This document shows, in pieces, positions 1 through 64,000 of a DNA stretch of 64,000 bases. Position 1 is the stretch's first letter, and every line of letters begins with the position of its first letter. Source of the stretch: Nitrososphaerota archaeon (GTDB taxonomy: Archaea > Thermoproteota > Nitrososphaeria > Nitrososphaerales > Nitrosopumilaceae); the NCBI GenBank assembly GCA_028867755.1, contig JAGWFT010000001.1:836727-900726 (forward strand), in the 5' to 3' direction. Under the pieces are notes generated by a model, which made no database searches, was not told where the DNA came from, and worked only from the letters and a program-made list of their open reading frames with translations. Both the position numbers and the translations under genes were made by a program.

Positions 1-787
1 TCTTGGCAGCTAGCTCTGGCGCAATCTCGAACTCTTCCATCTTTGTTAAACCCGCACTCTTCTCAGCTCTTGTCAAAAGGCCTTTTTCCACCAATTTTCT
101 TGCAGCATCTTCTACCTCGGCCTTGCCTAACATAGTTGTCCAAACTATTTGGCCAACCTTGTGGTAACCCTGTCTTACCGATTCTAATACTACGACTTCT
201 ACAATTCTTCTATACCCTTCATCTGCTTTGACATTCTCAAAGTCTTTGTCTCTTACTGCCTTTTTTGCATTTTTAACATCTATCTCGATCGAGCGCTTTA
301 ATGCTTCAATAGCTTCAGGAATGTGATTCAAAAGCGAATTGTAACACGCCTTGTTGTACCAAGACATTCCGTCTGTTGGATTGGTTTCAATTGATTTTTC
401 TACACTTTCTAGAGCTTTTTCATAATTTTTTTGTCTGTAGTAAATAAGACCTTTCAGATTCCAAGCATCTGAATTTGTAACATCAATTTCATGAACCTTG
501 TTATAATCATCCATGGAGCCTGCTAAATCGCCCATGTGAAACCGTGCATAGCCTAATTTTAGAAGCGAGTCTACATGACCTGGGTCAACCTGTAATGCGC
601 CCTCAAAGGCACGAACTGCATCCTCCATCTTCTCATCTGCCATCAAAGAAATTCCCTTTTTGTATAGTTTATTCCTAGTATAGTTAGGATCTGCTAGCTT
701 TGACTCTTTGGATATCTCTACTGACATTTCGTGTCCCGTATCTTCACTTTTGGGTGGTTCTGAACGGTCCTTGAATAATTTTTTCAC
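1..787 (-). CDS. TPR-repeat protein (3' end runs off the window start)
   Basis: Read manually on the minus strand from GTG at 787 with no stop to position 1: VKKLFKDRSEPPK...LYKKGISLMADEKMEDAVRAFEGALQVDP...AWNLKGLIYYRQKNYEKALESVEKSIETNP...WYNKAC; TPR periodicity. Confidence 0.85.
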   Translation of the reverse strand, partial: MKKLFKDRSEPPKSEDTGHEMSVEISKESKLADPNYTRNKLYKKGISLMADEKMEDAVRAFEGALQVDPGHVDSLLKLGYARFHMGDLAGSMDDYNKVHEIDVTNSDAWNLKGLIYYRQKNYEKALESVEKSIETNPTDGMSWYNKACYNSLLNHIPEAIEALKRSIEIDVKNAKKAVRDKDFENVKADEGYRRIVEVVVLESVRQGYHKVGQIVWTTMLGKAEVEDAARKLVEKGLLTRAEKSAGLTKMEEFEIAPELAAK

Positions 788-915
788 GGCTGATAAAATA
801 ATGGATTTTCCGTAGATAAATACTATTCCGGGTGTCTAAAAAGTAAATTTTCTTGGTAAAGTGGCTTTATAACGCCTGGATAAATACAAAAATACTCAGG
901 TATTACACCTAGGAT

Positions 916-2331
<1,416 letters not shown>

Positions 2332-2492
2332 TGAATGTTCTAAATCTATTGGGGCGTAAATATTTTGAAATGTCATAAAGATGCACTCGTTTTTGAATTA
2401 TTTGATTATAAATGAAAGAAAATTCTTTTTGTAGCCTAAAGCTGCAACTTGGTGCTACAATGCTATGTTGACTAATTTTCAGCTAAAATATT

Positions 2493-2524
2493 AAAATTAT
2501 CGCCTGCTGTCAAGCGATAATTTT
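2493..2524 (-). terminator. Hairpin just downstream of the small basic protein gene
   Basis: Minus strand reads AAAATTATCGCTTG-ACAG-CAGGCGATAATTTT: a 14-bp stem with one U.G pair, beginning 7 nt after the stop at 2532. Confidence 0.55.
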
Positions 2525-2531
2525 TTTGATT

Positions 2532-2669
2532 TTATCTTCTGCGTTTCTTTGCAGATTTTCTTTTAGCTGTTCTCTTAGTTTTTTTACCCGCTGTTCTTTT
2601 GGCTGCTGATCTTCTCTTTGGAGCTGATCTTCTTTTAGCAGCTTTTTTAGTGCGTTTTTTCGTTGCCAT
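2532..2669 (-). CDS. 45-aa Lys/Arg-rich basic protein (histone H1/protamine-like composition); not in ORF track
   Basis: ATG at 2669, TAA at 2532: MATKKRTKKAAKRRSAPKRRSAAKRTAGKKTKRTAKRKSAKKRRR; 25/45 K+R, no acidic residues; followed by a hairpin. Confidence 0.8.
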   Translation of the reverse strand: MATKKRTKKAAKRRSAPKRRSAAKRTAGKKTKRTAKRKSAKKRRR

Positions 2670-2782
2670 TGATGAACTTTACATTTCACTTGTTTTTCTA
2701 TCGTTACACTTAAGAAAATTACACCAAATGCTGATATTGTATCAACAAATTTTTCATAAAATTTGAAAATTTTGATCGCATT

Positions 2783-2959
2783 TTAGTAAACAGATTCTGC
2801 TGATGGGCGTCTTCCTTGCAACCATGATGTATTACCGCATTGTACACATTTGTATTGCCGTCTTCTTTTGTAAGTTGGAATTTCTGGCATGAAAACTATT
2901 TCTTGTTTTGTTTTTGAAAGACATCTCTTACACCATCTATTCTCTGATTCTTTTTCCAT
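2783..2959 (-). CDS. 58-aa zinc-ribbon microprotein; not in ORF track
   Basis: MEKESENRWCKRCLSKTKQEIVFMPEIPTYKRRRQYKCVQCGNTSWLQGRRPSAESVY; two CxxC pairs; co-oriented with flanking genes. Confidence 0.7.
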   Translation of the reverse strand: MEKESENRWCKRCLSKTKQEIVFMPEIPTYKRRRQYKCVQCGNTSWLQGRRPSAESVY

Positions 2960-2993
2960 GTTATGAGGAGTTTAGGCGTGGAAATAGTTGTTA

Positions 2994-4094
2994 CTATTTA
3001 TTTTTCACTATTGTGAGCACGTCTTCATCTTCTAATGTGTGAGCTATGCCGACTCTTTGTCCGCCGAACTTGACACTTTTGCCCCACACTAGAGCATATC
3101 TAAAGTCCTTTTTCAAATCTCTATGCAACTTGTTGCAAACCTCTAAAACTCTAGAATTGCGCCTAATGATGAGCGGTTCTTTGTAGTCTGTTTCTCCACC
3201 TTTTGGTCTCATGTAAATTCTGATAAAATCTAACTTTTCATAAATTGCATCCTTGAGTGCATTGACATTGACATCTGCATCAGCTGATATGGGGATAATT
3301 TTTGATTTTATTTTTTCCTGCAGTTCATTTAAGAATCCTTGATTGACCAAATCTATTTTATTCATCACGGTCAAAGATTCTACATAAAACTTGTTACCTG
3401 ATACATAATCAATTAATTGTTCAGAATCAATATCTTCTCTTATCAAGACGCGTGCATTGTTTATTCCGTACACTCTCAAAATATCTTTGAGCAGGCTTTC
3501 TGATATTTTTGTTATTGATACCTGCTGGCTTACTGCTAGTCCGCCATCACCTGATTTTTCTATGACTATGTTGGGAGGTTTTTGGTCAAGCCTAATTCCT
3601 ATATTGCCAAGCTCAGTTCTAATAACCTCCTCGTGATATGGCTGAAATACATCTAATATGATTAAAACCAAATCTGCACTCTTTGCTACGGCAAGAACTC
3701 TTTTGCCAAGTCCTTTTCCTGTTGATGCGCCCTTGATTATTCCTGGCAGATCAAGAACCTGAATCTTGGCGCCACGATATTCCATCATGCCTGGCACAAC
3801 CGTTGTAGTTGTAAATTGAAATGCACCAACAGCTGACTTTGCACCAGTAAGCTTGTTAAGCAAAGTAGATTTTCCTACACTTGGAAGTCCAATAAGTACA
3901 ACAGTAGCATCACCTGTTCGTTTTACATCAAAACCAATCGAGCTTCCCGAACCTCTTGATTTTATCTCATCTTGTTCTCTACGAAGCTTGGCAAGTTTTG
4001 CCTTGAGCAAACCAACATGGTGCTCAGTAGCTTTGTTGATCTGGGTTTTTGCCATCTCATCTTTTATTGATTGGATCTTCTCTGGTATTCCCAT
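2994..4094 (-). CDS. DRG-family OBG GTPase with TGS domain
   Basis: GLPSVGKS (G1), FTT (G2), DLPG (G3), NKID (G4); C-terminal TGS (LEDEDVLTIVK). Confidence 0.95.
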   Translation of the reverse strand: MGIPEKIQSIKDEMAKTQINKATEHHVGLLKAKLAKLRREQDEIKSRGSGSSIGFDVKRTGDATVVLIGLPSVGKSTLLNKLTGAKSAVGAFQFTTTTVVPGMMEYRGAKIQVLDLPGIIKGASTGKGLGKRVLAVAKSADLVLIILDVFQPYHEEVIRTELGNIGIRLDQKPPNIVIEKSGDGGLAVSQQVSITKISESLLKDILRVYGINNARVLIREDIDSEQLIDYVSGNKFYVESLTVMNKIDLVNQGFLNELQEKIKSKIIPISADADVNVNALKDAIYEKLDFIRIYMRPKGGETDYKEPLIIRRNSRVLEVCNKLHRDLKKDFRYALVWGKSVKFGGQRVGIAHTLEDEDVLTIVKNK

Positions 4095-4162
4095 CTATCT
4101 TGTCTGCCTTGACTATGGAATAAAATCTTACTAATTTCTTATCTGTAACAATTGTAGACTGA

Positions 4163-4660
4163 TTACAATTTGAAATTATTAAAATAGTGAACAAATATGT
4201 TGCCAAAATAAACTGAGGCAAATGCGCTAGTTGTTCTTGCTATACTCATGGAAATGACGAATTTTTTAAAATTGTATTTTTTAACTCCTGCTATTATTGT
4301 AACAATTTCTGTCAATATGGGTACCAAACTTAGAGCGAAGATTATGCTCCAACCGTGCTTGTTTAGTCGCTCAAAACTCTTGTCATACTGGTTGTCGTTG
4401 TGCGTTTTTCTTAGCAGCTTGTACATCTTTTTTCCGTCGTATCCTATGTAATATGTTAGGATTCCTCCTCCGATCGATCCTACTGCCATTGTAACAAACA
4501 CCATGAGGGGGTTCTGGCCGTCCAGAAGCAGCGCAGTTGATGTTATTACAATTGGAAACGGTACAACTGAAGCAAAAATGCAGTTTAGAAAAAGACCTAA
4601 TAGCCCATACTTTACAAAGAACGGGTTTTCAAGTATGGGTTTTAAAAAATCAATTAACAT
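4163..4660 (-). CDS. VTT/DedA (YqaA-like) membrane protein
   Basis: FASVVPFP, GSIGGGILTYYIG and R-containing re-entrant motif pattern; hydrophobic helices. Confidence 0.8.
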   Translation of the reverse strand: MLIDFLKPILENPFFVKYGLLGLFLNCIFASVVPFPIVITSTALLLDGQNPLMVFVTMAVGSIGGGILTYYIGYDGKKMYKLLRKTHNDNQYDKSFERLNKHGWSIIFALSLVPILTEIVTIIAGVKKYNFKKFVISMSIARTTSAFASVYFGNIFVHYFNNFKL

Positions 4661-4708
4661 GTGTCTTGATGCTCTTCTTACATATTATAACTCAATGTTT
4701 AAAATCAC

Positions 4709-4948
4709 TTAGACTATACTGGGATCTTTTTTATTAATTGACTTGGAGTACAATGTCTTATCTTCCTTCTTTATGTGGAAAATTCTTGTAGCAGGTATTA
4801 CTTCAAAGTTCTCAGAAATCTTGAGAAATTCTGTCAACGTGACTTCTTTGATCACATTAATGTCAAGATATCCAATAAAATAGAGACTTGGATTGTCATG
4901 ATGTAATGCCTTGCTAAGAATTTCAGATACTATTCCTTTTCTAGTCAT
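4709..4948 (-). CDS. DUF504 / MJ1316-like RNA-repair-associated small protein
   Basis: 79 aa; IGYLD and IPATRIFHIKK resemble the family's IP.HRI motif. Confidence 0.65.
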   Translation of the reverse strand: MTRKGIVSEILSKALHHDNPSLYFIGYLDINVIKEVTLTEFLKISENFEVIPATRIFHIKKEDKTLYSKSINKKDPSIV

Positions 4949-5048
4949 GAGTCAATCGCCAAACTTGGATATATCAATAGCCACATTCAAAACTTGTCCT
5001 CATATGTGGGCAGATGTTTTAAATTCTAACAGCTTGCTGATTCAAACC

Positions 5049-5354
5049 ATGACCAATAAAATAATGCTGAACATAGACAAAGCGATCTATAACGAGGGCG
5101 AATACATGAAGTTAAAAGTTGACTATGAGACGTTTAATCCAAAACAAACAATTCATGTGACAATTTTAGATCCGTCAGAGAAGGAAGTATTTAGCACTGA
5201 TCAATACATCAATTCCCAGAAAGGGTCTTACTCCACTGTGATGAAGTTTGATACAAAACAGTGGAGAGTTTCTGGCAGGTACAAAGTTACCGCGTGGGAT
5301 CAGGAAGGAACAAGAAAAGAAATATTTTTCCAATTCAAAGGAAAACCATTGTAA
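5049..5354 (+). CDS. Hypothetical beta-rich (Ig/MG2-like) protein
   Basis: Track ORF starts at 4911 but overlaps the divergent gene; ATG 5049 gives MTNKIMLNIDKAIYNEGE...ILDP...GRYKVTA, an Ig-like pattern. Confidence 0.6.
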   Translation: MTNKIMLNIDKAIYNEGEYMKLKVDYETFNPKQTIHVTILDPSEKEVFSTDQYINSQKGSYSTVMKFDTKQWRVSGRYKVTAWDQEGTRKEIFFQFKGKPL

Positions 5355-5430
5355 CAATTCACAGATGACAAAATAGGATGGGAATTCTATCTATTACAGT
5401 TATTATGCCCGATATCGCTACGTGACTTGA

Positions 5431-6126
5431 ATGAAGCCAAAGATATTTGCAGTAGACATTGACGGTACTATCACCGACAACAAGGGAGGAAGAGTTGACC
5501 TTGATGCACTGGCAGCTCTGCGTTATCTAGTAAAACTTGGCCACAAAGTAGTCTATGTGACTGGAAGGTCATCAATTGAGGCCTATGTTCTATCAGTATT
5601 TGGAGGGACTACAAGAATAGCAGTAGGGGAGAACGGTGGAATTATTACATCTGGACCAGATGAACACAAACTAATTGGAAACAAACAAGAATGCTTGAAA
5701 GCGCTCCAATTCATTAAAGCCAGGATTCCTGAAGCTGTGGAAAAGCCAGTTTTTCCACGAATCACAGAGGTTGTTCTTGAAAGAAATTTTGATATTAATT
5801 TAGGAAAAAAGGTTTTGGATGAAAATAACCTAGATGTGCAATTGTCTGACAGTATGTATGCTTATCACATTAACTCAAAAGGAGTTAACAAGGCAAATGG
5901 GTTCCTTGAAGTAATGAAGATGTTCTCAGCCACAAAACAAGACGTCATTGCAATAGGTGATAGCGAAACAGACGTGCCTCTTTTCAAACTAGCTGGTGTA
6001 AGTGTAGCGTTAGGTAATGCAACAGATGATGTAAAATCTCATGCAACTATTACAGTTCCAGGCCATGCAGGCGACGGAGTGGTAGAAGCTCTTGAAAAGA
6101 TTGAATTAAAACTTTTAGTGAAATAG
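5431..6126 (+). CDS. Phosphoglycolate phosphatase, archaeal HAD type II
   Basis: DIDGT (motif I), VTGR, GENGG, GVNK, GDSETD (motif IV). Confidence 0.9.
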   Translation: MKPKIFAVDIDGTITDNKGGRVDLDALAALRYLVKLGHKVVYVTGRSSIEAYVLSVFGGTTRIAVGENGGIITSGPDEHKLIGNKQECLKALQFIKARIPEAVEKPVFPRITEVVLERNFDINLGKKVLDENNLDVQLSDSMYAYHINSKGVNKANGFLEVMKMFSATKQDVIAIGDSETDVPLFKLAGVSVALGNATDDVKSHATITVPGHAGDGVVEALEKIELKLLVK

Positions 6127-6130
6127 TATC

Positions 6131-8017
6131 ATGACACTACGACTTCTTTTTGAAGAAATTCGATCAAACATACAAAAAATCTCAAATGATCTGGGCTATC
6201 CTACTGTTGAGTTTGATATATCAGAGGCATCAAAACCAGAGTTTGGAGATGTAAGCTGTAACATTGGGTTTTTGCTAGCAAAGCCTCTTAAAAAAAGACC
6301 ATCTGAAATATCTGAATCTGTTGCAAATGAATATCAAAAGCACAAAGGGGAATTTGTGTCCAAAATAACTGTTCATCCGTCTGGCTATCTCAACTTTGTA
6401 GCAAACTATGAAACTCTAGCCAGATCCGTCATGCAATCCTCTACAGAACAAAATTACGGACAGTTTAACGTGGGAAACAACACAAAGATTGTAGTAGAGC
6501 ATACAAGTGTTAACCCAAACAAGGCACTACACATAGGCCATGTGAGAAATATCATAATTGGAGATACGGTGGCAAGGATTCTCCACAAGGCTTGCTACGA
6601 TGTTCAAGTTTTAAACTATGTAGACGATTCCGGGCTTCAGGTGGCAGATATCATAGTTGGCTTCAAGTATGGTGGATTTGCCAAAGAACCTTTGCAAAAT
6701 CAAAAATTTGATCACTATTGCGGAGATGTTGTTTATGTGAGCATTACGGAAAGATATGAGAAGGAACCATCTCTTGCAGAGAAAAGAGCAATTGTTCTAA
6801 AAGAACTCGAAGAGGGAAGCTCTGAGATGGCAAAATTTGGAGATGAAATAACCAGAAGAGTTCTAGAAGAACAACTCAAGACTTGTTGGAGGCTTGGAGT
6901 AACATATGACTGTCTAAACTTTGAGTCACAAATAGTTCGCTCCAGACTATGGACAACAGTTCTTGAAAAAATGAAATCGATGGGAATCATATATCTTGAA
7001 AATGAGGGAAAAAACGTAGGCTGTTGGGTAATAAAATCTGATTCAGAAGTAGAAGAGGATAAGATTTTGATAAGAAGCAATGGTATTGCCACATACATTG
7101 CAAAAGATATTCCATATGCTACGTGGAAACTGGGGATCTTGGAAGATCCGTTCTACTATAAACACTATGCCATGCAGAAAAATGATAGGATACTTTGGGA
7201 GACTACTCTTGAAAATACTGGAACAAAACTAAATTTCACTGGGGACACTGTAATCACGGTTATAGATTCAAGACAATCTAGATTGCAAAAAATTATTACA
7301 AAAATTATATCTGATTTTAAATCAAAGGGCAAGCAATACACGCATCTTGGGTATGAATCAGTTACTCTAAGCTCGGACACTGCTAAAACCCTCAATCTTG
7401 AAACTGGAGGAAAATCTGTCCAAATGTCTGGCAGGAAGGGACTCTATGTTAATGCTGACTATGTCTTGGATATACTTGGTGTAAAAACATATGAAGAAGC
7501 AAAAAAACGAAATCCGGAACTTGATGAAGTAACACTTGTCAAAATTGCAGAGCAAGTTGCAGTTGGGGCTCTGCGATATTCCATGATAAAGCAGGATCTT
7601 GATAAGATAATTACCTTTGACATGGCAGAATCTCTGAGTTTAGAGGGAGATACGGGGCCATACATACAGTATGCCCATGCACGATCTATGAGAATTCTAG
7701 AAAAAGCAGGCAAGACGCCAGACTTTAACGTCTCATTTGATAACTTGAATACCGAGCATGAAAGAAACCTGGTAAAGACAATTGGTAAATTTGACATGCA
7801 TGTGGAAGATTCTGCAAAGAACCTATCCCCAAAAATGATTGCTAGGTATTGCTATGATCTTGCAGTATCTTTCAATTCTTTTTATGAACACATCAAAGTA
7901 TTGACTGCAGAATCTCCTGAGATGATAAATGCTAGGCTTTGTCTTGTGTGGTCATTTAAAGAAACTCTAGTTAAGGCCCTTTCCTTATTGGGAATTGATG
8001 CGCCAGCTAGGATGTAA
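6131..8017 (+). CDS. argS: Arginine--tRNA ligase
   Basis: EHTSVNPNKALHIGH (HIGH), QMSGRKG, GDTGPYIQYAHAR, DALR-type anticodon domain. Confidence 0.97.
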   Translation: MTLRLLFEEIRSNIQKISNDLGYPTVEFDISEASKPEFGDVSCNIGFLLAKPLKKRPSEISESVANEYQKHKGEFVSKITVHPSGYLNFVANYETLARSVMQSSTEQNYGQFNVGNNTKIVVEHTSVNPNKALHIGHVRNIIIGDTVARILHKACYDVQVLNYVDDSGLQVADIIVGFKYGGFAKEPLQNQKFDHYCGDVVYVSITERYEKEPSLAEKRAIVLKELEEGSSEMAKFGDEITRRVLEEQLKTCWRLGVTYDCLNFESQIVRSRLWTTVLEKMKSMGIIYLENEGKNVGCWVIKSDSEVEEDKILIRSNGIATYIAKDIPYATWKLGILEDPFYYKHYAMQKNDRILWETTLENTGTKLNFTGDTVITVIDSRQSRLQKIITKIISDFKSKGKQYTHLGYESVTLSSDTAKTLNLETGGKSVQMSGRKGLYVNADYVLDILGVKTYEEAKKRNPELDEVTLVKIAEQVAVGALRYSMIKQDLDKIITFDMAESLSLEGDTGPYIQYAHARSMRILEKAGKTPDFNVSFDNLNTEHERNLVKTIGKFDMHVEDSAKNLSPKMIARYCYDLAVSFNSFYEHIKVLTAESPEMINARLCLVWSFKETLVKALSLLGIDAPARM

Positions 8018-8052
8018 CTCCGACCTTTCATTTTGGAAATACTATTATCTAT

Positions 8053-8943
8053 ATGGAGTCAGGTCTAGTTGTGAAGAAAATAAAACAAAACAGCAATGTG
8101 TTGTTCTTCTTTAATGATTCAAAAAAGTGGTTGATGAAAGTATCAAAGAAACAAAAGTTTCATACACATGTGGGAATTATTGACCATAAAAAAGTAATAG
8201 GAAAAGAATACGGGAGTGCAATTAAGACCAACAAAGGTAAGATAATCTATCTTTTGGAACCTACCGTATATGACTATGTCATGAAAAGTCAGCGTAGTAC
8301 TCAGATAGTTTACCCAAAAGATCTTGGTTACATAGCTGCAAGGACTGGATTACAAAGCGGGCAGACAATTGTTGAAATCGGAACCGGGAGCGGTTCGCTT
8401 ACTACATTTCTTGCAAGTTTAGTAAAAACAAGAGGTCATGTGTACACCTATGATGTAGATGAAAATTTCATGGCAATAGCGAGGAAAAATATCGAAAAGG
8501 CAGGAGTCTCAAAATATGTTACAATGGAAAAATTAGATATCAAAAATGCCAAGAAAATGCCACAAAAAGACGTAGACATGGTGGTAGTAGATTTGGGAGA
8601 CCCGTGGACAGTTGTGCCGCAGGCAAGAAAAATGCTCAAAGGCAGTGGATATTTTGTGGCAATATGCCCAACAATGAATCAACTTGAGAAACTTGCATCA
8701 GCATTATGGGAAAATGACTTTTTTGATATGGAATTTACTGAACAAATTGTAAGAACAATTGAAGCTCGAGAAGGTAAAACACGACATTCTTTCCGCGGTA
8801 TTGGACATACAACATATGTTGCATTTGCTAGAAAAGTTACCACGCCAAAAGATCTTAGAAAAGTAATACATGATCCAGTAATTGAGGATGTATCAAACGA
8901 AGAATCTGTAGAAGACGAAGGTTTATCCACCGTGAAAAAATAA
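8053..8943 (+). CDS. trmI: tRNA (adenine-N1)-methyltransferase
   Basis: TQIVYPKD, EIGTGSGSL SAM motif, DLGDPW, GHTTY. Confidence 0.93.
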   Translation: MESGLVVKKIKQNSNVLFFFNDSKKWLMKVSKKQKFHTHVGIIDHKKVIGKEYGSAIKTNKGKIIYLLEPTVYDYVMKSQRSTQIVYPKDLGYIAARTGLQSGQTIVEIGTGSGSLTTFLASLVKTRGHVYTYDVDENFMAIARKNIEKAGVSKYVTMEKLDIKNAKKMPQKDVDMVVVDLGDPWTVVPQARKMLKGSGYFVAICPTMNQLEKLASALWENDFFDMEFTEQIVRTIEAREGKTRHSFRGIGHTTYVAFARKVTTPKDLRKVIHDPVIEDVSNEESVEDEGLSTVKK

Positions 8944-8948
8944 GAAAC

Positions 8949-9812
8949 TTGTTGGCCAAAATTCTCCAGGCAACAGTTGTTAAAAATTTTATTCCTCCAA
9001 GAAAATCTTCATCAAGAAAAGGAGAAAATGGCAAAGTCTTGGTTGTTGGAGGCAGTTATCTGTATCACGGTGCTCCAATTCTTTCGTCGCTGGCAGCACT
9101 TAGAACTGGGGCTGATCTAGTTTACACATGTGTTCCAAAAATCAATGTGACTCCAACAAGGGCATATTCACCAAATCTTATCGTCATACCACTGGTTGAT
9201 GCCAAGATTACAAGAGGTGCAGTTAGAAAATTAGTTGGAATCATTCCAAAAGAACTTGATTCTGCAACTATCGGTATGGGGCTTGGAATTCAAGATAAAG
9301 AGGCATTGAAGATACTAGTAAAAGATCTACTTGACAGAGCAGTGATGCTATCTCTTGATGCAAGCGCTCTTGTACCGGAAATCCTTTCTGAAATTAAAGA
9401 TAAAAAAGTAACAGTTACTCCACATGCAGGAGAGTTCAAAAGATTATTTGGAGAATTGCCACCAGATAATATAAAACAAAGAACTATGATGGTACAAAAA
9501 CATGCAAAAAATAATGGAGTGACTGTATTGCTCAAGGGCCCAACTGATATTGTATCTGATGGGAGTCAAACGTTCCTAAACCCAAAGAACTTGGCGTCAA
9601 TGACTGTAGGCGGTACAGGTGACGTTCTTTCCGGGGTAGTATCTGCAATGTTATCAAAGAACAGAAAACCTGTGGAGGCTGCATCATGTGCTGTATTCAT
9701 AAATGGCAATGCAGGTGCACTGGCACAAAAGAAAAATGGCTTACATATTATGGCAACAGACATCTTGGATTTTATTCCTGTAGCCATGAAACCATTTGAT
9801 AGGATAAAGTGA
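8949..9812 (+). CDS. nnrD: ADP-dependent NAD(P)H-hydrate dehydratase
   Basis: RKGENGKVLVVGGS, TPHAGEF, LLKG, GGTGDVLSG. Confidence 0.92.
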   Translation: MLAKILQATVVKNFIPPRKSSSRKGENGKVLVVGGSYLYHGAPILSSLAALRTGADLVYTCVPKINVTPTRAYSPNLIVIPLVDAKITRGAVRKLVGIIPKELDSATIGMGLGIQDKEALKILVKDLLDRAVMLSLDASALVPEILSEIKDKKVTVTPHAGEFKRLFGELPPDNIKQRTMMVQKHAKNNGVTVLLKGPTDIVSDGSQTFLNPKNLASMTVGGTGDVLSGVVSAMLSKNRKPVEAASCAVFINGNAGALAQKKNGLHIMATDILDFIPVAMKPFDRIK

Positions 9813-9818
9813 TTTTCT

Positions 9819-11165
9819 ATGCAAGAGCGATATATCGATAAAAACATGTCAGCATTAATTTCTGATTTGCAAAAGTTAATCAGACAGCCAAGCGTTTCTG
9901 CAAAGAATCTTGGGCTGGAAGAATGTGCAAGGCTGGTGGCTCAGATAATGAAAAAGTCTGGAATTAGGGCAGAAATATTAAGGCTAGGAAGAGGTGTTCC
10001 GCCAGCAGTGTATGGTGAAGTCAGGTCAAAGAAAAATCCAAGAAAAACAATTTTGTTTTACAATCATTATGACGTTCAACCAGAAGAGCCTCTTGAATTG
10101 TGGGATGATGCGCCATTTAGTGGTAAGATAAAAGGGAATAAAATCTATGGAAGGGGATCTGCTGATGATAAGGGAGAACTAATCACTAGAATCAAAGCAG
10201 TTGAAGCGTTCCTCAAAACTACAGGAGATGTACCGTGTAACATAAAGTTCCTAGTTGAGGGAGAAGAAGAAATTGGTAGCATGCATATTGAAAATTATCT
10301 GAAAAAATATCAAAAGAGACTGTCATGCGATGGTGTAATCTGGGAGTTTGGATATGTTGATGAAAAGGACAGGCCGATAATCAGTCTTGGCATGAAAGGC
10401 CTGCTGTATGTAGAGCTTTCAGTGCAAGAATCTATCCGCGATGCTCATTCCAGTCTTGCAGTGCTAATTGAAAATCCCGCTTGGAGGTTAATTGGAGCAT
10501 TGAAAACATTACGTGACAAAAATGGCACTATTCTCATTAAAGATTGGTATGAGGAGGTTGATAATTTTACAAAAGAAGAACTTGATGTGATTGCCCTTGA
10601 GCCATTTGATGAAAAGTCATTTAAAAAAGAATATGGTGTGAAGAGATTTGTGGGCAACAAAAAGGGGATAAATATACGAAAAGCAGTGGTAGGTGATCCC
10701 ACCTGTAACATTGCTGGATTTTCATCTGGATGGGAAGGGCTTGGTGCAAAAACAGTTTTGCCATCAAAGGCACTTGTGAAAATTGATTTTAGACTTGTTC
10801 CAAAAATGGATCCTCTAAGACAATTATCTAGACTCAAGCGGCATCTCAAAGAAAAGGGATTTGGTGATATTCAGGTGAGGATGATTCATGGTGAGGCAGC
10901 TTCAAGAACCAAAATATCTGATCCATTTGTTAAGGTGGTAGAGAAGGCAGCAGACGAATCTTTTGGAACCTCAATAACAAGCGTTTCTTCTGCTGGAACA
11001 GGACCGATGTATTCATTCTCTAAGGTGCTCAAGGCGCCGTGTATCTCGATTGGAAGCACATACGTCTATGCAAGAATTCATTCGCCCAATGAATTTGCAA
11101 GAATTGACCTGCTAAAAAAGACAACAAAATGTATGTGTAAGATAATGAAAAAATTTAGCATCTAA
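9819..11165 (+). CDS. M20/M25/M40 family metallopeptidase
   Basis: YNHYDVQP, GRGSADDKG, EGEEEIGS, HSPNE. Confidence 0.92.
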   Translation: MQERYIDKNMSALISDLQKLIRQPSVSAKNLGLEECARLVAQIMKKSGIRAEILRLGRGVPPAVYGEVRSKKNPRKTILFYNHYDVQPEEPLELWDDAPFSGKIKGNKIYGRGSADDKGELITRIKAVEAFLKTTGDVPCNIKFLVEGEEEIGSMHIENYLKKYQKRLSCDGVIWEFGYVDEKDRPIISLGMKGLLYVELSVQESIRDAHSSLAVLIENPAWRLIGALKTLRDKNGTILIKDWYEEVDNFTKEELDVIALEPFDEKSFKKEYGVKRFVGNKKGINIRKAVVGDPTCNIAGFSSGWEGLGAKTVLPSKALVKIDFRLVPKMDPLRQLSRLKRHLKEKGFGDIQVRMIHGEAASRTKISDPFVKVVEKAADESFGTSITSVSSAGTGPMYSFSKVLKAPCISIGSTYVYARIHSPNEFARIDLLKKTTKCMCKIMKKFSI

Positions 11166-11292
11166 CAGAAAAATCTCAAGATATGTTTCTCTTTGCATGC
11201 CGATTAGATCGCATAATCTCAATAGTATACGGAATTTAGTTTACAAGTGATTCAGAGAAAGGCCTTTATTGTGCTCGGTTGGCAGTTCAATT

Positions 11293-11886
11293 ATGGCTTA
11301 TATGTATATGCCAGGTGCCACTGCAGTTGGAATTGCTTATGATAGCGGCATTATACTGGCAAGCGAGAGAAGGATATCTTATGGAAATTTCGTAGTAAGT
11401 AAAAGTACGAAGAAGACCTTTAAGATAACCGACTTTGTCGGGGCATGTTGTGCAGGAATGGTGGCAGACATGCAAGTTTTGGCCATGCAAATGCGTGCGT
11501 TGACAAAGATTAGAAAGTTGGAACTAAAAAGAGAGATTCCGCCAAACTCTGTAGCTAAAATGATGTCATCTCTGATGTATGAGCGAAGATTCTATCCTCT
11601 TCTTACTCAAGTAATTGTTGGCGGTGTAGATGGAGAGGCTGCTATTTACACGCTTGATCCTCTAGGTTCTGTTCTTCCAGATGATTATGCAGCTGTGGGA
11701 ACTGGTGCAGAAATGGCACTAGGTGTACTAGATCAGGAATTCAAGAAAGGAATGAAAGAAAAGGATGCAGTAACACTTGCAGTAAAGTCAATAAGATCTG
11801 CGATAATGCGAGATGCAGCAAGCGGAGATGGAATTGATGTGCTAGTTATCGACAAAAGCGGAACAAGAGAATTTACAGAGAACTAG
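11293..11886 (+). CDS. psmB: Proteasome beta subunit, probably non-catalytic (GATAVG at the usual GTTTVG)
   Basis: ATG 11293 MAYMYMPGATAVGI...AGMVADMQ...DPLGS...RDAASGDG; Ala at the Thr1 position. Confidence 0.92.
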   Translation: MAYMYMPGATAVGIAYDSGIILASERRISYGNFVVSKSTKKTFKITDFVGACCAGMVADMQVLAMQMRALTKIRKLELKREIPPNSVAKMMSSLMYERRFYPLLTQVIVGGVDGEAAIYTLDPLGSVLPDDYAAVGTGAEMALGVLDQEFKKGMKEKDAVTLAVKSIRSAIMRDAASGDGIDVLVIDKSGTREFTEN

Positions 11887-12363
11887 TCACTTTTTTATTG
11901 TTTTTGCAGACTCCCAATATTTGTCTGATATGTAATGTAGGTTCTTGATTACCTCGCCCTTTGTGATGTTGGACATTTCATCACTTGATACAAGTGATTT
12001 TCCTATTGCAAGAAACTTGTTATGAGTCTCTTCGACGACACAAACAAGCTGGTCTTTTTGAAAGTCAGTATGATTTTTGATTCCTGGACGCATGACATTT
12101 GCACCATTGCAGACAAACTTTATGGCGCCAGCATCCACCATTACTTTTGGAAATCTCTCAAGAAGGCCAGTCTCTGAAAGAAATGGCAAATATGTTTCAC
12201 CAATTTTAATTGCCATGAAACCATCACCAGTTATGATTGATGCTTCCTCGTCAATCTCATGTTTTATCAATGTCTTTAGTTTTGGTAAATCTATTTTCCA
12301 CTGGGAAGTGATTGCTTCTAGAATGTCGGTGGTATCGCTTTTAGATAGAGGATGAGACTTCAA
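11887..12363 (-). CDS. PUA-domain RNA-binding protein
   Basis: VDAGAIKFVCNGANVMRPGI...KNLHYISD. Confidence 0.9.
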   Translation of the reverse strand: MKSHPLSKSDTTDILEAITSQWKIDLPKLKTLIKHEIDEEASIITGDGFMAIKIGETYLPFLSETGLLERFPKVMVDAGAIKFVCNGANVMRPGIKNHTDFQKDQLVCVVEETHNKFLAIGKSLVSSDEMSNITKGEVIKNLHYISDKYWESAKTIKK

Positions 12364-13373
12364 TCCCTTGCCATTTCCTGCTTGATGTCTAGCAAGTCGC
12401 GTAATATGGAACTTGCAGTTTCTATTCCACCTGCACCACGCCCTATTATTGTCTGTTGACCTGAGTGCTCTGAGCTAAAGGTAATTGCATTTAATGTCCC
12501 GTTGACACAAAGCGGATCATCTGTAGATATTTCTCTTGGAGATACCTCTAGATCCCTATTACACGATGCAATTAGTTTAACTGCAGCATGGTTTGTTGAT
12601 GCTCGTTTAATGTCAGCAGTTGACACATTTCTAATTCCAGTTCGTTTGATATCCTTGATTGTTACCTTCATATCCATTATCCAGTTTGCAAGTATCACAA
12701 GCTTGGCAGCTGCATCAAATCCGTCAATATCCAAGGATTCATCAGCTTCTACGTATCCTTTTTTCTTTGCGTCAGCAAGGGCTGTCTTAAAAGTCATGCC
12801 GCCAGCCATGTTTGTAAGAATATAATTTGTTGTACCGTTTAGTATGCCTTGAAAAGAAACTATCCTCTCTCCTCTGAGACTATTCTTTGCATAATCTAAT
12901 ATCGGCGTTCCGCCACCGACAGTTCCACTGAATCTTAATTGTACTTGATTGTATGTCGCTAGTTCTATTAAAGATGGAAACGCAAGTGCCAGTGGACCTT
13001 TATTTACTGTAATGACATGCAGGCCTTTTTTCATTGCAGTGACTATGTGTGACATGCCTGGCTCTGCATCCTTGTAGTTACTTGGGGTGGCCTCGATTAG
13101 AACCTCAGCCTCCATACCATTTATCATGTCAAGACCGTTTGCTTCCTTTTCCTTATTGTGATATTTTCGTATGTCTCCATATTTCTTCTTGACTTCAAGC
13201 AATCTGTTTAGATCAATTCCTGCAGACGAAGCAGCAGAACCTTTACTGTCAAATACGCCTACAATTCTAGGCTTGAGACCATGTTTTGCATAAAGATCTT
13301 CGGATCTAGAAAGGAGGAGTTTTGCAAAACTTTGGCCTACTATACCAAACCCCGACAGTATTATGCGCAACAT
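12360..13373 (-). CDS. hom: Homoserine dehydrogenase
   Basis: GFGIVG, VITVNKGP, TVGGGTP, GILNGTTNYIL, GRGAGGIETA. Confidence 0.95.
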   Translation of the reverse strand: MLRIILSGFGIVGQSFAKLLLSRSEDLYAKHGLKPRIVGVFDSKGSAASSAGIDLNRLLEVKKKYGDIRKYHNKEKEANGLDMINGMEAEVLIEATPSNYKDAEPGMSHIVTAMKKGLHVITVNKGPLALAFPSLIELATYNQVQLRFSGTVGGGTPILDYAKNSLRGERIVSFQGILNGTTNYILTNMAGGMTFKTALADAKKKGYVEADESLDIDGFDAAAKLVILANWIMDMKVTIKDIKRTGIRNVSTADIKRASTNHAAVKLIASCNRDLEVSPREISTDDPLCVNGTLNAITFSSEHSGQQTIIGRGAGGIETASSILRDLLDIKQEMARD

Positions 13374-13453
13374 TCACCAGACGCATGTTGGTATTAATTA
13401 AGATTGACGATTTTTGAGATTCCTTTATTAAAGCTTGAAAAACTTCGGATACC

Positions 13454-14107
13454 GTGAAATCTAAAAAATATGTTTACGTTGGAATTGCAGCAGCCTGTAT
13501 TGCAGCAGCAATTGTGATTCTCACCCAGTCCAATGTGGGGCAGACCGCCAGTACTCCCACAGGAATTTCTGCATATACTTTGGATTTTACTTATGAAACT
13601 GCGAACGCAGATTTGAAAAGCACCCTAATAAGTCAAAGCATAAACATGTCAAAACCTCTAGAGTTTAGTACTGCAACTGACATTAACCAGTATTGCAATT
13701 TTCTTACTAATCAGACAAAACAGGCAATGATACAATACTGTACTTCAACAGAAATCAAAGATGAAAACAATAGTTTTCTTGGGAATGTTAACATGGTAGG
13801 ATCCGCTCTTGCACCAGTGTTGGTGATTACGGCAGCACAGTCGGATCCAACATTTAGCAACTATCACGACGTAAAGACTCTCTTTGTAGATGTCATAAAT
13901 GAAACAGTGTGTCAATGTTGGGATAAAGAAAAACCAGGAGGATATTCTACACCATCAGATATGATTGATGCTCTTCGCGCTTTTCACTTGAAGGGAACAG
14001 AACCAGATAGCACCACTCACAGTATACCATTAAACGGAAAACACTTTGAAATTGAGATGACTACAAACACTCAAGGCTATCTCTGGAAATTACTTGTGGC
14101 CAGGTAA
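13454..14107 (+). CDS. Hypothetical membrane-anchored exported protein
   Basis: N-terminal basic plus hydrophobic segment; Cys-containing soluble domain. Confidence 0.75.
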   Translation: MKSKKYVYVGIAAACIAAAIVILTQSNVGQTASTPTGISAYTLDFTYETANADLKSTLISQSINMSKPLEFSTATDINQYCNFLTNQTKQAMIQYCTSTEIKDENNSFLGNVNMVGSALAPVLVITAAQSDPTFSNYHDVKTLFVDVINETVCQCWDKEKPGGYSTPSDMIDALRAFHLKGTEPDSTTHSIPLNGKHFEIEMTTNTQGYLWKLLVAR

Positions 14108-14167
14108 TTACTCTATATCTGGGTCCATTAAGCTTGACGCACTCACTTAACCTATGGGAGTTTCATT

Positions 14168-14947
14168 TTGGTGTTAGTATTGCTTGAATATCTCTGGCTG
14201 GTACCGCTTGGTTTTGCAGCTGGTATCATAGGTTCTATGATTGGCCTAGGAGGGGGATTTGTTATTGTTCCTGCATTAACCTTTGCTGGGTTTCCCCCCA
14301 CACTTGCAGCTAGCAACAGCCTCTTTGCAGCATTTTGTAACGCAGTAGCGTCTACGATATCATATGCCAAACAAAAGCGAATTGTATACTCACTAGGACT
14401 AAAACTGGGACTACTTTCTATACCTGGAACCGTACTTGGGGCATACATCTCAGATGAAATATCTGCATCTTTATTCAAGCTACTATTTGGTATGGTGCTG
14501 GTTGCTTCTAGTGTGTATATTTATTCTAGAAGAAAGATGGAACCAAAAGAATACAATCTCTCAAAACAGATGATGATACTTGCAGTTGGTTCTAGCTTCT
14601 TTGCTGGTATAATTTCAAGCCTATTTGGAATTGGGGGAGGCACGGTATTTGTTCCTCTCATGGTTGTGGCAATAGGTCTGTCTATGAAATTAGCTGCACC
14701 CACATCACAATTCATACTGATGTTTGCAGCTGCATCCGGAATGATTGTACACTCTATGTTAGGGCATCCTGATTACGCTCAAGCTGGCTTGTTATCGATA
14801 GGTGCATTTGCTGGAGGAATAGTAGGCAGTAAAATATCGCTGAGAGTTGATGAAAAGAAACTCAAGATATTTGTTACAATAGTGCTTGCCATAACATCAG
14901 TTAAACTCTTTATGGATGCTTTTAATGCACCAGTTAAAGTACCATGA
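14168..14947 (+). CDS. TauE/SafE (TSUP) family permease
   Basis: GLGGGFVIVP and repeated GIGGGTVFVP halves; about 8 TM helices. Confidence 0.9.
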   Translation: MVLVLLEYLWLVPLGFAAGIIGSMIGLGGGFVIVPALTFAGFPPTLAASNSLFAAFCNAVASTISYAKQKRIVYSLGLKLGLLSIPGTVLGAYISDEISASLFKLLFGMVLVASSVYIYSRRKMEPKEYNLSKQMMILAVGSSFFAGIISSLFGIGGGTVFVPLMVVAIGLSMKLAAPTSQFILMFAAASGMIVHSMLGHPDYAQAGLLSIGAFAGGIVGSKISLRVDEKKLKIFVTIVLAITSVKLFMDAFNAPVKVP

Positions 14948-15003
14948 TAATAATTTGAAAAAATAAATAGCAAAAAATAATTTAACTGTTTTTTACTGGA
15001 TGG

Positions 15004-15450
15004 TTACTTTTTCATTTGATAAAGATTTCTTTTAGATACGAGTGCAGTCTCTCCATTTTCTTTTGTTCCTTCAAAATCGATTGACAGTAGACCAAATTCA
15101 TCATTAAGGTCACGTTTATCAACTATCTTGAATTTGATATTTAGCTTTTCATCTGTTTTGAGCGGCTTGAGAAATCTTGTCTGTCTATTGTTCCATGACG
15201 GATCCCCATCTATTCCATAGAAAATCAATAGATTCCCATACATCTCTTCAAGCCTAGTAAACTCTCCTTCAATTTTTGCTAGAATTGCTCTGCCTGAAAC
15301 CATTCTATCTTTCTGGTTTGAAATCTCATTTTTCTCATAAATTATGTTTTTTATTCCTGAAAAAGAAAGATATCTATCTAGATCATCTGAAGAAATCTTA
15401 CACTCTGAGAAAAACTCGTCGCCCACATTTAGCTCAGAGAATTTCTTCAA
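15004..15450 (-). CDS. MaoC-like hotdog-fold protein lacking the hydratase-2 Asp/His motif
   Basis: FSELNVGDEF, SGIKNIIYE (canonical SGDxNPxH), VSG, RFLKPL; overlaps the SDR stop (ATGA). Confidence 0.7.
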   Translation of the reverse strand: MKKFSELNVGDEFFSECKISSDDLDRYLSFSGIKNIIYEKNEISNQKDRMVSGRAILAKIEGEFTRLEEMYGNLLIFYGIDGDPSWNNRQTRFLKPLKTDEKLNIKFKIVDKRDLNDEFGLLSIDFEGTKENGETALVSKRNLYQMKK

Positions 15451-17234
15451 GACCTTGTTTCGTCTGGATAGTAAATTATTTCAGAATTTCCAATTGCCTT
15501 TCCAGAGCTGAAGAAATTTACTGCGTTTAGGATTTTTGAGCTGTCAGATTCTGTTCCATCGACGCTACCAGGAAGAATAAGGTATATTCTGATTTTTGAC
15601 TTGAGAACATCACTTAGCTCCTGATTGACTGTTGTAGTAAAGGGCCTTAATGCGCCACGAAATACTTCTACTTTTGCTCTGTCTTTTCCTGTTACCTTGC
15701 TACCAGAAGGCATGTCAGGTCCAATCAGTATGATTGTGCCTTCCTTTTCTTTGAAAAGCGGTGGATTTTTTGCCCCTCCGGGAACAAACCTGTTGAGAGT
15801 TTCTTGAAGGACTGATGCAGGTGTGTTTATGAATTTGTCCACAAGTCCATCCCATTGCTGTCTTGACAATTCTGTAATATTTGGTACTTGGGGTAATCTT
15901 CCAGTTGCATAAATCACTGTATTGATTGGACCTATCTTTTCTGTTGCTGTATTTAGCATTCTTTTCATATTTTCTTGACTTGTGATGTCCATTACATGCG
16001 AATGAAATTTGGATAATCGCTCTTCTGCCTGTTTGATACTGGTCTTTGAAATCAGAATTACTGTTTTCCCTCCATTGGTCTCAATATTTTGTGCTAAATG
16101 TTCTACTCTTGATACATCTGACTCTTCTGTGGCATCAACTACAAACAAAACCACCTTTGAGTTATAGTCTGGTCTGGTCTGGGGCGTTGAGCAAGATATG
16201 TGGGGTTTAACAGGGTAAAAGACTCTGTCACCTGGAATTACTTTTCCATTTAGGATCTTTGATATGTTTTCATCACATAACATCATAACAGTATCGGCAA
16301 CCTGCTGTTGTGACAAAAATTGCTCGTCTGCAATCATCTTACTGGTATTATTTTGAATTTTTTCTGCAATCTGTTGTATCTTGGTCAAAAGTGAAGAAAT
16401 AGTGTTACCGAGCTTCTCAATTTCTGATTCTGATATTATTGATTTTGTTTTTGCTAGTTTTGATGCGGCTTGTTTTATTCCATTTTTTACAGTGTTTTCA
16501 TCTTCGCCTAATAATGGGAGGATATCATTATTGACAATTTCTACTTCTTCTGGTGTGAGATTTTCAAAACCACTGACTCGCATAAATTCTGCGGCTGCTT
16601 TTGGATACACTGTTTTGTATATCCTATCAGAATGAACTGGACCGGGATTGGTAGCAATTGATGTTATCTTTTTATCTGTAAGCTCCCATGACATTACTTC
16701 TGCAAGTCTATTCTTTGCTCCCTGTGAAGCTGTATATGGGCTTCTAAATCTGTACGGCCTCTGCTCAAATGGGCGCTCTTCTGTAAAAAAAGTTGATATT
16801 GTTACAATCTTGCATCCTGGTTTCATGGTCTTAATTGCCTGAGCTGATGTCCAGAAAGTACCTGTGAGATGAATACCTACAGTACTCTTGAAATCACTCA
16901 TCGGGGAATTGGCAAAACATGTTACAGGGCCTGAGACTCCTGCATTGTTTACAACAATATCTACAGCTCCATGAGATTTCTTCAAATCTTCAAACATTCG
17001 TGAAACTCCCTCTTCATCACTAACATCAACACCTGGAAAAATTTTTACAAATGCTCCGCTTTTCTCTTTGTCAATTATCTGTTGTAACTCTTTGGCAGTT
17101 TCCTCAAGCGGCTCCTTTCTTCTCCCTAAAATGACTATGTTTGCACCATTTTCGGCAAATTTGATCGCTATTGCCTTTCCAATTCCAGTACCACTTCCGG
17201 TGATAACTACGAGTTTATTCTGGAACTCTGACAT
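15447..17234 (-). CDS. Tandem-domain SDR oxidoreductase, malonyl-CoA reductase C-terminal-like
   Basis: TGSGTGIG, GRR (NADP-type), NNAGVSG, STFF...PYRFRSPYTASQ, NPGPVHSDRI; helical insert; second degenerate SDR domain. Confidence 0.85.
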   Translation of the reverse strand: MSEFQNKLVVITGSGTGIGKAIAIKFAENGANIVILGRRKEPLEETAKELQQIIDKEKSGAFVKIFPGVDVSDEEGVSRMFEDLKKSHGAVDIVVNNAGVSGPVTCFANSPMSDFKSTVGIHLTGTFWTSAQAIKTMKPGCKIVTISTFFTEERPFEQRPYRFRSPYTASQGAKNRLAEVMSWELTDKKITSIATNPGPVHSDRIYKTVYPKAAAEFMRVSGFENLTPEEVEIVNNDILPLLGEDENTVKNGIKQAASKLAKTKSIISESEIEKLGNTISSLLTKIQQIAEKIQNNTSKMIADEQFLSQQQVADTVMMLCDENISKILNGKVIPGDRVFYPVKPHISCSTPQTRPDYNSKVVLFVVDATEESDVSRVEHLAQNIETNGGKTVILISKTSIKQAEERLSKFHSHVMDITSQENMKRMLNTATEKIGPINTVIYATGRLPQVPNITELSRQQWDGLVDKFINTPASVLQETLNRFVPGGAKNPPLFKEKEGTIILIGPDMPSGSKVTGKDRAKVEVFRGALRPFTTTVNQELSDVLKSKIRIYLILPGSVDGTESDSSKILNAVNFFSSGKAIGNSEIIYYPDETRS

Positions 17235-17335
17235 TGACAGGATCTAACATATTTTTCGACTATTTATTCGATTGTGCTTTGCTCTTAGAGGGTGGCACAC
17301 TAATATTTATTTGAGGGTCAGATTCACCCTGACGC

Positions 17336-17572
17336 ATGCACGATTCTGAACCAGATACCTTTGCACAAAAAAACAAACAAAAAGAATACTGTGAACTGTT
17401 GGAAAAAATTGGGGTAAGTGCAGAACCAAAACAATTTGAGACAGACGAAGTTGAAAAAAGTGATTATTATTCAAAGTATTTCTCGCATTCTCCAGCTATG
17501 GTTACAAATCATGGCTGTATCGATATTAAAGGCAGTAACATCGATGTTATACAAATAATCCAGAAAGGTTGA
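17336..17572 (+). CDS. Hypothetical protein (78 aa)
   Basis: ORF with ATG downstream of an AT-rich box (atttatttga); next ORF starts 1 nt after its stop. Confidence 0.6.
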   Translation: MHDSEPDTFAQKNKQKEYCELLEKIGVSAEPKQFETDEVEKSDYYSKYFSHSPAMVTNHGCIDIKGSNIDVIQIIQKG

Positions 17573-17573
17573 G

Positions 17574-17954
17574 ATGACACAAGATCTAAATCCAATGCCT
17601 TGGGGCGCACAGGATAGATTTCAGGCTCACTTTATTGTAAAAGTTAAAAATCATGCAAATGCTGATAATCTTCTTGCAAAAACTACACTAAAGACAAGCG
17701 GGCACTTTGCAACAAAAAAAGTATCTGGGGTGAAATGGGTTGGAGGAAATATTGCCAAATCTCTATCTTCTGACGAAGAACTAAGAGGCATGATTTTGAA
17801 GCTTCCATATAATGACGCATTAATTTGGGTTGAGCCAACCAAGACTGGAGTGAGGATTCACGGTAAATGGAAAAGTAGCAGGGAACTGGGTATTACAAAA
17901 GAGCTATTCGATGTTTATGATAAAATAGCATCTCATGTAAAAGAATCTCTCTAG
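17574..17954 (+). CDS. Hypothetical protein (126 aa)
   Basis: ORF, coupled TGA-G-ATG to the previous ORF; converges on endA. Confidence 0.7.
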   Translation: MTQDLNPMPWGAQDRFQAHFIVKVKNHANADNLLAKTTLKTSGHFATKKVSGVKWVGGNIAKSLSSDEELRGMILKLPYNDALIWVEPTKTGVRIHGKWKSSRELGITKELFDVYDKIASHVKESL

Positions 17955-18496
17955 GCTCTCCACCAATCAAGTGCCAAACAATCAATCTTGTTACCTCTTG
18001 GAATTGCAAGAATGAATTGTTTTCTTACAGTTGTAGCTAATCTACCTGCTAAAACAACTCCAGTTGCAGACATTGTATCTGTAGAATTGTATACTTGTAA
18101 CAGATATGGTGCATGATCAATACCAGGACCTTTCTGGTAAACTGCAAAATCGCAACCAAACTTAATTCCTGGATTTACAATGTATCCTTTATCTCTGAAT
18201 TCTTTGTAAACAAGATATTTTCTGTCAAAGTTGTGGTGCTCACGTCTGCATATTTCCAACATTTCATTTAGTGCGATTATTTTTTTAGATCGATAGATCT
18301 TCAATTTTGATTTTTCCAAAAGATAGTGCCCTTCTATGAGGTCTAGAATCAATGGTACGTCTATCTCATCAGGTTTGGGTTTTGTAATTCCTATTGGTTT
18401 TCCGTAATATCCATCAGCAAATAATGTTCGTGATTCCTCTAGATCCCATACTATTATTCTGTTCTCGATTAGTTCTCCTTTTATCATTCTATTCAC
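17951..18496 (-). CDS. endA: tRNA-intron endonuclease
   Basis: YLVYKEFRDKGYIVNPGIKFGCDFAVY...HAPY...VRK (Tyr/His/Lys triad). Confidence 0.93.
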   Translation of the reverse strand: MNRMIKGELIENRIIVWDLEESRTLFADGYYGKPIGITKPKPDEIDVPLILDLIEGHYLLEKSKLKIYRSKKIIALNEMLEICRREHHNFDRKYLVYKEFRDKGYIVNPGIKFGCDFAVYQKGPGIDHAPYLLQVYNSTDTMSATGVVLAGRLATTVRKQFILAIPRGNKIDCLALDWWRA

Positions 18497-18554
18497 AAAT
18501 CACGCAATTGATTTTAGTGTTTAGAAAATGCTATTGAGAAATATACCTTTTATC

Positions 18555-19208
18555 TTATAGGCTAAGGGCAAGCAAAATGAATGAATCTGATACCTGAAGG
18601 CATTTGTCAGACATTTCCTCTATTCCTTCTACGACATCTATTAGAAGCATTAGTTCCTTTGTAGCTGTAACCTCGTCCAAGACCTTTATGGTTAAAGCGC
18701 GATACTTTTCATCAACTGCTCTTTCCATCTTCTGAGCTTCATGAGCAAGATCAATTGCAACTGTAGCGTTACCACCTAACGCACGAACGATTTCATTTAT
18801 TTTATAAATCTGGTCTACTGCCTGCTCAATCAGACCTGCTAGATCTTTTTCAATTTTTTCCTTCTTAAGTGTGGCTCCCTTTATGTTTGACAACTTGAAA
18901 GCAATGCCTGTAATGTAACCTGCAATTTCATCCATCGTATATGCTGTATTCAGCAGGTTTTCTCTGTTCATCATTAGTCCACCAACATCTGCAATTTCGC
19001 GAGTTATTTTCCTGCGCAAAGCCTCTACTTCGTCTTCAGTATTTTTTATTCTCTCAAGAACCTGCTTTATCTCGGATTTGTCAGCCTTGATTATCAACTC
19101 TGGAAGTGATGACAGGTCTCTAACTGCATTAAGAATCCTGTTTATTTCATCTTGCAAAACGGCAAGTGCCTTTCTTTTTGCCTGAACTTCAAGTTCCCCG
19201 CTGTACAT
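18555..19208 (-). CDS. DUF47 / PhoU-like protein
   Basis: All-helical with E..VE.LRR and ME..D.C repeats typical of DUF47. Confidence 0.8.
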   Translation of the reverse strand: MYSGELEVQAKRKALAVLQDEINRILNAVRDLSSLPELIIKADKSEIKQVLERIKNTEDEVEALRRKITREIADVGGLMMNRENLLNTAYTMDEIAGYITGIAFKLSNIKGATLKKEKIEKDLAGLIEQAVDQIYKINEIVRALGGNATVAIDLAHEAQKMERAVDEKYRALTIKVLDEVTATKELMLLIDVVEGIEEMSDKCLQVSDSFILLALSL

Positions 19209-19284
19209 CTAGACGTTTAACTTGATGCCAGCAGCTAATAATCCTTACGTAAAGAGATTTCCCCTTGATCAAGTCAATCTTTGC

Positions 19285-21051
19285 TCAAAATTGTTTTTCG
19301 TCTTGTACCACTTTCTTTTGACTGTTATACATGGTGATAATCTCATCTACAGAAGTAGCATTTTCCGGAGTTTTTTCAAATCTAATCTTCCCAGTAAATT
19401 TAGGGAAACGTAAGGCAAGACCACTGCCCTTTCTTATCTTGTCTAAAGCTGTTTTGTGAATGGGACTCAATGTAATCTCAGAAGCTACTATCTCAATTAC
19501 GACCTCTGGCTCAAACCATACATCTGCTTCAAGGCCACTATCAATCCTAGGATCTTTCTTGACGATGATCTTGTCAGACAGTATTTGATAGAATTGATCT
19601 AAACTCTCATCTGTAAACCCCGTTCCAACTTTGCAAACACTGGGATATCCATCTGTATTTTCATCATACGCAGATAAGAGTAACGCCCCATATCGTCCAG
19701 TCCTTCTGCCTCGACCATAAAATGCCCCTATGACAACCAAATCTAGAGAATCTCCCAACTCATTTTTGTATTCACGTTTTAGCTTGAGCCAATTACTTGC
19801 TCTGGCACCAGCTCTGTACGGTGAGTCAAGTTGTTTTAGCATCAATCCCTCACAACCCGAGTTAATGGCATTTTCTAGAAAGTCTTCTACCTCGTCATCT
19901 GTTTTGATTAACATCATTGGCATAACTCTGGCAAAAGAATCCTCATTTATTGAACTTTCAAGGATGCGTCGCCGCTCTTTATACGACATATCTAAACAGC
20001 TTTTACCATCAACAAACATGATATCAAAGAAATTAACTGTGATGGGATACTCGTTTACTGCTTTTGCTATGTTGTATTTCCGCCTTCTGTGCATAAGCTC
20101 TTGAAATGGTAGAAACTCTCCAGTGTTTTCGTTTATTGCCACTGCCTCTGCCTCTAATATTATTTCGTTAGCCTTTATGGATTTTCCAATCTTCTCCACA
20201 ATATCTGGATAATAATTAGTGATGTTCTCAAGGCTCCTAGAATAAAGAATGATCTTATCTTTTTGCATGTGTACCTGAACTCGCTCTCCATCAAGTTTGT
20301 ATTCTGCTGCAAAATCTGCTTGTATTTTTTCACGAGCTTCTTGTGCATCCTTTACTCTCTCTGCAAGCATCGGACGGATAGGACTAAAGACAGATACCTG
20401 AAAATGCTTCAATGCCTCTATTCCATTTTTTGCTACATCTTCTGCCACTCTTCCTAAATCACTACAAACGTTGTACGCATGTTCTAACATAGGTCTATTT
20501 TCTTTTGAACCAGTAAAAGCAATTGATAATGCGTCAAGAATGGTATAATCTGCTACCCCTAACCGCAGATTAGATGTAATTATTTTTGCAATGAATCTCC
20601 CTTCTATGGGGCTAGCATCATTCAAGAGGCTGGAAATGTATTTCATTTTCATATTTTGAGACCTATTTCCCTTGAGTTCTGCTATCTTGAATAAAGTATC
20701 ATAGACTCTCTCTATTGTTATGTCTTCTTTGAGAAAAGTTGTTTGTGTTTTTTGTTCCAAGATGTTAGCAGTAGCATGACCAAAATCCCCTACTTTTTTG
20801 TACTCGTGTTCAATTTTCAATGCTGGAACTCCCGTTGATTTTGATAGTGCTCTAATTGCAATCTTCTCGGCAACTCCTATTTCTATTCCCTCATGTTCTG
20901 GTCTTAATTTTCCCTGCAGTAAATATGCCACTTTTGAAATTATTTCAGGAGGCGTGATCTTAAACAAATCAACTAGATGCTGAGTCAGTTCTAGTCGTTT
21001 AGTGGTGCCTTCCATGTATCCTAAAGTATCAGCAACTAACGAGAATTTCAT
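19285..21051 (-). CDS. lig: ATP-dependent DNA ligase
   Basis: EYKLDGER (adenylated Lys), EGLMLK, WLKLKREY, ALRFPKF. Confidence 0.97.
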   Translation of the reverse strand: MKFSLVADTLGYMEGTTKRLELTQHLVDLFKITPPEIISKVAYLLQGKLRPEHEGIEIGVAEKIAIRALSKSTGVPALKIEHEYKKVGDFGHATANILEQKTQTTFLKEDITIERVYDTLFKIAELKGNRSQNMKMKYISSLLNDASPIEGRFIAKIITSNLRLGVADYTILDALSIAFTGSKENRPMLEHAYNVCSDLGRVAEDVAKNGIEALKHFQVSVFSPIRPMLAERVKDAQEAREKIQADFAAEYKLDGERVQVHMQKDKIILYSRSLENITNYYPDIVEKIGKSIKANEIILEAEAVAINENTGEFLPFQELMHRRRKYNIAKAVNEYPITVNFFDIMFVDGKSCLDMSYKERRRILESSINEDSFARVMPMMLIKTDDEVEDFLENAINSGCEGLMLKQLDSPYRAGARASNWLKLKREYKNELGDSLDLVVIGAFYGRGRRTGRYGALLLSAYDENTDGYPSVCKVGTGFTDESLDQFYQILSDKIIVKKDPRIDSGLEADVWFEPEVVIEIVASEITLSPIHKTALDKIRKGSGLALRFPKFTGKIRFEKTPENATSVDEIITMYNSQKKVVQDEKQF

Positions 21052-21088
21052 CTGACGATTTTTACAAACTGTAGAATAAAAGGTTGAG

Positions 21089-21391
21089 TTATTTGAGGTG
21101 TAGATGTGTTTTGATTTTTAATCGTATTTCAGGAGTTCTCTTCAAAACAGTATTATGAAAGTCTGAGGATTCTTCTAAATCCAGATATCTCTTGTTTCTC
21201 TGCAAAAATCCATCAAAGAAAACGCCGCAGATATATCCGATGTATATTCCATATGAGAAATCTTCAAGGTTGGATATTATTGACAGGGATCTGGCCTCTG
21301 ATAAGATCATCTTAGGATAATCCAGAGCGTATGTTATTACATCATTAAGATTTTTTTCCTCAATTACATCCAGGCCCATGTGACAGCCCAC
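21089..21391 (-). CDS. Hypothetical protein
   Basis: 100-aa ORF; start may be ATG 21379. Confidence 0.6.
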   Translation of the reverse strand: MGCHMGLDVIEEKNLNDVITYALDYPKMILSEARSLSIISNLEDFSYGIYIGYICGVFFDGFLQRNKRYLDLEESSDFHNTVLKRTPEIRLKIKTHLHLK

Positions 21392-21415
21392 CTTTAACTT
21401 GTATTTAGAATTTCT

Positions 21416-21423
21416 GAAATTCT
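21416..21423 (+). repeat. Left target-site duplication GAAATTCT
   Basis: Directly abuts the left TIR; identical 8-mer abuts the right TIR at 23647-23654. Confidence 0.92.
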
Positions 21424-21484
21424 GGTGCTGGGTAATTGGTGAGACCTTGTAGACAAAATTCTTTGCGTTTACCGTCGAGACCTA
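21424..21484 (+). repeat. Left terminal inverted repeat
   Basis: ggtgctgggtaattggtgagaccttgtagacaaaattct-ttgcgtttaccgtcgagaccta; GAGACCT occurs twice (21441, 21477). Confidence 0.95.
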
Positions 21485-21692
21485 AAAAAATTAGATTTTT
21501 TAAAAGGTCAGATTTAGGAAATAAGAATCTACGTTGTGGTTCAGAATCCATAGATCACAACTTACAAAGATGGGTTTGAGGCGATTTTAATGGATAATTT
21601 AGAAGACATTCTAATTATGACTGGAATAATTTTATCAGCACTTGGAATGTTGCCAGAACCTTTAACTTGAAGATGTTAGAGATCGATCAAGT

Positions 21693-23585
21693 TTGCTATC
21701 TTGTGAAAAAATTGCCGTTTTTGTGTGTTTTTCATTGTTATTAATGCCGTTAATCGTTTATGCAGACAATTACAGCAGTAAGGTTGGAAATCAACAGATC
21801 ACTATTGTAATCAGACCTAACAATACTATTGTCTCGAACATAACAAATAACACTGAAGAGGATAACCGACTGGAAAAGATAGCAGCAGAACTTTCTGAAA
21901 ACGAACGATTTTCATGGACTGAGGGGGATGTAATTATTGCATCTTCAACAATTTTTGCGTTTTTTACATTCAGTTCATTTCTAGTTATCAGATTCAAAAG
22001 CAAAAGGGTAGATGATTTACTAGATCTTATTGATACCATAATCACATCGATTCTATGTATACAAATCATACAGATAGGCATAATTATCATGATTTTGGCG
22101 GGTTGGTTCAAGGAAGGTGCATATGCATACTTGTTAGCTGCTACTGGGTTTTGCTTGATTTTAATTGCAGTTTCAATTCGACAAATAATTCATCTTGAAA
22201 ATAGAAGGGGCGAAAAAATCATCGAGGCAGATGCTACATACAAACAAGTTATGGATAAGATACTAGGATCTGAAAATGTAAAGCGTACCATAGAGAATAT
22301 CATAAATAAACCAATAACTGGGGTTAACAAACCATTTGTAGAACCTGAATTCCAAACATCATTGGATGACGATGATGACGATGAAGATGATGCGTTAGGA
22401 ATTGAAAAATTTTCTAAATTTGGTCAGGCTTCCAAAGCAGGATTAGGTGGAGAAATCATAGGACAGAAAGGACTTGGGAAGCTGTCTCTTCTACGCTTTG
22501 GCGAAAAAGTGAATTTTAGAACCAACAACGGTGAAATTGGCATGGATATAATAATGACTCCACAAGATTTTGAATACGATATAAAATCTGCAACTAAATT
22601 TTTAGATCATCAAGGAACACGCATAATAATACCTAGTCCAAAAGGTGTTCCCCCCGTTGACGATTTGGCAAATTATCTAAAGAAAGTTTTTGGTTTACGC
22701 ATTGCAAAAGGAACAGAGATCATTCTCAATGGGGTAAAACTAGAATCTAATTCTAAAATAGATCCTCAAGAAAAATTCTTGTTCAGGCTTTCTGGTGGTA
22801 AAGTAGATGTAACTGGAAACATGAAAGAAGATAAAAAAGGTCACGGAAATGCTGATCTTTACATAAGACATGTTCTTGTCACATCTCTTTTAGTAGACCC
22901 CGAAAGAAAGTTTTCTGGGTGGGTAAATTGTAATGAATTAATCCCTACAACTTCAAGAAACGATGTCGTTAGAGACAGTCATGGCGGGATATTTGATGAT
23001 TTTCTTGTCCATCTTAAAGATTATGTCCGTCGATTTCCAAAGGTTGAAGAGGAAATCACAAAAGATGAAGAATTGTTAGGTAATGAACTTAACAAAATGC
23101 TACGCAATTATCTAAGCGAGTTAAGGATTCTTCCTCAAGGAACTATTTTGATTGGACGAGGGAACGAAAATACCTTAGATAGACAAGATAAAACCAATAA
23201 GAAGGAAAAAATAATCAAGGACACACCTGAAGAAACGCCCGAATATGTCAAAATGCATACCTCACGAAAAACCAACAAACCTATCAAACGGACTGTTAAA
23301 ACCGATTATGGTGTTATGTGGGTAGATCAAAATATTGGAAATGAAAAAGAACCTATCTTTTTTGTAGAACCCAACATGGTTATTAGAAATAGAACAAATG
23401 ATATTTACAAATTCCTAGTGAAAAACAAAGCATCACTTGGTTCAAAACCAATAAGGGCATTTCCTTATCTTGCGAGAGTAGCTGTAAGTATGAACAAAGA
23501 ATCTCCGAAATGGAATCGTGAGCAGTTATTTCTTGAGATGGATAGGGCTATACGATATTTTCTAAAAAATAAAGGCGAACTTTAG
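21693..23585 (+). CDS. Passenger gene: signal peptide plus about 3 TM helices fused to an N-truncated GHKL (MORC/Hsp90-type) ATPase-like domain
   Basis: G2-box-like IGQKGLGKLSL, G3-like GTRIII, S5-like GWVNCNELIPTTSRND; no ExxxN N-box; stop abuts the right TIR. Confidence 0.7.
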   Translation: MLSCEKIAVFVCFSLLLMPLIVYADNYSSKVGNQQITIVIRPNNTIVSNITNNTEEDNRLEKIAAELSENERFSWTEGDVIIASSTIFAFFTFSSFLVIRFKSKRVDDLLDLIDTIITSILCIQIIQIGIIIMILAGWFKEGAYAYLLAATGFCLILIAVSIRQIIHLENRRGEKIIEADATYKQVMDKILGSENVKRTIENIINKPITGVNKPFVEPEFQTSLDDDDDDEDDALGIEKFSKFGQASKAGLGGEIIGQKGLGKLSLLRFGEKVNFRTNNGEIGMDIIMTPQDFEYDIKSATKFLDHQGTRIIIPSPKGVPPVDDLANYLKKVFGLRIAKGTEIILNGVKLESNSKIDPQEKFLFRLSGGKVDVTGNMKEDKKGHGNADLYIRHVLVTSLLVDPERKFSGWVNCNELIPTTSRNDVVRDSHGGIFDDFLVHLKDYVRRFPKVEEEITKDEELLGNELNKMLRNYLSELRILPQGTILIGRGNENTLDRQDKTNKKEKIIKDTPEETPEYVKMHTSRKTNKPIKRTVKTDYGVMWVDQNIGNEKEPIFFVEPNMVIRNRTNDIYKFLVKNKASLGSKPIRAFPYLARVAVSMNKESPKWNREQLFLEMDRAIRYFLKNKGEL

Positions 23586-23646
23586 TAGGTCTCGACAGTA
23601 AACAAGTAGAATTTTGTCTACAAGGTCTCACCAATTACCCAGCACC
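23586..23646 (-). repeat. Right terminal inverted repeat
   Basis: Reverse complement: ggtgctgggtaattggtgagaccttgtagacaaaattct-acttgtttactgtcgagaccta. Confidence 0.95.
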
Positions 23647-23654
23647 GAAATTCT
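23647..23654 (+). repeat. Right target-site duplication GAAATTCT
   Basis: Identical to 21416-21423. Confidence 0.92.
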
Positions 23655-23660
23655 TGTTCG

Positions 23661-23668
23661 TTTATAAA
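23661..23668 (+). promoter_or_regulatory. Probable TATA box of rps25e
   Basis: TTTATAAA 31 nt upstream of ATG 23692, typical archaeal spacing. Confidence 0.6.
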
Positions 23669-23691
23669 TAGGAGGTAGAAAGATTCAGTCT

Positions 23692-24003
23692 ATGGGCGGA
23701 GCAAAGAAAAAATCCCCTGCACAAGCAGAAAAATCTCAGACTGCAGAGGCTGCAAAGAAAGATGGACCTTCAAAGAAAGACAAGAAAGAGCAGAAACAAA
23801 GAACAAACATTTCTGTAATTGTAGACGAAGGACAAGCTATGAGTTTTATAAAAAACTCCAAAGTTTTCACCGTTCAAGAACTGTCTAGGCAAACAAATGT
23901 CAAGGTGTCGGCTGCAAATGCATTTCTGTTAAACTTGTTAAAACAAGGAACAGTAAAGAGAATAGGTGGGTATAGCGGACATCACATCTATGTGCCGTCT
24001 TGA
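23692..24003 (+). CDS. rps25e: 30S ribosomal protein S25e
   Basis: Lys-rich N-terminus, then winged helix (FTVQELSRQTNVKVSAANAFL...HHIY). Confidence 0.88.
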   Translation: MGGAKKKSPAQAEKSQTAEAAKKDGPSKKDKKEQKQRTNISVIVDEGQAMSFIKNSKVFTVQELSRQTNVKVSAANAFLLNLLKQGTVKRIGGYSGHHIYVPS

Positions 24004-24374
24004 AATATAGAAAAAACATCTCCAGGTTTAACCTCTTTTAGCATTTCAATGTTAGATGTTATTTTACCAACCAATGTCATGGGCTTTGCTGATGCAACAT
24101 CTTCTAAAAAAAAGCAAATTGAGCCATTTGATGCCATGAACCCAACTTCTCCTTTTTTGAACTGAGTTCTGAGTTTTTCGCCTCCTGCAGTAAGAGTTGT
24201 ATCCATAAAAGCAATAGAACTTCCCATCATGTGCGAGTTGCCCTCAAGTGGTAGACCTCTTAATATGGCGCCAACAGTTTTTGGTGCAAGATGACGTTTT
24301 AATTCAATTTTCATCTGCACCTTTCCTTTCAAATCTAATACCAGATCAATTTTGGATACAGATCCAGCACTCAT
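23988..24374 (-). CDS. Cyclophilin-like fold protein
   Basis: APKTVGAILRGLPLEG...GEVGF...SICFF. Confidence 0.8.
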   Translation of the reverse strand: MSAGSVSKIDLVLDLKGKVQMKIELKRHLAPKTVGAILRGLPLEGNSHMMGSSIAFMDTTLTAGGEKLRTQFKKGEVGFMASNGSICFFLEDVASAKPMTLVGKITSNIEMLKEVKPGDVFSIFQDGT

Positions 24375-24426
24375 TTTTGAACGAGAGTATTATGAAATAT
24401 ATAACGTTTCTTTCTGTTCGATCGTA

Positions 24427-24930
24427 ATGTCTGATGAACCTGAGGAAGTTAGTGTAGAAACTGAAGAGGTTCAAGCAGAGGAAGAGCCAGTGGTAGTTTT
24501 ACCGCCAGAGCCAGAAACTGTAGAAGTTGTATCTGAGGAAGGAGAAGAAAAACCAGTAACTAAACGAGGAAAGAAAGAACTCTCCCCAGAAGAACTTGCA
24601 GAACAGGAAAGAATACAAAAAATCATTGCAGCAAGAGAAATTATTGAAGTAGATCCTACACACGAACCAATAGAATACGAAACTACTGGAAAGGGAAAGA
24701 TCATGATAGGTCCTCCGACTCTTACACGTTTTGAAAAAGCCAGGATTCTTGGAGCACGTGCATTACAACTCTCACTTGGAGCACCACCATTTATCTCCGT
24801 ACCTAAAGAAGTTGCAACTTCACTTGATTTAGCTTATACAGAACTTGAAAAACGTGTTATTCCAATTACAATAAGACGTGTGTTACCAAATGGGGACTTT
24901 CAGAATATCCCAATTGATCTCTTTGATTAA
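24427..24930 (+). CDS. rpoK: RNA polymerase subunit Rpo6/K with acidic N-terminal extension
   Basis: LTRFEKARILGARALQLSLGAPP...ELEKRVIPITIRR; ATG 24427. Confidence 0.95.
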   Translation: MSDEPEEVSVETEEVQAEEEPVVVLPPEPETVEVVSEEGEEKPVTKRGKKELSPEELAEQERIQKIIAAREIIEVDPTHEPIEYETTGKGKIMIGPPTLTRFEKARILGARALQLSLGAPPFISVPKEVATSLDLAYTELEKRVIPITIRRVLPNGDFQNIPIDLFD

Positions 24931-24985
24931 ATGGATGATTCGTCGATAAGATTTTAATAGAATACCAAAGTCTGTGTGATAGAGT

Positions 24986-25306
24986 TTGTTGAGTGGAATT
25001 GAGGAAAATGTGCAACTAAACGGTGTGTCATCCCACTCAAAAGATAGAAAATTGATCACAATTAATCAACAGCCAGTAATGGAATGGGCGCTTCACATTT
25101 TGACAGAATTGGTACAACATGGGACTGTAACTCTAGAGGCTAGAGGTGACTTGATACCTACGGCAGTTGCTGTAGCAAATATAGTAACTGAAAATATGAT
25201 GAAAGGTAACTCTAGGATAGTTGATATCGTGGTAGATAGTGAAAGCCAAGGAAACTTTGGCCCGCTTGTCTCAATAATTGCAATTACTATAACTAAAACA
25301 AACTAG
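24986..25306 (+). CDS. Divergent Alba-family nucleic-acid-binding protein
   Basis: ITINQQPVMEW...LEARGDLIPTAVAVANIV...VSIIAITI matches the Alba pattern (IGKKPVMNY...KARGRAISRAVDVAE). Confidence 0.7.
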   Translation: MLSGIEENVQLNGVSSHSKDRKLITINQQPVMEWALHILTELVQHGTVTLEARGDLIPTAVAVANIVTENMMKGNSRIVDIVVDSESQGNFGPLVSIIAITITKTN

Positions 25307-25719
25307 AACGCAGTTCCAGGACCTTTGAGAAGCATGCTCTCGCACTCTTTGCATATTGCTTCGTCTATGTTTGATTCCAGCTTGTGATGTATGTCGCAGA
25401 TCAATAGACTTGATTTTATATAATTGCAAAGACCTATGAATTTTGAAAGGCTAGATGGTGTATACGCCATATTGGATGCTAGATTGGCGCAAATGTCACC
25501 TATCATCTCTGATACTTCTTTGACTGCAAGAAGTTTGTTGATAAGTTCAGGATCGCCCCTGGTTCCTCTCACATAGTTGCTAATTGCAGCCTGTGTTACT
25601 CCAAGCATTTTTGAAACTTCCTCTTCCCGTATTTTGTGGTCTTCTATCAGCTTTTTAGCCAAAATAGCTCTTAATGCAGGGATGAGCGTCTTTGTTTCGA
25701 TTTCAGCAGGCAAAAGCAT
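25303..25719 (-). CDS. HTH transcriptional regulator (COG2522-like)
   Basis: MLLPAEIE...IPALRAILAKKL...LGVTQAAISNYVRGTRG; C-terminal CDIH...C..C. Confidence 0.85.
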   Translation of the reverse strand: MLLPAEIETKTLIPALRAILAKKLIEDHKIREEEVSKMLGVTQAAISNYVRGTRGDPELINKLLAVKEVSEMIGDICANLASNMAYTPSSLSKFIGLCNYIKSSLLICDIHHKLESNIDEAICKECESMLLKGPGTAF

Positions 25720-25805
25720 ACAATTTTTTTCTTTTGTAAAATATTTAAAGCTAATCTTTACTGTCATGATAACTTATTTGAGAGATGAGTTGAAAGATCA
25801 ATTAA

Positions 25806-26756
25806 TTGCAAGAGATTTGTTTACAACTCCAGTCACTTGTATCTGATGCTGCTATGAGATGTAAATCTGAAAGCATATCTTTGTCAGGTGGTCTTGACTC
25901 GTCTATTCTGGCATCTTTTCTTGATGCTAAAACAACACATGCATATGCAATGGTAACAAAAGATTTTCCTTCAACAGATCTTGTCAATGCACAAATGATT
26001 GCCAAGATAAATGATCTAAAACTTACTGTGATTTCTGCATCAGTTGACAACCTATTGCAATCAATTGAAGAAACAATTCAAATTCTGAAGGTGTTCAACC
26101 CTATAGAAATTCGAAATAATATTGTAGTTTACCTGACAATGAAAAATGCAAAAAAAGATGGGCTCAGATCTATTATGACAGGTGATGGGGCTGACGAACT
26201 TTTTGCAGGCTATAACTTTTTCCAAAGAATGCAACCATTAGAGCTGCAAAAAGATCTTGAACGAATATGGAAAGTAATGCATTTTCCATCATTGTCTATA
26301 TCGAAGGCTCTTGGAATAGAACTACAGATGCCTTTTCTGGACAAAAAAGTTGTAGAATATGCAAAATCCATACCTTCAGAACTCAAGGTACATGACGAAA
26401 ATGGCAAAAAATATGGCAAATGGATTCTAAGAAAAACATTTGAAAAAACTTTGCCACAGTCAATTACCTGGAGAGATAAGATTGCTATGCAAGATGGCTC
26501 TGGTACGAATGGTCTAACACACTTTTTTGATAGTGCCATATCGGACTCTGTATTTTCTGAAAAGGCAAAAAAATATCTAGAAAAAGAACAAGTTGTGCTA
26601 TCATCAAAAGAAGCACTTCACTATTATGAGATCTATAGGAGATACTATGACTATCCATCTAAACTTGGTTTGTCCAAAAGCAAATGCCCTAACTGTAACT
26701 ATTCTGTTGAAGAAGGATCACATTTTTGCCGAATGTGTGGAAGTTTTCCTATCTAA
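25806..26756 (+). CDS. Asparagine synthase C-terminal-domain protein with C-terminal zinc ribbon
   Basis: LSGGLDSS, TGDGADELFAGY, PFLD, KWILRK; CPNC...CRMC; no glutaminase domain. Confidence 0.85.
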   Translation: MQEICLQLQSLVSDAAMRCKSESISLSGGLDSSILASFLDAKTTHAYAMVTKDFPSTDLVNAQMIAKINDLKLTVISASVDNLLQSIEETIQILKVFNPIEIRNNIVVYLTMKNAKKDGLRSIMTGDGADELFAGYNFFQRMQPLELQKDLERIWKVMHFPSLSISKALGIELQMPFLDKKVVEYAKSIPSELKVHDENGKKYGKWILRKTFEKTLPQSITWRDKIAMQDGSGTNGLTHFFDSAISDSVFSEKAKKYLEKEQVVLSSKEALHYYEIYRRYYDYPSKLGLSKSKCPNCNYSVEEGSHFCRMCGSFPI

Positions 26757-26896
26757 TCTTTCTTCCACTTATTGGGTTTTCTTACAAAAATTCTCTTGCA
26801 CCCGTGGCAGCAAAAGTAGTATTTTTTTCCTTTGTATTCGTGTTCTAGAGCAAGCTTCTCATCTAATTCTATACCGCATACTGGATCCACAGGCAT
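26753..26896 (-). CDS. YHS-domain protein (47 aa); not in ORF track
   Basis: MPVDPVCGIELDEKLALEHEYKGKKYYFCCHGCKRIFVRKPNKWKKD. Confidence 0.88.
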   Translation of the reverse strand: MPVDPVCGIELDEKLALEHEYKGKKYYFCCHGCKRIFVRKPNKWKKD

Positions 26897-26934
26897 GTTT
26901 TGGTTCGTCTGTTATTCGTATTTAAAACTTACAA

Positions 26935-28044
26935 TTATGATGGTGATAGTTTACTAACAAGTTCAGAAAATTCTGCTGTACTCAAAACAGAAGTTTTTGC
27001 TAATTCCAAATTTTCATCCACATGGGAAGGAGATTTTTGTCCAACCAATGGTGCTATCACTCCTGGTGTTGATCTGACAAACTGAATTGCTCTATGTGAT
27101 GGGTGTGTCAACTCTCCAAATTCAGGCAAGACACCTTGACCAAGAAGTTTTGCCTGCATGAGTGGAACACTTGTGAAAACACCTATCCCAAGTTTTATTG
27201 CTGCTTCAAAAATATTGAATGCGACACCATCTTGCATCTGATTCTTCATGGTAAGAGCTTGATCAAGATACATGTTGTATGGAAGTTGAATGAATTTGAA
27301 TCCGTTTTCAGAACCTCCTATATCTCTAGCCATGTTGGCTATGTCAAAAATTGAAAGATACTGTGGATGTTCTTGCGGTACTCTAAAGCAGTCCCATGTG
27401 GCCATTCCATAGTATCTTATTGTTCCAGACTTTCTCTGCTTCTCATAAAATTCAAACACTTCTCCAAGTCTTTTCATAAACTCATCTTTTGTCATATCCT
27501 GTAATTGACCTTCTGCAGCATTGTGTAGATACATCAAGTCAATGCATTCAAGTCCCAAGTTTTTGAGGCTTCTGTTTAATTGATCCTGAAGATACGGTAT
27601 TGTCATACAGTGATATCCTGAAGATATATCGCCAGATTTGATTACACCTGACTTTACAAGAGTATTTTGGATATTTTCCCAAAAGTCCTCTTTTACGTTC
27701 CCATCATTTGTTATGTATCCATTCTTTGTACTTATGAATAATTGATCCCTTTGCGCCTTGTTTTTTTCAATTAGTTGGGCAATTGCTTTACCTACTGATC
27801 TCTCTGCCTTCTGCGATCTGTAGTTGATGGCTGTATCTATGACATTTGTACCCAAAGTAACTGATTTTACCACTGCATCCTTGACTAGCGTGTCTGTTGC
27901 ATCATCTGGATTTCCAAGATACGTGCCTATTCCAATAGATGATAATGCCAGTCCATTGAATTGTTTGAAATGATTCTTTGCCACATTAGTATGGTTTTTT
28001 GCAAACTCTAAAGTTCCCTCTGGAGTGGAATATCCTGATATCAC
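26935..28044 (-). CDS. Aldo/keto reductase
   Basis: IGIGTY, DTAINY, ISTKNG, LMYLHN, IQLPYN. Confidence 0.9.
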   Translation of the reverse strand: MISGYSTPEGTLEFAKNHTNVAKNHFKQFNGLALSSIGIGTYLGNPDDATDTLVKDAVVKSVTLGTNVIDTAINYRSQKAERSVGKAIAQLIEKNKAQRDQLFISTKNGYITNDGNVKEDFWENIQNTLVKSGVIKSGDISSGYHCMTIPYLQDQLNRSLKNLGLECIDLMYLHNAAEGQLQDMTKDEFMKRLGEVFEFYEKQRKSGTIRYYGMATWDCFRVPQEHPQYLSIFDIANMARDIGGSENGFKFIQLPYNMYLDQALTMKNQMQDGVAFNIFEAAIKLGIGVFTSVPLMQAKLLGQGVLPEFGELTHPSHRAIQFVRSTPGVIAPLVGQKSPSHVDENLELAKTSVLSTAEFSELVSKLSPS

Positions 28045-28074
28045 AAAATGGCTTTAGACGTGGTTGATTTAACT

Positions 28075-28977
28075 CTACTGAGCAATTCTTACAAGATAAT
28101 CTACAATAAAACTGACAACAAGTAAAATTCCGGTGATTCTACTGTATGACACAAAATCTTTCATTATGGGCACAATCTCCTCTATCTGATCAAACCTTTG
28201 TTTCAATGATATGCCAGATTTTATTGCTATAGGTAAGGTTGCAAGTGTGATAAGGGACACAATTGGAAAAAAATGTAATGCGACAGATATTATGATGATT
28301 CCGTATGATACAGCTGGAAAGATCCATATGCTTGATGCCGCCCTTGCTTTTCCAAGCAATATGACAAGTGTTTTTCTTCCATGAGCCTTATCTGCATCAT
28401 GATCTGGAAATGAATTTACAAAAAGAATGGTTGATGATAAAATTCCAGACACTGCTCCAGCAAGAATGGGCTCAGTAGTTATGTGTGAAGCTTGTACAAA
28501 ATACGTTCCAAGCACTATCATGGCACCCTTTATGGCAACAAACACTTCTCCTAGACCAGAATCAACTATCCTAGTGGAGTAAAAATAAATCGAAATAACT
28601 GCAAATCCCAAGATTATTGCGATTATTACCCCTCTTTCAAATACAAAATATGCTCCAATTAAAGAGCCAATGATTAGCAAAATAATTCCTGCACGATAGA
28701 CTTCGGATGGCCTGAGTAGTCCTTCAGGCAAAACTCCTGTACCGCCACTGAATTTAGTTCTCTTAGTTTCGGTATCTATCTTTCTTTTGTAATCCCAATA
28801 ATCATTTAGTAAATCCACGCTAGCATGCAGTGCTATGACTCCCACTAGCGTTAATACGAAGAATTCTAGGTTGATTGTAGTATTTTGCCACCAATTTATG
28901 ACAGCTCCGAGAAAAACTGAGATGACTGATGCAAGTAGAAATCTGATTCTAACTGCACGTAGCCAGTATGACAACAT
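28075..28977 (-). CDS. UbiA/MenA-type prenyltransferase
   Basis: NDYWDYKRKID and NSFPDHDADKAHGRKTL Asp-rich motifs; multi-TM. Confidence 0.88.
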   Translation of the reverse strand: MLSYWLRAVRIRFLLASVISVFLGAVINWWQNTTINLEFFVLTLVGVIALHASVDLLNDYWDYKRKIDTETKRTKFSGGTGVLPEGLLRPSEVYRAGIILLIIGSLIGAYFVFERGVIIAIILGFAVISIYFYSTRIVDSGLGEVFVAIKGAMIVLGTYFVQASHITTEPILAGAVSGILSSTILFVNSFPDHDADKAHGRKTLVILLGKARAASSIWIFPAVSYGIIIISVALHFFPIVSLITLATLPIAIKSGISLKQRFDQIEEIVPIMKDFVSYSRITGILLVVSFIVDYLVRIAQ

Positions 28978-29036
28978 TATGTAATATCCGTGTGTTGGTC
29001 TATTTCGGTATATGGTTTGTAAATCAGGGCAACTAT

Positions 29037-29441
29037 CTATCGTAGTTTTTCCAAATCGACAGTTTCTATTGGTTTTCTACCATTGAAGCCTTCATCTTTT
29101 CCATGCCAAAACTTGATCTCAGTCTCTCCTTCTTTCCAGCAAAGCCATATCTCTTCATTAAATCGAAGTGATGGAAAATCCAATAATCCTTCGTCTAGAC
29201 TTTTTATGACTATGCCAGTACTTTCAGTGTCTTCTATTGCTTTGTAAAAGTTAGAGATGGCTGTATTGAGCTCTTGTTTCTTAAGTACATAGTCTTTGAA
29301 GCTAGACATGTACTTTGGATTTGTCTCTATCTCAGTTTGAATTCTTACTACTTCATTTTTTAAATTCACCATCTCTTTGAATTTCTTAATTATGGAAGGA
29401 AGCATTGCATTTGCCTCTTTTAGCGTAAAGTGGGAAAACAT
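29037..29441 (-). CDS. DUF2203 family protein
   Basis: FTLKEAN...GLLDFP...LCWKEGE..IKFWH...GFNGRKPI. Confidence 0.88.
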   Translation of the reverse strand: MFSHFTLKEANAMLPSIIKKFKEMVNLKNEVVRIQTEIETNPKYMSSFKDYVLKKQELNTAISNFYKAIEDTESTGIVIKSLDEGLLDFPSLRFNEEIWLCWKEGETEIKFWHGKDEGFNGRKPIETVDLEKLR

Positions 29442-29480
29442 TACAACACTAGCACGATGGCCCAGTTAAAAGTATTAAGT

Positions 29481-30332
29481 CTAGATCATTGATGATATCA
29501 CTTCAGCAATCATTCTTGATGCTAGATGCGATGTTCTATCTTTTATGTCGTAGCTTGGACAGACTTCCATAATGTCAAGCCCAACGATCCCTCTTTTTGC
29601 TATTGATTTGAGAAGATACACCACCTCTAGATTTCTCAGCCCTAGTGGGACAGGAACAGATACTCCAGGTGCGTATGCAGGGTCAACTGCGTCCATGTCT
29701 ACTGAAACGTAGACGTTTTGTCCAATCTTATCAAGTATAGATTCTTCGATTTTTGTAATGCCATTTTTGAGAATGTCAAGAGGGGTTACCACTGATAAGC
29801 CATATTTTTTGATGTTGTCTATCTCCTCTTGTTCTGGAGTCCTTATTCCTATCTGAACACTTGATTTTGTATCAATGTCAGACAAGACATCATACAAGAC
29901 AGAGCCGTAATAGCCCCTCGAAGAGCCAATGAAATCAGGATGTGCATCAAAATAGACTAGTGATACCTTGCCATATTTTTTTGATATTGACTTGACAATC
30001 TCAGTTGTGATGGCATGATCGCCTCCTATGGATATTGGAATTTTTGAGCTTGAAATTATCTTGTGTATTGTGTCATTGACTTCGGTCCTCAATATGTTAC
30101 CATAATCATACACTTTCTTGTTTATGCCACCAAATGGCAAGCCTGTTGAGATCTCATCTTCTCTTTTGTATGTGTCTCTTATGTTAGAAATCTCTCTTAT
30201 TTTGTGCGGTGCCTCAGAAGTTCCTTTACGTAATGAATGAGATTTTGATTCATCAGGTATTCCCAAAATAACTACATTAGAGTCATCAAAGTTTTTGGTA
30301 TTTGCCCAGCATATGTTCACACTCATACTCAC
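29481..30332 (-). CDS. Agmatinase/arginase (ureohydrolase) family protein
   Basis: GGDHAI, DAHPD, DMDAVDP, EVCP metal-binding motifs. Confidence 0.9.
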   Translation of the reverse strand: MSMSVNICWANTKNFDDSNVVILGIPDESKSHSLRKGTSEAPHKIREISNIRDTYKREDEISTGLPFGGINKKVYDYGNILRTEVNDTIHKIISSSKIPISIGGDHAITTEIVKSISKKYGKVSLVYFDAHPDFIGSSRGYYGSVLYDVLSDIDTKSSVQIGIRTPEQEEIDNIKKYGLSVVTPLDILKNGITKIEESILDKIGQNVYVSVDMDAVDPAYAPGVSVPVPLGLRNLEVVYLLKSIAKRGIVGLDIMEVCPSYDIKDRTSHLASRMIAEVISSMI

Positions 30333-30375
30333 AATTTTTAATTATAAAAAATGACTGGTAATACTCATAGTTTGG

Positions 30376-31392
30376 TTAGATCTGGTAAGATACGTCACCA
30401 ACCAGTAATCTTTGGGTCTTTCCCTTGCTGAAAACCAATAACGCCCCGTCATCATCTATTCCTATTGCCTTGCCTTTTGTTTTTCCGCTTGGAGACAAGA
30501 TAGTGACATTCTTTCCAACTGTGGAAGATCTTTTCTCCCACTCGTTTTTAATTCCACTGAGGTTGCCAACAACTACTTTGTTGTACAGTTGTTCAAGTTC
30601 GTACAGAAATGCCTGAAGTAGCAATATGGGGTCTGCTTTTTCTTTTTTCTTTACTAGTGTTGTTGCACCATAAAAATTCCCAGAATTTTTAAGTACTTTG
30701 GATATTGCTGTAGAATCAATCCTGAAATTTATCCCAACTCCTATGACTAGGTAATCTATCTGATTGGATTCAATTGATGCATCAACTAGTATGCCAGCCA
30801 CCTTCTTATCGCCAAGAGTCAGGTCATTTGGCCATTTCAACTTGGGTTTGATCTTTAGTGTTTTTTCTATGGCAATCGCAAGTGCAAGTGATGTTAACAT
30901 GGGAAATAGCGAGGCGTGAGAGACTTCAAAATTTGGTTTGAGAAGGATTGATATCCATATGCCGCCGCTTGGAGATGACCATTTCCTATTGTGTCTTCCT
31001 CTGCCATGCGTCTGGCGCTCAGCTATTACGACTGAGCCGCTCTCATGAGGTTTTGAAGCTAGCTTCAACGCAAAAGTTTGTGTTGAGTTAATTGTATCAA
31101 AATAATATATTTTTCTTCCGATGATTTCTGTTTGCAATCCATCTGAAACCTCCCACGGTAGCATGAGGTTTGTTTTTGTAATTAACTTGTACCCCGATTT
31201 TTGTTTTGATTTTATTTTGTAGCCCAACAATTGAAGTTTTTTTATGTTCTTCCATACTGCAGCTCTGCTAAGCCCAAGTGATCTGCTAAGTTCTTCTCCG
31301 GAAAGAAACCCCGACTGATTAGATTTTAGTAATCTGACTATTTTATCCAGTGTATCATCAAATGAGGTGTACATGCGATGTTTAGTTGACAA
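30376..31392 (-). CDS. birA: Biotin--acetyl-CoA-carboxylase ligase with N-terminal HTH
   Basis: SGEELS...SRAAVWK, QTHGRGR, KWPND, KVAGIL, GIDDDGAL. Confidence 0.95.
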   Translation of the reverse strand: MSTKHRMYTSFDDTLDKIVRLLKSNQSGFLSGEELSRSLGLSRAAVWKNIKKLQLLGYKIKSKQKSGYKLITKTNLMLPWEVSDGLQTEIIGRKIYYFDTINSTQTFALKLASKPHESGSVVIAERQTHGRGRHNRKWSSPSGGIWISILLKPNFEVSHASLFPMLTSLALAIAIEKTLKIKPKLKWPNDLTLGDKKVAGILVDASIESNQIDYLVIGVGINFRIDSTAISKVLKNSGNFYGATTLVKKKEKADPILLLQAFLYELEQLYNKVVVGNLSGIKNEWEKRSSTVGKNVTILSPSGKTKGKAIGIDDDGALLVFSKGKTQRLLVGDVSYQI

Positions 31393-31413
31393 GTTAACAT
31401 CACTTGATGGGTA

Positions 31414-32097
31414 TTACTCGCTTAGTAACTTTTTGATGTTTTCTTCAAGAAAATTGTTTTGGCCAAATGCAACATCTCTGAGTACTCCCTTTTTGTCAAT
31501 AAGGATGGAAGAAGGTGTACCTCGCAGAGAATACTGCTCAAATGTCTGCGCAGCGTATTCCTTGCTTTTCAAATATTGCTTGACACGTTCTATGATGTCT
31601 GTTTTTTGTTGCTCGTTATAGGAGTCAAACCCTGGCACATTTGTTTCAATGACCTCGTTTATCTTCTCTTGACTAATTGGGGCATCGTCTTTTTTTAAGA
31701 GATCCATACCTACAGGAAATGGAATTTTGTATGGAAGTTTTTTTCCATCTGCAAGTTGGCCATATTGTCCTAGTGCCTTAAGCGTTTCACCTATTGTCTC
31801 ACCCTTTGTTAGAAGAAGTTCTAGATTTTCAACGGTATTTTTATCAAAATCCTCAAATGCAGTTGCAATTCCAAGGACTGTAACGCCATCTTTACGATAC
31901 TTGTTGTAAATGTCGATTGCTTGTGGTATTCCATATAGAAAACATCCAGGGCAATTTACCTGAAACACTTCGACAAAAACAACATTATCTTTTTCTTTGT
32001 CGATGTTAGTTGGTAACCCCTGCACCCATTTTGAGACGCCCAAGTTTGGCGCCTTTGAGCCCACCTTTGCAATCATAAACAACACATGTGGTGTCAT
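31414..32097 (-). CDS. Thioredoxin-fold redoxin (TlpA/AhpC-like)
   Basis: FQVNCPGC, GTPSSILIDKKG. Confidence 0.85.
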   Translation of the reverse strand: MTPHVLFMIAKVGSKAPNLGVSKWVQGLPTNIDKEKDNVVFVEVFQVNCPGCFLYGIPQAIDIYNKYRKDGVTVLGIATAFEDFDKNTVENLELLLTKGETIGETLKALGQYGQLADGKKLPYKIPFPVGMDLLKKDDAPISQEKINEVIETNVPGFDSYNEQQKTDIIERVKQYLKSKEYAAQTFEQYSLRGTPSSILIDKKGVLRDVAFGQNNFLEENIKKLLSE

Positions 32098-32171
32098 TTG
32101 TTATCTATTTCTTTGCAAGGTGAGTAGGAGCATGCGAAATTCTTTTATATGCGAATTCTATAGCTAAAATT

Positions 32172-32567
32172 ATGTCGTCCAAGTTACCGGTACTACTGTT
32201 GTTAACAGCAGTTTTGATGACATCTGTCGCAGTATCAACTATTCCAGCATCAAATGCATTGATACAGAGAGACTTCTCCTGGCTCAATGATAACCACCTA
32301 ACCGTATTGACAGGAAATACGAAAGTGTGTGGGGATCATCTATGTGCACCTGGTGAATGGGACAAACTACAAACATCAATTAATTCTGCACAGCTTGGAA
32401 ATCAAACTGGAAAAGGTGCATCAACTACAGTTACACCAACCACAGTACCACCTACTACAACACCAAGCGTATCACCAAATGTATGCATGATGGTAAAGAG
32501 CGCACTTACTAGTGAAAATGTAAGCTCTGCTGTTGCACAAGTGATATTGTCAAAACTAGGTTGCTAA
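32172..32567 (+). CDS. Secreted protein with VCGDHLC motif and Thr/Pro-rich linker
   Basis: Signal peptide; GNTKVCGDHLC; TTVTPTTVPPTTTP. Confidence 0.8.
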   Translation: MSSKLPVLLLLTAVLMTSVAVSTIPASNALIQRDFSWLNDNHLTVLTGNTKVCGDHLCAPGEWDKLQTSINSAQLGNQTGKGASTTVTPTTVPPTTTPSVSPNVCMMVKSALTSENVSSAVAQVILSKLGC

Positions 32568-32618
32568 AAGAGTAAACTTCAAATCTCTTTTTTTAAAATC
32601 TGTCTCCCTAATCGAGAT

Positions 32619-33224
32619 TCAAAAGTTTACGTCAAAGCCGCCCATGTCGCCAGGCCCACCATCACCATGACCAAAATCTCCACTTCCATAGTCGCCTTGG
32701 CTTGTATCATGGCCGCCATCATGACCACCCATATCTGTTGAACCGGTGTCGTACATGTATGAGTCAGGCATAAAACTTGTCATAGCAAGTCCCATAAACG
32801 ACATCATTGAAGAGAACATCATCATGTCCATGATTCCCATGAACATCATGCTAGGAAGTATAGAGCGATTGTTATCCATATGTTGTTGGAGTTTGTCCTT
32901 GTCGCCACTCTTCCAAATGGTTACCATCTGATTCCAATTTTGCTCTAATTCAAATTTTCTTTCCTCTAATTCTTTTACTCCTTTCTCAGTTAGAACAGTT
33001 TCTATCTTTGGGCCAAAGAACCCTTTCTTTTCCACTGTGGTGATTAATCCTTTATCGTCGAGGCGTTTTATGATATTATTTAGCTCTGGGTCTTCAATTC
33101 TTGTCTTTTTTCTTATCTTGTCTAATTTCTTAGCACCTTGACTAATTGCACTTAGAACTATCACATCGCTTGGCTCTTCTTCCATACAGTAAAGAAATGT
33201 GCATATGCCTATAAATCGTTCCAC
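32619..33224 (-). CDS. Winged-helix protein with Met-rich and Gly/His/Asp-rich C-terminus
   Basis: wHTH (LNNIIKRLDDKGLI...LTEKG); MMFMGIMDMMMFSSMMSFM; GGHDGGHD. Confidence 0.75.
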   Translation of the reverse strand: MERFIGICTFLYCMEEEPSDVIVLSAISQGAKKLDKIRKKTRIEDPELNNIIKRLDDKGLITTVEKKGFFGPKIETVLTEKGVKELEERKFELEQNWNQMVTIWKSGDKDKLQQHMDNNRSILPSMMFMGIMDMMMFSSMMSFMGLAMTSFMPDSYMYDTGSTDMGGHDGGHDTSQGDYGSGDFGHGDGGPGDMGGFDVNF

Positions 33225-33257
33225 GACAAGCTATTAAGAGGAACACTTTTACATAAT

Positions 33258-33671
33258 ATGATGGAAAAAGATTCTCATTCTGATGAACAGATAAAAAAAA
33301 TATATGAATTAAAAAATGTAGCCGTCGTTGGCATGTCAAAAAATCCAGAAAAAGCAGCACACTATGTGCCAAAATATCTTGCAGAAAAGGGTTACAACAT
33401 AATACCAGTCAATCCTACGACTGATGAAATTCTTGGAAAAAAATGTTATCCGAATTTACTGGATATTCCAATATTGATTGATATCGTAGATGTTTTCAGA
33501 CCATCAGATCAGGTAAAACCTGTAATAGAAGAAGCAATCAAGATAAAACCACAAGTGATCTGGCTACAGGAAGGAATTCATAACCCTGAAGCCGAATTGC
33601 TGGCAAAAAAAGCAGGAATTGACATAGTTTTCAACAGATGCATGCTTGCAGAACATCAACGACTATTCTAA
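33258..33671 (+). CDS. CoA-binding protein (YccU-like)
   Basis: VAVVGMS, PVNP, DIVDVFR, WLQEGI, NRCM. Confidence 0.92.
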   Translation: MMEKDSHSDEQIKKIYELKNVAVVGMSKNPEKAAHYVPKYLAEKGYNIIPVNPTTDEILGKKCYPNLLDIPILIDIVDVFRPSDQVKPVIEEAIKIKPQVIWLQEGIHNPEAELLAKKAGIDIVFNRCMLAEHQRLF

Positions 33672-33674
33672 GAT

Positions 33675-34040
33675 ATGGCAGAAGATTTTGCAAAATTCTA
33701 TGATGCTCTTTTGGAACTGGTAAAAGCGTTTGAACAAAAAAATGTGCCAGTCAAGGTCACATCAGATGTTGATTCCACCATGGTCAAGATATATGGTGAA
33801 AGATCTAGTGCGCTTGAGCGTGCAAACGCAGCTCTTGAGGAGATCTCAGAGCTTGCGTATGATACTGCAGAGCATCATCCGTATTGGAGTCTATTGTATG
33901 ATAGTTCACAAATCCTAAAAATAGTTTTAGAAAAATGGAACGACACGCTAACAGAAGAAGAACTCAAAGAGATCAAATGGTATGCAGACAAGATAAAAGA
34001 TTCACTTGAAAATGTCTCAAGTAACCATCATCACGAATAA
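33675..34040 (+). CDS. Conserved hypothetical protein
   Basis: 121-aa ORF in operon context. Confidence 0.75.
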   Translation: MAEDFAKFYDALLELVKAFEQKNVPVKVTSDVDSTMVKIYGERSSALERANAALEEISELAYDTAEHHPYWSLLYDSSQILKIVLEKWNDTLTEEELKEIKWYADKIKDSLENVSSNHHHE

Positions 34041-34073
34041 TCTGCAACAGAGATAAATAGTAAGTATTGCGAG

Positions 34074-35303
34074 ATGAAACTCATGCCAATAAAAATTGGC
34101 CTTATTGGTAAAACAAATACTGGTAAAACTACATTCTTTAATTCTGCCACATTGTCAGGCGGAGAGATATCCACCTATCCGTTTACCACAAAAAAGCCAG
34201 AGCGCGGCACAGGAAATGCAATCACACCATGTGTTCACACAGAATTTAGCATAAGAGACAATCCTCAAAATTCGAAATGTACCGATGGGTGGAGGTTTAT
34301 ACCGATTGAGCTAATTGATCTTCCAGGCCTCATAAAAGGAGCTTGGGCAGGAAAGGGACTTGGTAACCAATTTCTTTCTATTGCAACCCAATCTGATGCA
34401 TTGCTGCATGTGGTGGATGTATCAGGAAGTGTAGATGCGTCTGGAAGAATAACTGAAGTTGGACAAGGTGATCCAATTGCCGATGTGTCAGATATTGAGG
34501 AAGAATTGATAATGTGGTACCAAAAACTCTTGGAAGGAAATAGGGAAAAGATATCAAAACTTGTCAACTCTGAAACAGAGCTTATGCTAGCAATTACAGA
34601 TGTATTTCGGGGAATAGGAGTAAAAGAAATTCATGTAAAGGAGGCATTGAAGGTGACTGGGCTTGAGGACAAACACTTTGATAATTTTGATATGATAGAT
34701 AGCAAGAAATTTTCTGCACATTTACGAAAGATTTCAAAACCCACGTTGATAGTTGCAAACAAAATCGACTTGCCTGGGGCTGACAAAAACTTTGACAGGC
34801 TACGAGAAAAGTATGTTGACACGATAATCATACCTGCCAGTGCAGACAGCGAGCTCTCTCTTAGGCGTGCTGAGCAAAAGGGCTTGATAAAATATGTGCC
34901 TGGCTCAGAACAATTTGAAATACTACACAAAGAAGCGCTGGCAAAAAGACAACTAGATGCCCTCGAGTTTATCACAAAAGGTATACTTGGGGAATATATG
35001 AGAACAGGTGTCCAGTTTGCAATTAATGTCACTGTCTTCAAATTGCTAAAGATGAACTCAGTTTATCCTGTCGCAGATCCTGAAAAACTATCTGATAGGA
35101 AAGGACGAATTCTCCCTGACCTTATTCTGATGAAAGATGGTTCTACAATCGAAGATCTGGCAAAAGAGATTCACTCAGATCTAACAAAGGGCCTACTTTA
35201 TGCAAAAGATGTTAGATATGGCGTAAGGTTGCCAGTTACCTATCAATTGCGTGACAGGGATATTGTATCGCTGGTTAGTGCAAAGACAAAAAAATCCATC
35301 TAA
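34074..35303 (+). CDS. ychF: Archaeal YchF-type OBG NTPase
   Basis: GKTNTGKT, YPFTT, DLPGL, ANKID, TGS domain. Confidence 0.9.
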   Translation: MKLMPIKIGLIGKTNTGKTTFFNSATLSGGEISTYPFTTKKPERGTGNAITPCVHTEFSIRDNPQNSKCTDGWRFIPIELIDLPGLIKGAWAGKGLGNQFLSIATQSDALLHVVDVSGSVDASGRITEVGQGDPIADVSDIEEELIMWYQKLLEGNREKISKLVNSETELMLAITDVFRGIGVKEIHVKEALKVTGLEDKHFDNFDMIDSKKFSAHLRKISKPTLIVANKIDLPGADKNFDRLREKYVDTIIIPASADSELSLRRAEQKGLIKYVPGSEQFEILHKEALAKRQLDALEFITKGILGEYMRTGVQFAINVTVFKLLKMNSVYPVADPEKLSDRKGRILPDLILMKDGSTIEDLAKEIHSDLTKGLLYAKDVRYGVRLPVTYQLRDRDIVSLVSAKTKKSI

Positions 35304-36703
35304 TTTTCTGCACCGATTTTTTCTTGTTTCATCCACAATGTCTTTTTCTTGTGATCAATTAGAACAACTCCCATGTCTGATATCTTCTTCCTAATGATAT
35401 CAGCATCTTGAAAATTTTTCTGACTTCGTAACAGGTTGCGTTGGCTTATGAGTTCATTTATCTCGTTTTTTTCTTTCAAAGTGATTTGAGACACCTCCAA
35501 ACCCAAAATGTCAAGCATTTGGTCAAGTGCTGGCAAAACCATTTTGGAAATGGAAGACACCAGGCGTTCGGATGCGGCAATCTGGTTTGTAGCCTTGACA
35601 AGTTTGAAAAATGCACTAGTTGCAAGTGGTGTATTAAAGTCAGAACTCAAAGCTTCATCAAATTCTTTTTTGGTCTCTTTTATGGCATCTTCAATGAATT
35701 TTGTATCTTCTGCGATGGCAGCTTCATCGCCTGACAAAATCAATTCATAATAACAGTTCTCCACCTGGCGCCATTTTGTTATGATCTCTTTGAGTGCGTC
35801 TTCAGAATAATCGATAGGTTTTGAATAGTGGCCTGAGAGGCAAAAAAGTCTGATTATGTTTGGGCCCCATTTTTTTAGAACAAAATCCACTGATTTTGTA
35901 TTTCCTAAAGACTTTGACATCTTCTCTCCATGTATTGTGACCATTCCAACATGCATCCAAATCTTGGCAAAGTTCTTTCCAGAGTACGATTCTGACTGTG
36001 CTATCTCGTTCTCATGATGGGGAAATATCAAATCTCTTCCGCCTCCATGTATTTCAAAGTCTGATCCAAGATACTTTAGGCTCATGGCTGAGCACTCGAT
36101 GTGCCATCCAGGCCTTCCACCGCCCCATGGGCTTTCCCATCTGGGCTCATCATCTGCAAACTTCCATAATGCAAAATCTAACGGATCTTTTTTAGTGTCG
36201 TCTACTTCTACGCGTGCGCCAGAGATCAACTCATCTGTCTTTTTCTTTGAAAGCTTTCCATATTCATGAAACTTTGAGACTGAAAAATAGACCCCATTTC
36301 TTGATATATACGCAAAGTCTTTCTCAACTAGTCCTTTGATTAAACTGACCATGTCATCTATGTGCTCTGTTGCCTTTGGATATCTGTCCGCACGCTTGAC
36401 ATTAAGACTGTCAAATCCTTCAAAGTAGTTTTCAATGTATTTTGAACTTATCTTGTCTGAAGATACATTTTCGGTTCTTGCTCGATTTATTATCTTGTCA
36501 TCTACATCTGTAAAGTTTTGAATAAATTCAACTTTGATTCCTTTGGATTCTAGAAATCTACGAAGTATATCAAAAACTATTATTGTTCTTGCATGTCCTA
36601 TGTGGCTGTCATCATACACTGTAACACCGCAAAGGTAGATTCTCACCTTGCTTGTTGTATCTAACTCCTTTTCTGTTACTGATAGTGTATCAAAAATTTT
36701 CAA
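35300..36703 (-). CDS. cysS: Cysteine--tRNA ligase
   Basis: YLCGVTVYDDSHIGHAR, GRPGWHIEC, FPHHENE, KMSKS. Confidence 0.97.
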   Translation of the reverse strand: MKIFDTLSVTEKELDTTSKVRIYLCGVTVYDDSHIGHARTIIVFDILRRFLESKGIKVEFIQNFTDVDDKIINRARTENVSSDKISSKYIENYFEGFDSLNVKRADRYPKATEHIDDMVSLIKGLVEKDFAYISRNGVYFSVSKFHEYGKLSKKKTDELISGARVEVDDTKKDPLDFALWKFADDEPRWESPWGGGRPGWHIECSAMSLKYLGSDFEIHGGGRDLIFPHHENEIAQSESYSGKNFAKIWMHVGMVTIHGEKMSKSLGNTKSVDFVLKKWGPNIIRLFCLSGHYSKPIDYSEDALKEIITKWRQVENCYYELILSGDEAAIAEDTKFIEDAIKETKKEFDEALSSDFNTPLATSAFFKLVKATNQIAASERLVSSISKMVLPALDQMLDILGLEVSQITLKEKNEINELISQRNLLRSQKNFQDADIIRKKISDMGVVLIDHKKKTLWMKQEKIGAEN

Positions 36704-36717
36704 ACCTTATCATCTTA

Positions 36718-37506
36718 TCAAAGAACACATGTTTTGGGTGTTATTCTTTTGTGCTCGCTTCTTTTGTTCATCTGGTAAATTTTATCCACATCTGAAATTG
36801 GTATGCCTGTAAGTTTGGCAGTATCTTCAACTGATAAACTCTTGTCAATTATACAATGCAAGATTGAATCAATCTCTTCGTATGTTATCCCAATTTCAGC
36901 TTCTGCCGTATGTCCTTCCCATAAACGTGGGCCGCTTGGTTTTGATATGATGTTATGTGGAACACCAAGAAATCTTGCAAATTCACGAACTTGGGTCTTG
37001 TACAATGAAACTATTGGCAACAGATCTGCCGCACCATCGCCGTATTTGGTAAAATATCCTATCAGAAATTCGCTTCTATCGCCTGAGCCAAGAACAAGAT
37101 AATTTCTTGCATTCGCATAATAATACAGGATGTTTGATCTAATCCTGGCGCCAAGATTGCCAAAAGCTAGCGGACTTGGTTCTATGTATTTTGAATATTC
37201 TTTGTGAATAAAACCAATATCGATTAACTTGTATTCTAGATTCAAGCTATCCACAATTCTGACTGCATCTTCAGTGTCAGACTCGGGGGTGATCTTGGCA
37301 TCTGGCATTATCAAGGCAAGGGATTTTTCTTTGATAAATTTTGCACATAGCATGGCAATAACTGCAGAATCTATTCCACCACTGAGACCAAATATTACAC
37401 CTTGTGATTTTCTTTCCTTGATCTCCTCTAAAAGAAATGAACCAATCTTTTCTTGTATGTCTTTAAAATCTTTTCTTGTAATCTCTTCTAGTATCTGAGA
37501 GTTCAA
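36718..37506 (-). CDS. nadE: NH3-dependent NAD+ synthetase
   Basis: GLSGGIDS, NLGARIR, GYFTKYGDG, LYKTQV. Confidence 0.95.
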   Translation of the reverse strand: MNSQILEEITRKDFKDIQEKIGSFLLEEIKERKSQGVIFGLSGGIDSAVIAMLCAKFIKEKSLALIMPDAKITPESDTEDAVRIVDSLNLEYKLIDIGFIHKEYSKYIEPSPLAFGNLGARIRSNILYYYANARNYLVLGSGDRSEFLIGYFTKYGDGAADLLPIVSLYKTQVREFARFLGVPHNIISKPSGPRLWEGHTAEAEIGITYEEIDSILHCIIDKSLSVEDTAKLTGIPISDVDKIYQMNKRSEHKRITPKTCVL

Positions 37507-37540
37507 CGCTTGTTAAAATTATTATAAAGAATTAAACTTA

Positions 37541-37843
37541 TCACAAATCTAGATAGATACCATCGCTTTTCACTTCAACTTTGTATGTCTGAAGCTTTAT
37601 TCCCTTGATGTAATCTAAGAGTTCTCCTGTCTTGATGTTGTAATGCCAAAAGTGGAGTGGGCATTCTACTACATCGCCTTCTAGTGTACCTGGTGCAAGT
37701 GAGCCGTCTTGGTGTACACAAACTGAGTCAAGTGCATGAAAGCCATTTTGATTGAATATGGCAATTTTTTTGCCCTCGACTGAAAACTCTCGACCCTTTC
37801 CAGGTGCAATATCGTTTTTTTCAGCTACTTTTTTCCAGGCCAT
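37541..37843 (-). CDS. Rieske [2Fe-2S] ferredoxin
   Basis: CVH...CPLH ligands. Confidence 0.92.
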   Translation of the reverse strand: MAWKKVAEKNDIAPGKGREFSVEGKKIAIFNQNGFHALDSVCVHQDGSLAPGTLEGDVVECPLHFWHYNIKTGELLDYIKGIKLQTYKVEVKSDGIYLDL

Positions 37844-37891
37844 GTTTTCTTAAGCAAAAAGTATCCAATATTTAGATTGCCATTTCTGATA

Positions 37892-37913
37892 GAATTTTAT
37901 ACCTCTAAAATTC
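37892..37913. promoter_or_regulatory. 8-6-8 palindrome in the Rieske/ahcY divergent promoter
   Basis: GAATTTTA-tacctc-TAAAATTC ending 10 nt before the ahcY ATG and overlapping a TTTTATA box. Confidence 0.4.
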
Positions 37914-37923
37914 GAGATTCTGT

Positions 37924-39165
37924 ATGAGCCAGATAAAGGACCCAAGCCTTGCTGAAAAAGGAAAGATGTCATATGAGTGGGCAAGGGATCACATGAAGAT
38001 TCTTACTAATACTATTGAACGATTGAAAAGATCACAGCCTCTTAAAGGGATAAGGCTGGGAGTTTGTTTGCACATTACAAAAGAGACCTCGGTTCTCATG
38101 ATGGGAGCCAAAGCCCTTGGCGCAGATGTAAGCGCATGTGGTGCAAATCCTCTTTCCACACAAGACGATATTGCTGCATTTCTTGCAGAAAATGGAATTC
38201 ATATCTATGCCTGGGAAGGGCAAACTCCAGAAGAATATGATTCGTGCATAGAGCAAATGCTCAGCCACAAACCACAAATTCTGACAGATGACGGCTCTGA
38301 TTGTCACAGTAAAATTCATGGCAGCCGTGAATTTTCTTCGTGGACCATAATGGGTGGAACAGAAGAGACCACAACAGGAGTAATTCGACTCAAGGCACTT
38401 GAGAAACAAAAGAAACTCAAGTACCCCGTAATTGCTGTCAATGATGCATACACAAAACACATGTTTGATAACAGATACGGAACAGGACAGAGCACCATTG
38501 ATGGATATCTCAGATCAATGAACTTACTTTTTGCAGGAAAGCGAGTTGTAGTAGCAGGATATGGTTGGGTGGGACGTGGTGTAGCTTCTAGATCTAATGG
38601 GCTTGGAGCTAAAGTGTACATCACTGAAATCGATCCTGTGAGAGCACTTGAAGCACACATGGACGGATACGAAGTCATGCCAATTGCAGAAGCTGCAAAA
38701 GTGGGAGACATATTTATCACGGCCACAGGCCAAACAGGCGTAATACGAAAAGAACACATTCTCAAGATGAAAGAGAGTGCAATCATGGGAAATGTAGGAC
38801 ACTTTGATGTTGAAGTTGATTCCAAGTTTCTCTTAACTGAATCAAAATCTGTACGAGAGGTTCGTCCGAACTTGGACGAGTGCACATTAAAAAATGGAAA
38901 ACGTGTTTATTTAATTGGAAAAGGAAGAATTGCTAATCTTGTTGCAGCAGAAGGGCACCCGCCAGAAGTTATGGCACAGTCATTTTCAAACCAATTACTG
39001 TCAATGATTCATATCGCAAAGAATCATAAAAAGATAGGAAAAAGAGTAATTACTGTACCTGAAGAAATCGACAAACAAATTGCAGTGGATGCGTTAGCTG
39101 CAATGGACGTAAAAATAGACAAACCAACTCTGGCACAAATAAAATACGCACAAAGTTGGGCATAG
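37924..39165 (+). CDS. ahcY: Adenosylhomocysteinase
   Basis: CLHITKET, EETTTG, MFDNRYGTGQS, GYGWVGRG, GHFDVE, EGHP. Confidence 0.97.
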   Translation: MSQIKDPSLAEKGKMSYEWARDHMKILTNTIERLKRSQPLKGIRLGVCLHITKETSVLMMGAKALGADVSACGANPLSTQDDIAAFLAENGIHIYAWEGQTPEEYDSCIEQMLSHKPQILTDDGSDCHSKIHGSREFSSWTIMGGTEETTTGVIRLKALEKQKKLKYPVIAVNDAYTKHMFDNRYGTGQSTIDGYLRSMNLLFAGKRVVVAGYGWVGRGVASRSNGLGAKVYITEIDPVRALEAHMDGYEVMPIAEAAKVGDIFITATGQTGVIRKEHILKMKESAIMGNVGHFDVEVDSKFLLTESKSVREVRPNLDECTLKNGKRVYLIGKGRIANLVAAEGHPPEVMAQSFSNQLLSMIHIAKNHKKIGKRVITVPEEIDKQIAVDALAAMDVKIDKPTLAQIKYAQSWA

Positions 39166-39195
39166 CTTAAATCACGCACAAATCCTAACACAATA

Positions 39196-40845
39196 ATGAA
39201 GAGGGCAATAATTACAAGCGCATTACCATATGCTAATGGTGAGATACACCTAGGGCATGTTGCATCTACTTATTTGCCGGCAGACATTACCAAAAGATTT
39301 CTCAAGCTTACTGGTACTGAGGCCTATTACATATGCGCCTCAGACGATTATGGCACACCTATCTTGATCCAAGCTGAAAAAGAAAAAAAGACGCCAGAAG
39401 AATATGTCAAAGTCTGGAACAAAAGAGATTATGATGATTTTACTGCATTTGGGATAGAGTTTGACATATTCTACAGGACAAGCTCGCAAGAAAATATCGC
39501 CTTTGTGCAAGACACATTCAAAAAATTAATGGAAAACGGTCACATCTACGAGAAGGAAATAATCCAGTTCTACTGCAAATTTGACAAAAAGTTCTTGCCA
39601 GACAGATACGTGATAGGCAGGTGTCCATACTGCAAAGCTGAAGACCAGTATTCTGACTTGTGTGAAAAATGTGGGCGAGTACCACAAGAGATAGAAGAGC
39701 CAAAATGCTCAATCTGTAAAAATCCGCCTACAAAAGAGAAGACAAAACACTATTTTTTCAAGCTAACAAACTTTGTAAATGAACTCAACCAATGGCTTGA
39801 TGGAGACTCTCACCTACAAAAGGATGTAAAAAAATATGTTCAAAATTGGATAAAAGACGGTCTTGTTGATTGGGATATTACAAGGGACATTAGCTGGGGT
39901 GTGCCAATCCCGCTTGCAGACGCCAAGGGTCAGGTCTTTTATGGGTGGTTTGACAATCACCTAGCCTACATATCCTCTGCGCTAAAATTTCTAAATGATA
40001 AAGGAATAGATGGCAAGGAATTTTGGAACTCAGCTGATATTTACCACTTTATTGGTAAAGATATTGTGTACCATCACTATCTGTTTTTGCCTGCAATGAG
40101 AATTGGAATAAAAAAAGAATACAAGCTGCCTAATTATGTCCCAACTCGTGGGCATCTCATGCTACAGTCAAAAAAGATTTCAAAGAGTCGCAATTGGTAT
40201 ATTGGGCTAAAGGACTTTCTGCAGCTCTATCATGCTGACTACCTGAGGTTTTATCTTACCATGATTACACCTTACAGCCAAGATGATCTAAATTTTGACT
40301 GGGATGAGTTTGCAGCCAGGATAAACTCTGAGCTTATAGGAAATGTTGGTAATTTTATCAATCGGGCACTTGGATTTACAAAAAAGAGTGTTGGAGGTAT
40401 AGTGCCACAACCTGACAATCTTGATCCTGCTGACAAGGAAGCACAAGACAAGATAAAAAATTTGGTAAACGAGATAACTCCTCTGATGGAAGAAAATAAT
40501 CTTGATAGAGCACTCAAGAAGATCTTGGAATTTTCTGCGTACTTTAACCAGTACTTTCAGAAAAAAGAACCATGGAAAGGAGGTACAGGTACAAACAACT
40601 GTATATTTAATTCGGTAAATGCAGTGCGTTCTATTGCAATAACGCTTTATCCATTTTTGCCAGTGTCATCGCAGAAAATATGGTCACAGCTTAACTTGGC
40701 AGGAAATGTATCAGAACAAGCCTGGCAATCCCTGTCTGAAACTGCAGTAAAGCCAGGTCATAATCTTGGTGATGCTTCTCCACTCTTCAAGAAAGTAGAA
40801 GATGAAGATATCAAAGTACAAAAATCAAAGCTTGGGCAAAAATGA
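39196..40845 (+). CDS. metG: Methionine--tRNA ligase (no C-terminal tRNA-binding domain)
   Basis: LPYANGEIHLGH, zinc knuckles, KISKSRN. Confidence 0.97.
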   Translation: MKRAIITSALPYANGEIHLGHVASTYLPADITKRFLKLTGTEAYYICASDDYGTPILIQAEKEKKTPEEYVKVWNKRDYDDFTAFGIEFDIFYRTSSQENIAFVQDTFKKLMENGHIYEKEIIQFYCKFDKKFLPDRYVIGRCPYCKAEDQYSDLCEKCGRVPQEIEEPKCSICKNPPTKEKTKHYFFKLTNFVNELNQWLDGDSHLQKDVKKYVQNWIKDGLVDWDITRDISWGVPIPLADAKGQVFYGWFDNHLAYISSALKFLNDKGIDGKEFWNSADIYHFIGKDIVYHHYLFLPAMRIGIKKEYKLPNYVPTRGHLMLQSKKISKSRNWYIGLKDFLQLYHADYLRFYLTMITPYSQDDLNFDWDEFAARINSELIGNVGNFINRALGFTKKSVGGIVPQPDNLDPADKEAQDKIKNLVNEITPLMEENNLDRALKKILEFSAYFNQYFQKKEPWKGGTGTNNCIFNSVNAVRSIAITLYPFLPVSSQKIWSQLNLAGNVSEQAWQSLSETAVKPGHNLGDASPLFKKVEDEDIKVQKSKLGQK

Positions 40846-42068
40846 CACTGGATTGGATATCACGAGATGGAAAACTGATACTTGGTGCGCGAATCGTAAG
40901 GACATTTTCTTACGGATTTCTAAGCGTTACTTTGGCAATCTATCTTAGTTTGCTTGGGTTCAATGAAATACTGATTGGTGTTGTCTTGACTGCAACTCTG
41001 GTAAATAGCGTAATTTTCAACTTGATATCAAGTGCATATGCAGACAAGATAGGACGAAGGAAATTTTTGATACTTTATGCAATCTTGATGATTGTCTCTG
41101 CTGTCATCTTTTTTATGACAAATAACTATGTTGCACTAGTTGTTGCAGCACTCATTGGCACAGTCAATGTAACAGGCTCAGAAGTAGGTGCATTTCTGTC
41201 CCTTGAGCAAGCAATATTGCCACAGACTGTGAACGATGAAAAGAAACGAACTTCAATTTTTGCTATCTATAACATGGTTGGCATGTTTGCCATGTCAGGC
41301 GGCGTGCTGCTCTCAGGATTACCACACATTTTTTCGCAGAAATTTGGCCTTGATGAGACAAGTGCAATCAAGTTTCTCTTTATTGCATATGCTGCTTGTG
41401 CATTGGGCGCTCTTGCAATATACCTTGTCTTGTCTCCAAAGATTGAGGCCCAGTCAAAGAACAGTAAAACCAATTCGCCATTTAGTGGAATAACTCAAAA
41501 GTCTCGTGGAATAATTACAAAAATGTCATCTTTATTTGCAATTGATTCTTTTGCGGGTGGATTTGTGATACAAAGCATAGTATCTTTTTGGTTCTACACA
41601 AAATTTGGGGCTGATCTTTCTACACTGTCTTACATATTTACAATTGCGGGAATACTCACCGCTGTATCGTATCTGTTAGCAAGCAAGATGGCATCAAAGA
41701 TTGGTCTTGTCAATACGATGGTATACACACACATACCGTCCAACATACTTCTAATACTTGTGGCATTTGCACCAACTTTTCCACTTGCCATTGGGTTATA
41801 CTTTGCAAGGATGAGCATATCGCAGATGGATGTTCCAACGCGTCAATCATATCTTATGGCGGTGGTAAATGAAAACGAACGCGTTGCAGCTGCTGGAATC
41901 ACCAACACATCAAGAAACATTGCTCAGGCAGTAAGTCCATCTCTTGCAGGAATAATAATTGGGTCACTTTTGTCTGCCCCTTTTGTGATAGGTGGTACAC
42001 TAAAACTTGTATACGATGTTGCATTATTTCTTAACTTTAGAAAAATAAAGCCACCTGAAGAACTCTAG
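40842..42068 (+). CDS. MFS transporter
   Basis: ADKIGRR motif A; about 12 TM helices. Confidence 0.92.
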   Translation: MTLDWISRDGKLILGARIVRTFSYGFLSVTLAIYLSLLGFNEILIGVVLTATLVNSVIFNLISSAYADKIGRRKFLILYAILMIVSAVIFFMTNNYVALVVAALIGTVNVTGSEVGAFLSLEQAILPQTVNDEKKRTSIFAIYNMVGMFAMSGGVLLSGLPHIFSQKFGLDETSAIKFLFIAYAACALGALAIYLVLSPKIEAQSKNSKTNSPFSGITQKSRGIITKMSSLFAIDSFAGGFVIQSIVSFWFYTKFGADLSTLSYIFTIAGILTAVSYLLASKMASKIGLVNTMVYTHIPSNILLILVAFAPTFPLAIGLYFARMSISQMDVPTRQSYLMAVVNENERVAAAGITNTSRNIAQAVSPSLAGIIIGSLLSAPFVIGGTLKLVYDVALFLNFRKIKPPEEL

Positions 42069-42955
42069 GTATTACTTGTCTTTTCCAGATATGCAAGAAT
42101 TCCAGTATAGTCGATATTTCCAAACCCGTCCTTGACTGCATTTTGGTACAACTCGTTTGCAAGTCTTGCAACAGGCAATTTTGCCCCAAATTTCTTGGCA
42201 GTGTAGTTTATCTCATCCAAGTCTTTTTGCATCACATTTAGAAAGAAACTTGGCTCAAAGATTCCCTTTGCCATCTTTGGTCCCTTGAGAAGGCTCATTC
42301 CTGTCTTAAAATAGGTGGAGTTTAGCACATCTAAGAAAAGAAGCGGGTCTAGGCCAGACTTTTTTGCAAACATGATTCCTTCTGATATTGATAGTGCCAG
42401 AATTGCAATCTGCAAGTTCATGGCAAGCTTCATTGCATCAGCAGCACCATTTTCTCCTAGGTAAAATGTTTTCTCCCCGATAGAATCAAAAACTGACTTG
42501 AATCTTTCGTATGATTCTTTTTTTCCTCCTATCATGACAACCAGTTGCCCTTTTTCTGCAAGGGAGGGCCCACCCATAACAGGACTATCAATCATTGTGA
42601 TTCCATACTTGGAATAATTTTCAGCTATCTTTTTTGATGAAATGGGATTGATTGTGCTCATGTCAGCAACTATTAGTTTTTCATGCTTGCCATGTATGAT
42701 ACCATCCTTGCCAAACGCCACTGATTCAACAGCGTTAGCATCTTTTACTATTGTGATTACAAGGTCAGATTTTTTGGCCACTTGTTTTGGAGATTCTGCA
42801 ACTTGGGCGCCCAAGATTTTCAGTGATTCTGTTTTTTCCTTTGTTCGGTTGTATACCATAACTTTGTGTCCTGTACTAAGAAGGCGTTTTGCTACTGCTG
42901 TGCCAAGCAATCCTGTGCCAATAACTCCAACATTCATCATATCATAGTTTTTCAT
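42065..42955 (-). CDS. NAD(P)-dependent beta-hydroxyacid dehydrogenase (3-hydroxyisobutyrate/6PGD family)
   Basis: IGTGLLG, DMSTI, DSPVMGG, MKLAMN, QKD. Confidence 0.9.
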   Translation of the reverse strand: MKNYDMMNVGVIGTGLLGTAVAKRLLSTGHKVMVYNRTKEKTESLKILGAQVAESPKQVAKKSDLVITIVKDANAVESVAFGKDGIIHGKHEKLIVADMSTINPISSKKIAENYSKYGITMIDSPVMGGPSLAEKGQLVVMIGGKKESYERFKSVFDSIGEKTFYLGENGAADAMKLAMNLQIAILALSISEGIMFAKKSGLDPLLFLDVLNSTYFKTGMSLLKGPKMAKGIFEPSFFLNVMQKDLDEINYTAKKFGAKLPVARLANELYQNAVKDGFGNIDYTGILAYLEKTSNT

Positions 42956-42981
42956 GACAGTATTTTTTTCTATTGTATTAG

Positions 42982-43506
42982 TTACGATACAAGAGCTTTG
43001 AATCTGTCGTCATTTCGTAGAATGTCAAAATCCTTGTCTCCGCTGGCTTTTGCCCCATACTGTGGATCAAGAACTATGGCACGCTCAAGCAGTATCAGGG
43101 CTCCCTCAGTATCTTTCTGGAGTGATTTGCTACATGCCTTGTGATACAAGGCATTGGGTTGATCTTGCAGTTGTGATAAAATTTTGTCATAGCATGATAC
43201 TGCCTCATCATATCTTTGGAGATAATGCAGTGCAAGTCCCTTGTTTAAAAGGCAGGCAGTATGGTTTGGCAATATCTTCAAAACTGCGTCATAGGCAGAA
43301 ATTGCCTCATTGTACTTGCCTATCTTTCCTAGTGCATTTCCCTTGTTAGTCAAGGCATTCAAGTGTGCGGGGTTTACTGTTAGAACCTTGTCAAAGTAAA
43401 ATATCGCATCTCGCGGCTTGCCACGCTTTGCATGACCTAGACCAATGTTATACAAATACTCGAGGCTTGCCTCTTCGTCATCTGTAGAAAAGTGTATTCC
43501 TTTCAT
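42982..43506 (-). CDS. TPR-repeat protein
   Basis: Repeated A..NKG.AL..L..Y.EA...YD..L pattern. Confidence 0.9.
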   Translation of the reverse strand: MKGIHFSTDDEEASLEYLYNIGLGHAKRGKPRDAIFYFDKVLTVNPAHLNALTNKGNALGKIGKYNEAISAYDAVLKILPNHTACLLNKGLALHYLQRYDEAVSCYDKILSQLQDQPNALYHKACSKSLQKDTEGALILLERAIVLDPQYGAKASGDKDFDILRNDDRFKALVS

Positions 43507-43589
43507 GTTTGTACGTATTTCTCTCTATTTGATAAAAGCTATTGTATCTTGGTCAAACTGATAAAGTACTGGTGATTATATCATAAGAT

Positions 43590-43709
43590 ATGGAAAAGCT
43601 AAGGGCGTGCCCAATCTGTCCTAATTGTGGTTCCAAAAAGTTTGACAGGATACAGGCAAAAGATACCGTTGTTAGATGTGTAAAATGTGGAAAGACAATA
43701 ACCATTTGA
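43590..43709 (+). CDS. 39-aa zinc-ribbon microprotein; not in ORF track
   Basis: MEKLRACPICPNCGSKKFDRIQAKDTVVRCVKCGKTITI; CPxCG and CxxCG. Confidence 0.6.
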   Translation: MEKLRACPICPNCGSKKFDRIQAKDTVVRCVKCGKTITI

Positions 43710-43756
43710 GAATTTTAAATATTGTATGAAACTATTGAGATTTAGATAAAACTAAA

Positions 43757-43963
43757 TTATTGTAAAGGGTCTGATTTGAGAAACTCTGTACTCTCTTTTT
43801 CAAACAAGTCTGATTTTTCTTTTGCTTGTTTGATGACTGAATATAGTTTGAACAGCAATTCATCGCTAGGATTGGTTGTTTCCAAGGTCTTACGGTCTAT
43901 GCCATGCTCTTCTATTGCTTGCAATATATCATCACACGATACCTTTGAATTCAATTTGCTCAT
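43757..43963 (-). CDS. Small hypothetical protein
   Basis: 68-aa ORF with ATG and an upstream TTTAAA box. Confidence 0.55.
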   Translation of the reverse strand: MSKLNSKVSCDDILQAIEEHGIDRKTLETTNPSDELLFKLYSVIKQAKEKSDLFEKESTEFLKSDPLQ

Positions 43964-44008
43964 GTTGGTTCAAAATTAATCCTGTATTTAAAAATTTTCT
44001 CGAGTGAC

Positions 44009-44428
44009 TCAATTCAAAAATTTTGTTTGGTTGACATTTGTTTTCGATATCAAATCCTTGACCAAGTTTACTATATCATTGATATCAAATGGTTTGTATA
44101 TGACTGCTGAAGCGTGCAGTTCCTTTAATCGTTCAGCCGTTGCAGCTACCAGATCTGCTGTGACCATTATCACTATTGCATTGGGATTAATTTCTCGAAT
44201 TTTTTCTAATGCATACAGTCCATCTCCGTCTGATGTGAAAACGTCCAGAAATGTTATGTCTGGCCTAAGAGTACGATACATCTCTACAGCTTCTTGGCCG
44301 CTATGTCCTTTGCCAACAACTTGAAAGTCCTTTAATTGCAAAAGCTCTACAAACAGGTTCAAAACATCCTGGTTGGCATCTATAGCTAGTGCTCTCAGTT
44401 GTTGTCTCTTCTCTCCCAACAATAACAA
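44009..44428 (-). CDS. Stand-alone response regulator receiver domain
   Basis: FLDV (phospho-Asp), MVTA, KPFD. Confidence 0.9.
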   Translation of the reverse strand: MLLLGEKRQQLRALAIDANQDVLNLFVELLQLKDFQVVGKGHSGQEAVEMYRTLRPDITFLDVFTSDGDGLYALEKIREINPNAIVIMVTADLVAATAERLKELHASAVIYKPFDINDIVNLVKDLISKTNVNQTKFLN

Positions 44429-44812
44429 ATACTGAATTTCCTATTTAAGGTATTTTTTATCAAATGTTTGCCTTTAAAGGATTATTTGTAAAATCGTAAC
44501 ATGCGTTGTACATTTGTTCAATTGATCTTTAGATGTAAATGATCAAAAGTGCTAGTTATGGTAAACTGCAGCCTGTTCTACGATACCATGTTTCAAGGGA
44601 AAACATTGGTAAATGCGCCACTTGAGTTTTGTTGTCTGTAACTTGTTTTGATTGATTTTATTCTTCTACAATCTTCACTTGAAAATCTCTAGTATTTCTA
44701 TGCCCGCTGCTACTATCTGTCATATCTTGTTTGGGACTTGGGCTAGAATTTTCGCTTGTCTGGGCATGAATATGTTGTACGTTTTTATTTCGATTATTTT
44801 CAATTATCTAGC

Positions 44813-45811
44813 ATGGCAAGAACTTGGAAAGATTCCGATGTAAGTCTAGATCCGATAAAGAATGAAACTATCGCAGTACTTGGATATGGGATTCAGGGCA
44901 ACGCGCAGGCAAACAATCTAAAGGACTCTGGTCTTAATGTCATCGTAGGAGTAAAGGAATCTGGGACTAGCTGGAAGAAAGCAAAAGAAGATGGCCACCA
45001 AGTAATGTCTGTTCAAAAGGCATGTGAAAAAGCTGACATCATTCATGTCTTGATTCCAGATATGGTTCAAGCTCAAGTTTACAAAGACGATATCGCGCCA
45101 TATTTGAAAACAGGCAAAGCATTATCATTTTCTCACGCTGCTGCAATATACTGGGGATGGATTACACCGCCAAAAGATGTTGATGTTATAATGATAGCTC
45201 CAAAAGGACCTGGCTCGAAGGTTAGAGAAACATACCAGCAAAACTTTGGAACTCCAGCAATTGTTGCAGTTTATCAAGATCACACCAAAAAAGCTTGGGA
45301 CAGAACACTTGCTATTGCAAAGGGCATAGGAAGCGCAAGAGCAGGAGTAATTGAGACAACTTTCAAAGAAGAAGTTGAGACTGATTGGTTTGGTGAACAA
45401 GTGGACCTTTGTGGAGGTTCAGCATCGATGGTAATGAATGCGTTTGAGACTTTGGTTGAAGCAGGATACCAACCAGAGATTGCATACTTTGAAGTGCTTC
45501 ATGAATTAAAATTAATTGTAGACATGATTCAGCGATACGGAATAGCTGGAATGTATCGAAGAGTAAGCGAGACTGCAAGATATGGTGGCTTGACTCGCGG
45601 TCCTATGGTGATGGACAAAGAGGTTAAAGAGAAGATGAAAAAGGCACTAAAAATGATACAAGACGGTACGTTTAACCAAGAATGGACAAGCGATTACAGA
45701 AAGAATGGCAAAAATGCATTTGACAGACACATGAAAGAGATTGAGGCACATCAGGTAGAACAAGTAGGCAAGAAGATGCGAAAGATGATGTGGCCTGATT
45801 CCACAGAATAA
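44813..45811 (+). CDS. ilvC: Ketol-acid reductoisomerase
   Basis: GYGIQG, APKGPG, ETDWFGEQVDLCGG, EIAYFE; ATG 44813. Confidence 0.96.
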   Translation: MARTWKDSDVSLDPIKNETIAVLGYGIQGNAQANNLKDSGLNVIVGVKESGTSWKKAKEDGHQVMSVQKACEKADIIHVLIPDMVQAQVYKDDIAPYLKTGKALSFSHAAAIYWGWITPPKDVDVIMIAPKGPGSKVRETYQQNFGTPAIVAVYQDHTKKAWDRTLAIAKGIGSARAGVIETTFKEEVETDWFGEQVDLCGGSASMVMNAFETLVEAGYQPEIAYFEVLHELKLIVDMIQRYGIAGMYRRVSETARYGGLTRGPMVMDKEVKEKMKKALKMIQDGTFNQEWTSDYRKNGKNAFDRHMKEIEAHQVEQVGKKMRKMMWPDSTE

Positions 45812-45816
45812 TGTAT

Positions 45817-46236
45817 CTAGCCTTTAGTTTTTGTTAGATTAGACTGGATAAAACCAATTATTGTAGGCAGTGGTGTACCTGGTCCAAAATTTCCAAGCAC
45901 GCCTGCTTTTTCAAGCTCTGACTTGTCGTCCTGTGGAATTACTCCGCCTCCTATTACAAGCACGTCATTGATTCCTTTTGCTCTGAGGGCTTTGACAACT
46001 CTTGGAAATAGTGTAAGATGTGCGCCATTTAGCAAACTTAGTGCGATGACATTGACGTCTTCGTCTTCTGCAATTTGTGCAATTCTTTCTGGTGTGGCAA
46101 ATAATCCGGAATAAATGACTTCCATTCCAGCATCTCTGAATGCTCTGCATAACACAAGGGCTCCCCTATCATGTCCGTCCAGTCCTAACTTTGATACCAA
46201 TATTCTGACTCGTTTTGTTTGAGTCTTCTGTGACAT
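45817..46236 (-). CDS. Methylmalonyl-CoA mutase cobalamin-binding small subunit
   Basis: KLGLDGHDRGA (DxHxxG), GGGVIP. Confidence 0.95.
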   Translation of the reverse strand: MSQKTQTKRVRILVSKLGLDGHDRGALVLCRAFRDAGMEVIYSGLFATPERIAQIAEDEDVNVIALSLLNGAHLTLFPRVVKALRAKGINDVLVIGGGVIPQDDKSELEKAGVLGNFGPGTPLPTIIGFIQSNLTKTKG

Positions 46237-46343
46237 GGTGTTAAAAGTACAAAATGGGTTTTAAAACCTTTATTTGAAAATTCTACAAATATGTATGCTT
46301 TACCATTATTGCAACAAGATTTTATTGTACGTGTGGTACGTGA

Positions 46344-47267
46344 TTGTTCTATATGGATTTGGTAAAGGATCTCAAGCGAGGTAACAGGAGAGCCATTGCA
46401 CGAGCCATATCTATAGTTGAAAATAACGAAAAAGAGGCAAGAATTCTAATCAAAAAAATCTTCAAGAGTTCTGGCCAATCTCTTACTATTGGAATAACTG
46501 GACCTGCAGGTGCTGGCAAGAGTGCCCTAATTAACAAAACAAGCATTGAACTCAAAAAACTTGGCTACAAGGCAGCTGTTCTTGCAATAGATCCAACAAG
46601 CCATCTCACAGGAGGTGCAATTCTTGGAGACAGGGTTCGTATGACAGAATCAACAGACTCTGGAATATACATTCGTAGCATGGCATCAAGGGGTGCAACA
46701 GGTGCAGTGTCGATGGCACTGCGAAATAGCATCAGAATATTAGAGTTTGCAGGATTCAATCCGATAATAATTGAAAGCGTTGGGGCAGGACAGACAGAAG
46801 TTGACATATCGCGAGTTGTTGATATCACAACGGTGGTCTTTAACCCTAACACAGGAGACAACATTCAAACGATAAAAGCTGGCCTAACTGAGATTGGAGA
46901 TATTTATCTAATTAACAAGAGTGATCTTCCTGGAGCAAACCAACTATTTGATTCAGTAAGGGATTTCATAGGAATGTCAGAAAAAAACCCACTTGTCATG
47001 ATGACCTCTACTAAATCAAACAAGGGAATTTCGGAATTTGCAAAAAAGCTGCAGGGACTAATGGAAACTGGGAAAAAATCCAAGAAACAAAAGGAGGAGA
47101 TGCGACTTGATATGGAACTAAGGGATATTATTTTAAATAATGTTAAAAATAAAGTGAGCAACATGCTTGATTCAAGTAAGACTTATGCTAAATATCTCAA
47201 ACAAGTACAAACAAAGAACTTGGACCCGTTTGAAGCTGCAGACAAGATGGCTAAAACATTAAAGTGA
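46344..47267 (+). CDS. meaB: MeaB/ArgK GTPase chaperone
   Basis: GPAGAGKS, AIDPTS..TGGAILGDRVRM, ESVGAGQ, NKSD. Confidence 0.95.
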   Translation: MFYMDLVKDLKRGNRRAIARAISIVENNEKEARILIKKIFKSSGQSLTIGITGPAGAGKSALINKTSIELKKLGYKAAVLAIDPTSHLTGGAILGDRVRMTESTDSGIYIRSMASRGATGAVSMALRNSIRILEFAGFNPIIIESVGAGQTEVDISRVVDITTVVFNPNTGDNIQTIKAGLTEIGDIYLINKSDLPGANQLFDSVRDFIGMSEKNPLVMMTSTKSNKGISEFAKKLQGLMETGKKSKKQKEEMRLDMELRDIILNNVKNKVSNMLDSSKTYAKYLKQVQTKNLDPFEAADKMAKTLK

Positions 47268-48847
47268 GAATTATGGCAGATAAAATAAAAACTGATTCCA
47301 ACATTCCGGTAAAGCGCTTCTACGACTCTAAAGTTAAACCAAAAAGCAAGAATGAGCTGCCAGGAAAACATCCGTTTACAAGAGCAATTCACCCTGGAAT
47401 GTATCGAGACAGACTTTGGACGATGAGGCAGTATACAGGTTTTGGAACAGCTGCTCAGACAAATCAGAGATTCAAGTATCTGCTTGAGAGGGGGCAGACA
47501 GGTCTGAGCATGGCGTTTGACTTGCCTACGCAGATAGGATACGATGCAGACGACTCGCATGCAGAAGGCGAGGTGGGAAAGGTGGGAGTATCAATAACGT
47601 CGCTCAAAGACATGATGACGTGCTTTAATGGAATACCGCTTGACAAAGTAAGCACATCTATGACAATTAACTCCACAGCTTCGACATTGCTCTCCTTGTA
47701 TATTGCAACAGGCGAGTCACAGGGAGTAAAAAGTGAGCAGCTGCGTGGCACCACACAAAACGATATTCTCAAAGAATACATTGCAAGAAACACATACATC
47801 TATCCGCCAAGACCGTCAATGAGGTTAATTGGCGACATGATAGAGTACTGCTCAAAAAAGGTACCACAATGGTATCCGATATCTATATCAGGATATCACA
47901 TGCGAGAAGCAGGATGCAATGCGATACAGGAAGTTGCGTTTACACTTGCAAATGCTATCGAGTATATTGACACATGCGTTGACCGAGGCCTTAAGATTGA
48001 TGATTTTGCTCCAAGGTTGTCATTTTTCTTTTGTTGCACAAGTGAATTCTTGGAAGAAGTTGCCAAATTTCGAGCTGCAAGAAGAATCTATTCAAAGATA
48101 GTAAAGGACAGATTCCATGCAAAAGACAAAAAATCAATGCAGCTCAAATTCCATGTCCAGACAAGTGGTGAGTCATTGACTGCACAACAGCCAGACAATA
48201 ACATTGTCCGAGTTGCAATCCAGTCCATGGCAGCAGTGCTAGGGGGATGCCAGTCTCTTCATACCAACTCAAAAGACGAGGCACTTGCATTGCCAACTGA
48301 AGCTGCTGTAAAAATTGCATTAAGGACACAACAGATTGTGGGTCACGAAAGCGGAATAACAAAGAGCGTAGACCCGCTTGCAGGCTCCTATTACGTGGAA
48401 TATCTGACTGACAAGATAGAAGACGAGGCAAACAAGTATCTAAAGAGAATAGATAGAATGGGCGGATCGCTTGCAGGAATTGAGAAGGGCTTTTTCCAGT
48501 CTGAAATTAGGCAGAACGCGTACAGGCTCAAAAAAGAGATAGACAGTAACGAGCGTGTCATTGTTGGGGTAAACAAGTTTACAGACTCGACAGAAGAAAA
48601 ACCAGAAATAATGAGAATTGATGACAGCATTCAGGTACAACAGATACAGAGCCTAAAAGAGCTCCGCAGTACACGTGATAACAAAAAGACAGAAGCTGCG
48701 CTATCAAAGATGAAGAATGCTGCTGAAAAAGAAGAGAACTTGATGCCTTTCATCTTGGAATCTGTGAGAAGCTATGCTACATTGGGAGAGATAAGCAACA
48801 CATTTCGGGAAGTCTTTGGTATATACCAGCCAAAGGAGTCATTTTAA
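47264..48847 (+). CDS. Methylmalonyl-CoA mutase large (substrate-binding) subunit
   Basis: WTMRQYTGFG (Tyr consistent with methylmalonyl specificity), GTTQNDILKEY, SISGYHMREAG, SLHTNS. Confidence 0.96.
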   Translation: MRIMADKIKTDSNIPVKRFYDSKVKPKSKNELPGKHPFTRAIHPGMYRDRLWTMRQYTGFGTAAQTNQRFKYLLERGQTGLSMAFDLPTQIGYDADDSHAEGEVGKVGVSITSLKDMMTCFNGIPLDKVSTSMTINSTASTLLSLYIATGESQGVKSEQLRGTTQNDILKEYIARNTYIYPPRPSMRLIGDMIEYCSKKVPQWYPISISGYHMREAGCNAIQEVAFTLANAIEYIDTCVDRGLKIDDFAPRLSFFFCCTSEFLEEVAKFRAARRIYSKIVKDRFHAKDKKSMQLKFHVQTSGESLTAQQPDNNIVRVAIQSMAAVLGGCQSLHTNSKDEALALPTEAAVKIALRTQQIVGHESGITKSVDPLAGSYYVEYLTDKIEDEANKYLKRIDRMGGSLAGIEKGFFQSEIRQNAYRLKKEIDSNERVIVGVNKFTDSTEEKPEIMRIDDSIQVQQIQSLKELRSTRDNKKTEAALSKMKNAAEKEENLMPFILESVRSYATLGEISNTFREVFGIYQPKESF

Positions 48848-48848
48848 A

Positions 48849-49247
48849 ATGAGAATAGATCATGTCGCAATAGCTGTTAACAACTTGGATGAGGCAGTAA
48901 AGGAATATCGAAATGCACTTGGGGTAAAAGAAGTAGAGTTTGAGACAGTGGAGGCAGAAGGAGTGCGAGTTGCAATACTTCATCTAAATAATTCAAGAAT
49001 TGAGTTGATGGAGCCAACAAAGGATACAAGCCCAATCAAGAAATTTCTTGACACAAGAGGGGAGGGCTTGCACCACATTGCGCTTGAAACCGAATCAATA
49101 GAGGGAGAAGTTGACAGGATGAAAGGTACGGGAGTGAGATTTCTTGGCGACGTGCGAGCAGGATCTAGGGGAACAAAGATTACATTTATCCACCCAAAAT
49201 CGCTTCACGGTGTGCTAACTGAGCTCTGCTCGCATCCAAAAAAGTAA
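48849..49247 (+). CDS. mce: Methylmalonyl-CoA epimerase
   Basis: IDHVAIAV, IELMEP, GEGLHHIA, FIHPK; operon with the mutase. Confidence 0.93.
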   Translation: MRIDHVAIAVNNLDEAVKEYRNALGVKEVEFETVEAEGVRVAILHLNNSRIELMEPTKDTSPIKKFLDTRGEGLHHIALETESIEGEVDRMKGTGVRFLGDVRAGSRGTKITFIHPKSLHGVLTELCSHPKK

Positions 49248-49295
49248 GTTAACAATTCCTAGGCCTTGCTAGACTCAGTTCTTTTTTTGCTAATT

Positions 49296-50156
49296 TTACT
49301 CAAAATGGGGATCTTTTTTGGCAAGACGGAAATGCGTTTCAACCTCAGAATATGCCTTTACAATATCTGTAGAACTTATGATGCCCTCAAGAGATCCATT
49401 ACTGTCAACTACTGGTATCCCACTTACCGTGTAATCTGTCATTAACTTGGCAGCAGTAGCCAGATCGTCTTGAGTCTCCACTGTAAGCAATTCATCTTTT
49501 ATTAGATCCCCCACCCTCATCTCCTTAGCATTGGCGCTGGGTAAAAGATAATCACGCGTACTCTTGCTTGCCTTGAAAAAACCACTATTTCTTAGAAATG
49601 TATCATATGTGATTACACCAACCGGATTTCCTTCGTTATCAGTAACTACCAATCTTGAGATCTTGTTCTTGTTTAACATGTCTAAAGCAAAGAGTAGCAA
49701 ATCTGTCTTGCGACAGGTGATTATCTTCTTTGACATGTAATCTGCAACTCTGTAGGCTCTAGCGTAAAGACTCGCAAAAATTCTTGCCAAATCAGATTTT
49801 GTTGTAATTCCAACTAGTTTACCCTCGTTATCTACAACAATCACGGAACTTATCTGAAATGTATCCATCCTAATAGCTGACTGTGTTGCAATATCTTCAT
49901 CTTCTACAGATATGGTAACTAGATTCCTGTTCATTATATTATGAATAGGTATCTTATCGAGAGTTTTTGTTGTCTTGTCGTGCTCCAAGAATCTCCCCAT
50001 GTCGCGCTCTGTAACTATTCCAATAGGAAAATTATTCTGTACAATGACAACTCGTTTTATGTCATTTTTTTGCATTAAAAATAATGCGTCATTAATGGTA
50101 CCTTCTGGTTCTAGTGTTATGACAGGTGAGGTAAATTGTCGTATTTTAGACATCAT
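49296..50156 (-). CDS. Four-CBS-domain protein
   Basis: Repeated GIVTERD / GITTKSD / GVITYD / GIISSTD CBS motifs. Confidence 0.92.
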   Translation of the reverse strand: MMSKIRQFTSPVITLEPEGTINDALFLMQKNDIKRVVIVQNNFPIGIVTERDMGRFLEHDKTTKTLDKIPIHNIMNRNLVTISVEDEDIATQSAIRMDTFQISSVIVVDNEGKLVGITTKSDLARIFASLYARAYRVADYMSKKIITCRKTDLLLFALDMLNKNKISRLVVTDNEGNPVGVITYDTFLRNSGFFKASKSTRDYLLPSANAKEMRVGDLIKDELLTVETQDDLATAAKLMTDYTVSGIPVVDSNGSLEGIISSTDIVKAYSEVETHFRLAKKDPHFE

Positions 50157-50240
50157 CGTATCATCTTTACTTGTATCACATTTAAAATCCGGGCTCTATT
50201 TTCAAACATGATTTTCATCTTGAAAAATTTTTTACAACTC

Positions 50241-50585
50241 TTAACTCTCAACTAATGTAGAATTAGGAACAACCTCAACTTCAAGTGAACCATTGTTAAA
50301 ACAAGTCATGATTGACTTGACCTTGGATTTGTACAAAAAATATTTTTTACCATCTTGACTGATAGAGCCTGAGATGCCAAGCAGCTTGTGCCTGTGCAGC
50401 ATTTGCACTCTGCGATAAGCGGTGCTGATTGGTATGCCACATTCATTAGCCAAGTCAAGGGCTGATTTTGGCATGTCTATTGTATACTCTAGTATGGTTC
50501 TAGAATACTTGTCTGCCAAGATCTCAAGCAAGACATCTTTTGTTGTCTCTTCTTGTATTGGTTTTCCTTGTAGCAATACTTGCAT
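50241..50585 (-). CDS. ArsR-like winged-helix regulator
   Basis: ILADKYSRTIL...SALDLANECGIPISTAYRRV. Confidence 0.88.
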   Translation of the reverse strand: MQVLLQGKPIQEETTKDVLLEILADKYSRTILEYTIDMPKSALDLANECGIPISTAYRRVQMLHRHKLLGISGSISQDGKKYFLYKSKVKSIMTCFNNGSLEVEVVPNSTLVES

Positions 50586-50707
50586 AGGTCATATTGGTTA
50601 AGATTTGATATAACAAGTAGGAATGCATTGCCGTGCAGTGCACCTAGAGCGCTACCATGTCAGTATAATTATATAAATCAGTAATGAAAACCTAGAAACC
50701 TATCTAA

Positions 50708-51286
50708 ATGACTGTCAAGCGAAAACCGCATCCTGCAAAACATGAAGAGACAAGAAGCATAAGTTACAGATTGCCAACACATGTAGTAGAAGAATTAGAG
50801 ACAGAAGCAATGCAGAAAAAAATTTCTCAAAATGTTCTTGTAAGACAGATTTTGGAAAAATATGTCAACTGGGATAGGTTTGCAGAAAACATCGGTATGA
50901 TACCTGTTCCAAAGGACATCCTCAAGACATTAGGTGAAGAGATGGAAGGAGACTCAATGAACAAGATAATCGATGTCATGGTTCCGCTAGTAAAGGACTG
51001 GGTGATGTTCATGAAGGGCAATTACGATCTAAAACGTGCTATCGAGGCTTTTGAAGATTACATGAAGGCATCTGGCATGACATCAGACCATAGAATAGAA
51101 GGCGAGGTTCACCACTTTATTGTACAACACAACCTTGGCATCAAGTGGTCGCTTTTTACGGAGATGCTTTTGAAACAGATCTTTCATCAATTCCTACCAA
51201 ACCTTGCAGTAAACTCGCGCACTACCCCAAATACGGCCATAATTAGTACTGCCCTTGGGTCCGATTTTAGCGAACACAGTTATTGA
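50708..51286 (+). CDS. Protein with N-terminal ribbon-helix-helix-like domain
   Basis: TRSISYRLPTHVVEELETEA...SQNVLVRQILEKY. Confidence 0.7.
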   Translation: MTVKRKPHPAKHEETRSISYRLPTHVVEELETEAMQKKISQNVLVRQILEKYVNWDRFAENIGMIPVPKDILKTLGEEMEGDSMNKIIDVMVPLVKDWVMFMKGNYDLKRAIEAFEDYMKASGMTSDHRIEGEVHHFIVQHNLGIKWSLFTEMLLKQIFHQFLPNLAVNSRTTPNTAIISTALGSDFSEHSY

Positions 51287-51305
51287 AAAATATCTTAGAT
51301 GTGCA

Positions 51306-51647
51306 CTAGTAAGATGCACAAGTAGCAAAGCCGTCAATTTTTTCAATATCAGGATCCTTTGCCAGTACAAGTATATCAGTCAGCGTTGCCAGCCCAACTG
51401 CCCGAATGCCATTTTTTCCCTCTCTTGCAACCATATAATTTGCTTCTAGTTCGTATTTTTTCTTGTCTATATTGGTCCCGTCTCTATAGTGTATCTCTAG
51501 TTCAACTTTGGGCTCTACATCAGTAAAGTTTCTCTCATAATACATTACATTTGTAGCCAGTTTGAGGTCTATTTTTCCTAGCTTGCCAACAAGTTGGTCT
51601 AGGAAATTGTCATACTGGGCTTCTACATTTTCTGACATGTAGAACAA
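51306..51647 (-). CDS. Hypothetical protein
   Basis: 113-aa ORF; start may be ATG 51638. Confidence 0.65.
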   Translation of the reverse strand: MFYMSENVEAQYDNFLDQLVGKLGKIDLKLATNVMYYERNFTDVEPKVELEIHYRDGTNIDKKKYELEANYMVAREGKNGIRAVGLATLTDILVLAKDPDIEKIDGFATCASY

Positions 51648-51679
51648 TGTGTGAAATATTATTTAAAACCAAAACAACA

Positions 51680-51695
51680 TTATCAATTTTGATAA
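51680..51695. promoter_or_regulatory. TTATC-N6-GATAA palindrome, copy 1
   Basis: TTATC-aatttt-GATAA upstream of the 51647 gene and its TTTAAA box. Confidence 0.45.
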
Positions 51696-51797
51696 CAAGT
51701 AAAATTGTCCAGATCATATCTATGTTAGATGTGATTTAGACACAGCAAATAAAAAAATGCACTAAAACAAGAGAAATTTTTTTGTAATTGATTTTTG

Positions 51798-52226
51798 CTA
51801 TTTCACAATCAAGACAGGGCATTTGGAATGTTGCGAAACGCCTGATGCTACACTGCCAAGTAGCAGCTTTTTGAATCCGCCAAGGCCTCTTGAGCCCATA
51901 ACTATGAGATCAATCTTGTGCGATTCTGCAAAAGATACCAATTCATCGGTAGCTGATATTCCCTCTAGTATCACAGTTTTGACCGGTATATTCAACTCGT
52001 CAAGTCTTGATTTTATTGTTGAGGTAGCGTTGGCAGCACTTTGGCGCATAAGTTTTAGTGTCTCTACATAGGCTGTGCCAAAACTTGGATCCATGGGAAT
52101 ATGTGGTATAACACAGGCTACTACACTAATGTCAGAGTTGAATTTTTTGGCAATATCAATTGCATATTCCAGTGCTCTGCTTGCAGGCTCTGACTTGTCA
52201 TATGGGACCATGATGTGTTTAATCAT
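51798..52226 (-). CDS. Universal stress protein
   Basis: IMVPYDKS, DLIVMGSRG...LLLGSVA...CPVLIVK. Confidence 0.95.
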   Translation of the reverse strand: MIKHIMVPYDKSEPASRALEYAIDIAKKFNSDISVVACVIPHIPMDPSFGTAYVETLKLMRQSAANATSTIKSRLDELNIPVKTVILEGISATDELVSFAESHKIDLIVMGSRGLGGFKKLLLGSVASGVSQHSKCPVLIVK

Positions 52227-52268
52227 CGATCACACTACAGTAATCGTTCATTTAAAGAGAGTTTTAGA

Positions 52269-52284
52269 TTATCACTTGTGAAAA
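52269..52284. promoter_or_regulatory. TTATC-N6-GATAA palindrome, copy 2 (one mismatch)
   Basis: TTATC-acttgt-GAAAA, 43 nt upstream of the USP start. Confidence 0.35.
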
Positions 52285-52290
52285 AGTATC

Positions 52291-53046
52291 TTATGATATT
52301 GTGACAACCCCAGTTCGCCAAGGGTGTATTGTACAAAAATAGTAATACACACCTGGTTTGTCAAACTTGTAGCTAAATGTATCACCTGTCTTCAATAGCG
52401 CACTGTTAAACATGGATACGATATTGCCATGTCCGTCTTGGCTTTGTATGACGTGGCCAATGTTATCCTCATTTTGCCATGTCACAGTCGTTCCTCGCAT
52501 TGCCTCTAGGTTTAGCGGTATGAAAAAACCAGTGCCTGCTACTACAGAATTACCGTTTGGGATCATCACAGTTGCATTTGAGGACACGTTTACAGTAGGA
52601 AATAGGTCTGCTCCAGTAATCAGATAATCAAGTATCATCCTTGTATTGTTATTTTTCATATCTGCACTTACTTTCCATAGGGAGCCAGCATTTGTTGCAA
52701 AAATTCTGTTGCCATCAAGTGCTACATTGAAGATCTGACCTTGGATGGACTGGACTGGACCTTGCCCATGAAAAGACCCATCTTTATTATACAAGAACGA
52801 CCAGTCTTGAGGCAAAATATACGCGTGTAGGAATGTATCGCTTCCATACACAAGAAATGTTCCTTTTGTGATGGTTGACTGGTCTGACAATGTTATTCTA
52901 AATATGGATTGATACATTTGCGGATTATTGGCATTCAACACTGCAGCTCCACTTCCTGACATTTGATATGATGATTCTGCATATGCCAAATTGTACACTC
53001 CAGATAAGGCAAGAATTGAAACTATTGTCGCAACAATAATTTTCAT
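52291..53046 (-). CDS. Exported cupredoxin (blue copper)-domain protein with variant axial ligand
   Basis: Signal peptide; WQNEDNIGH...YFCTIHPWRTG (Arg, codon CGA, at the usual Met). Confidence 0.88.
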   Translation of the reverse strand: MKIIVATIVSILALSGVYNLAYAESSYQMSGSGAAVLNANNPQMYQSIFRITLSDQSTITKGTFLVYGSDTFLHAYILPQDWSFLYNKDGSFHGQGPVQSIQGQIFNVALDGNRIFATNAGSLWKVSADMKNNNTRMILDYLITGADLFPTVNVSSNATVMIPNGNSVVAGTGFFIPLNLEAMRGTTVTWQNEDNIGHVIQSQDGHGNIVSMFNSALLKTGDTFSYKFDKPGVYYYFCTIHPWRTGVVTIS

Positions 53047-53085
53047 GCATGATTTATCTTGTCTATATTATATAATGAAAATGGA

Positions 53086-53105
53086 GATTATCATCTAAGA
53101 TAATC
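53086..53105. promoter_or_regulatory. GATTATC-N6-GATAATC palindrome, copy 3
   Basis: Perfect 7-6-7 inverted repeat between the divergent cupredoxin and PNPOx-like genes. Confidence 0.5.
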
Positions 53106-53144
53106 AGATATCGCTTTAATTAAAAAGAAACTGAAAGAAACCAT

Positions 53145-53621
53145 GTGGTTACAATTCCAGAAGATGTACTCTATATGATGAAAAAACAAAAATTTGTAGT
53201 AGTAGCTTCTGTTGACCCCAACGGATTAGCTAATATATCGCCAAGGACGGCATTTTATTTTACAGATGATTCAATATATTGGCTAGATTTTTTCAAGCAT
53301 AAATCACAAGGAAATTTTCGTGTAATACCATGGGTTAGTGTGGCTGTCTTTGACAAGGAAAAATTACGAGGATTTCAAATGAAAGGTAAGGTAAATTTCG
53401 TAACTGATGAAAAAAAGGGAAAAAAGATCATTGAAACAATATCACGATCAGTCACTGGCAAGACATCATCGAAGATATTCGAACAGCAAAGCAAGAACAG
53501 CCATCCTACTGTGATAATGTTCAAGCCAAAAGCAATCTATTCGCTAAACCCAAAGGAAGAGTCAGGCAAATCTCTGGTCTCCGACAAAGACGGGGAAACT
53601 GTATCTTTATTGGGAATCTAG
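53145..53621 (+). CDS. Pyridoxamine 5'-phosphate oxidase-like (split-barrel flavin-binding) protein
   Basis: VVASVDPNG.ANISPR...GFQMKG. Confidence 0.85.
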   Translation: MVTIPEDVLYMMKKQKFVVVASVDPNGLANISPRTAFYFTDDSIYWLDFFKHKSQGNFRVIPWVSVAVFDKEKLRGFQMKGKVNFVTDEKKGKKIIETISRSVTGKTSSKIFEQQSKNSHPTVIMFKPKAIYSLNPKEESGKSLVSDKDGETVSLLGI

Positions 53622-53646
53622 TTATCACAAATGAAATCTGGCTTGT

Positions 53647-54129
53647 TTGTTTAATATAGGAGAAATCCATCTAGGGTTTAGGTTGTCTAACAAAGATGGT
53701 GATGAGCGTGCAGACAAAGACAAACTGACAAGTGATTATGGCTCAATAATAAGGGAAAGTGCACTTTTAACAACATTTTCTGCTTTTCTATTTGGCTTTC
53801 TACTAAATATCTCAATTACATCCTCAGGTGGGTTTGATCTGCTAGACAAGATAACGATTTTGGTAGCGTTACTTTCTATAACCATATCAATCTCGCTTTT
53901 CATAATGCCGGTAATTTACCATCATTTAGGATACCCGTATCTTGATTTTAAAAAGTTCAAAGCGAGGAGTCATCGCTTTACATTATTTGGCTTGATACCT
54001 GCCATGATAACACTGTTCTTGGGTTTGGAACTTGCCATGACGTCCTTGGCACAAAACCATCCTGTTGCATTATCGCTTAGTACGATACCTTTTGTGCTTA
54101 TTTACGTATTTTATAGACTACGTAAATAA
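53647..54129 (+). CDS. DUF6328-like membrane protein
   Basis: [20 protein letters not shown]; 4 TM helices. Confidence 0.7.
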
Positions 54130-54140
54130 AAGAGGATGAG

Positions 54141-55019
54141 ATGAAAATAAATTCCAAAGATTTTCTTGTGCATGCGGGAAAAAAGGTCAAACTCAAAAAC
54201 TATCCAACAACTGTCAAACCCATGTACAAATCAAAGGAACAATATGGCCAGATCCTCAAAAAACATATTGAAGAACTAAGCTCCTTGCAAAATCTTCTCT
54301 ATGCATCAAATCGTTATTCGTTGTTATTGATCTTTCAGGCAATGGATGCAGCAGGAAAAGACAGTGCCATCAAACATGTAATGTCAGGCATTAATCCTCA
54401 AGGCTGTCAAGTGTTCAGCTTCAAGCATCCAAGCACGGAGGAACTTGAGCATGATTTTTTATGGCGTATTGTTCAATGCTTGCCTGAGAGGGGACGAATA
54501 GGTATCTTCAATCGTTCCTATTATGAGGAGGTACTGATTGTCCGTGTACATCCAGAGATTCTCCACAGCGAAGGCCTTCCAAATGAATTATTGGGCAAGC
54601 ATACAATTTGGCACCAGCGGTATAATTCTATAGTGAACCTGGAAAACCATCTACATTCCAACGGAACACGCATAATCAAATTTTTTCTTCATATCTCAAA
54701 AGAAGAACAACGCAAGCGTTTTCTAAAGCGTATTGATGAGCCAGAAAAGAACTGGAAATTTAGCCTTGACGATATTGAGGAGAGAAAATTTTGGAAGCAT
54801 TACATGAAAGCCTATGAAGACTGTCTGAGTGCTACCAGCACGACTGACGCGCCTTGGTACGTTATTCCTGCAGATGATAAGGAGAACACTAGGCTAATCA
54901 TTTCACAAATAATTCTTGATGCACTAAAAGAACTAAAAATGAGTTATCCAAAACCAACTGCAAAACGCAGACAAGAGCTGCACTCGATTCGTAAACTACT
55001 AGGTACGCAAAAATCCTAG
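54141..55019 (+). CDS. ppk2: Polyphosphate kinase 2 family protein
   Basis: QAMDAAGKD (Walker A), FNRSYYEEV (Walker B), [19 protein letters not shown]. Confidence 0.95.
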
Positions 55020-55055
55020 TCCATTGACAAGGCTTGGTTCATTAAAGAATGTTTT

Positions 55056-55079
55056 ATTCCACAATCTTTAGTGTATCAG
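55056..55079 (+). repeat. 24-bp direct repeat, copy A (duplicate of the HTH-CBS 3' end)
   Basis: attccacaatctttagtgtatcag; 23/24 identical to 56041-56064; minus strand encodes DTLKIVE then TAA. Confidence 0.85.
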
Positions 55080-55138
55080 TTTTTGGTTTTTCAAATTACT
55101 TGTGGATGTTTGGAAGACAAAGCAATAACCTCTAAACC

Positions 55139-55158
55139 AAACAATTAAATAATTGTTT
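55139..55158. promoter_or_regulatory. Probable ArsR operator (9-2-9 palindrome)
   Basis: AAACAATTA-AA-TAATTGTTT, 16 nt upstream of ArsR ATG 55174. Confidence 0.6.
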
Positions 55159-55173
55159 AATTATTGTATCAAC

Positions 55174-55485
55174 ATGGAATCAGTCTGGAAGGCAGTTGCA
55201 GATGACAGCAGGCGCGAGATACTGATGCTGCTTCGAAAAAGGAAGATGACTCCAAGTGAGATGACAGAACACTTTCATTTTACAGCCCCCGCCTTGTCAA
55301 GTCACCTACGCATATTGAAGAGCGCAGACTTGGTCACTGAGGAAAAACTGGGCAAGAACAGATATTATTCATTAAACGAAAAAAAATCTCTTGAGATTGT
55401 AAATTTCTTTGAAAAGATGTGGGGATACAACCTAAACTCGCTTAAAGAATACGTCGAGAACAAAGAAAGGAAAAAAGGGACATGA
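55174..55485 (+). CDS. ArsR/SmtB family regulator
   Basis: AVADDSRREIL...PALSSHLRILKSADLV...RYYSLN. Confidence 0.92.
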   Translation: MESVWKAVADDSRREILMLLRKRKMTPSEMTEHFHFTAPALSSHLRILKSADLVTEEKLGKNRYYSLNEKKSLEIVNFFEKMWGYNLNSLKEYVENKERKKGT

Positions 55486-55925
55486 GTGATCTAGAAATCA
55501 GAAAATCCATTGAAATTGATGCCTCTCCAGAAGTTGTATTCAAGGCTATTTCTGATCCTAGTGAATTGACCAACTGGTTTCCGGATGCGGCAATATTAGA
55601 ACCCAGAGTTGGAGGGAAAACTAAATTCTCATATTACAAGGATTCAAAGAGGATTACTGCATGTGCAAGAGATCATGATAAAACTAATGAAGGAAGGGTT
55701 TTAGAATTTGTCAAGAACAAAAAACTTGTTTATACCTGGCAGCACATGGATGTACCAGACTTTCCTGAAACTATAGTAACATGGGAATTGGAAGAAATAA
55801 GACAGAACAAGACTAGGTTGACCCTGACTCATACGGGATTTAAAAGCAAAGACCAAGTCAAAGATCATTTCGAAGGCTGGTCGTTCTTTCTTAACGAATT
55901 AGCTTCATACTGTAAGCGGAAATAA
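55482..55925 (+). CDS. SRPBCC/AHSA1 (START-like) domain protein
   Basis: IEIDASPEVVFKAISDP.EL..WF, LEPRVGG, TRLTLTHTGF, GWSFFL. Confidence 0.92.
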   Translation: MSDLEIRKSIEIDASPEVVFKAISDPSELTNWFPDAAILEPRVGGKTKFSYYKDSKRITACARDHDKTNEGRVLEFVKNKKLVYTWQHMDVPDFPETIVTWELEEIRQNKTRLTLTHTGFKSKDQVKDHFEGWSFFLNELASYCKRK

Positions 55926-56038
55926 CATCCACAGTCTTATTGAAACCCGGCGAACATAAAAAATAAGGAAATCAAACCATTTGGCAAGTACCCCTAATGG
56001 CACTGAAATTGTACTATGATGATACCCTAGTCATATAG

Positions 56039-56593
56039 TCATTCTACAATCTTTAGTGTATCAGATGCAGTAATTATTCCAACTATCTTGCTCTGCTTTG
56101 AGACAAGAACACATTTTGAATATCGTATCAGGGAGACCAGGGTCTTGACTGGGGTGTCGTAATCTACAATGGGCGGACGCGGGTCCATTATCTCTGATAG
56201 TCTTATCTTTTTTCTCTGTGTCTCGTCGCTATCTATGAGGTGCTTTACAATGCCATCTTCTGTTACCACACCTACCACATCGTTTCCCTCAAAGACAGGA
56301 ACCTGACTGATGGATAAATCCTGCATTTTTTTAATTGCATCGTTTAAGGTGTCATTTGACTTTAGCTTGACAATTTCTTTACTGCAAATGTCTCCTGCCT
56401 TCATTGCTGACTGGCTTTCAAGCGACCACAGGACCTCAAATATTTTCCTTGCAGTGGCATAGCTTGGCTGACATCTTCCTGATTCAATCTGGTTTATCAT
56501 TGAGGTGCTAACACCTGTAAGGGAGGCAAGCTTTTGCTGCGTTAAACCAATTTTCTGTCTTGCTTGTTTTATTGATTCAAGTCTTGGTAGCAT
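56039..56593 (-). CDS. XRE-HTH plus CBS-pair regulator
   Basis: ARQKIGLTQQKLA...INQIESG; CBS motifs GVVTED and GIITASD. Confidence 0.93.
   Translation of the reverse strand: MLPRLESIKQARQKIGLTQQKLASLTGVSTSMINQIESGRCQPSYATARKIFEVLWSLESQSAMKAGDICSKEIVKLKSNDTLNDAIKKMQDLSISQVPVFEGNDVVGVVTEDGIVKHLIDSDETQRKKIRLSEIMDPRPPIVDYDTPVKTLVSLIRYSKCVLVSKQSKIVGIITASDTLKIVE
56041..56064 (+). repeat. 24-bp direct repeat, copy B (within the HTH-CBS 3' end)
   Basis: attctacaatctttagtgtatcag; minus strand encodes DTLKIVE then TGA. Confidence 0.85.
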
Positions 56594-59274
56594 TATCTGT
56601 CGCGCCTTATCTTTTTCTTTGAGGATTTAATAGACTTTTCAAGAGCGGCTTGGGCTGCAGCTATGATTGCTATTGGGACTCTATGTGCAGACGCACTTAC
56701 ATATGTCAGACCAGAGGCATTGCAAAACTTGATTGAGCGAGGGTCTCCACCATGCTCGCCGCAAACTCCTATCTCAAGGCCAGGTTTTACGCTTCGGCCC
56801 CTTGATATTGCAATTTGTATCAGGTTTCCAACGCCGTTAACATCTAGTGACTGGAATGGATTTTCTGCCATTATCTCTTTTTCAAAATACTCTGGAAGGA
56901 ACTTGCCTTCGGCGTCTTCTCTGCTAAAGCTAAATACTGCTTGTGTGAGGTCGTTTGTTCCAAAGCTGAAAAATTCCGCACTTTGTGCAAGCTCATTTGC
57001 TGTAAGGCACGCCCTGACAACTTCCATCATGGTGCCAAAATTCATCTTTAGTTTGACTTTGAATTTTGATTCCACATCTGATTTTATGGCCTCATAAGTT
57101 TTTTTGATGTTGTTTAATTCATTTACGCTGCCAACTTGGGGGACCATTATTTGAGGGTGCACGTTTATTTTTTCTATGGCAAGCTCTGCCGCTGCCTCAC
57201 AAATAGCTCTTATCTGCATCTCGTAGATCTCAGGATATGTTATGCCAACTCTGACTCCGCGGTGTCCCATCATGGGGTTTATCTCTGCCAACTCCTTTGC
57301 CCTGTCAAGCAACTTTTGGGTTACTGCAACTTGTTCTGGGGCGCCCTGTTTTTCTAGTGAATGGATCTTGCTTATCAATTCCTCAGTATTTGGAAGAAAC
57401 TCGTGCAATGGTGGGTCTAGCAATCTTATCGTAACATGATAGCCTTGCATTATCTTGAGAATTTCTTTGAAATCTTGTTTTTGTAATACACGAAGCTTTT
57501 CAAGAACTAGTTTTCTTTCTTGAACTGTCTTTGTCATTATCATATTTACAAAGACAGCTAGTCTATCGCGAGCATTGAACATCCTCTCAGTTCTGCACAG
57601 CCCAATACCTCTTGCTCCATATGTGCGTGCAAGTCTTGCAGCTTCTGGTGTATCGGCATTTGCTCTGATGCCAAGTGTTTTAAGCTTCTCAGACCACTCA
57701 AGTATTGTTCTAAAGTCATCTGTCAGTTTTGGCTCAACAGTGGGCAACTCGCCTGTGTAGACATTGCCAGTGCTTCCATCCACTGTAATTACATCTCCTT
57801 CAGTAACAGCTTTTCCATCAACACGAAATTGTTTTGCAGAATAATCTATCTTGATATCAGAGCATCCAACAATGCATGGCTTTCCCATGCCTCTTGCTAC
57901 AACTGCTGCATGCGACGTCTTGCCTCCTCTGCTTGTAAGAATACCTGCTGAAGAAAAAAACGCTGGAACATCTTCTGGCTTGGTCTCTTCTCTTACTAGG
58001 ATGACCCTTGTTCCGCTCTCTCCAACACTTGCTGCCCTTTTTACATCAAAAATAACAATGCCTGACGCAGCTCCTGGGGAGGCTGCTATGCCTTTTGTTA
58101 TGGGATTAAATCTCTTGACTGCCTCTGAATCTATAGTTCTGTGCAAAATTTGGTCAAGGTCTTCGGGATGAAGGCGCATGATTGCCCGCTCTTTTGATAT
58201 CAGCCTTTCTTTTACCATTGAGACCGAGGTTCTTATCATGCCAACTGCATTCATTTTGGCAGAGCGTGTCTGTAAAAGATAGAATTTTCCTTTCTCTACT
58301 GTAAACTCGATGTCTTGAGGTTCTTTGAAGTGTTTTTCAAGCTTGTTACATGTTTGAACAAGTTGCTTGTACGTTGACGGCATTTCTTTTACCATGTTGT
58401 CTATTGTTTGCGGTGTCCTGATTCCTGCTACAACGTCTTCTCCTTGTGCATTGACAAGATATTCGCCAAAGATCTTCTTTGAGCCGTCAGAAGGATCGCG
58501 TGTGAAAACAACTCCTGTTGCACTGTCATTTCCCATGTTGCCAAACACCATTGCAACAACATTGACTGCGGTGCCATTTGCTGCATCTTTTGAGATCTTG
58601 TATTTTTCTCTGTATACTATTGCTCGCTCCCCCATCCAGCTCTTGAATACTGCCTCTATTGCAAGCTCAAGATGCTTGTAGGGGTCTTCTGGAAATGGCA
58701 TTCCTATGTGTTCTTGGCAGATTGTTTTGTATTGTGATACTAGATTTTTCAGTGACTCGACGTTTAGCTCATGGTCTTGCTCTACATTTTGTTTCTTTTT
58801 TATGCCATGTAATGCATCTTCGAATTTTCTGTCTTCAATGCCAAAGACTACCTTGCCAAACAACTGGACAAATCTTCGATAAGAATCCCATGCAAATCTT
58901 GCATTTTTGCTTGAATCAGCAAGTGCCAAGACAGCCTTGTCATTTAATCCAAGATTTAGAATCGTATCCATCATGCCAGGCATTGATATTGCAGCACCTG
59001 ATCTGACAGACACTAGGAGGGGATTTTTATCAGAACCAAGTTTTCTGCCGGTCTTTTTCTCAATTTTTCGGATATTTTTTCTTACTTCGACCATGAGTTG
59101 TTTTGGTAATTTTTTATTGTTGGTATAGTACTTGACACAAACTTCTGTTGTAATGGTAAAACCTGGGGGCACTGAAAGCCCAAGCCTTGTCATCTCCATG
59201 AGGCCTGCTCCCTTGCCGCCAAACAATTTTTTGTTCTTGCCGTCGCCTTCGTTAAAAAAATAAACAGACTTCAC
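56593..59274 (-). CDS. ppdK: Pyruvate phosphate dikinase
   Basis: GGKGAGL, VSVRSGA, GGKTSHAAVVARG (phospho-His), SFGTNDLTQ, VCGEHGGDP; probable GTG start at 59274. Confidence 0.97.
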   Translation of the reverse strand: MKSVYFFNEGDGKNKKLFGGKGAGLMEMTRLGLSVPPGFTITTEVCVKYYTNNKKLPKQLMVEVRKNIRKIEKKTGRKLGSDKNPLLVSVRSGAAISMPGMMDTILNLGLNDKAVLALADSSKNARFAWDSYRRFVQLFGKVVFGIEDRKFEDALHGIKKKQNVEQDHELNVESLKNLVSQYKTICQEHIGMPFPEDPYKHLELAIEAVFKSWMGERAIVYREKYKISKDAANGTAVNVVAMVFGNMGNDSATGVVFTRDPSDGSKKIFGEYLVNAQGEDVVAGIRTPQTIDNMVKEMPSTYKQLVQTCNKLEKHFKEPQDIEFTVEKGKFYLLQTRSAKMNAVGMIRTSVSMVKERLISKERAIMRLHPEDLDQILHRTIDSEAVKRFNPITKGIAASPGAASGIVIFDVKRAASVGESGTRVILVREETKPEDVPAFFSSAGILTSRGGKTSHAAVVARGMGKPCIVGCSDIKIDYSAKQFRVDGKAVTEGDVITVDGSTGNVYTGELPTVEPKLTDDFRTILEWSEKLKTLGIRANADTPEAARLARTYGARGIGLCRTERMFNARDRLAVFVNMIMTKTVQERKLVLEKLRVLQKQDFKEILKIMQGYHVTIRLLDPPLHEFLPNTEELISKIHSLEKQGAPEQVAVTQKLLDRAKELAEINPMMGHRGVRVGITYPEIYEMQIRAICEAAAELAIEKINVHPQIMVPQVGSVNELNNIKKTYEAIKSDVESKFKVKLKMNFGTMMEVVRACLTANELAQSAEFFSFGTNDLTQAVFSFSREDAEGKFLPEYFEKEIMAENPFQSLDVNGVGNLIQIAISRGRSVKPGLEIGVCGEHGGDPRSIKFCNASGLTYVSASAHRVPIAIIAAAQAALEKSIKSSKKKIRRDR

Positions 59275-59299
59275 ACAAGGCTTCTGTTGTAGTAGGATA

Positions 59300-59995
59300 T
59301 CAAATTTTTCTGTTTTTTGTGAATGCCGACGCAAATTCATCTATTATTTTTTCCCAATCTTTGGCCTTTACGATGCCGCTTGCAACAAGTATGCCTTGGG
59401 CTCCAAGCTCAAGTGCCTTTGCAACGTCGTCTCCTGAAACAATTCCTGCACCACACAGCAACTGGGTGGAATTTTTTGCGTCTTTTACTGCCTTAACAGA
59501 ATTTGTTATTATTTCGGGTCTTTCCTTTGATACTGCCTTGCCGCTTCCTATCAACTCTGGAGGCTCTATTGCAATGTAATCAGGATTTAATCTTGCATAT
59601 TTTTTTGCCTCGTCTACATCCTTTACACATACTACTGATGTCATGCCAAGGCTCCGAAGTCTTGGGACAAGCTCTTCAATATCCTGGCTTGGAATCCTGT
59701 GTTCACTGTGGTTGATTAGGGTGCCGCTAACCTTGGATTTTTTTAAAATTTCTGGCACGACAAACCCTGTTGTGCTGCCGACCTTTACAGTATCAGTATG
59801 CTGGGCAAATACTGTTATTGGCAGTTTTGCCACTTCGGAGACAAGGTGCTGTGGGGGACAGACTGCAATTTTTATTTTATATTTTTTTTCAACCCTTGAA
59901 GCACTCTCTGCTAATCGCAATGAATTGTCAGCTGAAATTTCTTCGTAATTTTTAAAGTTGATTATGAACAATGTACTTTCAGCAGAATTTGTCAT
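59300..59995 (-). CDS. tpiA: Triosephosphate isomerase (archaeal type)
   Basis: INFKNY, AQH, INHSEHR, IEPPELIGSG, CGAGI. Confidence 0.96.
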   Translation of the reverse strand: MTNSAESTLFIINFKNYEEISADNSLRLAESASRVEKKYKIKIAVCPPQHLVSEVAKLPITVFAQHTDTVKVGSTTGFVVPEILKKSKVSGTLINHSEHRIPSQDIEELVPRLRSLGMTSVVCVKDVDEAKKYARLNPDYIAIEPPELIGSGKAVSKERPEIITNSVKAVKDAKNSTQLLCGAGIVSGDDVAKALELGAQGILVASGIVKAKDWEKIIDEFASAFTKNRKI

Positions 59996-60098
59996 TCCCT
60001 ATATATCAAGAGTTCCTTGTTTGGGTTGCATACTGGTAATATCCATGAGATTTCATTTTTGAAAATTCTTATAAGATGAGAGAAAGAAAAAATCATCC

Positions 60099-60395
60099 AT
60101 GAAAAGTGAATCGCTCTTGTTGCTAGATGCTCTTCAAGATATTGCGTCAGCTGCATCTCTAGGATCACAGGATGAAGATCTTGTCAAGTCAGTTTTCAAA
60201 AAAATACTTGACAGCGGCGACACTTACAATATGACAGAGTTGGAAAGTTGGTTTTCCAAAGTTGTATCTGCCAACCAGTCTGCAGTTGATAGAGTGCTTA
60301 ACATTGCACATTATCAAAAATCAAAATTTGAAGCCCGCAATAAATTTAGAATGATATCAGATGGTGATGACTGTGGATGCGGCGGAGGCCACTGA
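60099..60395 (+). CDS. Conserved hypothetical protein with C-terminal CGCGGGH
   Basis: 98-aa ORF with TATA-like TTATAA about 20 nt upstream. Confidence 0.7.
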   Translation: MKSESLLLLDALQDIASAASLGSQDEDLVKSVFKKILDSGDTYNMTELESWFSKVVSANQSAVDRVLNIAHYQKSKFEARNKFRMISDGDDCGCGGGH

Positions 60396-60563
60396 TTACT
60401 TCTTTATGCCAAGTGTTCTGTTCTTTAGTCGCAAGTAAGGATTATGACATTTGCGACACCTTGTAGCTGACATTGAATTTTTGGCACCACATGAGAAACA
60501 GACCTTAAAGTAAAGTCTTGCCTTCTGGGCAATCTGTTTTTTTAGTGGATCTGTGATTGGCAT
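60396..60563 (-). CDS. rpl40e: 50S ribosomal protein L40e; not in ORF track
   Basis: MPITDPLKKQIAQKARLYFKVCFSCGAKNSMSATRCRKCHNPYLRLKNRTLGIKK. Confidence 0.93.
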   Translation of the reverse strand: MPITDPLKKQIAQKARLYFKVCFSCGAKNSMSATRCRKCHNPYLRLKNRTLGIKK

Positions 60564-60586
60564 TTTCTTTTTCTCCTATTTACCTG

Positions 60587-61507
60587 CTATTTGTTTCTAC
60601 CCTTTCCAAGCTTTCCTGCAAGAAGCATTGGCAGCTCGGCAGGTCTCTTAGCTACAGGTACATTTGCCTTGGCATACATTGATACTTTGGATTCTGCTGA
60701 ACCGTAGGTCCCATAAATTATGGCACCTGCATGGCCCATCCTCTTCTCTTTTGGAGCCGCACGTCCTGCAATGTATGCTACAACAGGCTTGTCAAACTTG
60801 GTATCAATAATGTGCTGTGCCAACATCTCTTCGGCGTCCCCGCCTATCTCTCCTACTACAACTACGCCGTCTATGTTGGCTCCATTTCTAATGGTGTCAA
60901 ATGCCTGTATCAAGGGGGTTCCGTTGATGGGGTCACCACCTATTCCAAAACAGATGCTTTGGCCAAAATTTGCAAGCGAGAGATTATGCGACACCTCATA
61001 CATGAGAGTGCCACTACGTGAAATCACTGCAATGTTTCCAGGCTTGAAAGGTGATGCTGGCATGATTCCAATCTTGATAATTCCAGGTATTATTATTCCA
61101 GGTGTGTTAGGTCCAACAACAATTGCATCCTTTCTTTTTGACAAATCTACAACTGTCAGTGCATCCTTTATTGGTACGTGCTCTGGAATTGCAATTAGCA
61201 ACTTGATTCCAGCCTCCAAGGCTTCAACTGCAGCACTTAGGAAAAACTTTGCCGGAACAAAGATTATTGAAATTTTTGCACCAGTTGCAGCTACCGCTTC
61301 TCCCATGTTTTCATAAATGGGCACGCCCTCTATTTTTTGTCCGCCTTTTCCTGGCGTGACTCCGGCAACTATGTTTGTTCCATATGCTAGCATTTGTTGT
61401 GTGTGAAATGATCCAAACTTTCCAGTGATGCCTTGGACTATGACTGGTTTTTTCTTATAGTCGCGGTCTCCTTCTTTTCCAATTAGTAAATCAAAAAGAT
61501 CAGCCAT
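60587..61507 (-). CDS. sucD: Succinyl-CoA synthetase alpha subunit
   Basis: QGITGKFG, GVTPGKGG, GPNTPG, GEIGG, RMGHAGA. Confidence 0.93.
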   Translation of the reverse strand: MADLFDLLIGKEGDRDYKKKPVIVQGITGKFGSFHTQQMLAYGTNIVAGVTPGKGGQKIEGVPIYENMGEAVAATGAKISIIFVPAKFFLSAAVEALEAGIKLLIAIPEHVPIKDALTVVDLSKRKDAIVVGPNTPGIIIPGIIKIGIMPASPFKPGNIAVISRSGTLMYEVSHNLSLANFGQSICFGIGGDPINGTPLIQAFDTIRNGANIDGVVVVGEIGGDAEEMLAQHIIDTKFDKPVVAYIAGRAAPKEKRMGHAGAIIYGTYGSAESKVSMYAKANVPVAKRPAELPMLLAGKLGKGRNK

Positions 61508-62612
61508 TTTTATTGACCTCAATTACTGCTGCATTTATTGCTTCTTCTATAGTGTCAAACATTTTTGTTCTAGACCCTTTTAGCATCTCTTTTGATTTGT
61601 CAGCCTCTGCACCTGACATTCTTGCAAAAACTGGCATATCAATTAACTTGTTTTCATATGCCTTGATAAATGCAGTAGCTACTGTTGTTGTCTTGACAAT
61701 TCCGCCATAAAGATTTACAAGTATTCCCTTGACTTTTTTCATTTTGCTAATCAAGGTGAGTGCTTCGTATACCGTATCAGTTGTTGCCCCTCCGCCGACA
61801 TCAAGAAAACATGCTGGTTTTCCTCCATTGTCAGAAAGCATGTCTAGTGTTGACATGACTAGGCCCGCTCCATTGCCTACTACGGCAATGTTTCCGTCAA
61901 GCTCTACTAGCGAAAAGCCACTCTTCTCAGCACGTTCCTCAAGCTCTGAGACCTCTTGGAACTTGCGCAGCTCGTCATGCCTGAACATGGAATTGTCATC
62001 AATTATCACCTTGCCGTCAAGGGCTACAATGGAATCATCTTTTAAAACTGCAAGAGGATTTATCTCTGCAAGCTCGACTTCTTTTTCTATTGTAATCTTG
62101 GATAATTTCTGAAGAATATCGATAAACTGTGCAAGCGCCTTGTCTTTTAGCCCCATCTCTTTGCCAACGTCTTCTGCAGTCTTTGTGTCCACATTGCCCA
62201 ATCCCACTTCGTGTATGATCTGGTTTTTGACAGACTCTATCTCCACTCCGCCTTCTGCAGAAGCTATTATTGTATAGCATCTCTTGCTTCGATTCAAAAA
62301 CAATGAAAGGTAAAGTTCTTTTTTGATGTCTGCCATCTTTTCAAGCAAGATTGCCCTTGTTTTTTCTCCCTTGACAACTTTTTGCATTATTTCTGGATAC
62401 TTTAATTCCAACTCGTCGGCGTTGTGGCATTTTTGAATGGCTCCCGCCTTTCCTCTTCCGCCTACTGCCATCTGGGCCTTGATTACAAATGGAAACCCAA
62501 TCTTTGCGGCATCCTTTCTGCCTTGCTCGATATCAGTTGATGTTAATCCCTGTGGGATTGGAATATTGTAATCTGCAAATAACGACTTGGCTTGATACTC
62601 AAGTAAACGCAT
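61500..62612 (-). CDS. sucC: Succinyl-CoA synthetase beta subunit (ADP-forming)
   Basis: LLEYQAK, GGRGKAG, EINPL, GNGAGL, FLDVGGGA. Confidence 0.93.
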   Translation of the reverse strand: MRLLEYQAKSLFADYNIPIPQGLTSTDIEQGRKDAAKIGFPFVIKAQMAVGGRGKAGAIQKCHNADELELKYPEIMQKVVKGEKTRAILLEKMADIKKELYLSLFLNRSKRCYTIIASAEGGVEIESVKNQIIHEVGLGNVDTKTAEDVGKEMGLKDKALAQFIDILQKLSKITIEKEVELAEINPLAVLKDDSIVALDGKVIIDDNSMFRHDELRKFQEVSELEERAEKSGFSLVELDGNIAVVGNGAGLVMSTLDMLSDNGGKPACFLDVGGGATTDTVYEALTLISKMKKVKGILVNLYGGIVKTTTVATAFIKAYENKLIDMPVFARMSGAEADKSKEMLKGSRTKMFDTIEEAINAAVIEVNKNG

Positions 62613-62803
62613 GGAAGAATTTCATTTTCATGGTCTTTATAAACGCTGAATATAGACTATAACAAACAACGATCTGCCAAATCCCATCCACAATCTAAAA
62701 GACTTTTTAAAGTATGCTTTTTGTGGTTTAAAAAAGCCTAAAGACACTGAATGTGTCATTATTTCATACAAAAATAAAAAAGAGGATGACGTTCCATTAA
62801 AAC

Positions 62804-63412
62804 CTAGTTCTGGCCTGGAGGTCCACAATGAATGTGGTTTGTGTCACCAAAGCCGTTACCGGGATAACAGGTGTAGGAAACTGTGACCGAATATCCTTTG
62901 GTGTTATCTCCGTAAAAGTTGTCGTTGAATCCTAGCGTTAATGGGCCAGATTGACCTGTTATGGTAGATGATGTACCTAGTTGAAAGAAAGTTCCCGAAC
63001 CTCCTTGGCCAACTAAGCTAAATGCGGTCAAGTTTGGTGCTAGAAAATCTGATCCTGCAGTGCTTGGTCCTACATATCCACATGAATCATCAGGTGCACC
63101 AATGCCTGTACCACTGCCACTTGCATCGGAAGCTGCGCTACAACCACCTGCTCCATCGCCAGTTGCCCAAATTGCATCACCAGTAACAGTTACTGTGTAG
63201 GAACCAGTAGGAACTAGATTTATTCCTGTATTGACAAGTCCTGAACCTCCAAATGAGGGCAGAGTTGCACTTTGTGCAGAGACAAAGAAGGTTTGAGTGA
63301 TTGTTTGTGGGCCGTGAGCCGTGTTTGATGTTGCAAATACCAAATTTGGTGATATGATAGTCAGAACAAGAACAGCTCCAATGATAGTCATTGTGATAAT
63401 TTTGTTTGTCAT
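62804..63412 (-). CDS. Secreted LecA/PA-IL-like beta-sandwich protein with GDxNHxHxGPPG tail
   Basis: Signal peptide; LTLGFNDNFYGDNTKGYSVTV resembles the PA-IL C-terminal Ca/sugar loop; ends PGNGFGDTNHIHCGPPGQN. Confidence 0.65.
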   Translation of the reverse strand: MTNKIITMTIIGAVLVLTIISPNLVFATSNTAHGPQTITQTFFVSAQSATLPSFGGSGLVNTGINLVPTGSYTVTVTGDAIWATGDGAGGCSAASDASGSGTGIGAPDDSCGYVGPSTAGSDFLAPNLTAFSLVGQGGSGTFFQLGTSSTITGQSGPLTLGFNDNFYGDNTKGYSVTVSYTCYPGNGFGDTNHIHCGPPGQN

Positions 63413-63611
63413 TGTTAGAATAATGTTCTATCAGTATTTCAATATTATCAATATTGTTACCATACGTATTGCAAGTTTAATGGTTAATGCAGCTTATTTC
63501 AGCTTGATCTTTTGGTAGTTTTTTATTTTGGTCTTTATAATCTGTATGTTGGGCGCTAGTGATTTAGTTGATCCCATAACTACCTAAGTACGATGACGCC
63601 CACCAATTATC

Positions 63612-63731
63612 ATGTCCGCTTTTATAACTGGCTCATGCATGAAGTGCGGATACCAAGCAAAACCGCGAAAACATAATTCTGCTGATGTGGGGGTTTATAC
63701 TTGTCCAGTCTGTCACAACGAATTGACATAA
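63612..63731 (+). CDS. 39-aa zinc-ribbon microprotein; not in ORF track
   Basis: MSAFITGSCMKCGYQAKPRKHNSADVGVYTCPVCHNELT; two CxxC pairs. Confidence 0.55.
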   Translation: MSAFITGSCMKCGYQAKPRKHNSADVGVYTCPVCHNELT

Positions 63732-64000
63732 AAATTTCATTCTTTGGGCACGTGTAATACCGAACATTGTTACTTAACACAGTTCAACAATGGTTTTATT
63801 TTAAATCAAGAAATGATACATATGAAGAACAGAAAAAAAGAGTTCGAGTTTGGAGATACGAATGTACGATTCTATCATCCAGTTATAGTGGGAAATTGAA
63901 TCGATCAGAAAACCGCGATCTTTTTCCTAAAATCCCATCGGATTTTACCTCAATCCACTGACAACACATGTTCAAAATTAGGGATTCAGACCTGTGTAAG

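What the first reader, a model, noticed from the sequence alone, without database searches (positions are those of the whole stretch)
21416..23654. Complete transposase-less mobile cassette with 61-bp TIRs and 8-bp TSD carrying a passenger gene
Seen: 21424-21484 and 23586-23646 are inverted repeats (39 bp perfect, 56/61 overall), each with two internal GAGACCT sub-repeats. Both ends are flanked by the same 8-mer, GAAATTCT. The interior holds one 630-aa ORF whose stop abuts the right TIR, and nothing transposase-like. Established: GG-terminated ends with 8-bp TSDs occur in IS1, IS6 and IS1595 family elements, and passenger-only derivatives are known in bacteria as mobile insertion cassettes. 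Inference: this is a recently inserted non-autonomous gene-carrying element, mobilised in trans, in an AOA lineage where I know of few such descriptions.
Basis: partly seen in the sequence, partly recalled or inferred. Interest (0 to 1): 0.88.

Follow-up and report, generated by a model that had tools for sequence, protein, structure and literature searches.

The report
Transposase-less IS6-like cargo transposon in Nitrosotalea
This is a real jumping-gene remnant in an ammonia-oxidising archaeon: a 2.2-kb cassette with 60-base inverted ends and an 8-base target duplication, lacking its own transposase, carrying a fused and beheaded gene, and sitting in an intergenic spot that relatives of the element have hit repeatedly.

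Summary
The inverted ends are 21424-21483 and 23587-23646 (39 outer bases perfect, 56/61). Both are flanked by GAAATTCT, and one 630-aa ORF ends at the right repeat.

About 20 congeneric Nitrosotalea genomes have the empty site with a single 8-mer, so the duplication is a true target-site duplication.

The ends belong to a 60-nt terminal-repeat family found only in Nitrosopumilaceae: GGTKCTGGGTAA, then two GAGACCT boxes and GTTTAC. Full elements with the same ends and 8-bp duplications carry a 371-aa transposase (SWIM zinc finger plus IS240-type DDE domain) and passenger genes. The family is IS6-like but atypical: its ends are three to four times longer, its transposase is larger, and cargo is routine.

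The window copy has no transposase, and its genome holds only four transposase scraps, so it is stranded.

The "passenger gene" is an in-frame chimera. A complete small membrane protein is fused to an Hsp90/MORC-type GHKL ATPase that lacks its first 63 residues, including the ATP-binding motifs.

The same 8-mer, half of a 17-bp palindrome upstream of rps25e, is occupied in ten loci by at least four end subfamilies. It is an insertion hot spot.

Whether the cassette ever moved without its transposase is unresolved.

The parts
21407..21423 (.). 17-bp perfect palindrome AGAATTTC-T-GAAATTCT. Its right half is the target 8-mer. It lies between the divergent promoter regions of the two flanking genes.
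   Evidence: Read directly. The same imperfect palindrome is present in empty sites of relatives.
21416..21423 (.). Left copy of the 8-bp target-site duplication GAAATTCT.
   Evidence: Empty sites such as G030, G307 and G005 carry one copy only.
21424..21483 (+). Left 60-nt terminal inverted repeat: tip GGTGCTGGGTAA, GAGACCT boxes at 21441-21447 and 21477-21483, GTTTAC at 21467-21472.
   Evidence: alignment of 28 related ends; fixed 60-nt architecture.
21590..21670 (+). Possible 26-codon hydrophobic small ORF, preceded by a hairpin (GTTGTG...CACAAC).
   Evidence: About 90 nt are 78% identical to a stretch beside a transposase gene in G017, an unpublished genome. Status as a gene is uncertain.
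21693..22391 (+). 5' part of the chimeric ORF. It encodes an essentially full-length small membrane protein: signal peptide, N-glycosylation sequons, three predicted helices and an acidic tail.
   Evidence: It aligns end to end with the stand-alone 222-aa protein P0098 (38% identity, E 3e-44). About 40 stand-alone relatives of 130-290 aa were found.
22392..22403 (+). Fusion junction (codons ALGI) after a GAT/GAC-rich poly-Asp run.
   Evidence: DNA similarity to the intact ATPase gene starts abruptly at 22404.
22404..23585 (+). 3' 1181 nt plus stop codon of an Hsp90/MORC-type GHKL ATPase gene. It lacks codons 1-63, which hold the Asn box and the DxGxG box.
   Evidence: 92.9% identical to L084 5190-6370. 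The model of the intact homologue matches TRAP1/Hsp90/MORC structures.
23587..23646 (-). Right 60-nt terminal inverted repeat, with GAGACCT boxes (as AGGTCTC) at 23587-23593 and 23623-23629.
23647..23654 (.). Right copy of the 8-bp target-site duplication GAAATTCT.
21089..21391 (-). Left flanking host gene (100 aa, no family hit), transcribed away from the element.
   Evidence: It lies next to rps25e in 26 of 28 relatives examined.
23692..24003 (+). Right flanking host gene, ribosomal protein S25e. A TATA-like TTTATAAATA lies at 23661-23670, 6 nt beyond the duplication.
   Evidence: Pfam PF03297, 37 bits. The promoter reading is an inference from the sequence.

Best explanation
The stretch 21424-23646 is a non-autonomous derivative of a cargo-carrying DNA transposon family of Nitrosopumilaceae.

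Full members of the family encode a ~371-aa transposase with a SWIM zinc finger, a zinc ribbon, an HTH and an IS240/IS6-type DDE domain. I infer that this enzyme recognises the 60-nt ends (an IS6-like GGTKCTG tip plus two GAGACCT boxes 36 nt apart). I also infer that it joins them to staggered cuts 8 bp apart; repair of those cuts gives the 8-bp duplication that is shown here.

The element entered the right half of a 17-bp palindrome between the divergent promoters of a 100-aa gene and rps25e. Relatives of the element have used this exact site repeatedly.

The window copy has no transposase. Its only long ORF is a fusion of a small membrane-protein gene with a GHKL ATPase gene that lost its ATP-binding head, so the cargo is most likely inert or at best neo-functionalised. 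With only transposase scraps left in this genome, the cassette is now stranded.

I lean (about 55:45) to a history in which an autonomous element with a cargo-transposase-cargo layout inserted here. One internal deletion would then have removed the transposase and fused the two inward-facing cargo genes. The alternative is that a ready-made cassette was moved in trans.
For: Ends and duplication:
- Repeats, duplication and ORF are as described.
- The ends are unique in the genome.

Empty site:
- The empty site, with one copy of the 8-mer, is present in about 20 congeners.

End family:
- The 60-nt end architecture is conserved in 28 ends.
- The end motif occurs in 16 of 399 family genomes, against 2 control hits. 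All 9 species-genome hits among 185,579 species are Nitrosopumilales.

Complete elements with perfect or 7/8 8-bp duplications:
- G114, CAGAAAGA.
- L111, TAAATCAA.
- L104, GAAACTTT.
- G183, (T/C)GATTTGG.
- G032, GAACTTCT, from an unpublished genome.

Transposase inside matching ends:
- Seen in L111, L104, L108, L035 and G032.
- The transposase matches PF13610 at 44.7 bits (cut-off 27) and SWIM at 20.3 bits (cut-off 19.6). NCBIfam IS6 is its best hit at 117 bits.
- The tip GGTTCTG equals the first 7 nt of the IS6/IS26 consensus GGTTCTGTTGCAAA (PMC6807381).

This genome and the cargo:
- The genome has only four transposase fragments.
- The cargo is a chimera.

In-situ deletion lean:
- Autonomous relatives have a cargo-transposase-cargo layout.
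- Decayed remnants sit at the same site in G004 and G016.
Against: - No second copy of this cassette, with this cargo, was found anywhere, so movement as a transposase-less unit is not demonstrated.
- No progenitor was found with an intact ATPase gene abutting a right end. Six contexts of intact homologues lack these ends.
- The transposase score is just under NCBIfam's IS6 cut-off (117 vs 125).
- The 60-nt ends and 2-4 kb sizes depart from IS6 norms (PMC7986276).
- Most transposase-family copies in the genus show no such end within 1.5 kb, so only one sub-clade of the transposases is tied to these ends.
- Binding of the transposase to the GAGACCT boxes, and the transposition chemistry (copy-in cointegrate or cut-and-paste), are inferred and not tested.
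Confidence: 0.82

Rival explanations
1. The cassette was already transposase-less and chimeric before it arrived. A transposase made by a full element in the same cell, since lost, moved it in trans. This would make it a true mobile insertion cassette.
For: The outer 39 nt of both ends and both duplication copies are perfect, so the ends are still competent substrates. A second transposase-less element with perfect ends and duplication, but restriction-modification cargo, exists in G114. Transposase scraps in this genome show the family was once present.
Against: The cassette is single-copy in its genome. No other copy of this cargo between such ends appeared in 399 family genomes, the species-genome collection or the metagenome scan. 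Intact ends and duplication fit a recent in-situ deletion equally well.
Confidence: 0.37
2. There was one ancient insertion at this site in an ancestor of the genus. Today's full, partial and empty states then arose by vertical descent, decay, precise loss between the 8-bp repeats, and cargo or end replacement by recombination. On this view there was no repeated targeting.
For: Remnants of many sizes sit at exactly the same boundaries. L104 has left and right ends of different subfamilies, which suggests recombination between elements. Slippage between 8-bp repeats can restore an empty site exactly (established knowledge of precise excision).
Against: At least four end subfamilies sit at the site. 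Their 19-nt spacers are unalignable, while the flanking DNA is 75-87% identical. The same subfamilies occur at other loci. In each occupied genome both duplication copies are identical to each other but differ between genomes: GAAATTCT, GAACTTCT, GAAACTTT. Occupancy needs 8 changes on the flanking-gene tree, at least 4 of them forced by well-supported branches.
Confidence: 0.12
3. The repeats are not transposon ends. They would be a regulatory or structural inverted repeat, or attachment sites of a site-specific recombinase, bracketing a host gene.
For: The site lies between two promoters and next to a palindrome. No recombinase or transposase is inside.
Against: The same 60-nt ends bracket unrelated cargo at unrelated loci with different 8-bp duplications. 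They co-occur with a DDE transposase. Most relatives lack the whole unit at this locus. No RNA family matches.
Confidence: 0.02

Closest known systems
IS6 (IS6/IS26) family insertion sequences, especially the longer zinc-finger-bearing and archaeal groups
   Same: Both make an 8-bp target duplication. The ends start GG with G at position 7, and the tip GGTTCTG is identical to the first 7 nt of the IS6/IS26 consensus (PMC6807381). The transposase carries the DDE_Tnp_IS240 domain, and its best NCBIfam hit is IS6.
   Different: The ends are 60 nt with two subterminal GAGACCT boxes, not 14-20 nt. The transposase is ~371 aa with a SWIM finger and zinc ribbon, not ~235 aa. Elements are 2.2-4.3 kb and routinely carry 2-4 passenger genes inside the ends, whereas the IS6 review lists a single passenger-carrying member and two MITEs (PMC7986276). 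The NCBIfam score falls just below the IS6 cut-off. Cointegrate formation is untested.
Mobile insertion cassettes (MICs, e.g. MIC231 of the Bacillus cereus group; recalled from knowledge, cf. PMC6199540, PMC6542083)
   Same: Both have ends matching those of a transposase-encoding relative, no transposase inside, coding cargo, and a target duplication.
   Different: Trans-mobilisation has been demonstrated for MIC231. Here the cassette is single-copy and may be an in-situ deletion product. The host is an archaeon, the partner family is IS6-like rather than IS4-like, and the cargo is a broken chimera.
IS-like transposons catalogued in Thaumarchaeota (Krupovic et al. 2019, PMC6563490)
   Same: Same host phylum. 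DDE-type IS elements are known to be common there.
   Different: That survey describes IS-like transposons of 1-2 genes. A text search of it found no mention of MITEs or non-autonomous elements. The 60-nt end family, its cargo and its hot spot are not described there.
Hsp90/TRAP1 and MORC GHKL ATPases (for the cargo)
   Same: The intact 456-aa homologue carries HATPase_c_3 (29.3 bits). Its model matches TRAP1, Hsp90 and MORC2/3/4 ATPase plus transducer domains (Foldseek E 1e-16 to 1e-12, TM about 0.45).
   Different: The window copy lacks residues 1-63, which hold the invariant Asn33, Asp36, Asp55 and Gly57. It is fused instead to a membrane protein, and no relative has that fusion.

Membership tests
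IS6 / IS26 family | 8-bp direct target duplication | tested here: met
   The window has GAAATTCT on both sides. L111, L104, G114 and G032 have perfect 8-bp duplications and G183 has 7/8. An empty site with a single copy is seen.
IS6 / IS26 family | Ends begin GG with G at position 7; consensus GGTTCTGTTGCAAA | tested here: met
   The consensus of 28 ends is gGt.ctGGGTAA. The majority form GGTTCTG equals consensus positions 1-7, and similarity is lost from position 8 (PMC6807381).
IS6 / IS26 family | Short ends (14-20 bp) and compact size (about 0.7-0.9 kb, rarely to 1.7 kb), with transposase as the only gene | tested here: not met
   The ends are a structured 60 nt. Complete elements measure 2.2, 3.3, 3.9, 4.0 and 4.3 kb and carry passenger ORFs (PMC7986276).
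IS6 / IS26 family | DDE transposase of the IS240/IS6 type | tested here: inconclusive
   There is none in the window element. In full relatives PF13610 scores 44.7 bits (cut-off 27), but NCBIfam IS6 scores 117 bits (cut-off 125). They also have an extra SWIM finger and zinc ribbon at the N-terminus.
IS6 / IS26 family | Transposition by cointegrate formation (copy-in or targeted conservative) | not testable with these tools
   This needs a transposition assay. Nested and same-site arrangements are suggestive only.
Mobile insertion cassette (MIC) | Ends matching those of a transposase-encoding element, no transposase inside, coding cargo | tested here: met
   Ends are covered. No transposase family hit lies inside.
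Mobile insertion cassette (MIC) | Evidence that the cassette itself has moved (several copies, or the same cassette at different loci) | tested here: not met
   There is a single copy in the genome. The same cargo was not found between such ends elsewhere.
MITE | Small (under about 0.6 kb) non-coding element made only of ends | tested here: not met
   The element is 2223 bp with a 1.9-kb ORF.
Casposon | Cas1 integrase, family B polymerase, longer duplications | tested here: not met
   There are no such genes inside. The duplication is 8 bp.
GHKL ATPase (HATPase_c_3; cargo) | Bergerat fold with Asn box (ExxxNxxD) and DxGxG box | tested here: not met
   Both motifs lie in residues 1-63 of intact homologues, which are absent from the window ORF. 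The window ORF has no Pfam hit. The intact homologue passes the family cut-off.

The most novel reading that the evidence does not exclude
This IS6-like family has a real target-selection mechanism for the 17-bp palindrome between the rps25e promoter and its neighbour's promoter. The site would then act as a landing pad where different end subfamilies deliver, swap and shed cargo (restriction-modification genes, membrane proteins, ATPases) across Nitrosotalea species. Targeting could work through the SWIM/zinc-ribbon N-terminus or through a host factor bound at the palindrome. That would be a previously undescribed site-preferring DDE transposon system in ammonia-oxidising archaea.
Probability: 0.35. 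Interest if true: 0.7.

Novelty: new variant of a known kind. Interest (0 to 1): 0.52.

Why it matters
Ammonia-oxidising archaea have small, streamlined genomes, and little is known about how they gain accessory genes. This finding defines a transposon family limited to Nitrosopumilaceae. It has unusually long, structured ends, a SWIM-finger IS6-like transposase and routine cargo, including a restriction-modification system. The finding also shows a transposase-less derivative and a nucleotide-exact insertion hot spot next to a ribosomal protein gene.

It gives concrete substrates (60-nt ends, a 17-bp target) for testing how archaeal IS6-like enzymes choose ends and targets. That question is open, because the placement of archaeal 'IS6' elements in the family is itself disputed (PMC6807381).

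For this genome the practical result is annotation: the 630-aa ORF is a fusion artefact of element decay, not a new sensor ATPase.

Tried and rejected
- Pfam, NCBIfam and PADLOC scans of the 630-aa ORF gave nothing above noise.
- PDB sequence search of the intact homologue gave no hit.
- Rfam on 20800-24200 gave no hit.
- My first end pattern for the genus had the spacer one base short and missed the window itself. It was corrected.
- I looked for the ends around six intact ATPase homologues to find a progenitor (L084, L085, L087, L122-L124). None was found, and one contig had no DNA on hand.
- I tested whether cargo ORFs of other elements are related to the window's cargo (L108 458 aa, L104 409 aa, L111 229 aa, L087 233 aa). 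None is.
- Partner ends for the single ends in G068 and G023 were not found within 7 kb.
- Pfam on cargo of other elements gave mostly no family.
- The scan's earlier notes by sequence gave no look-alike.
- Casposon, MITE and regulatory-repeat readings were considered and rejected (see membership tests and rivals).
Full report
**1. Observation**

- The left arm is 21424-21484. The reverse complement of 23586-23646 agrees with it at 56 of 61 positions.
- The outer 39 nt are identical. All five mismatches cluster at positions 40-43 and 50.
- Each arm has two GAGACCT boxes in the same orientation.
- GAAATTCT lies immediately outside both arms (21416-23 and 23647-54).
- The 23-nt tip occurs exactly twice in the window, against 0 expected. 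The arms have no other copy in the 1.64-Mb, 99.95%-complete genome.
- The only long ORF, 21693-23585 (630 aa), ends one base before the right arm.
- No transposase family matches it.

**2. The duplication is real: empty sites**

The flanking genes are a 100-aa ORF (21089-21391, minus strand) and ribosomal protein S25e (23692-24003; PF03297). I used the S25e protein to fetch the orthologous locus from 29 congeners.
- In 26 of 28 relatives the two genes are neighbours. In about 20, the spacer is 60-83 nt and holds the 8-mer once. G030, G307 and G005, for example, read ...TTTAGAACTTCTGAAATTCTCGTTCGTTTATAAATAGG.
- Record titles of loci in the same genus name it as Nitrosotalea.

**3. The ends define a family**

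A tip motif found matches in 16 of 399 Nitrosopumilaceae genomes, against 2 hits for the reversed control.
- An exact scan of one genome for each of 185,579 species gave 9 hits. All are Nitrosopumilales or unclassified archaeal MAGs.
- A longer motif gave 14 metagenome contigs.
- Twenty-eight ends align without gaps over exactly 60 nt. The parts are GGTKCTGGGTAA (1-12), TGAGACCT (17-24), a variable spacer, GTTTAC (44-49) and GAGACCT (54-60).
- The spacer sequences fall into subfamilies.

**4. Complete elements and the autonomous partner**

Five further elements have both ends and a direct repeat:
- **G114:C6:** 4.0 kb, duplication CAGAAAGA. Its cargo is a fused nuclease-methylase (frameshifted) plus a specificity subunit, and it has no transposase.
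- **L111 (public metagenome contig):** 3.3 kb, duplication TAAATCAA, three ORFs plus a 371-aa transposase.
- **L104 (public):** 4.26 kb, duplication GAAACTTT. The transposase has one frameshift and there are two ORFs.
- **G183:C27:** a composite with a truncated transposase, flanked by (T/C)GATTTGG.
- **G032:C16 (unpublished genome):** 3.9 kb, duplication GAACTTCT, intact 368-aa transposase plus four ORFs.

L108 and L035 (G260) also pair an end with the transposase.

The transposase has a SWIM finger, a zinc ribbon and a DDE_Tnp_IS240 domain (44.7 bits, cut-off 27). Its best NCBIfam match is IS6, at 117 bits against a cut-off of 125.

The transposase family is in 58 of 61 genus genomes. Only copies closest to L035 (63-88% identity) are seen with these ends. 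More distant copies showed no such end within 1.5 kb.

**5. Comparison with IS6**

Three features match the IS6/IS26 definition (PMC7986276, PMC6807381):
- the 8-bp duplication;
- the GG tip with G7, where GGTTCTG equals the first seven bases of the consensus GGTTCTGTTGCAAA;
- the DDE domain type.

Four features do not match:
- the 60-nt ends with subterminal boxes;
- the larger transposase with extra N-terminal fingers;
- the 2-4 kb size;
- routine cargo. The IS6 review lists one passenger-carrying member and two MITEs.

Harmer and Hall already argue that archaeal 'IS6' elements may deserve their own family. I therefore file this as IS6-like, a new variant, not a plain member. The chemistry (cointegrate or cut-and-paste) could not be tested.

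**6. The cargo is a chimera**

- About 70 close relatives are ~455-aa proteins that cover only the last 63% of the ORF and carry HATPase_c_3.
- An exhaustive search showed two separate sets of relatives. Stand-alone ~200-aa proteins match residues 5-205, and ~455-aa proteins match residues 235-630. No protein spans both parts.
- Residues 1-229 align end to end with a 222-aa protein, including its acidic C-terminus.
- DNA identity to an intact ATPase gene (L084, 92.9%) starts abruptly at 22404, which is codon 64 of the intact gene, and runs to the stop codon.
- The lost 63 residues hold the invariant Asn33, Asp36, Asp55 and Gly57.
- A model of the intact homologue (pLDDT 83) matches TRAP1/Hsp90 and MORC ATPase-transducer structures.
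- The retained part differs from L084 at 62 synonymous and 16 non-synonymous codons. That shows past purifying selection but cannot date the truncation.
- Intact homologues always have a divergent ~110-aa partner gene, which is absent here. Three of six contexts have the transposase family within 1-3 kb, and none has the 60-nt ends.

The cargo is therefore most likely inactive as an ATPase.

**7. A nucleotide-exact hot spot**

The target 8-mer is the right half of a perfect 17-bp palindrome (21407-21423). It lies between TATA-like boxes of the two divergent genes.

Ten loci have something inserted at these same boundaries:
- the window;
- G032 (unpublished genome);
- L104;
- G004, a 0.9-kb remnant with a transposase scrap and a right end;
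- G016, a 0.4-kb remnant with a right end;
- G029, a 39-nt solo left end of the window's subfamily;
- G366, G278, G034 and G031, which carry short inserts.

Four lines of evidence point to repeated insertion:
- At least four end subfamilies are involved, and each is also found at other loci.
- Within each occupied genome the two duplication copies are identical, yet they differ between genomes.
- On a tree of the flanking genes (609 columns) occupancy needs 8 changes, at least 4 of them forced by well-supported branches. That tree includes rows from the unpublished genomes G017, G010 and G032.
- Six of 18 end matches in the genus lie at this one site.

Elements at other loci have different, AT-rich targets, so the preference is strong but not absolute. 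Repeated independent insertion is the best reading. Precise loss and end recombination may also contribute, since L104 has ends of two subfamilies.

**8. History of this copy**

The genome holds only four transposase scraps, so the cassette is stranded now.
- The perfect duplication and perfect outer 39 nt contrast with 14% divergence of the flanking genes from the nearest relatives. This argues that the insertion is younger than the species splits.
- Two histories remain open: a cassette moved in trans, or an autonomous element that lost its middle in place.
- I lean to loss in place. Full relatives have a cargo-transposase-cargo layout, and one deletion between two inward-reading cargo genes would both remove the transposase and create the observed in-frame fusion. 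Decay in place is also seen at this site in G004 and G016.
- No progenitor was found, so this remains an inference.

**9. Verdict**

The element is a new variant of a known kind: an IS6-like cargo transposon family of ammonia-oxidising archaea, seen here as a transposase-less, decayed copy in a recurrent insertion site.

Claims that rest on unpublished genomes:
- **G032:** one of the autonomous elements at this site.
- **G017:** one empty site, and the small-ORF similarity.
- **G010:** one empty site and two ends.

Every main conclusion also stands on public records (L104, L111, L108, L035/G260, G114, G183, G004, G016, G029, G030, G307).

Noticed in passing
window 21407-21423: The insertion target is half of a perfect 17-bp palindrome, AGAATTTC-T-GAAATTCT. 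It lies between the divergent promoter regions of the 100-aa gene and rps25e and is conserved, imperfectly, in empty sites of relatives. It could be an operator or a structural feature that attracts the transposase.
   Followed up: partly
L029 1481-5496 (G114:C6; also L090): A 4.0-kb transposase-less element with the same end family and duplication CAGAAAGA carries a restriction-modification pair. One gene is a fused HSDR_N nuclease / N6 methylase split by a frameshift (540 + 104 aa). The other is a 491-aa specificity subunit.
   Followed up: partly
L031 835-3140 (G183:C27; same as metagenome L101): A composite arrangement reads: left end, membrane protein, HxlR regulator, transposase cut at residue 251, second left end, 216-aa ORF, right end with a degenerate tip. 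It is flanked by (T/C)GATTTGG. It looks like one element inserted into another's transposase gene, followed by deletion. G374:C165 shows a similar cut transposase next to an end.
   Followed up: partly
L104 156-215 and 4352-4411: [quoted passage not shown] This suggests recombination between elements or end exchange.
   Followed up: no
L084, L085, L087, L122, L124 (contexts of intact ATPase homologues): The 455-aa Hsp90/MORC-like ATPase always has a divergent ~91-122-aa gene immediately upstream. This is a conserved two-gene module of unknown function. Three of the six contexts lie near the SWIM-DDE transposase.
   Followed up: no
window 21533-21670: A hairpin (GTTGTG...CACAAC) is followed by a 26-codon hydrophobic ORF. 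The stretch is similar to one next to a transposase gene in G017 (unpublished genome). It may be a small membrane peptide gene or a leader.
   Followed up: partly
L058 (G029), L061 (G034), L071 (G031): Inserts of 35-39 nt sit at the exact hot-spot boundaries. G029's is a solo left end, apparently left by deletion between AAATTCT inside the end and the right duplication copy. The other two may be excision or decay footprints.
   Followed up: partly
G000:C24:1124669-1124944, C24:810213-810335, C24:676611-677051, C35:176374-176490: The window's genome has four scraps of the transposase family and no intact copy. The family has been active here and has since been purged.
   Followed up: partly
L008 about 1490-1545 (G030:C43): A right-end-like tip (GGTGCTGGGTAGTTTGAGAGACC on the minus strand) lies beside a PIN-domain-like gene that appears truncated.
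   Followed up: no
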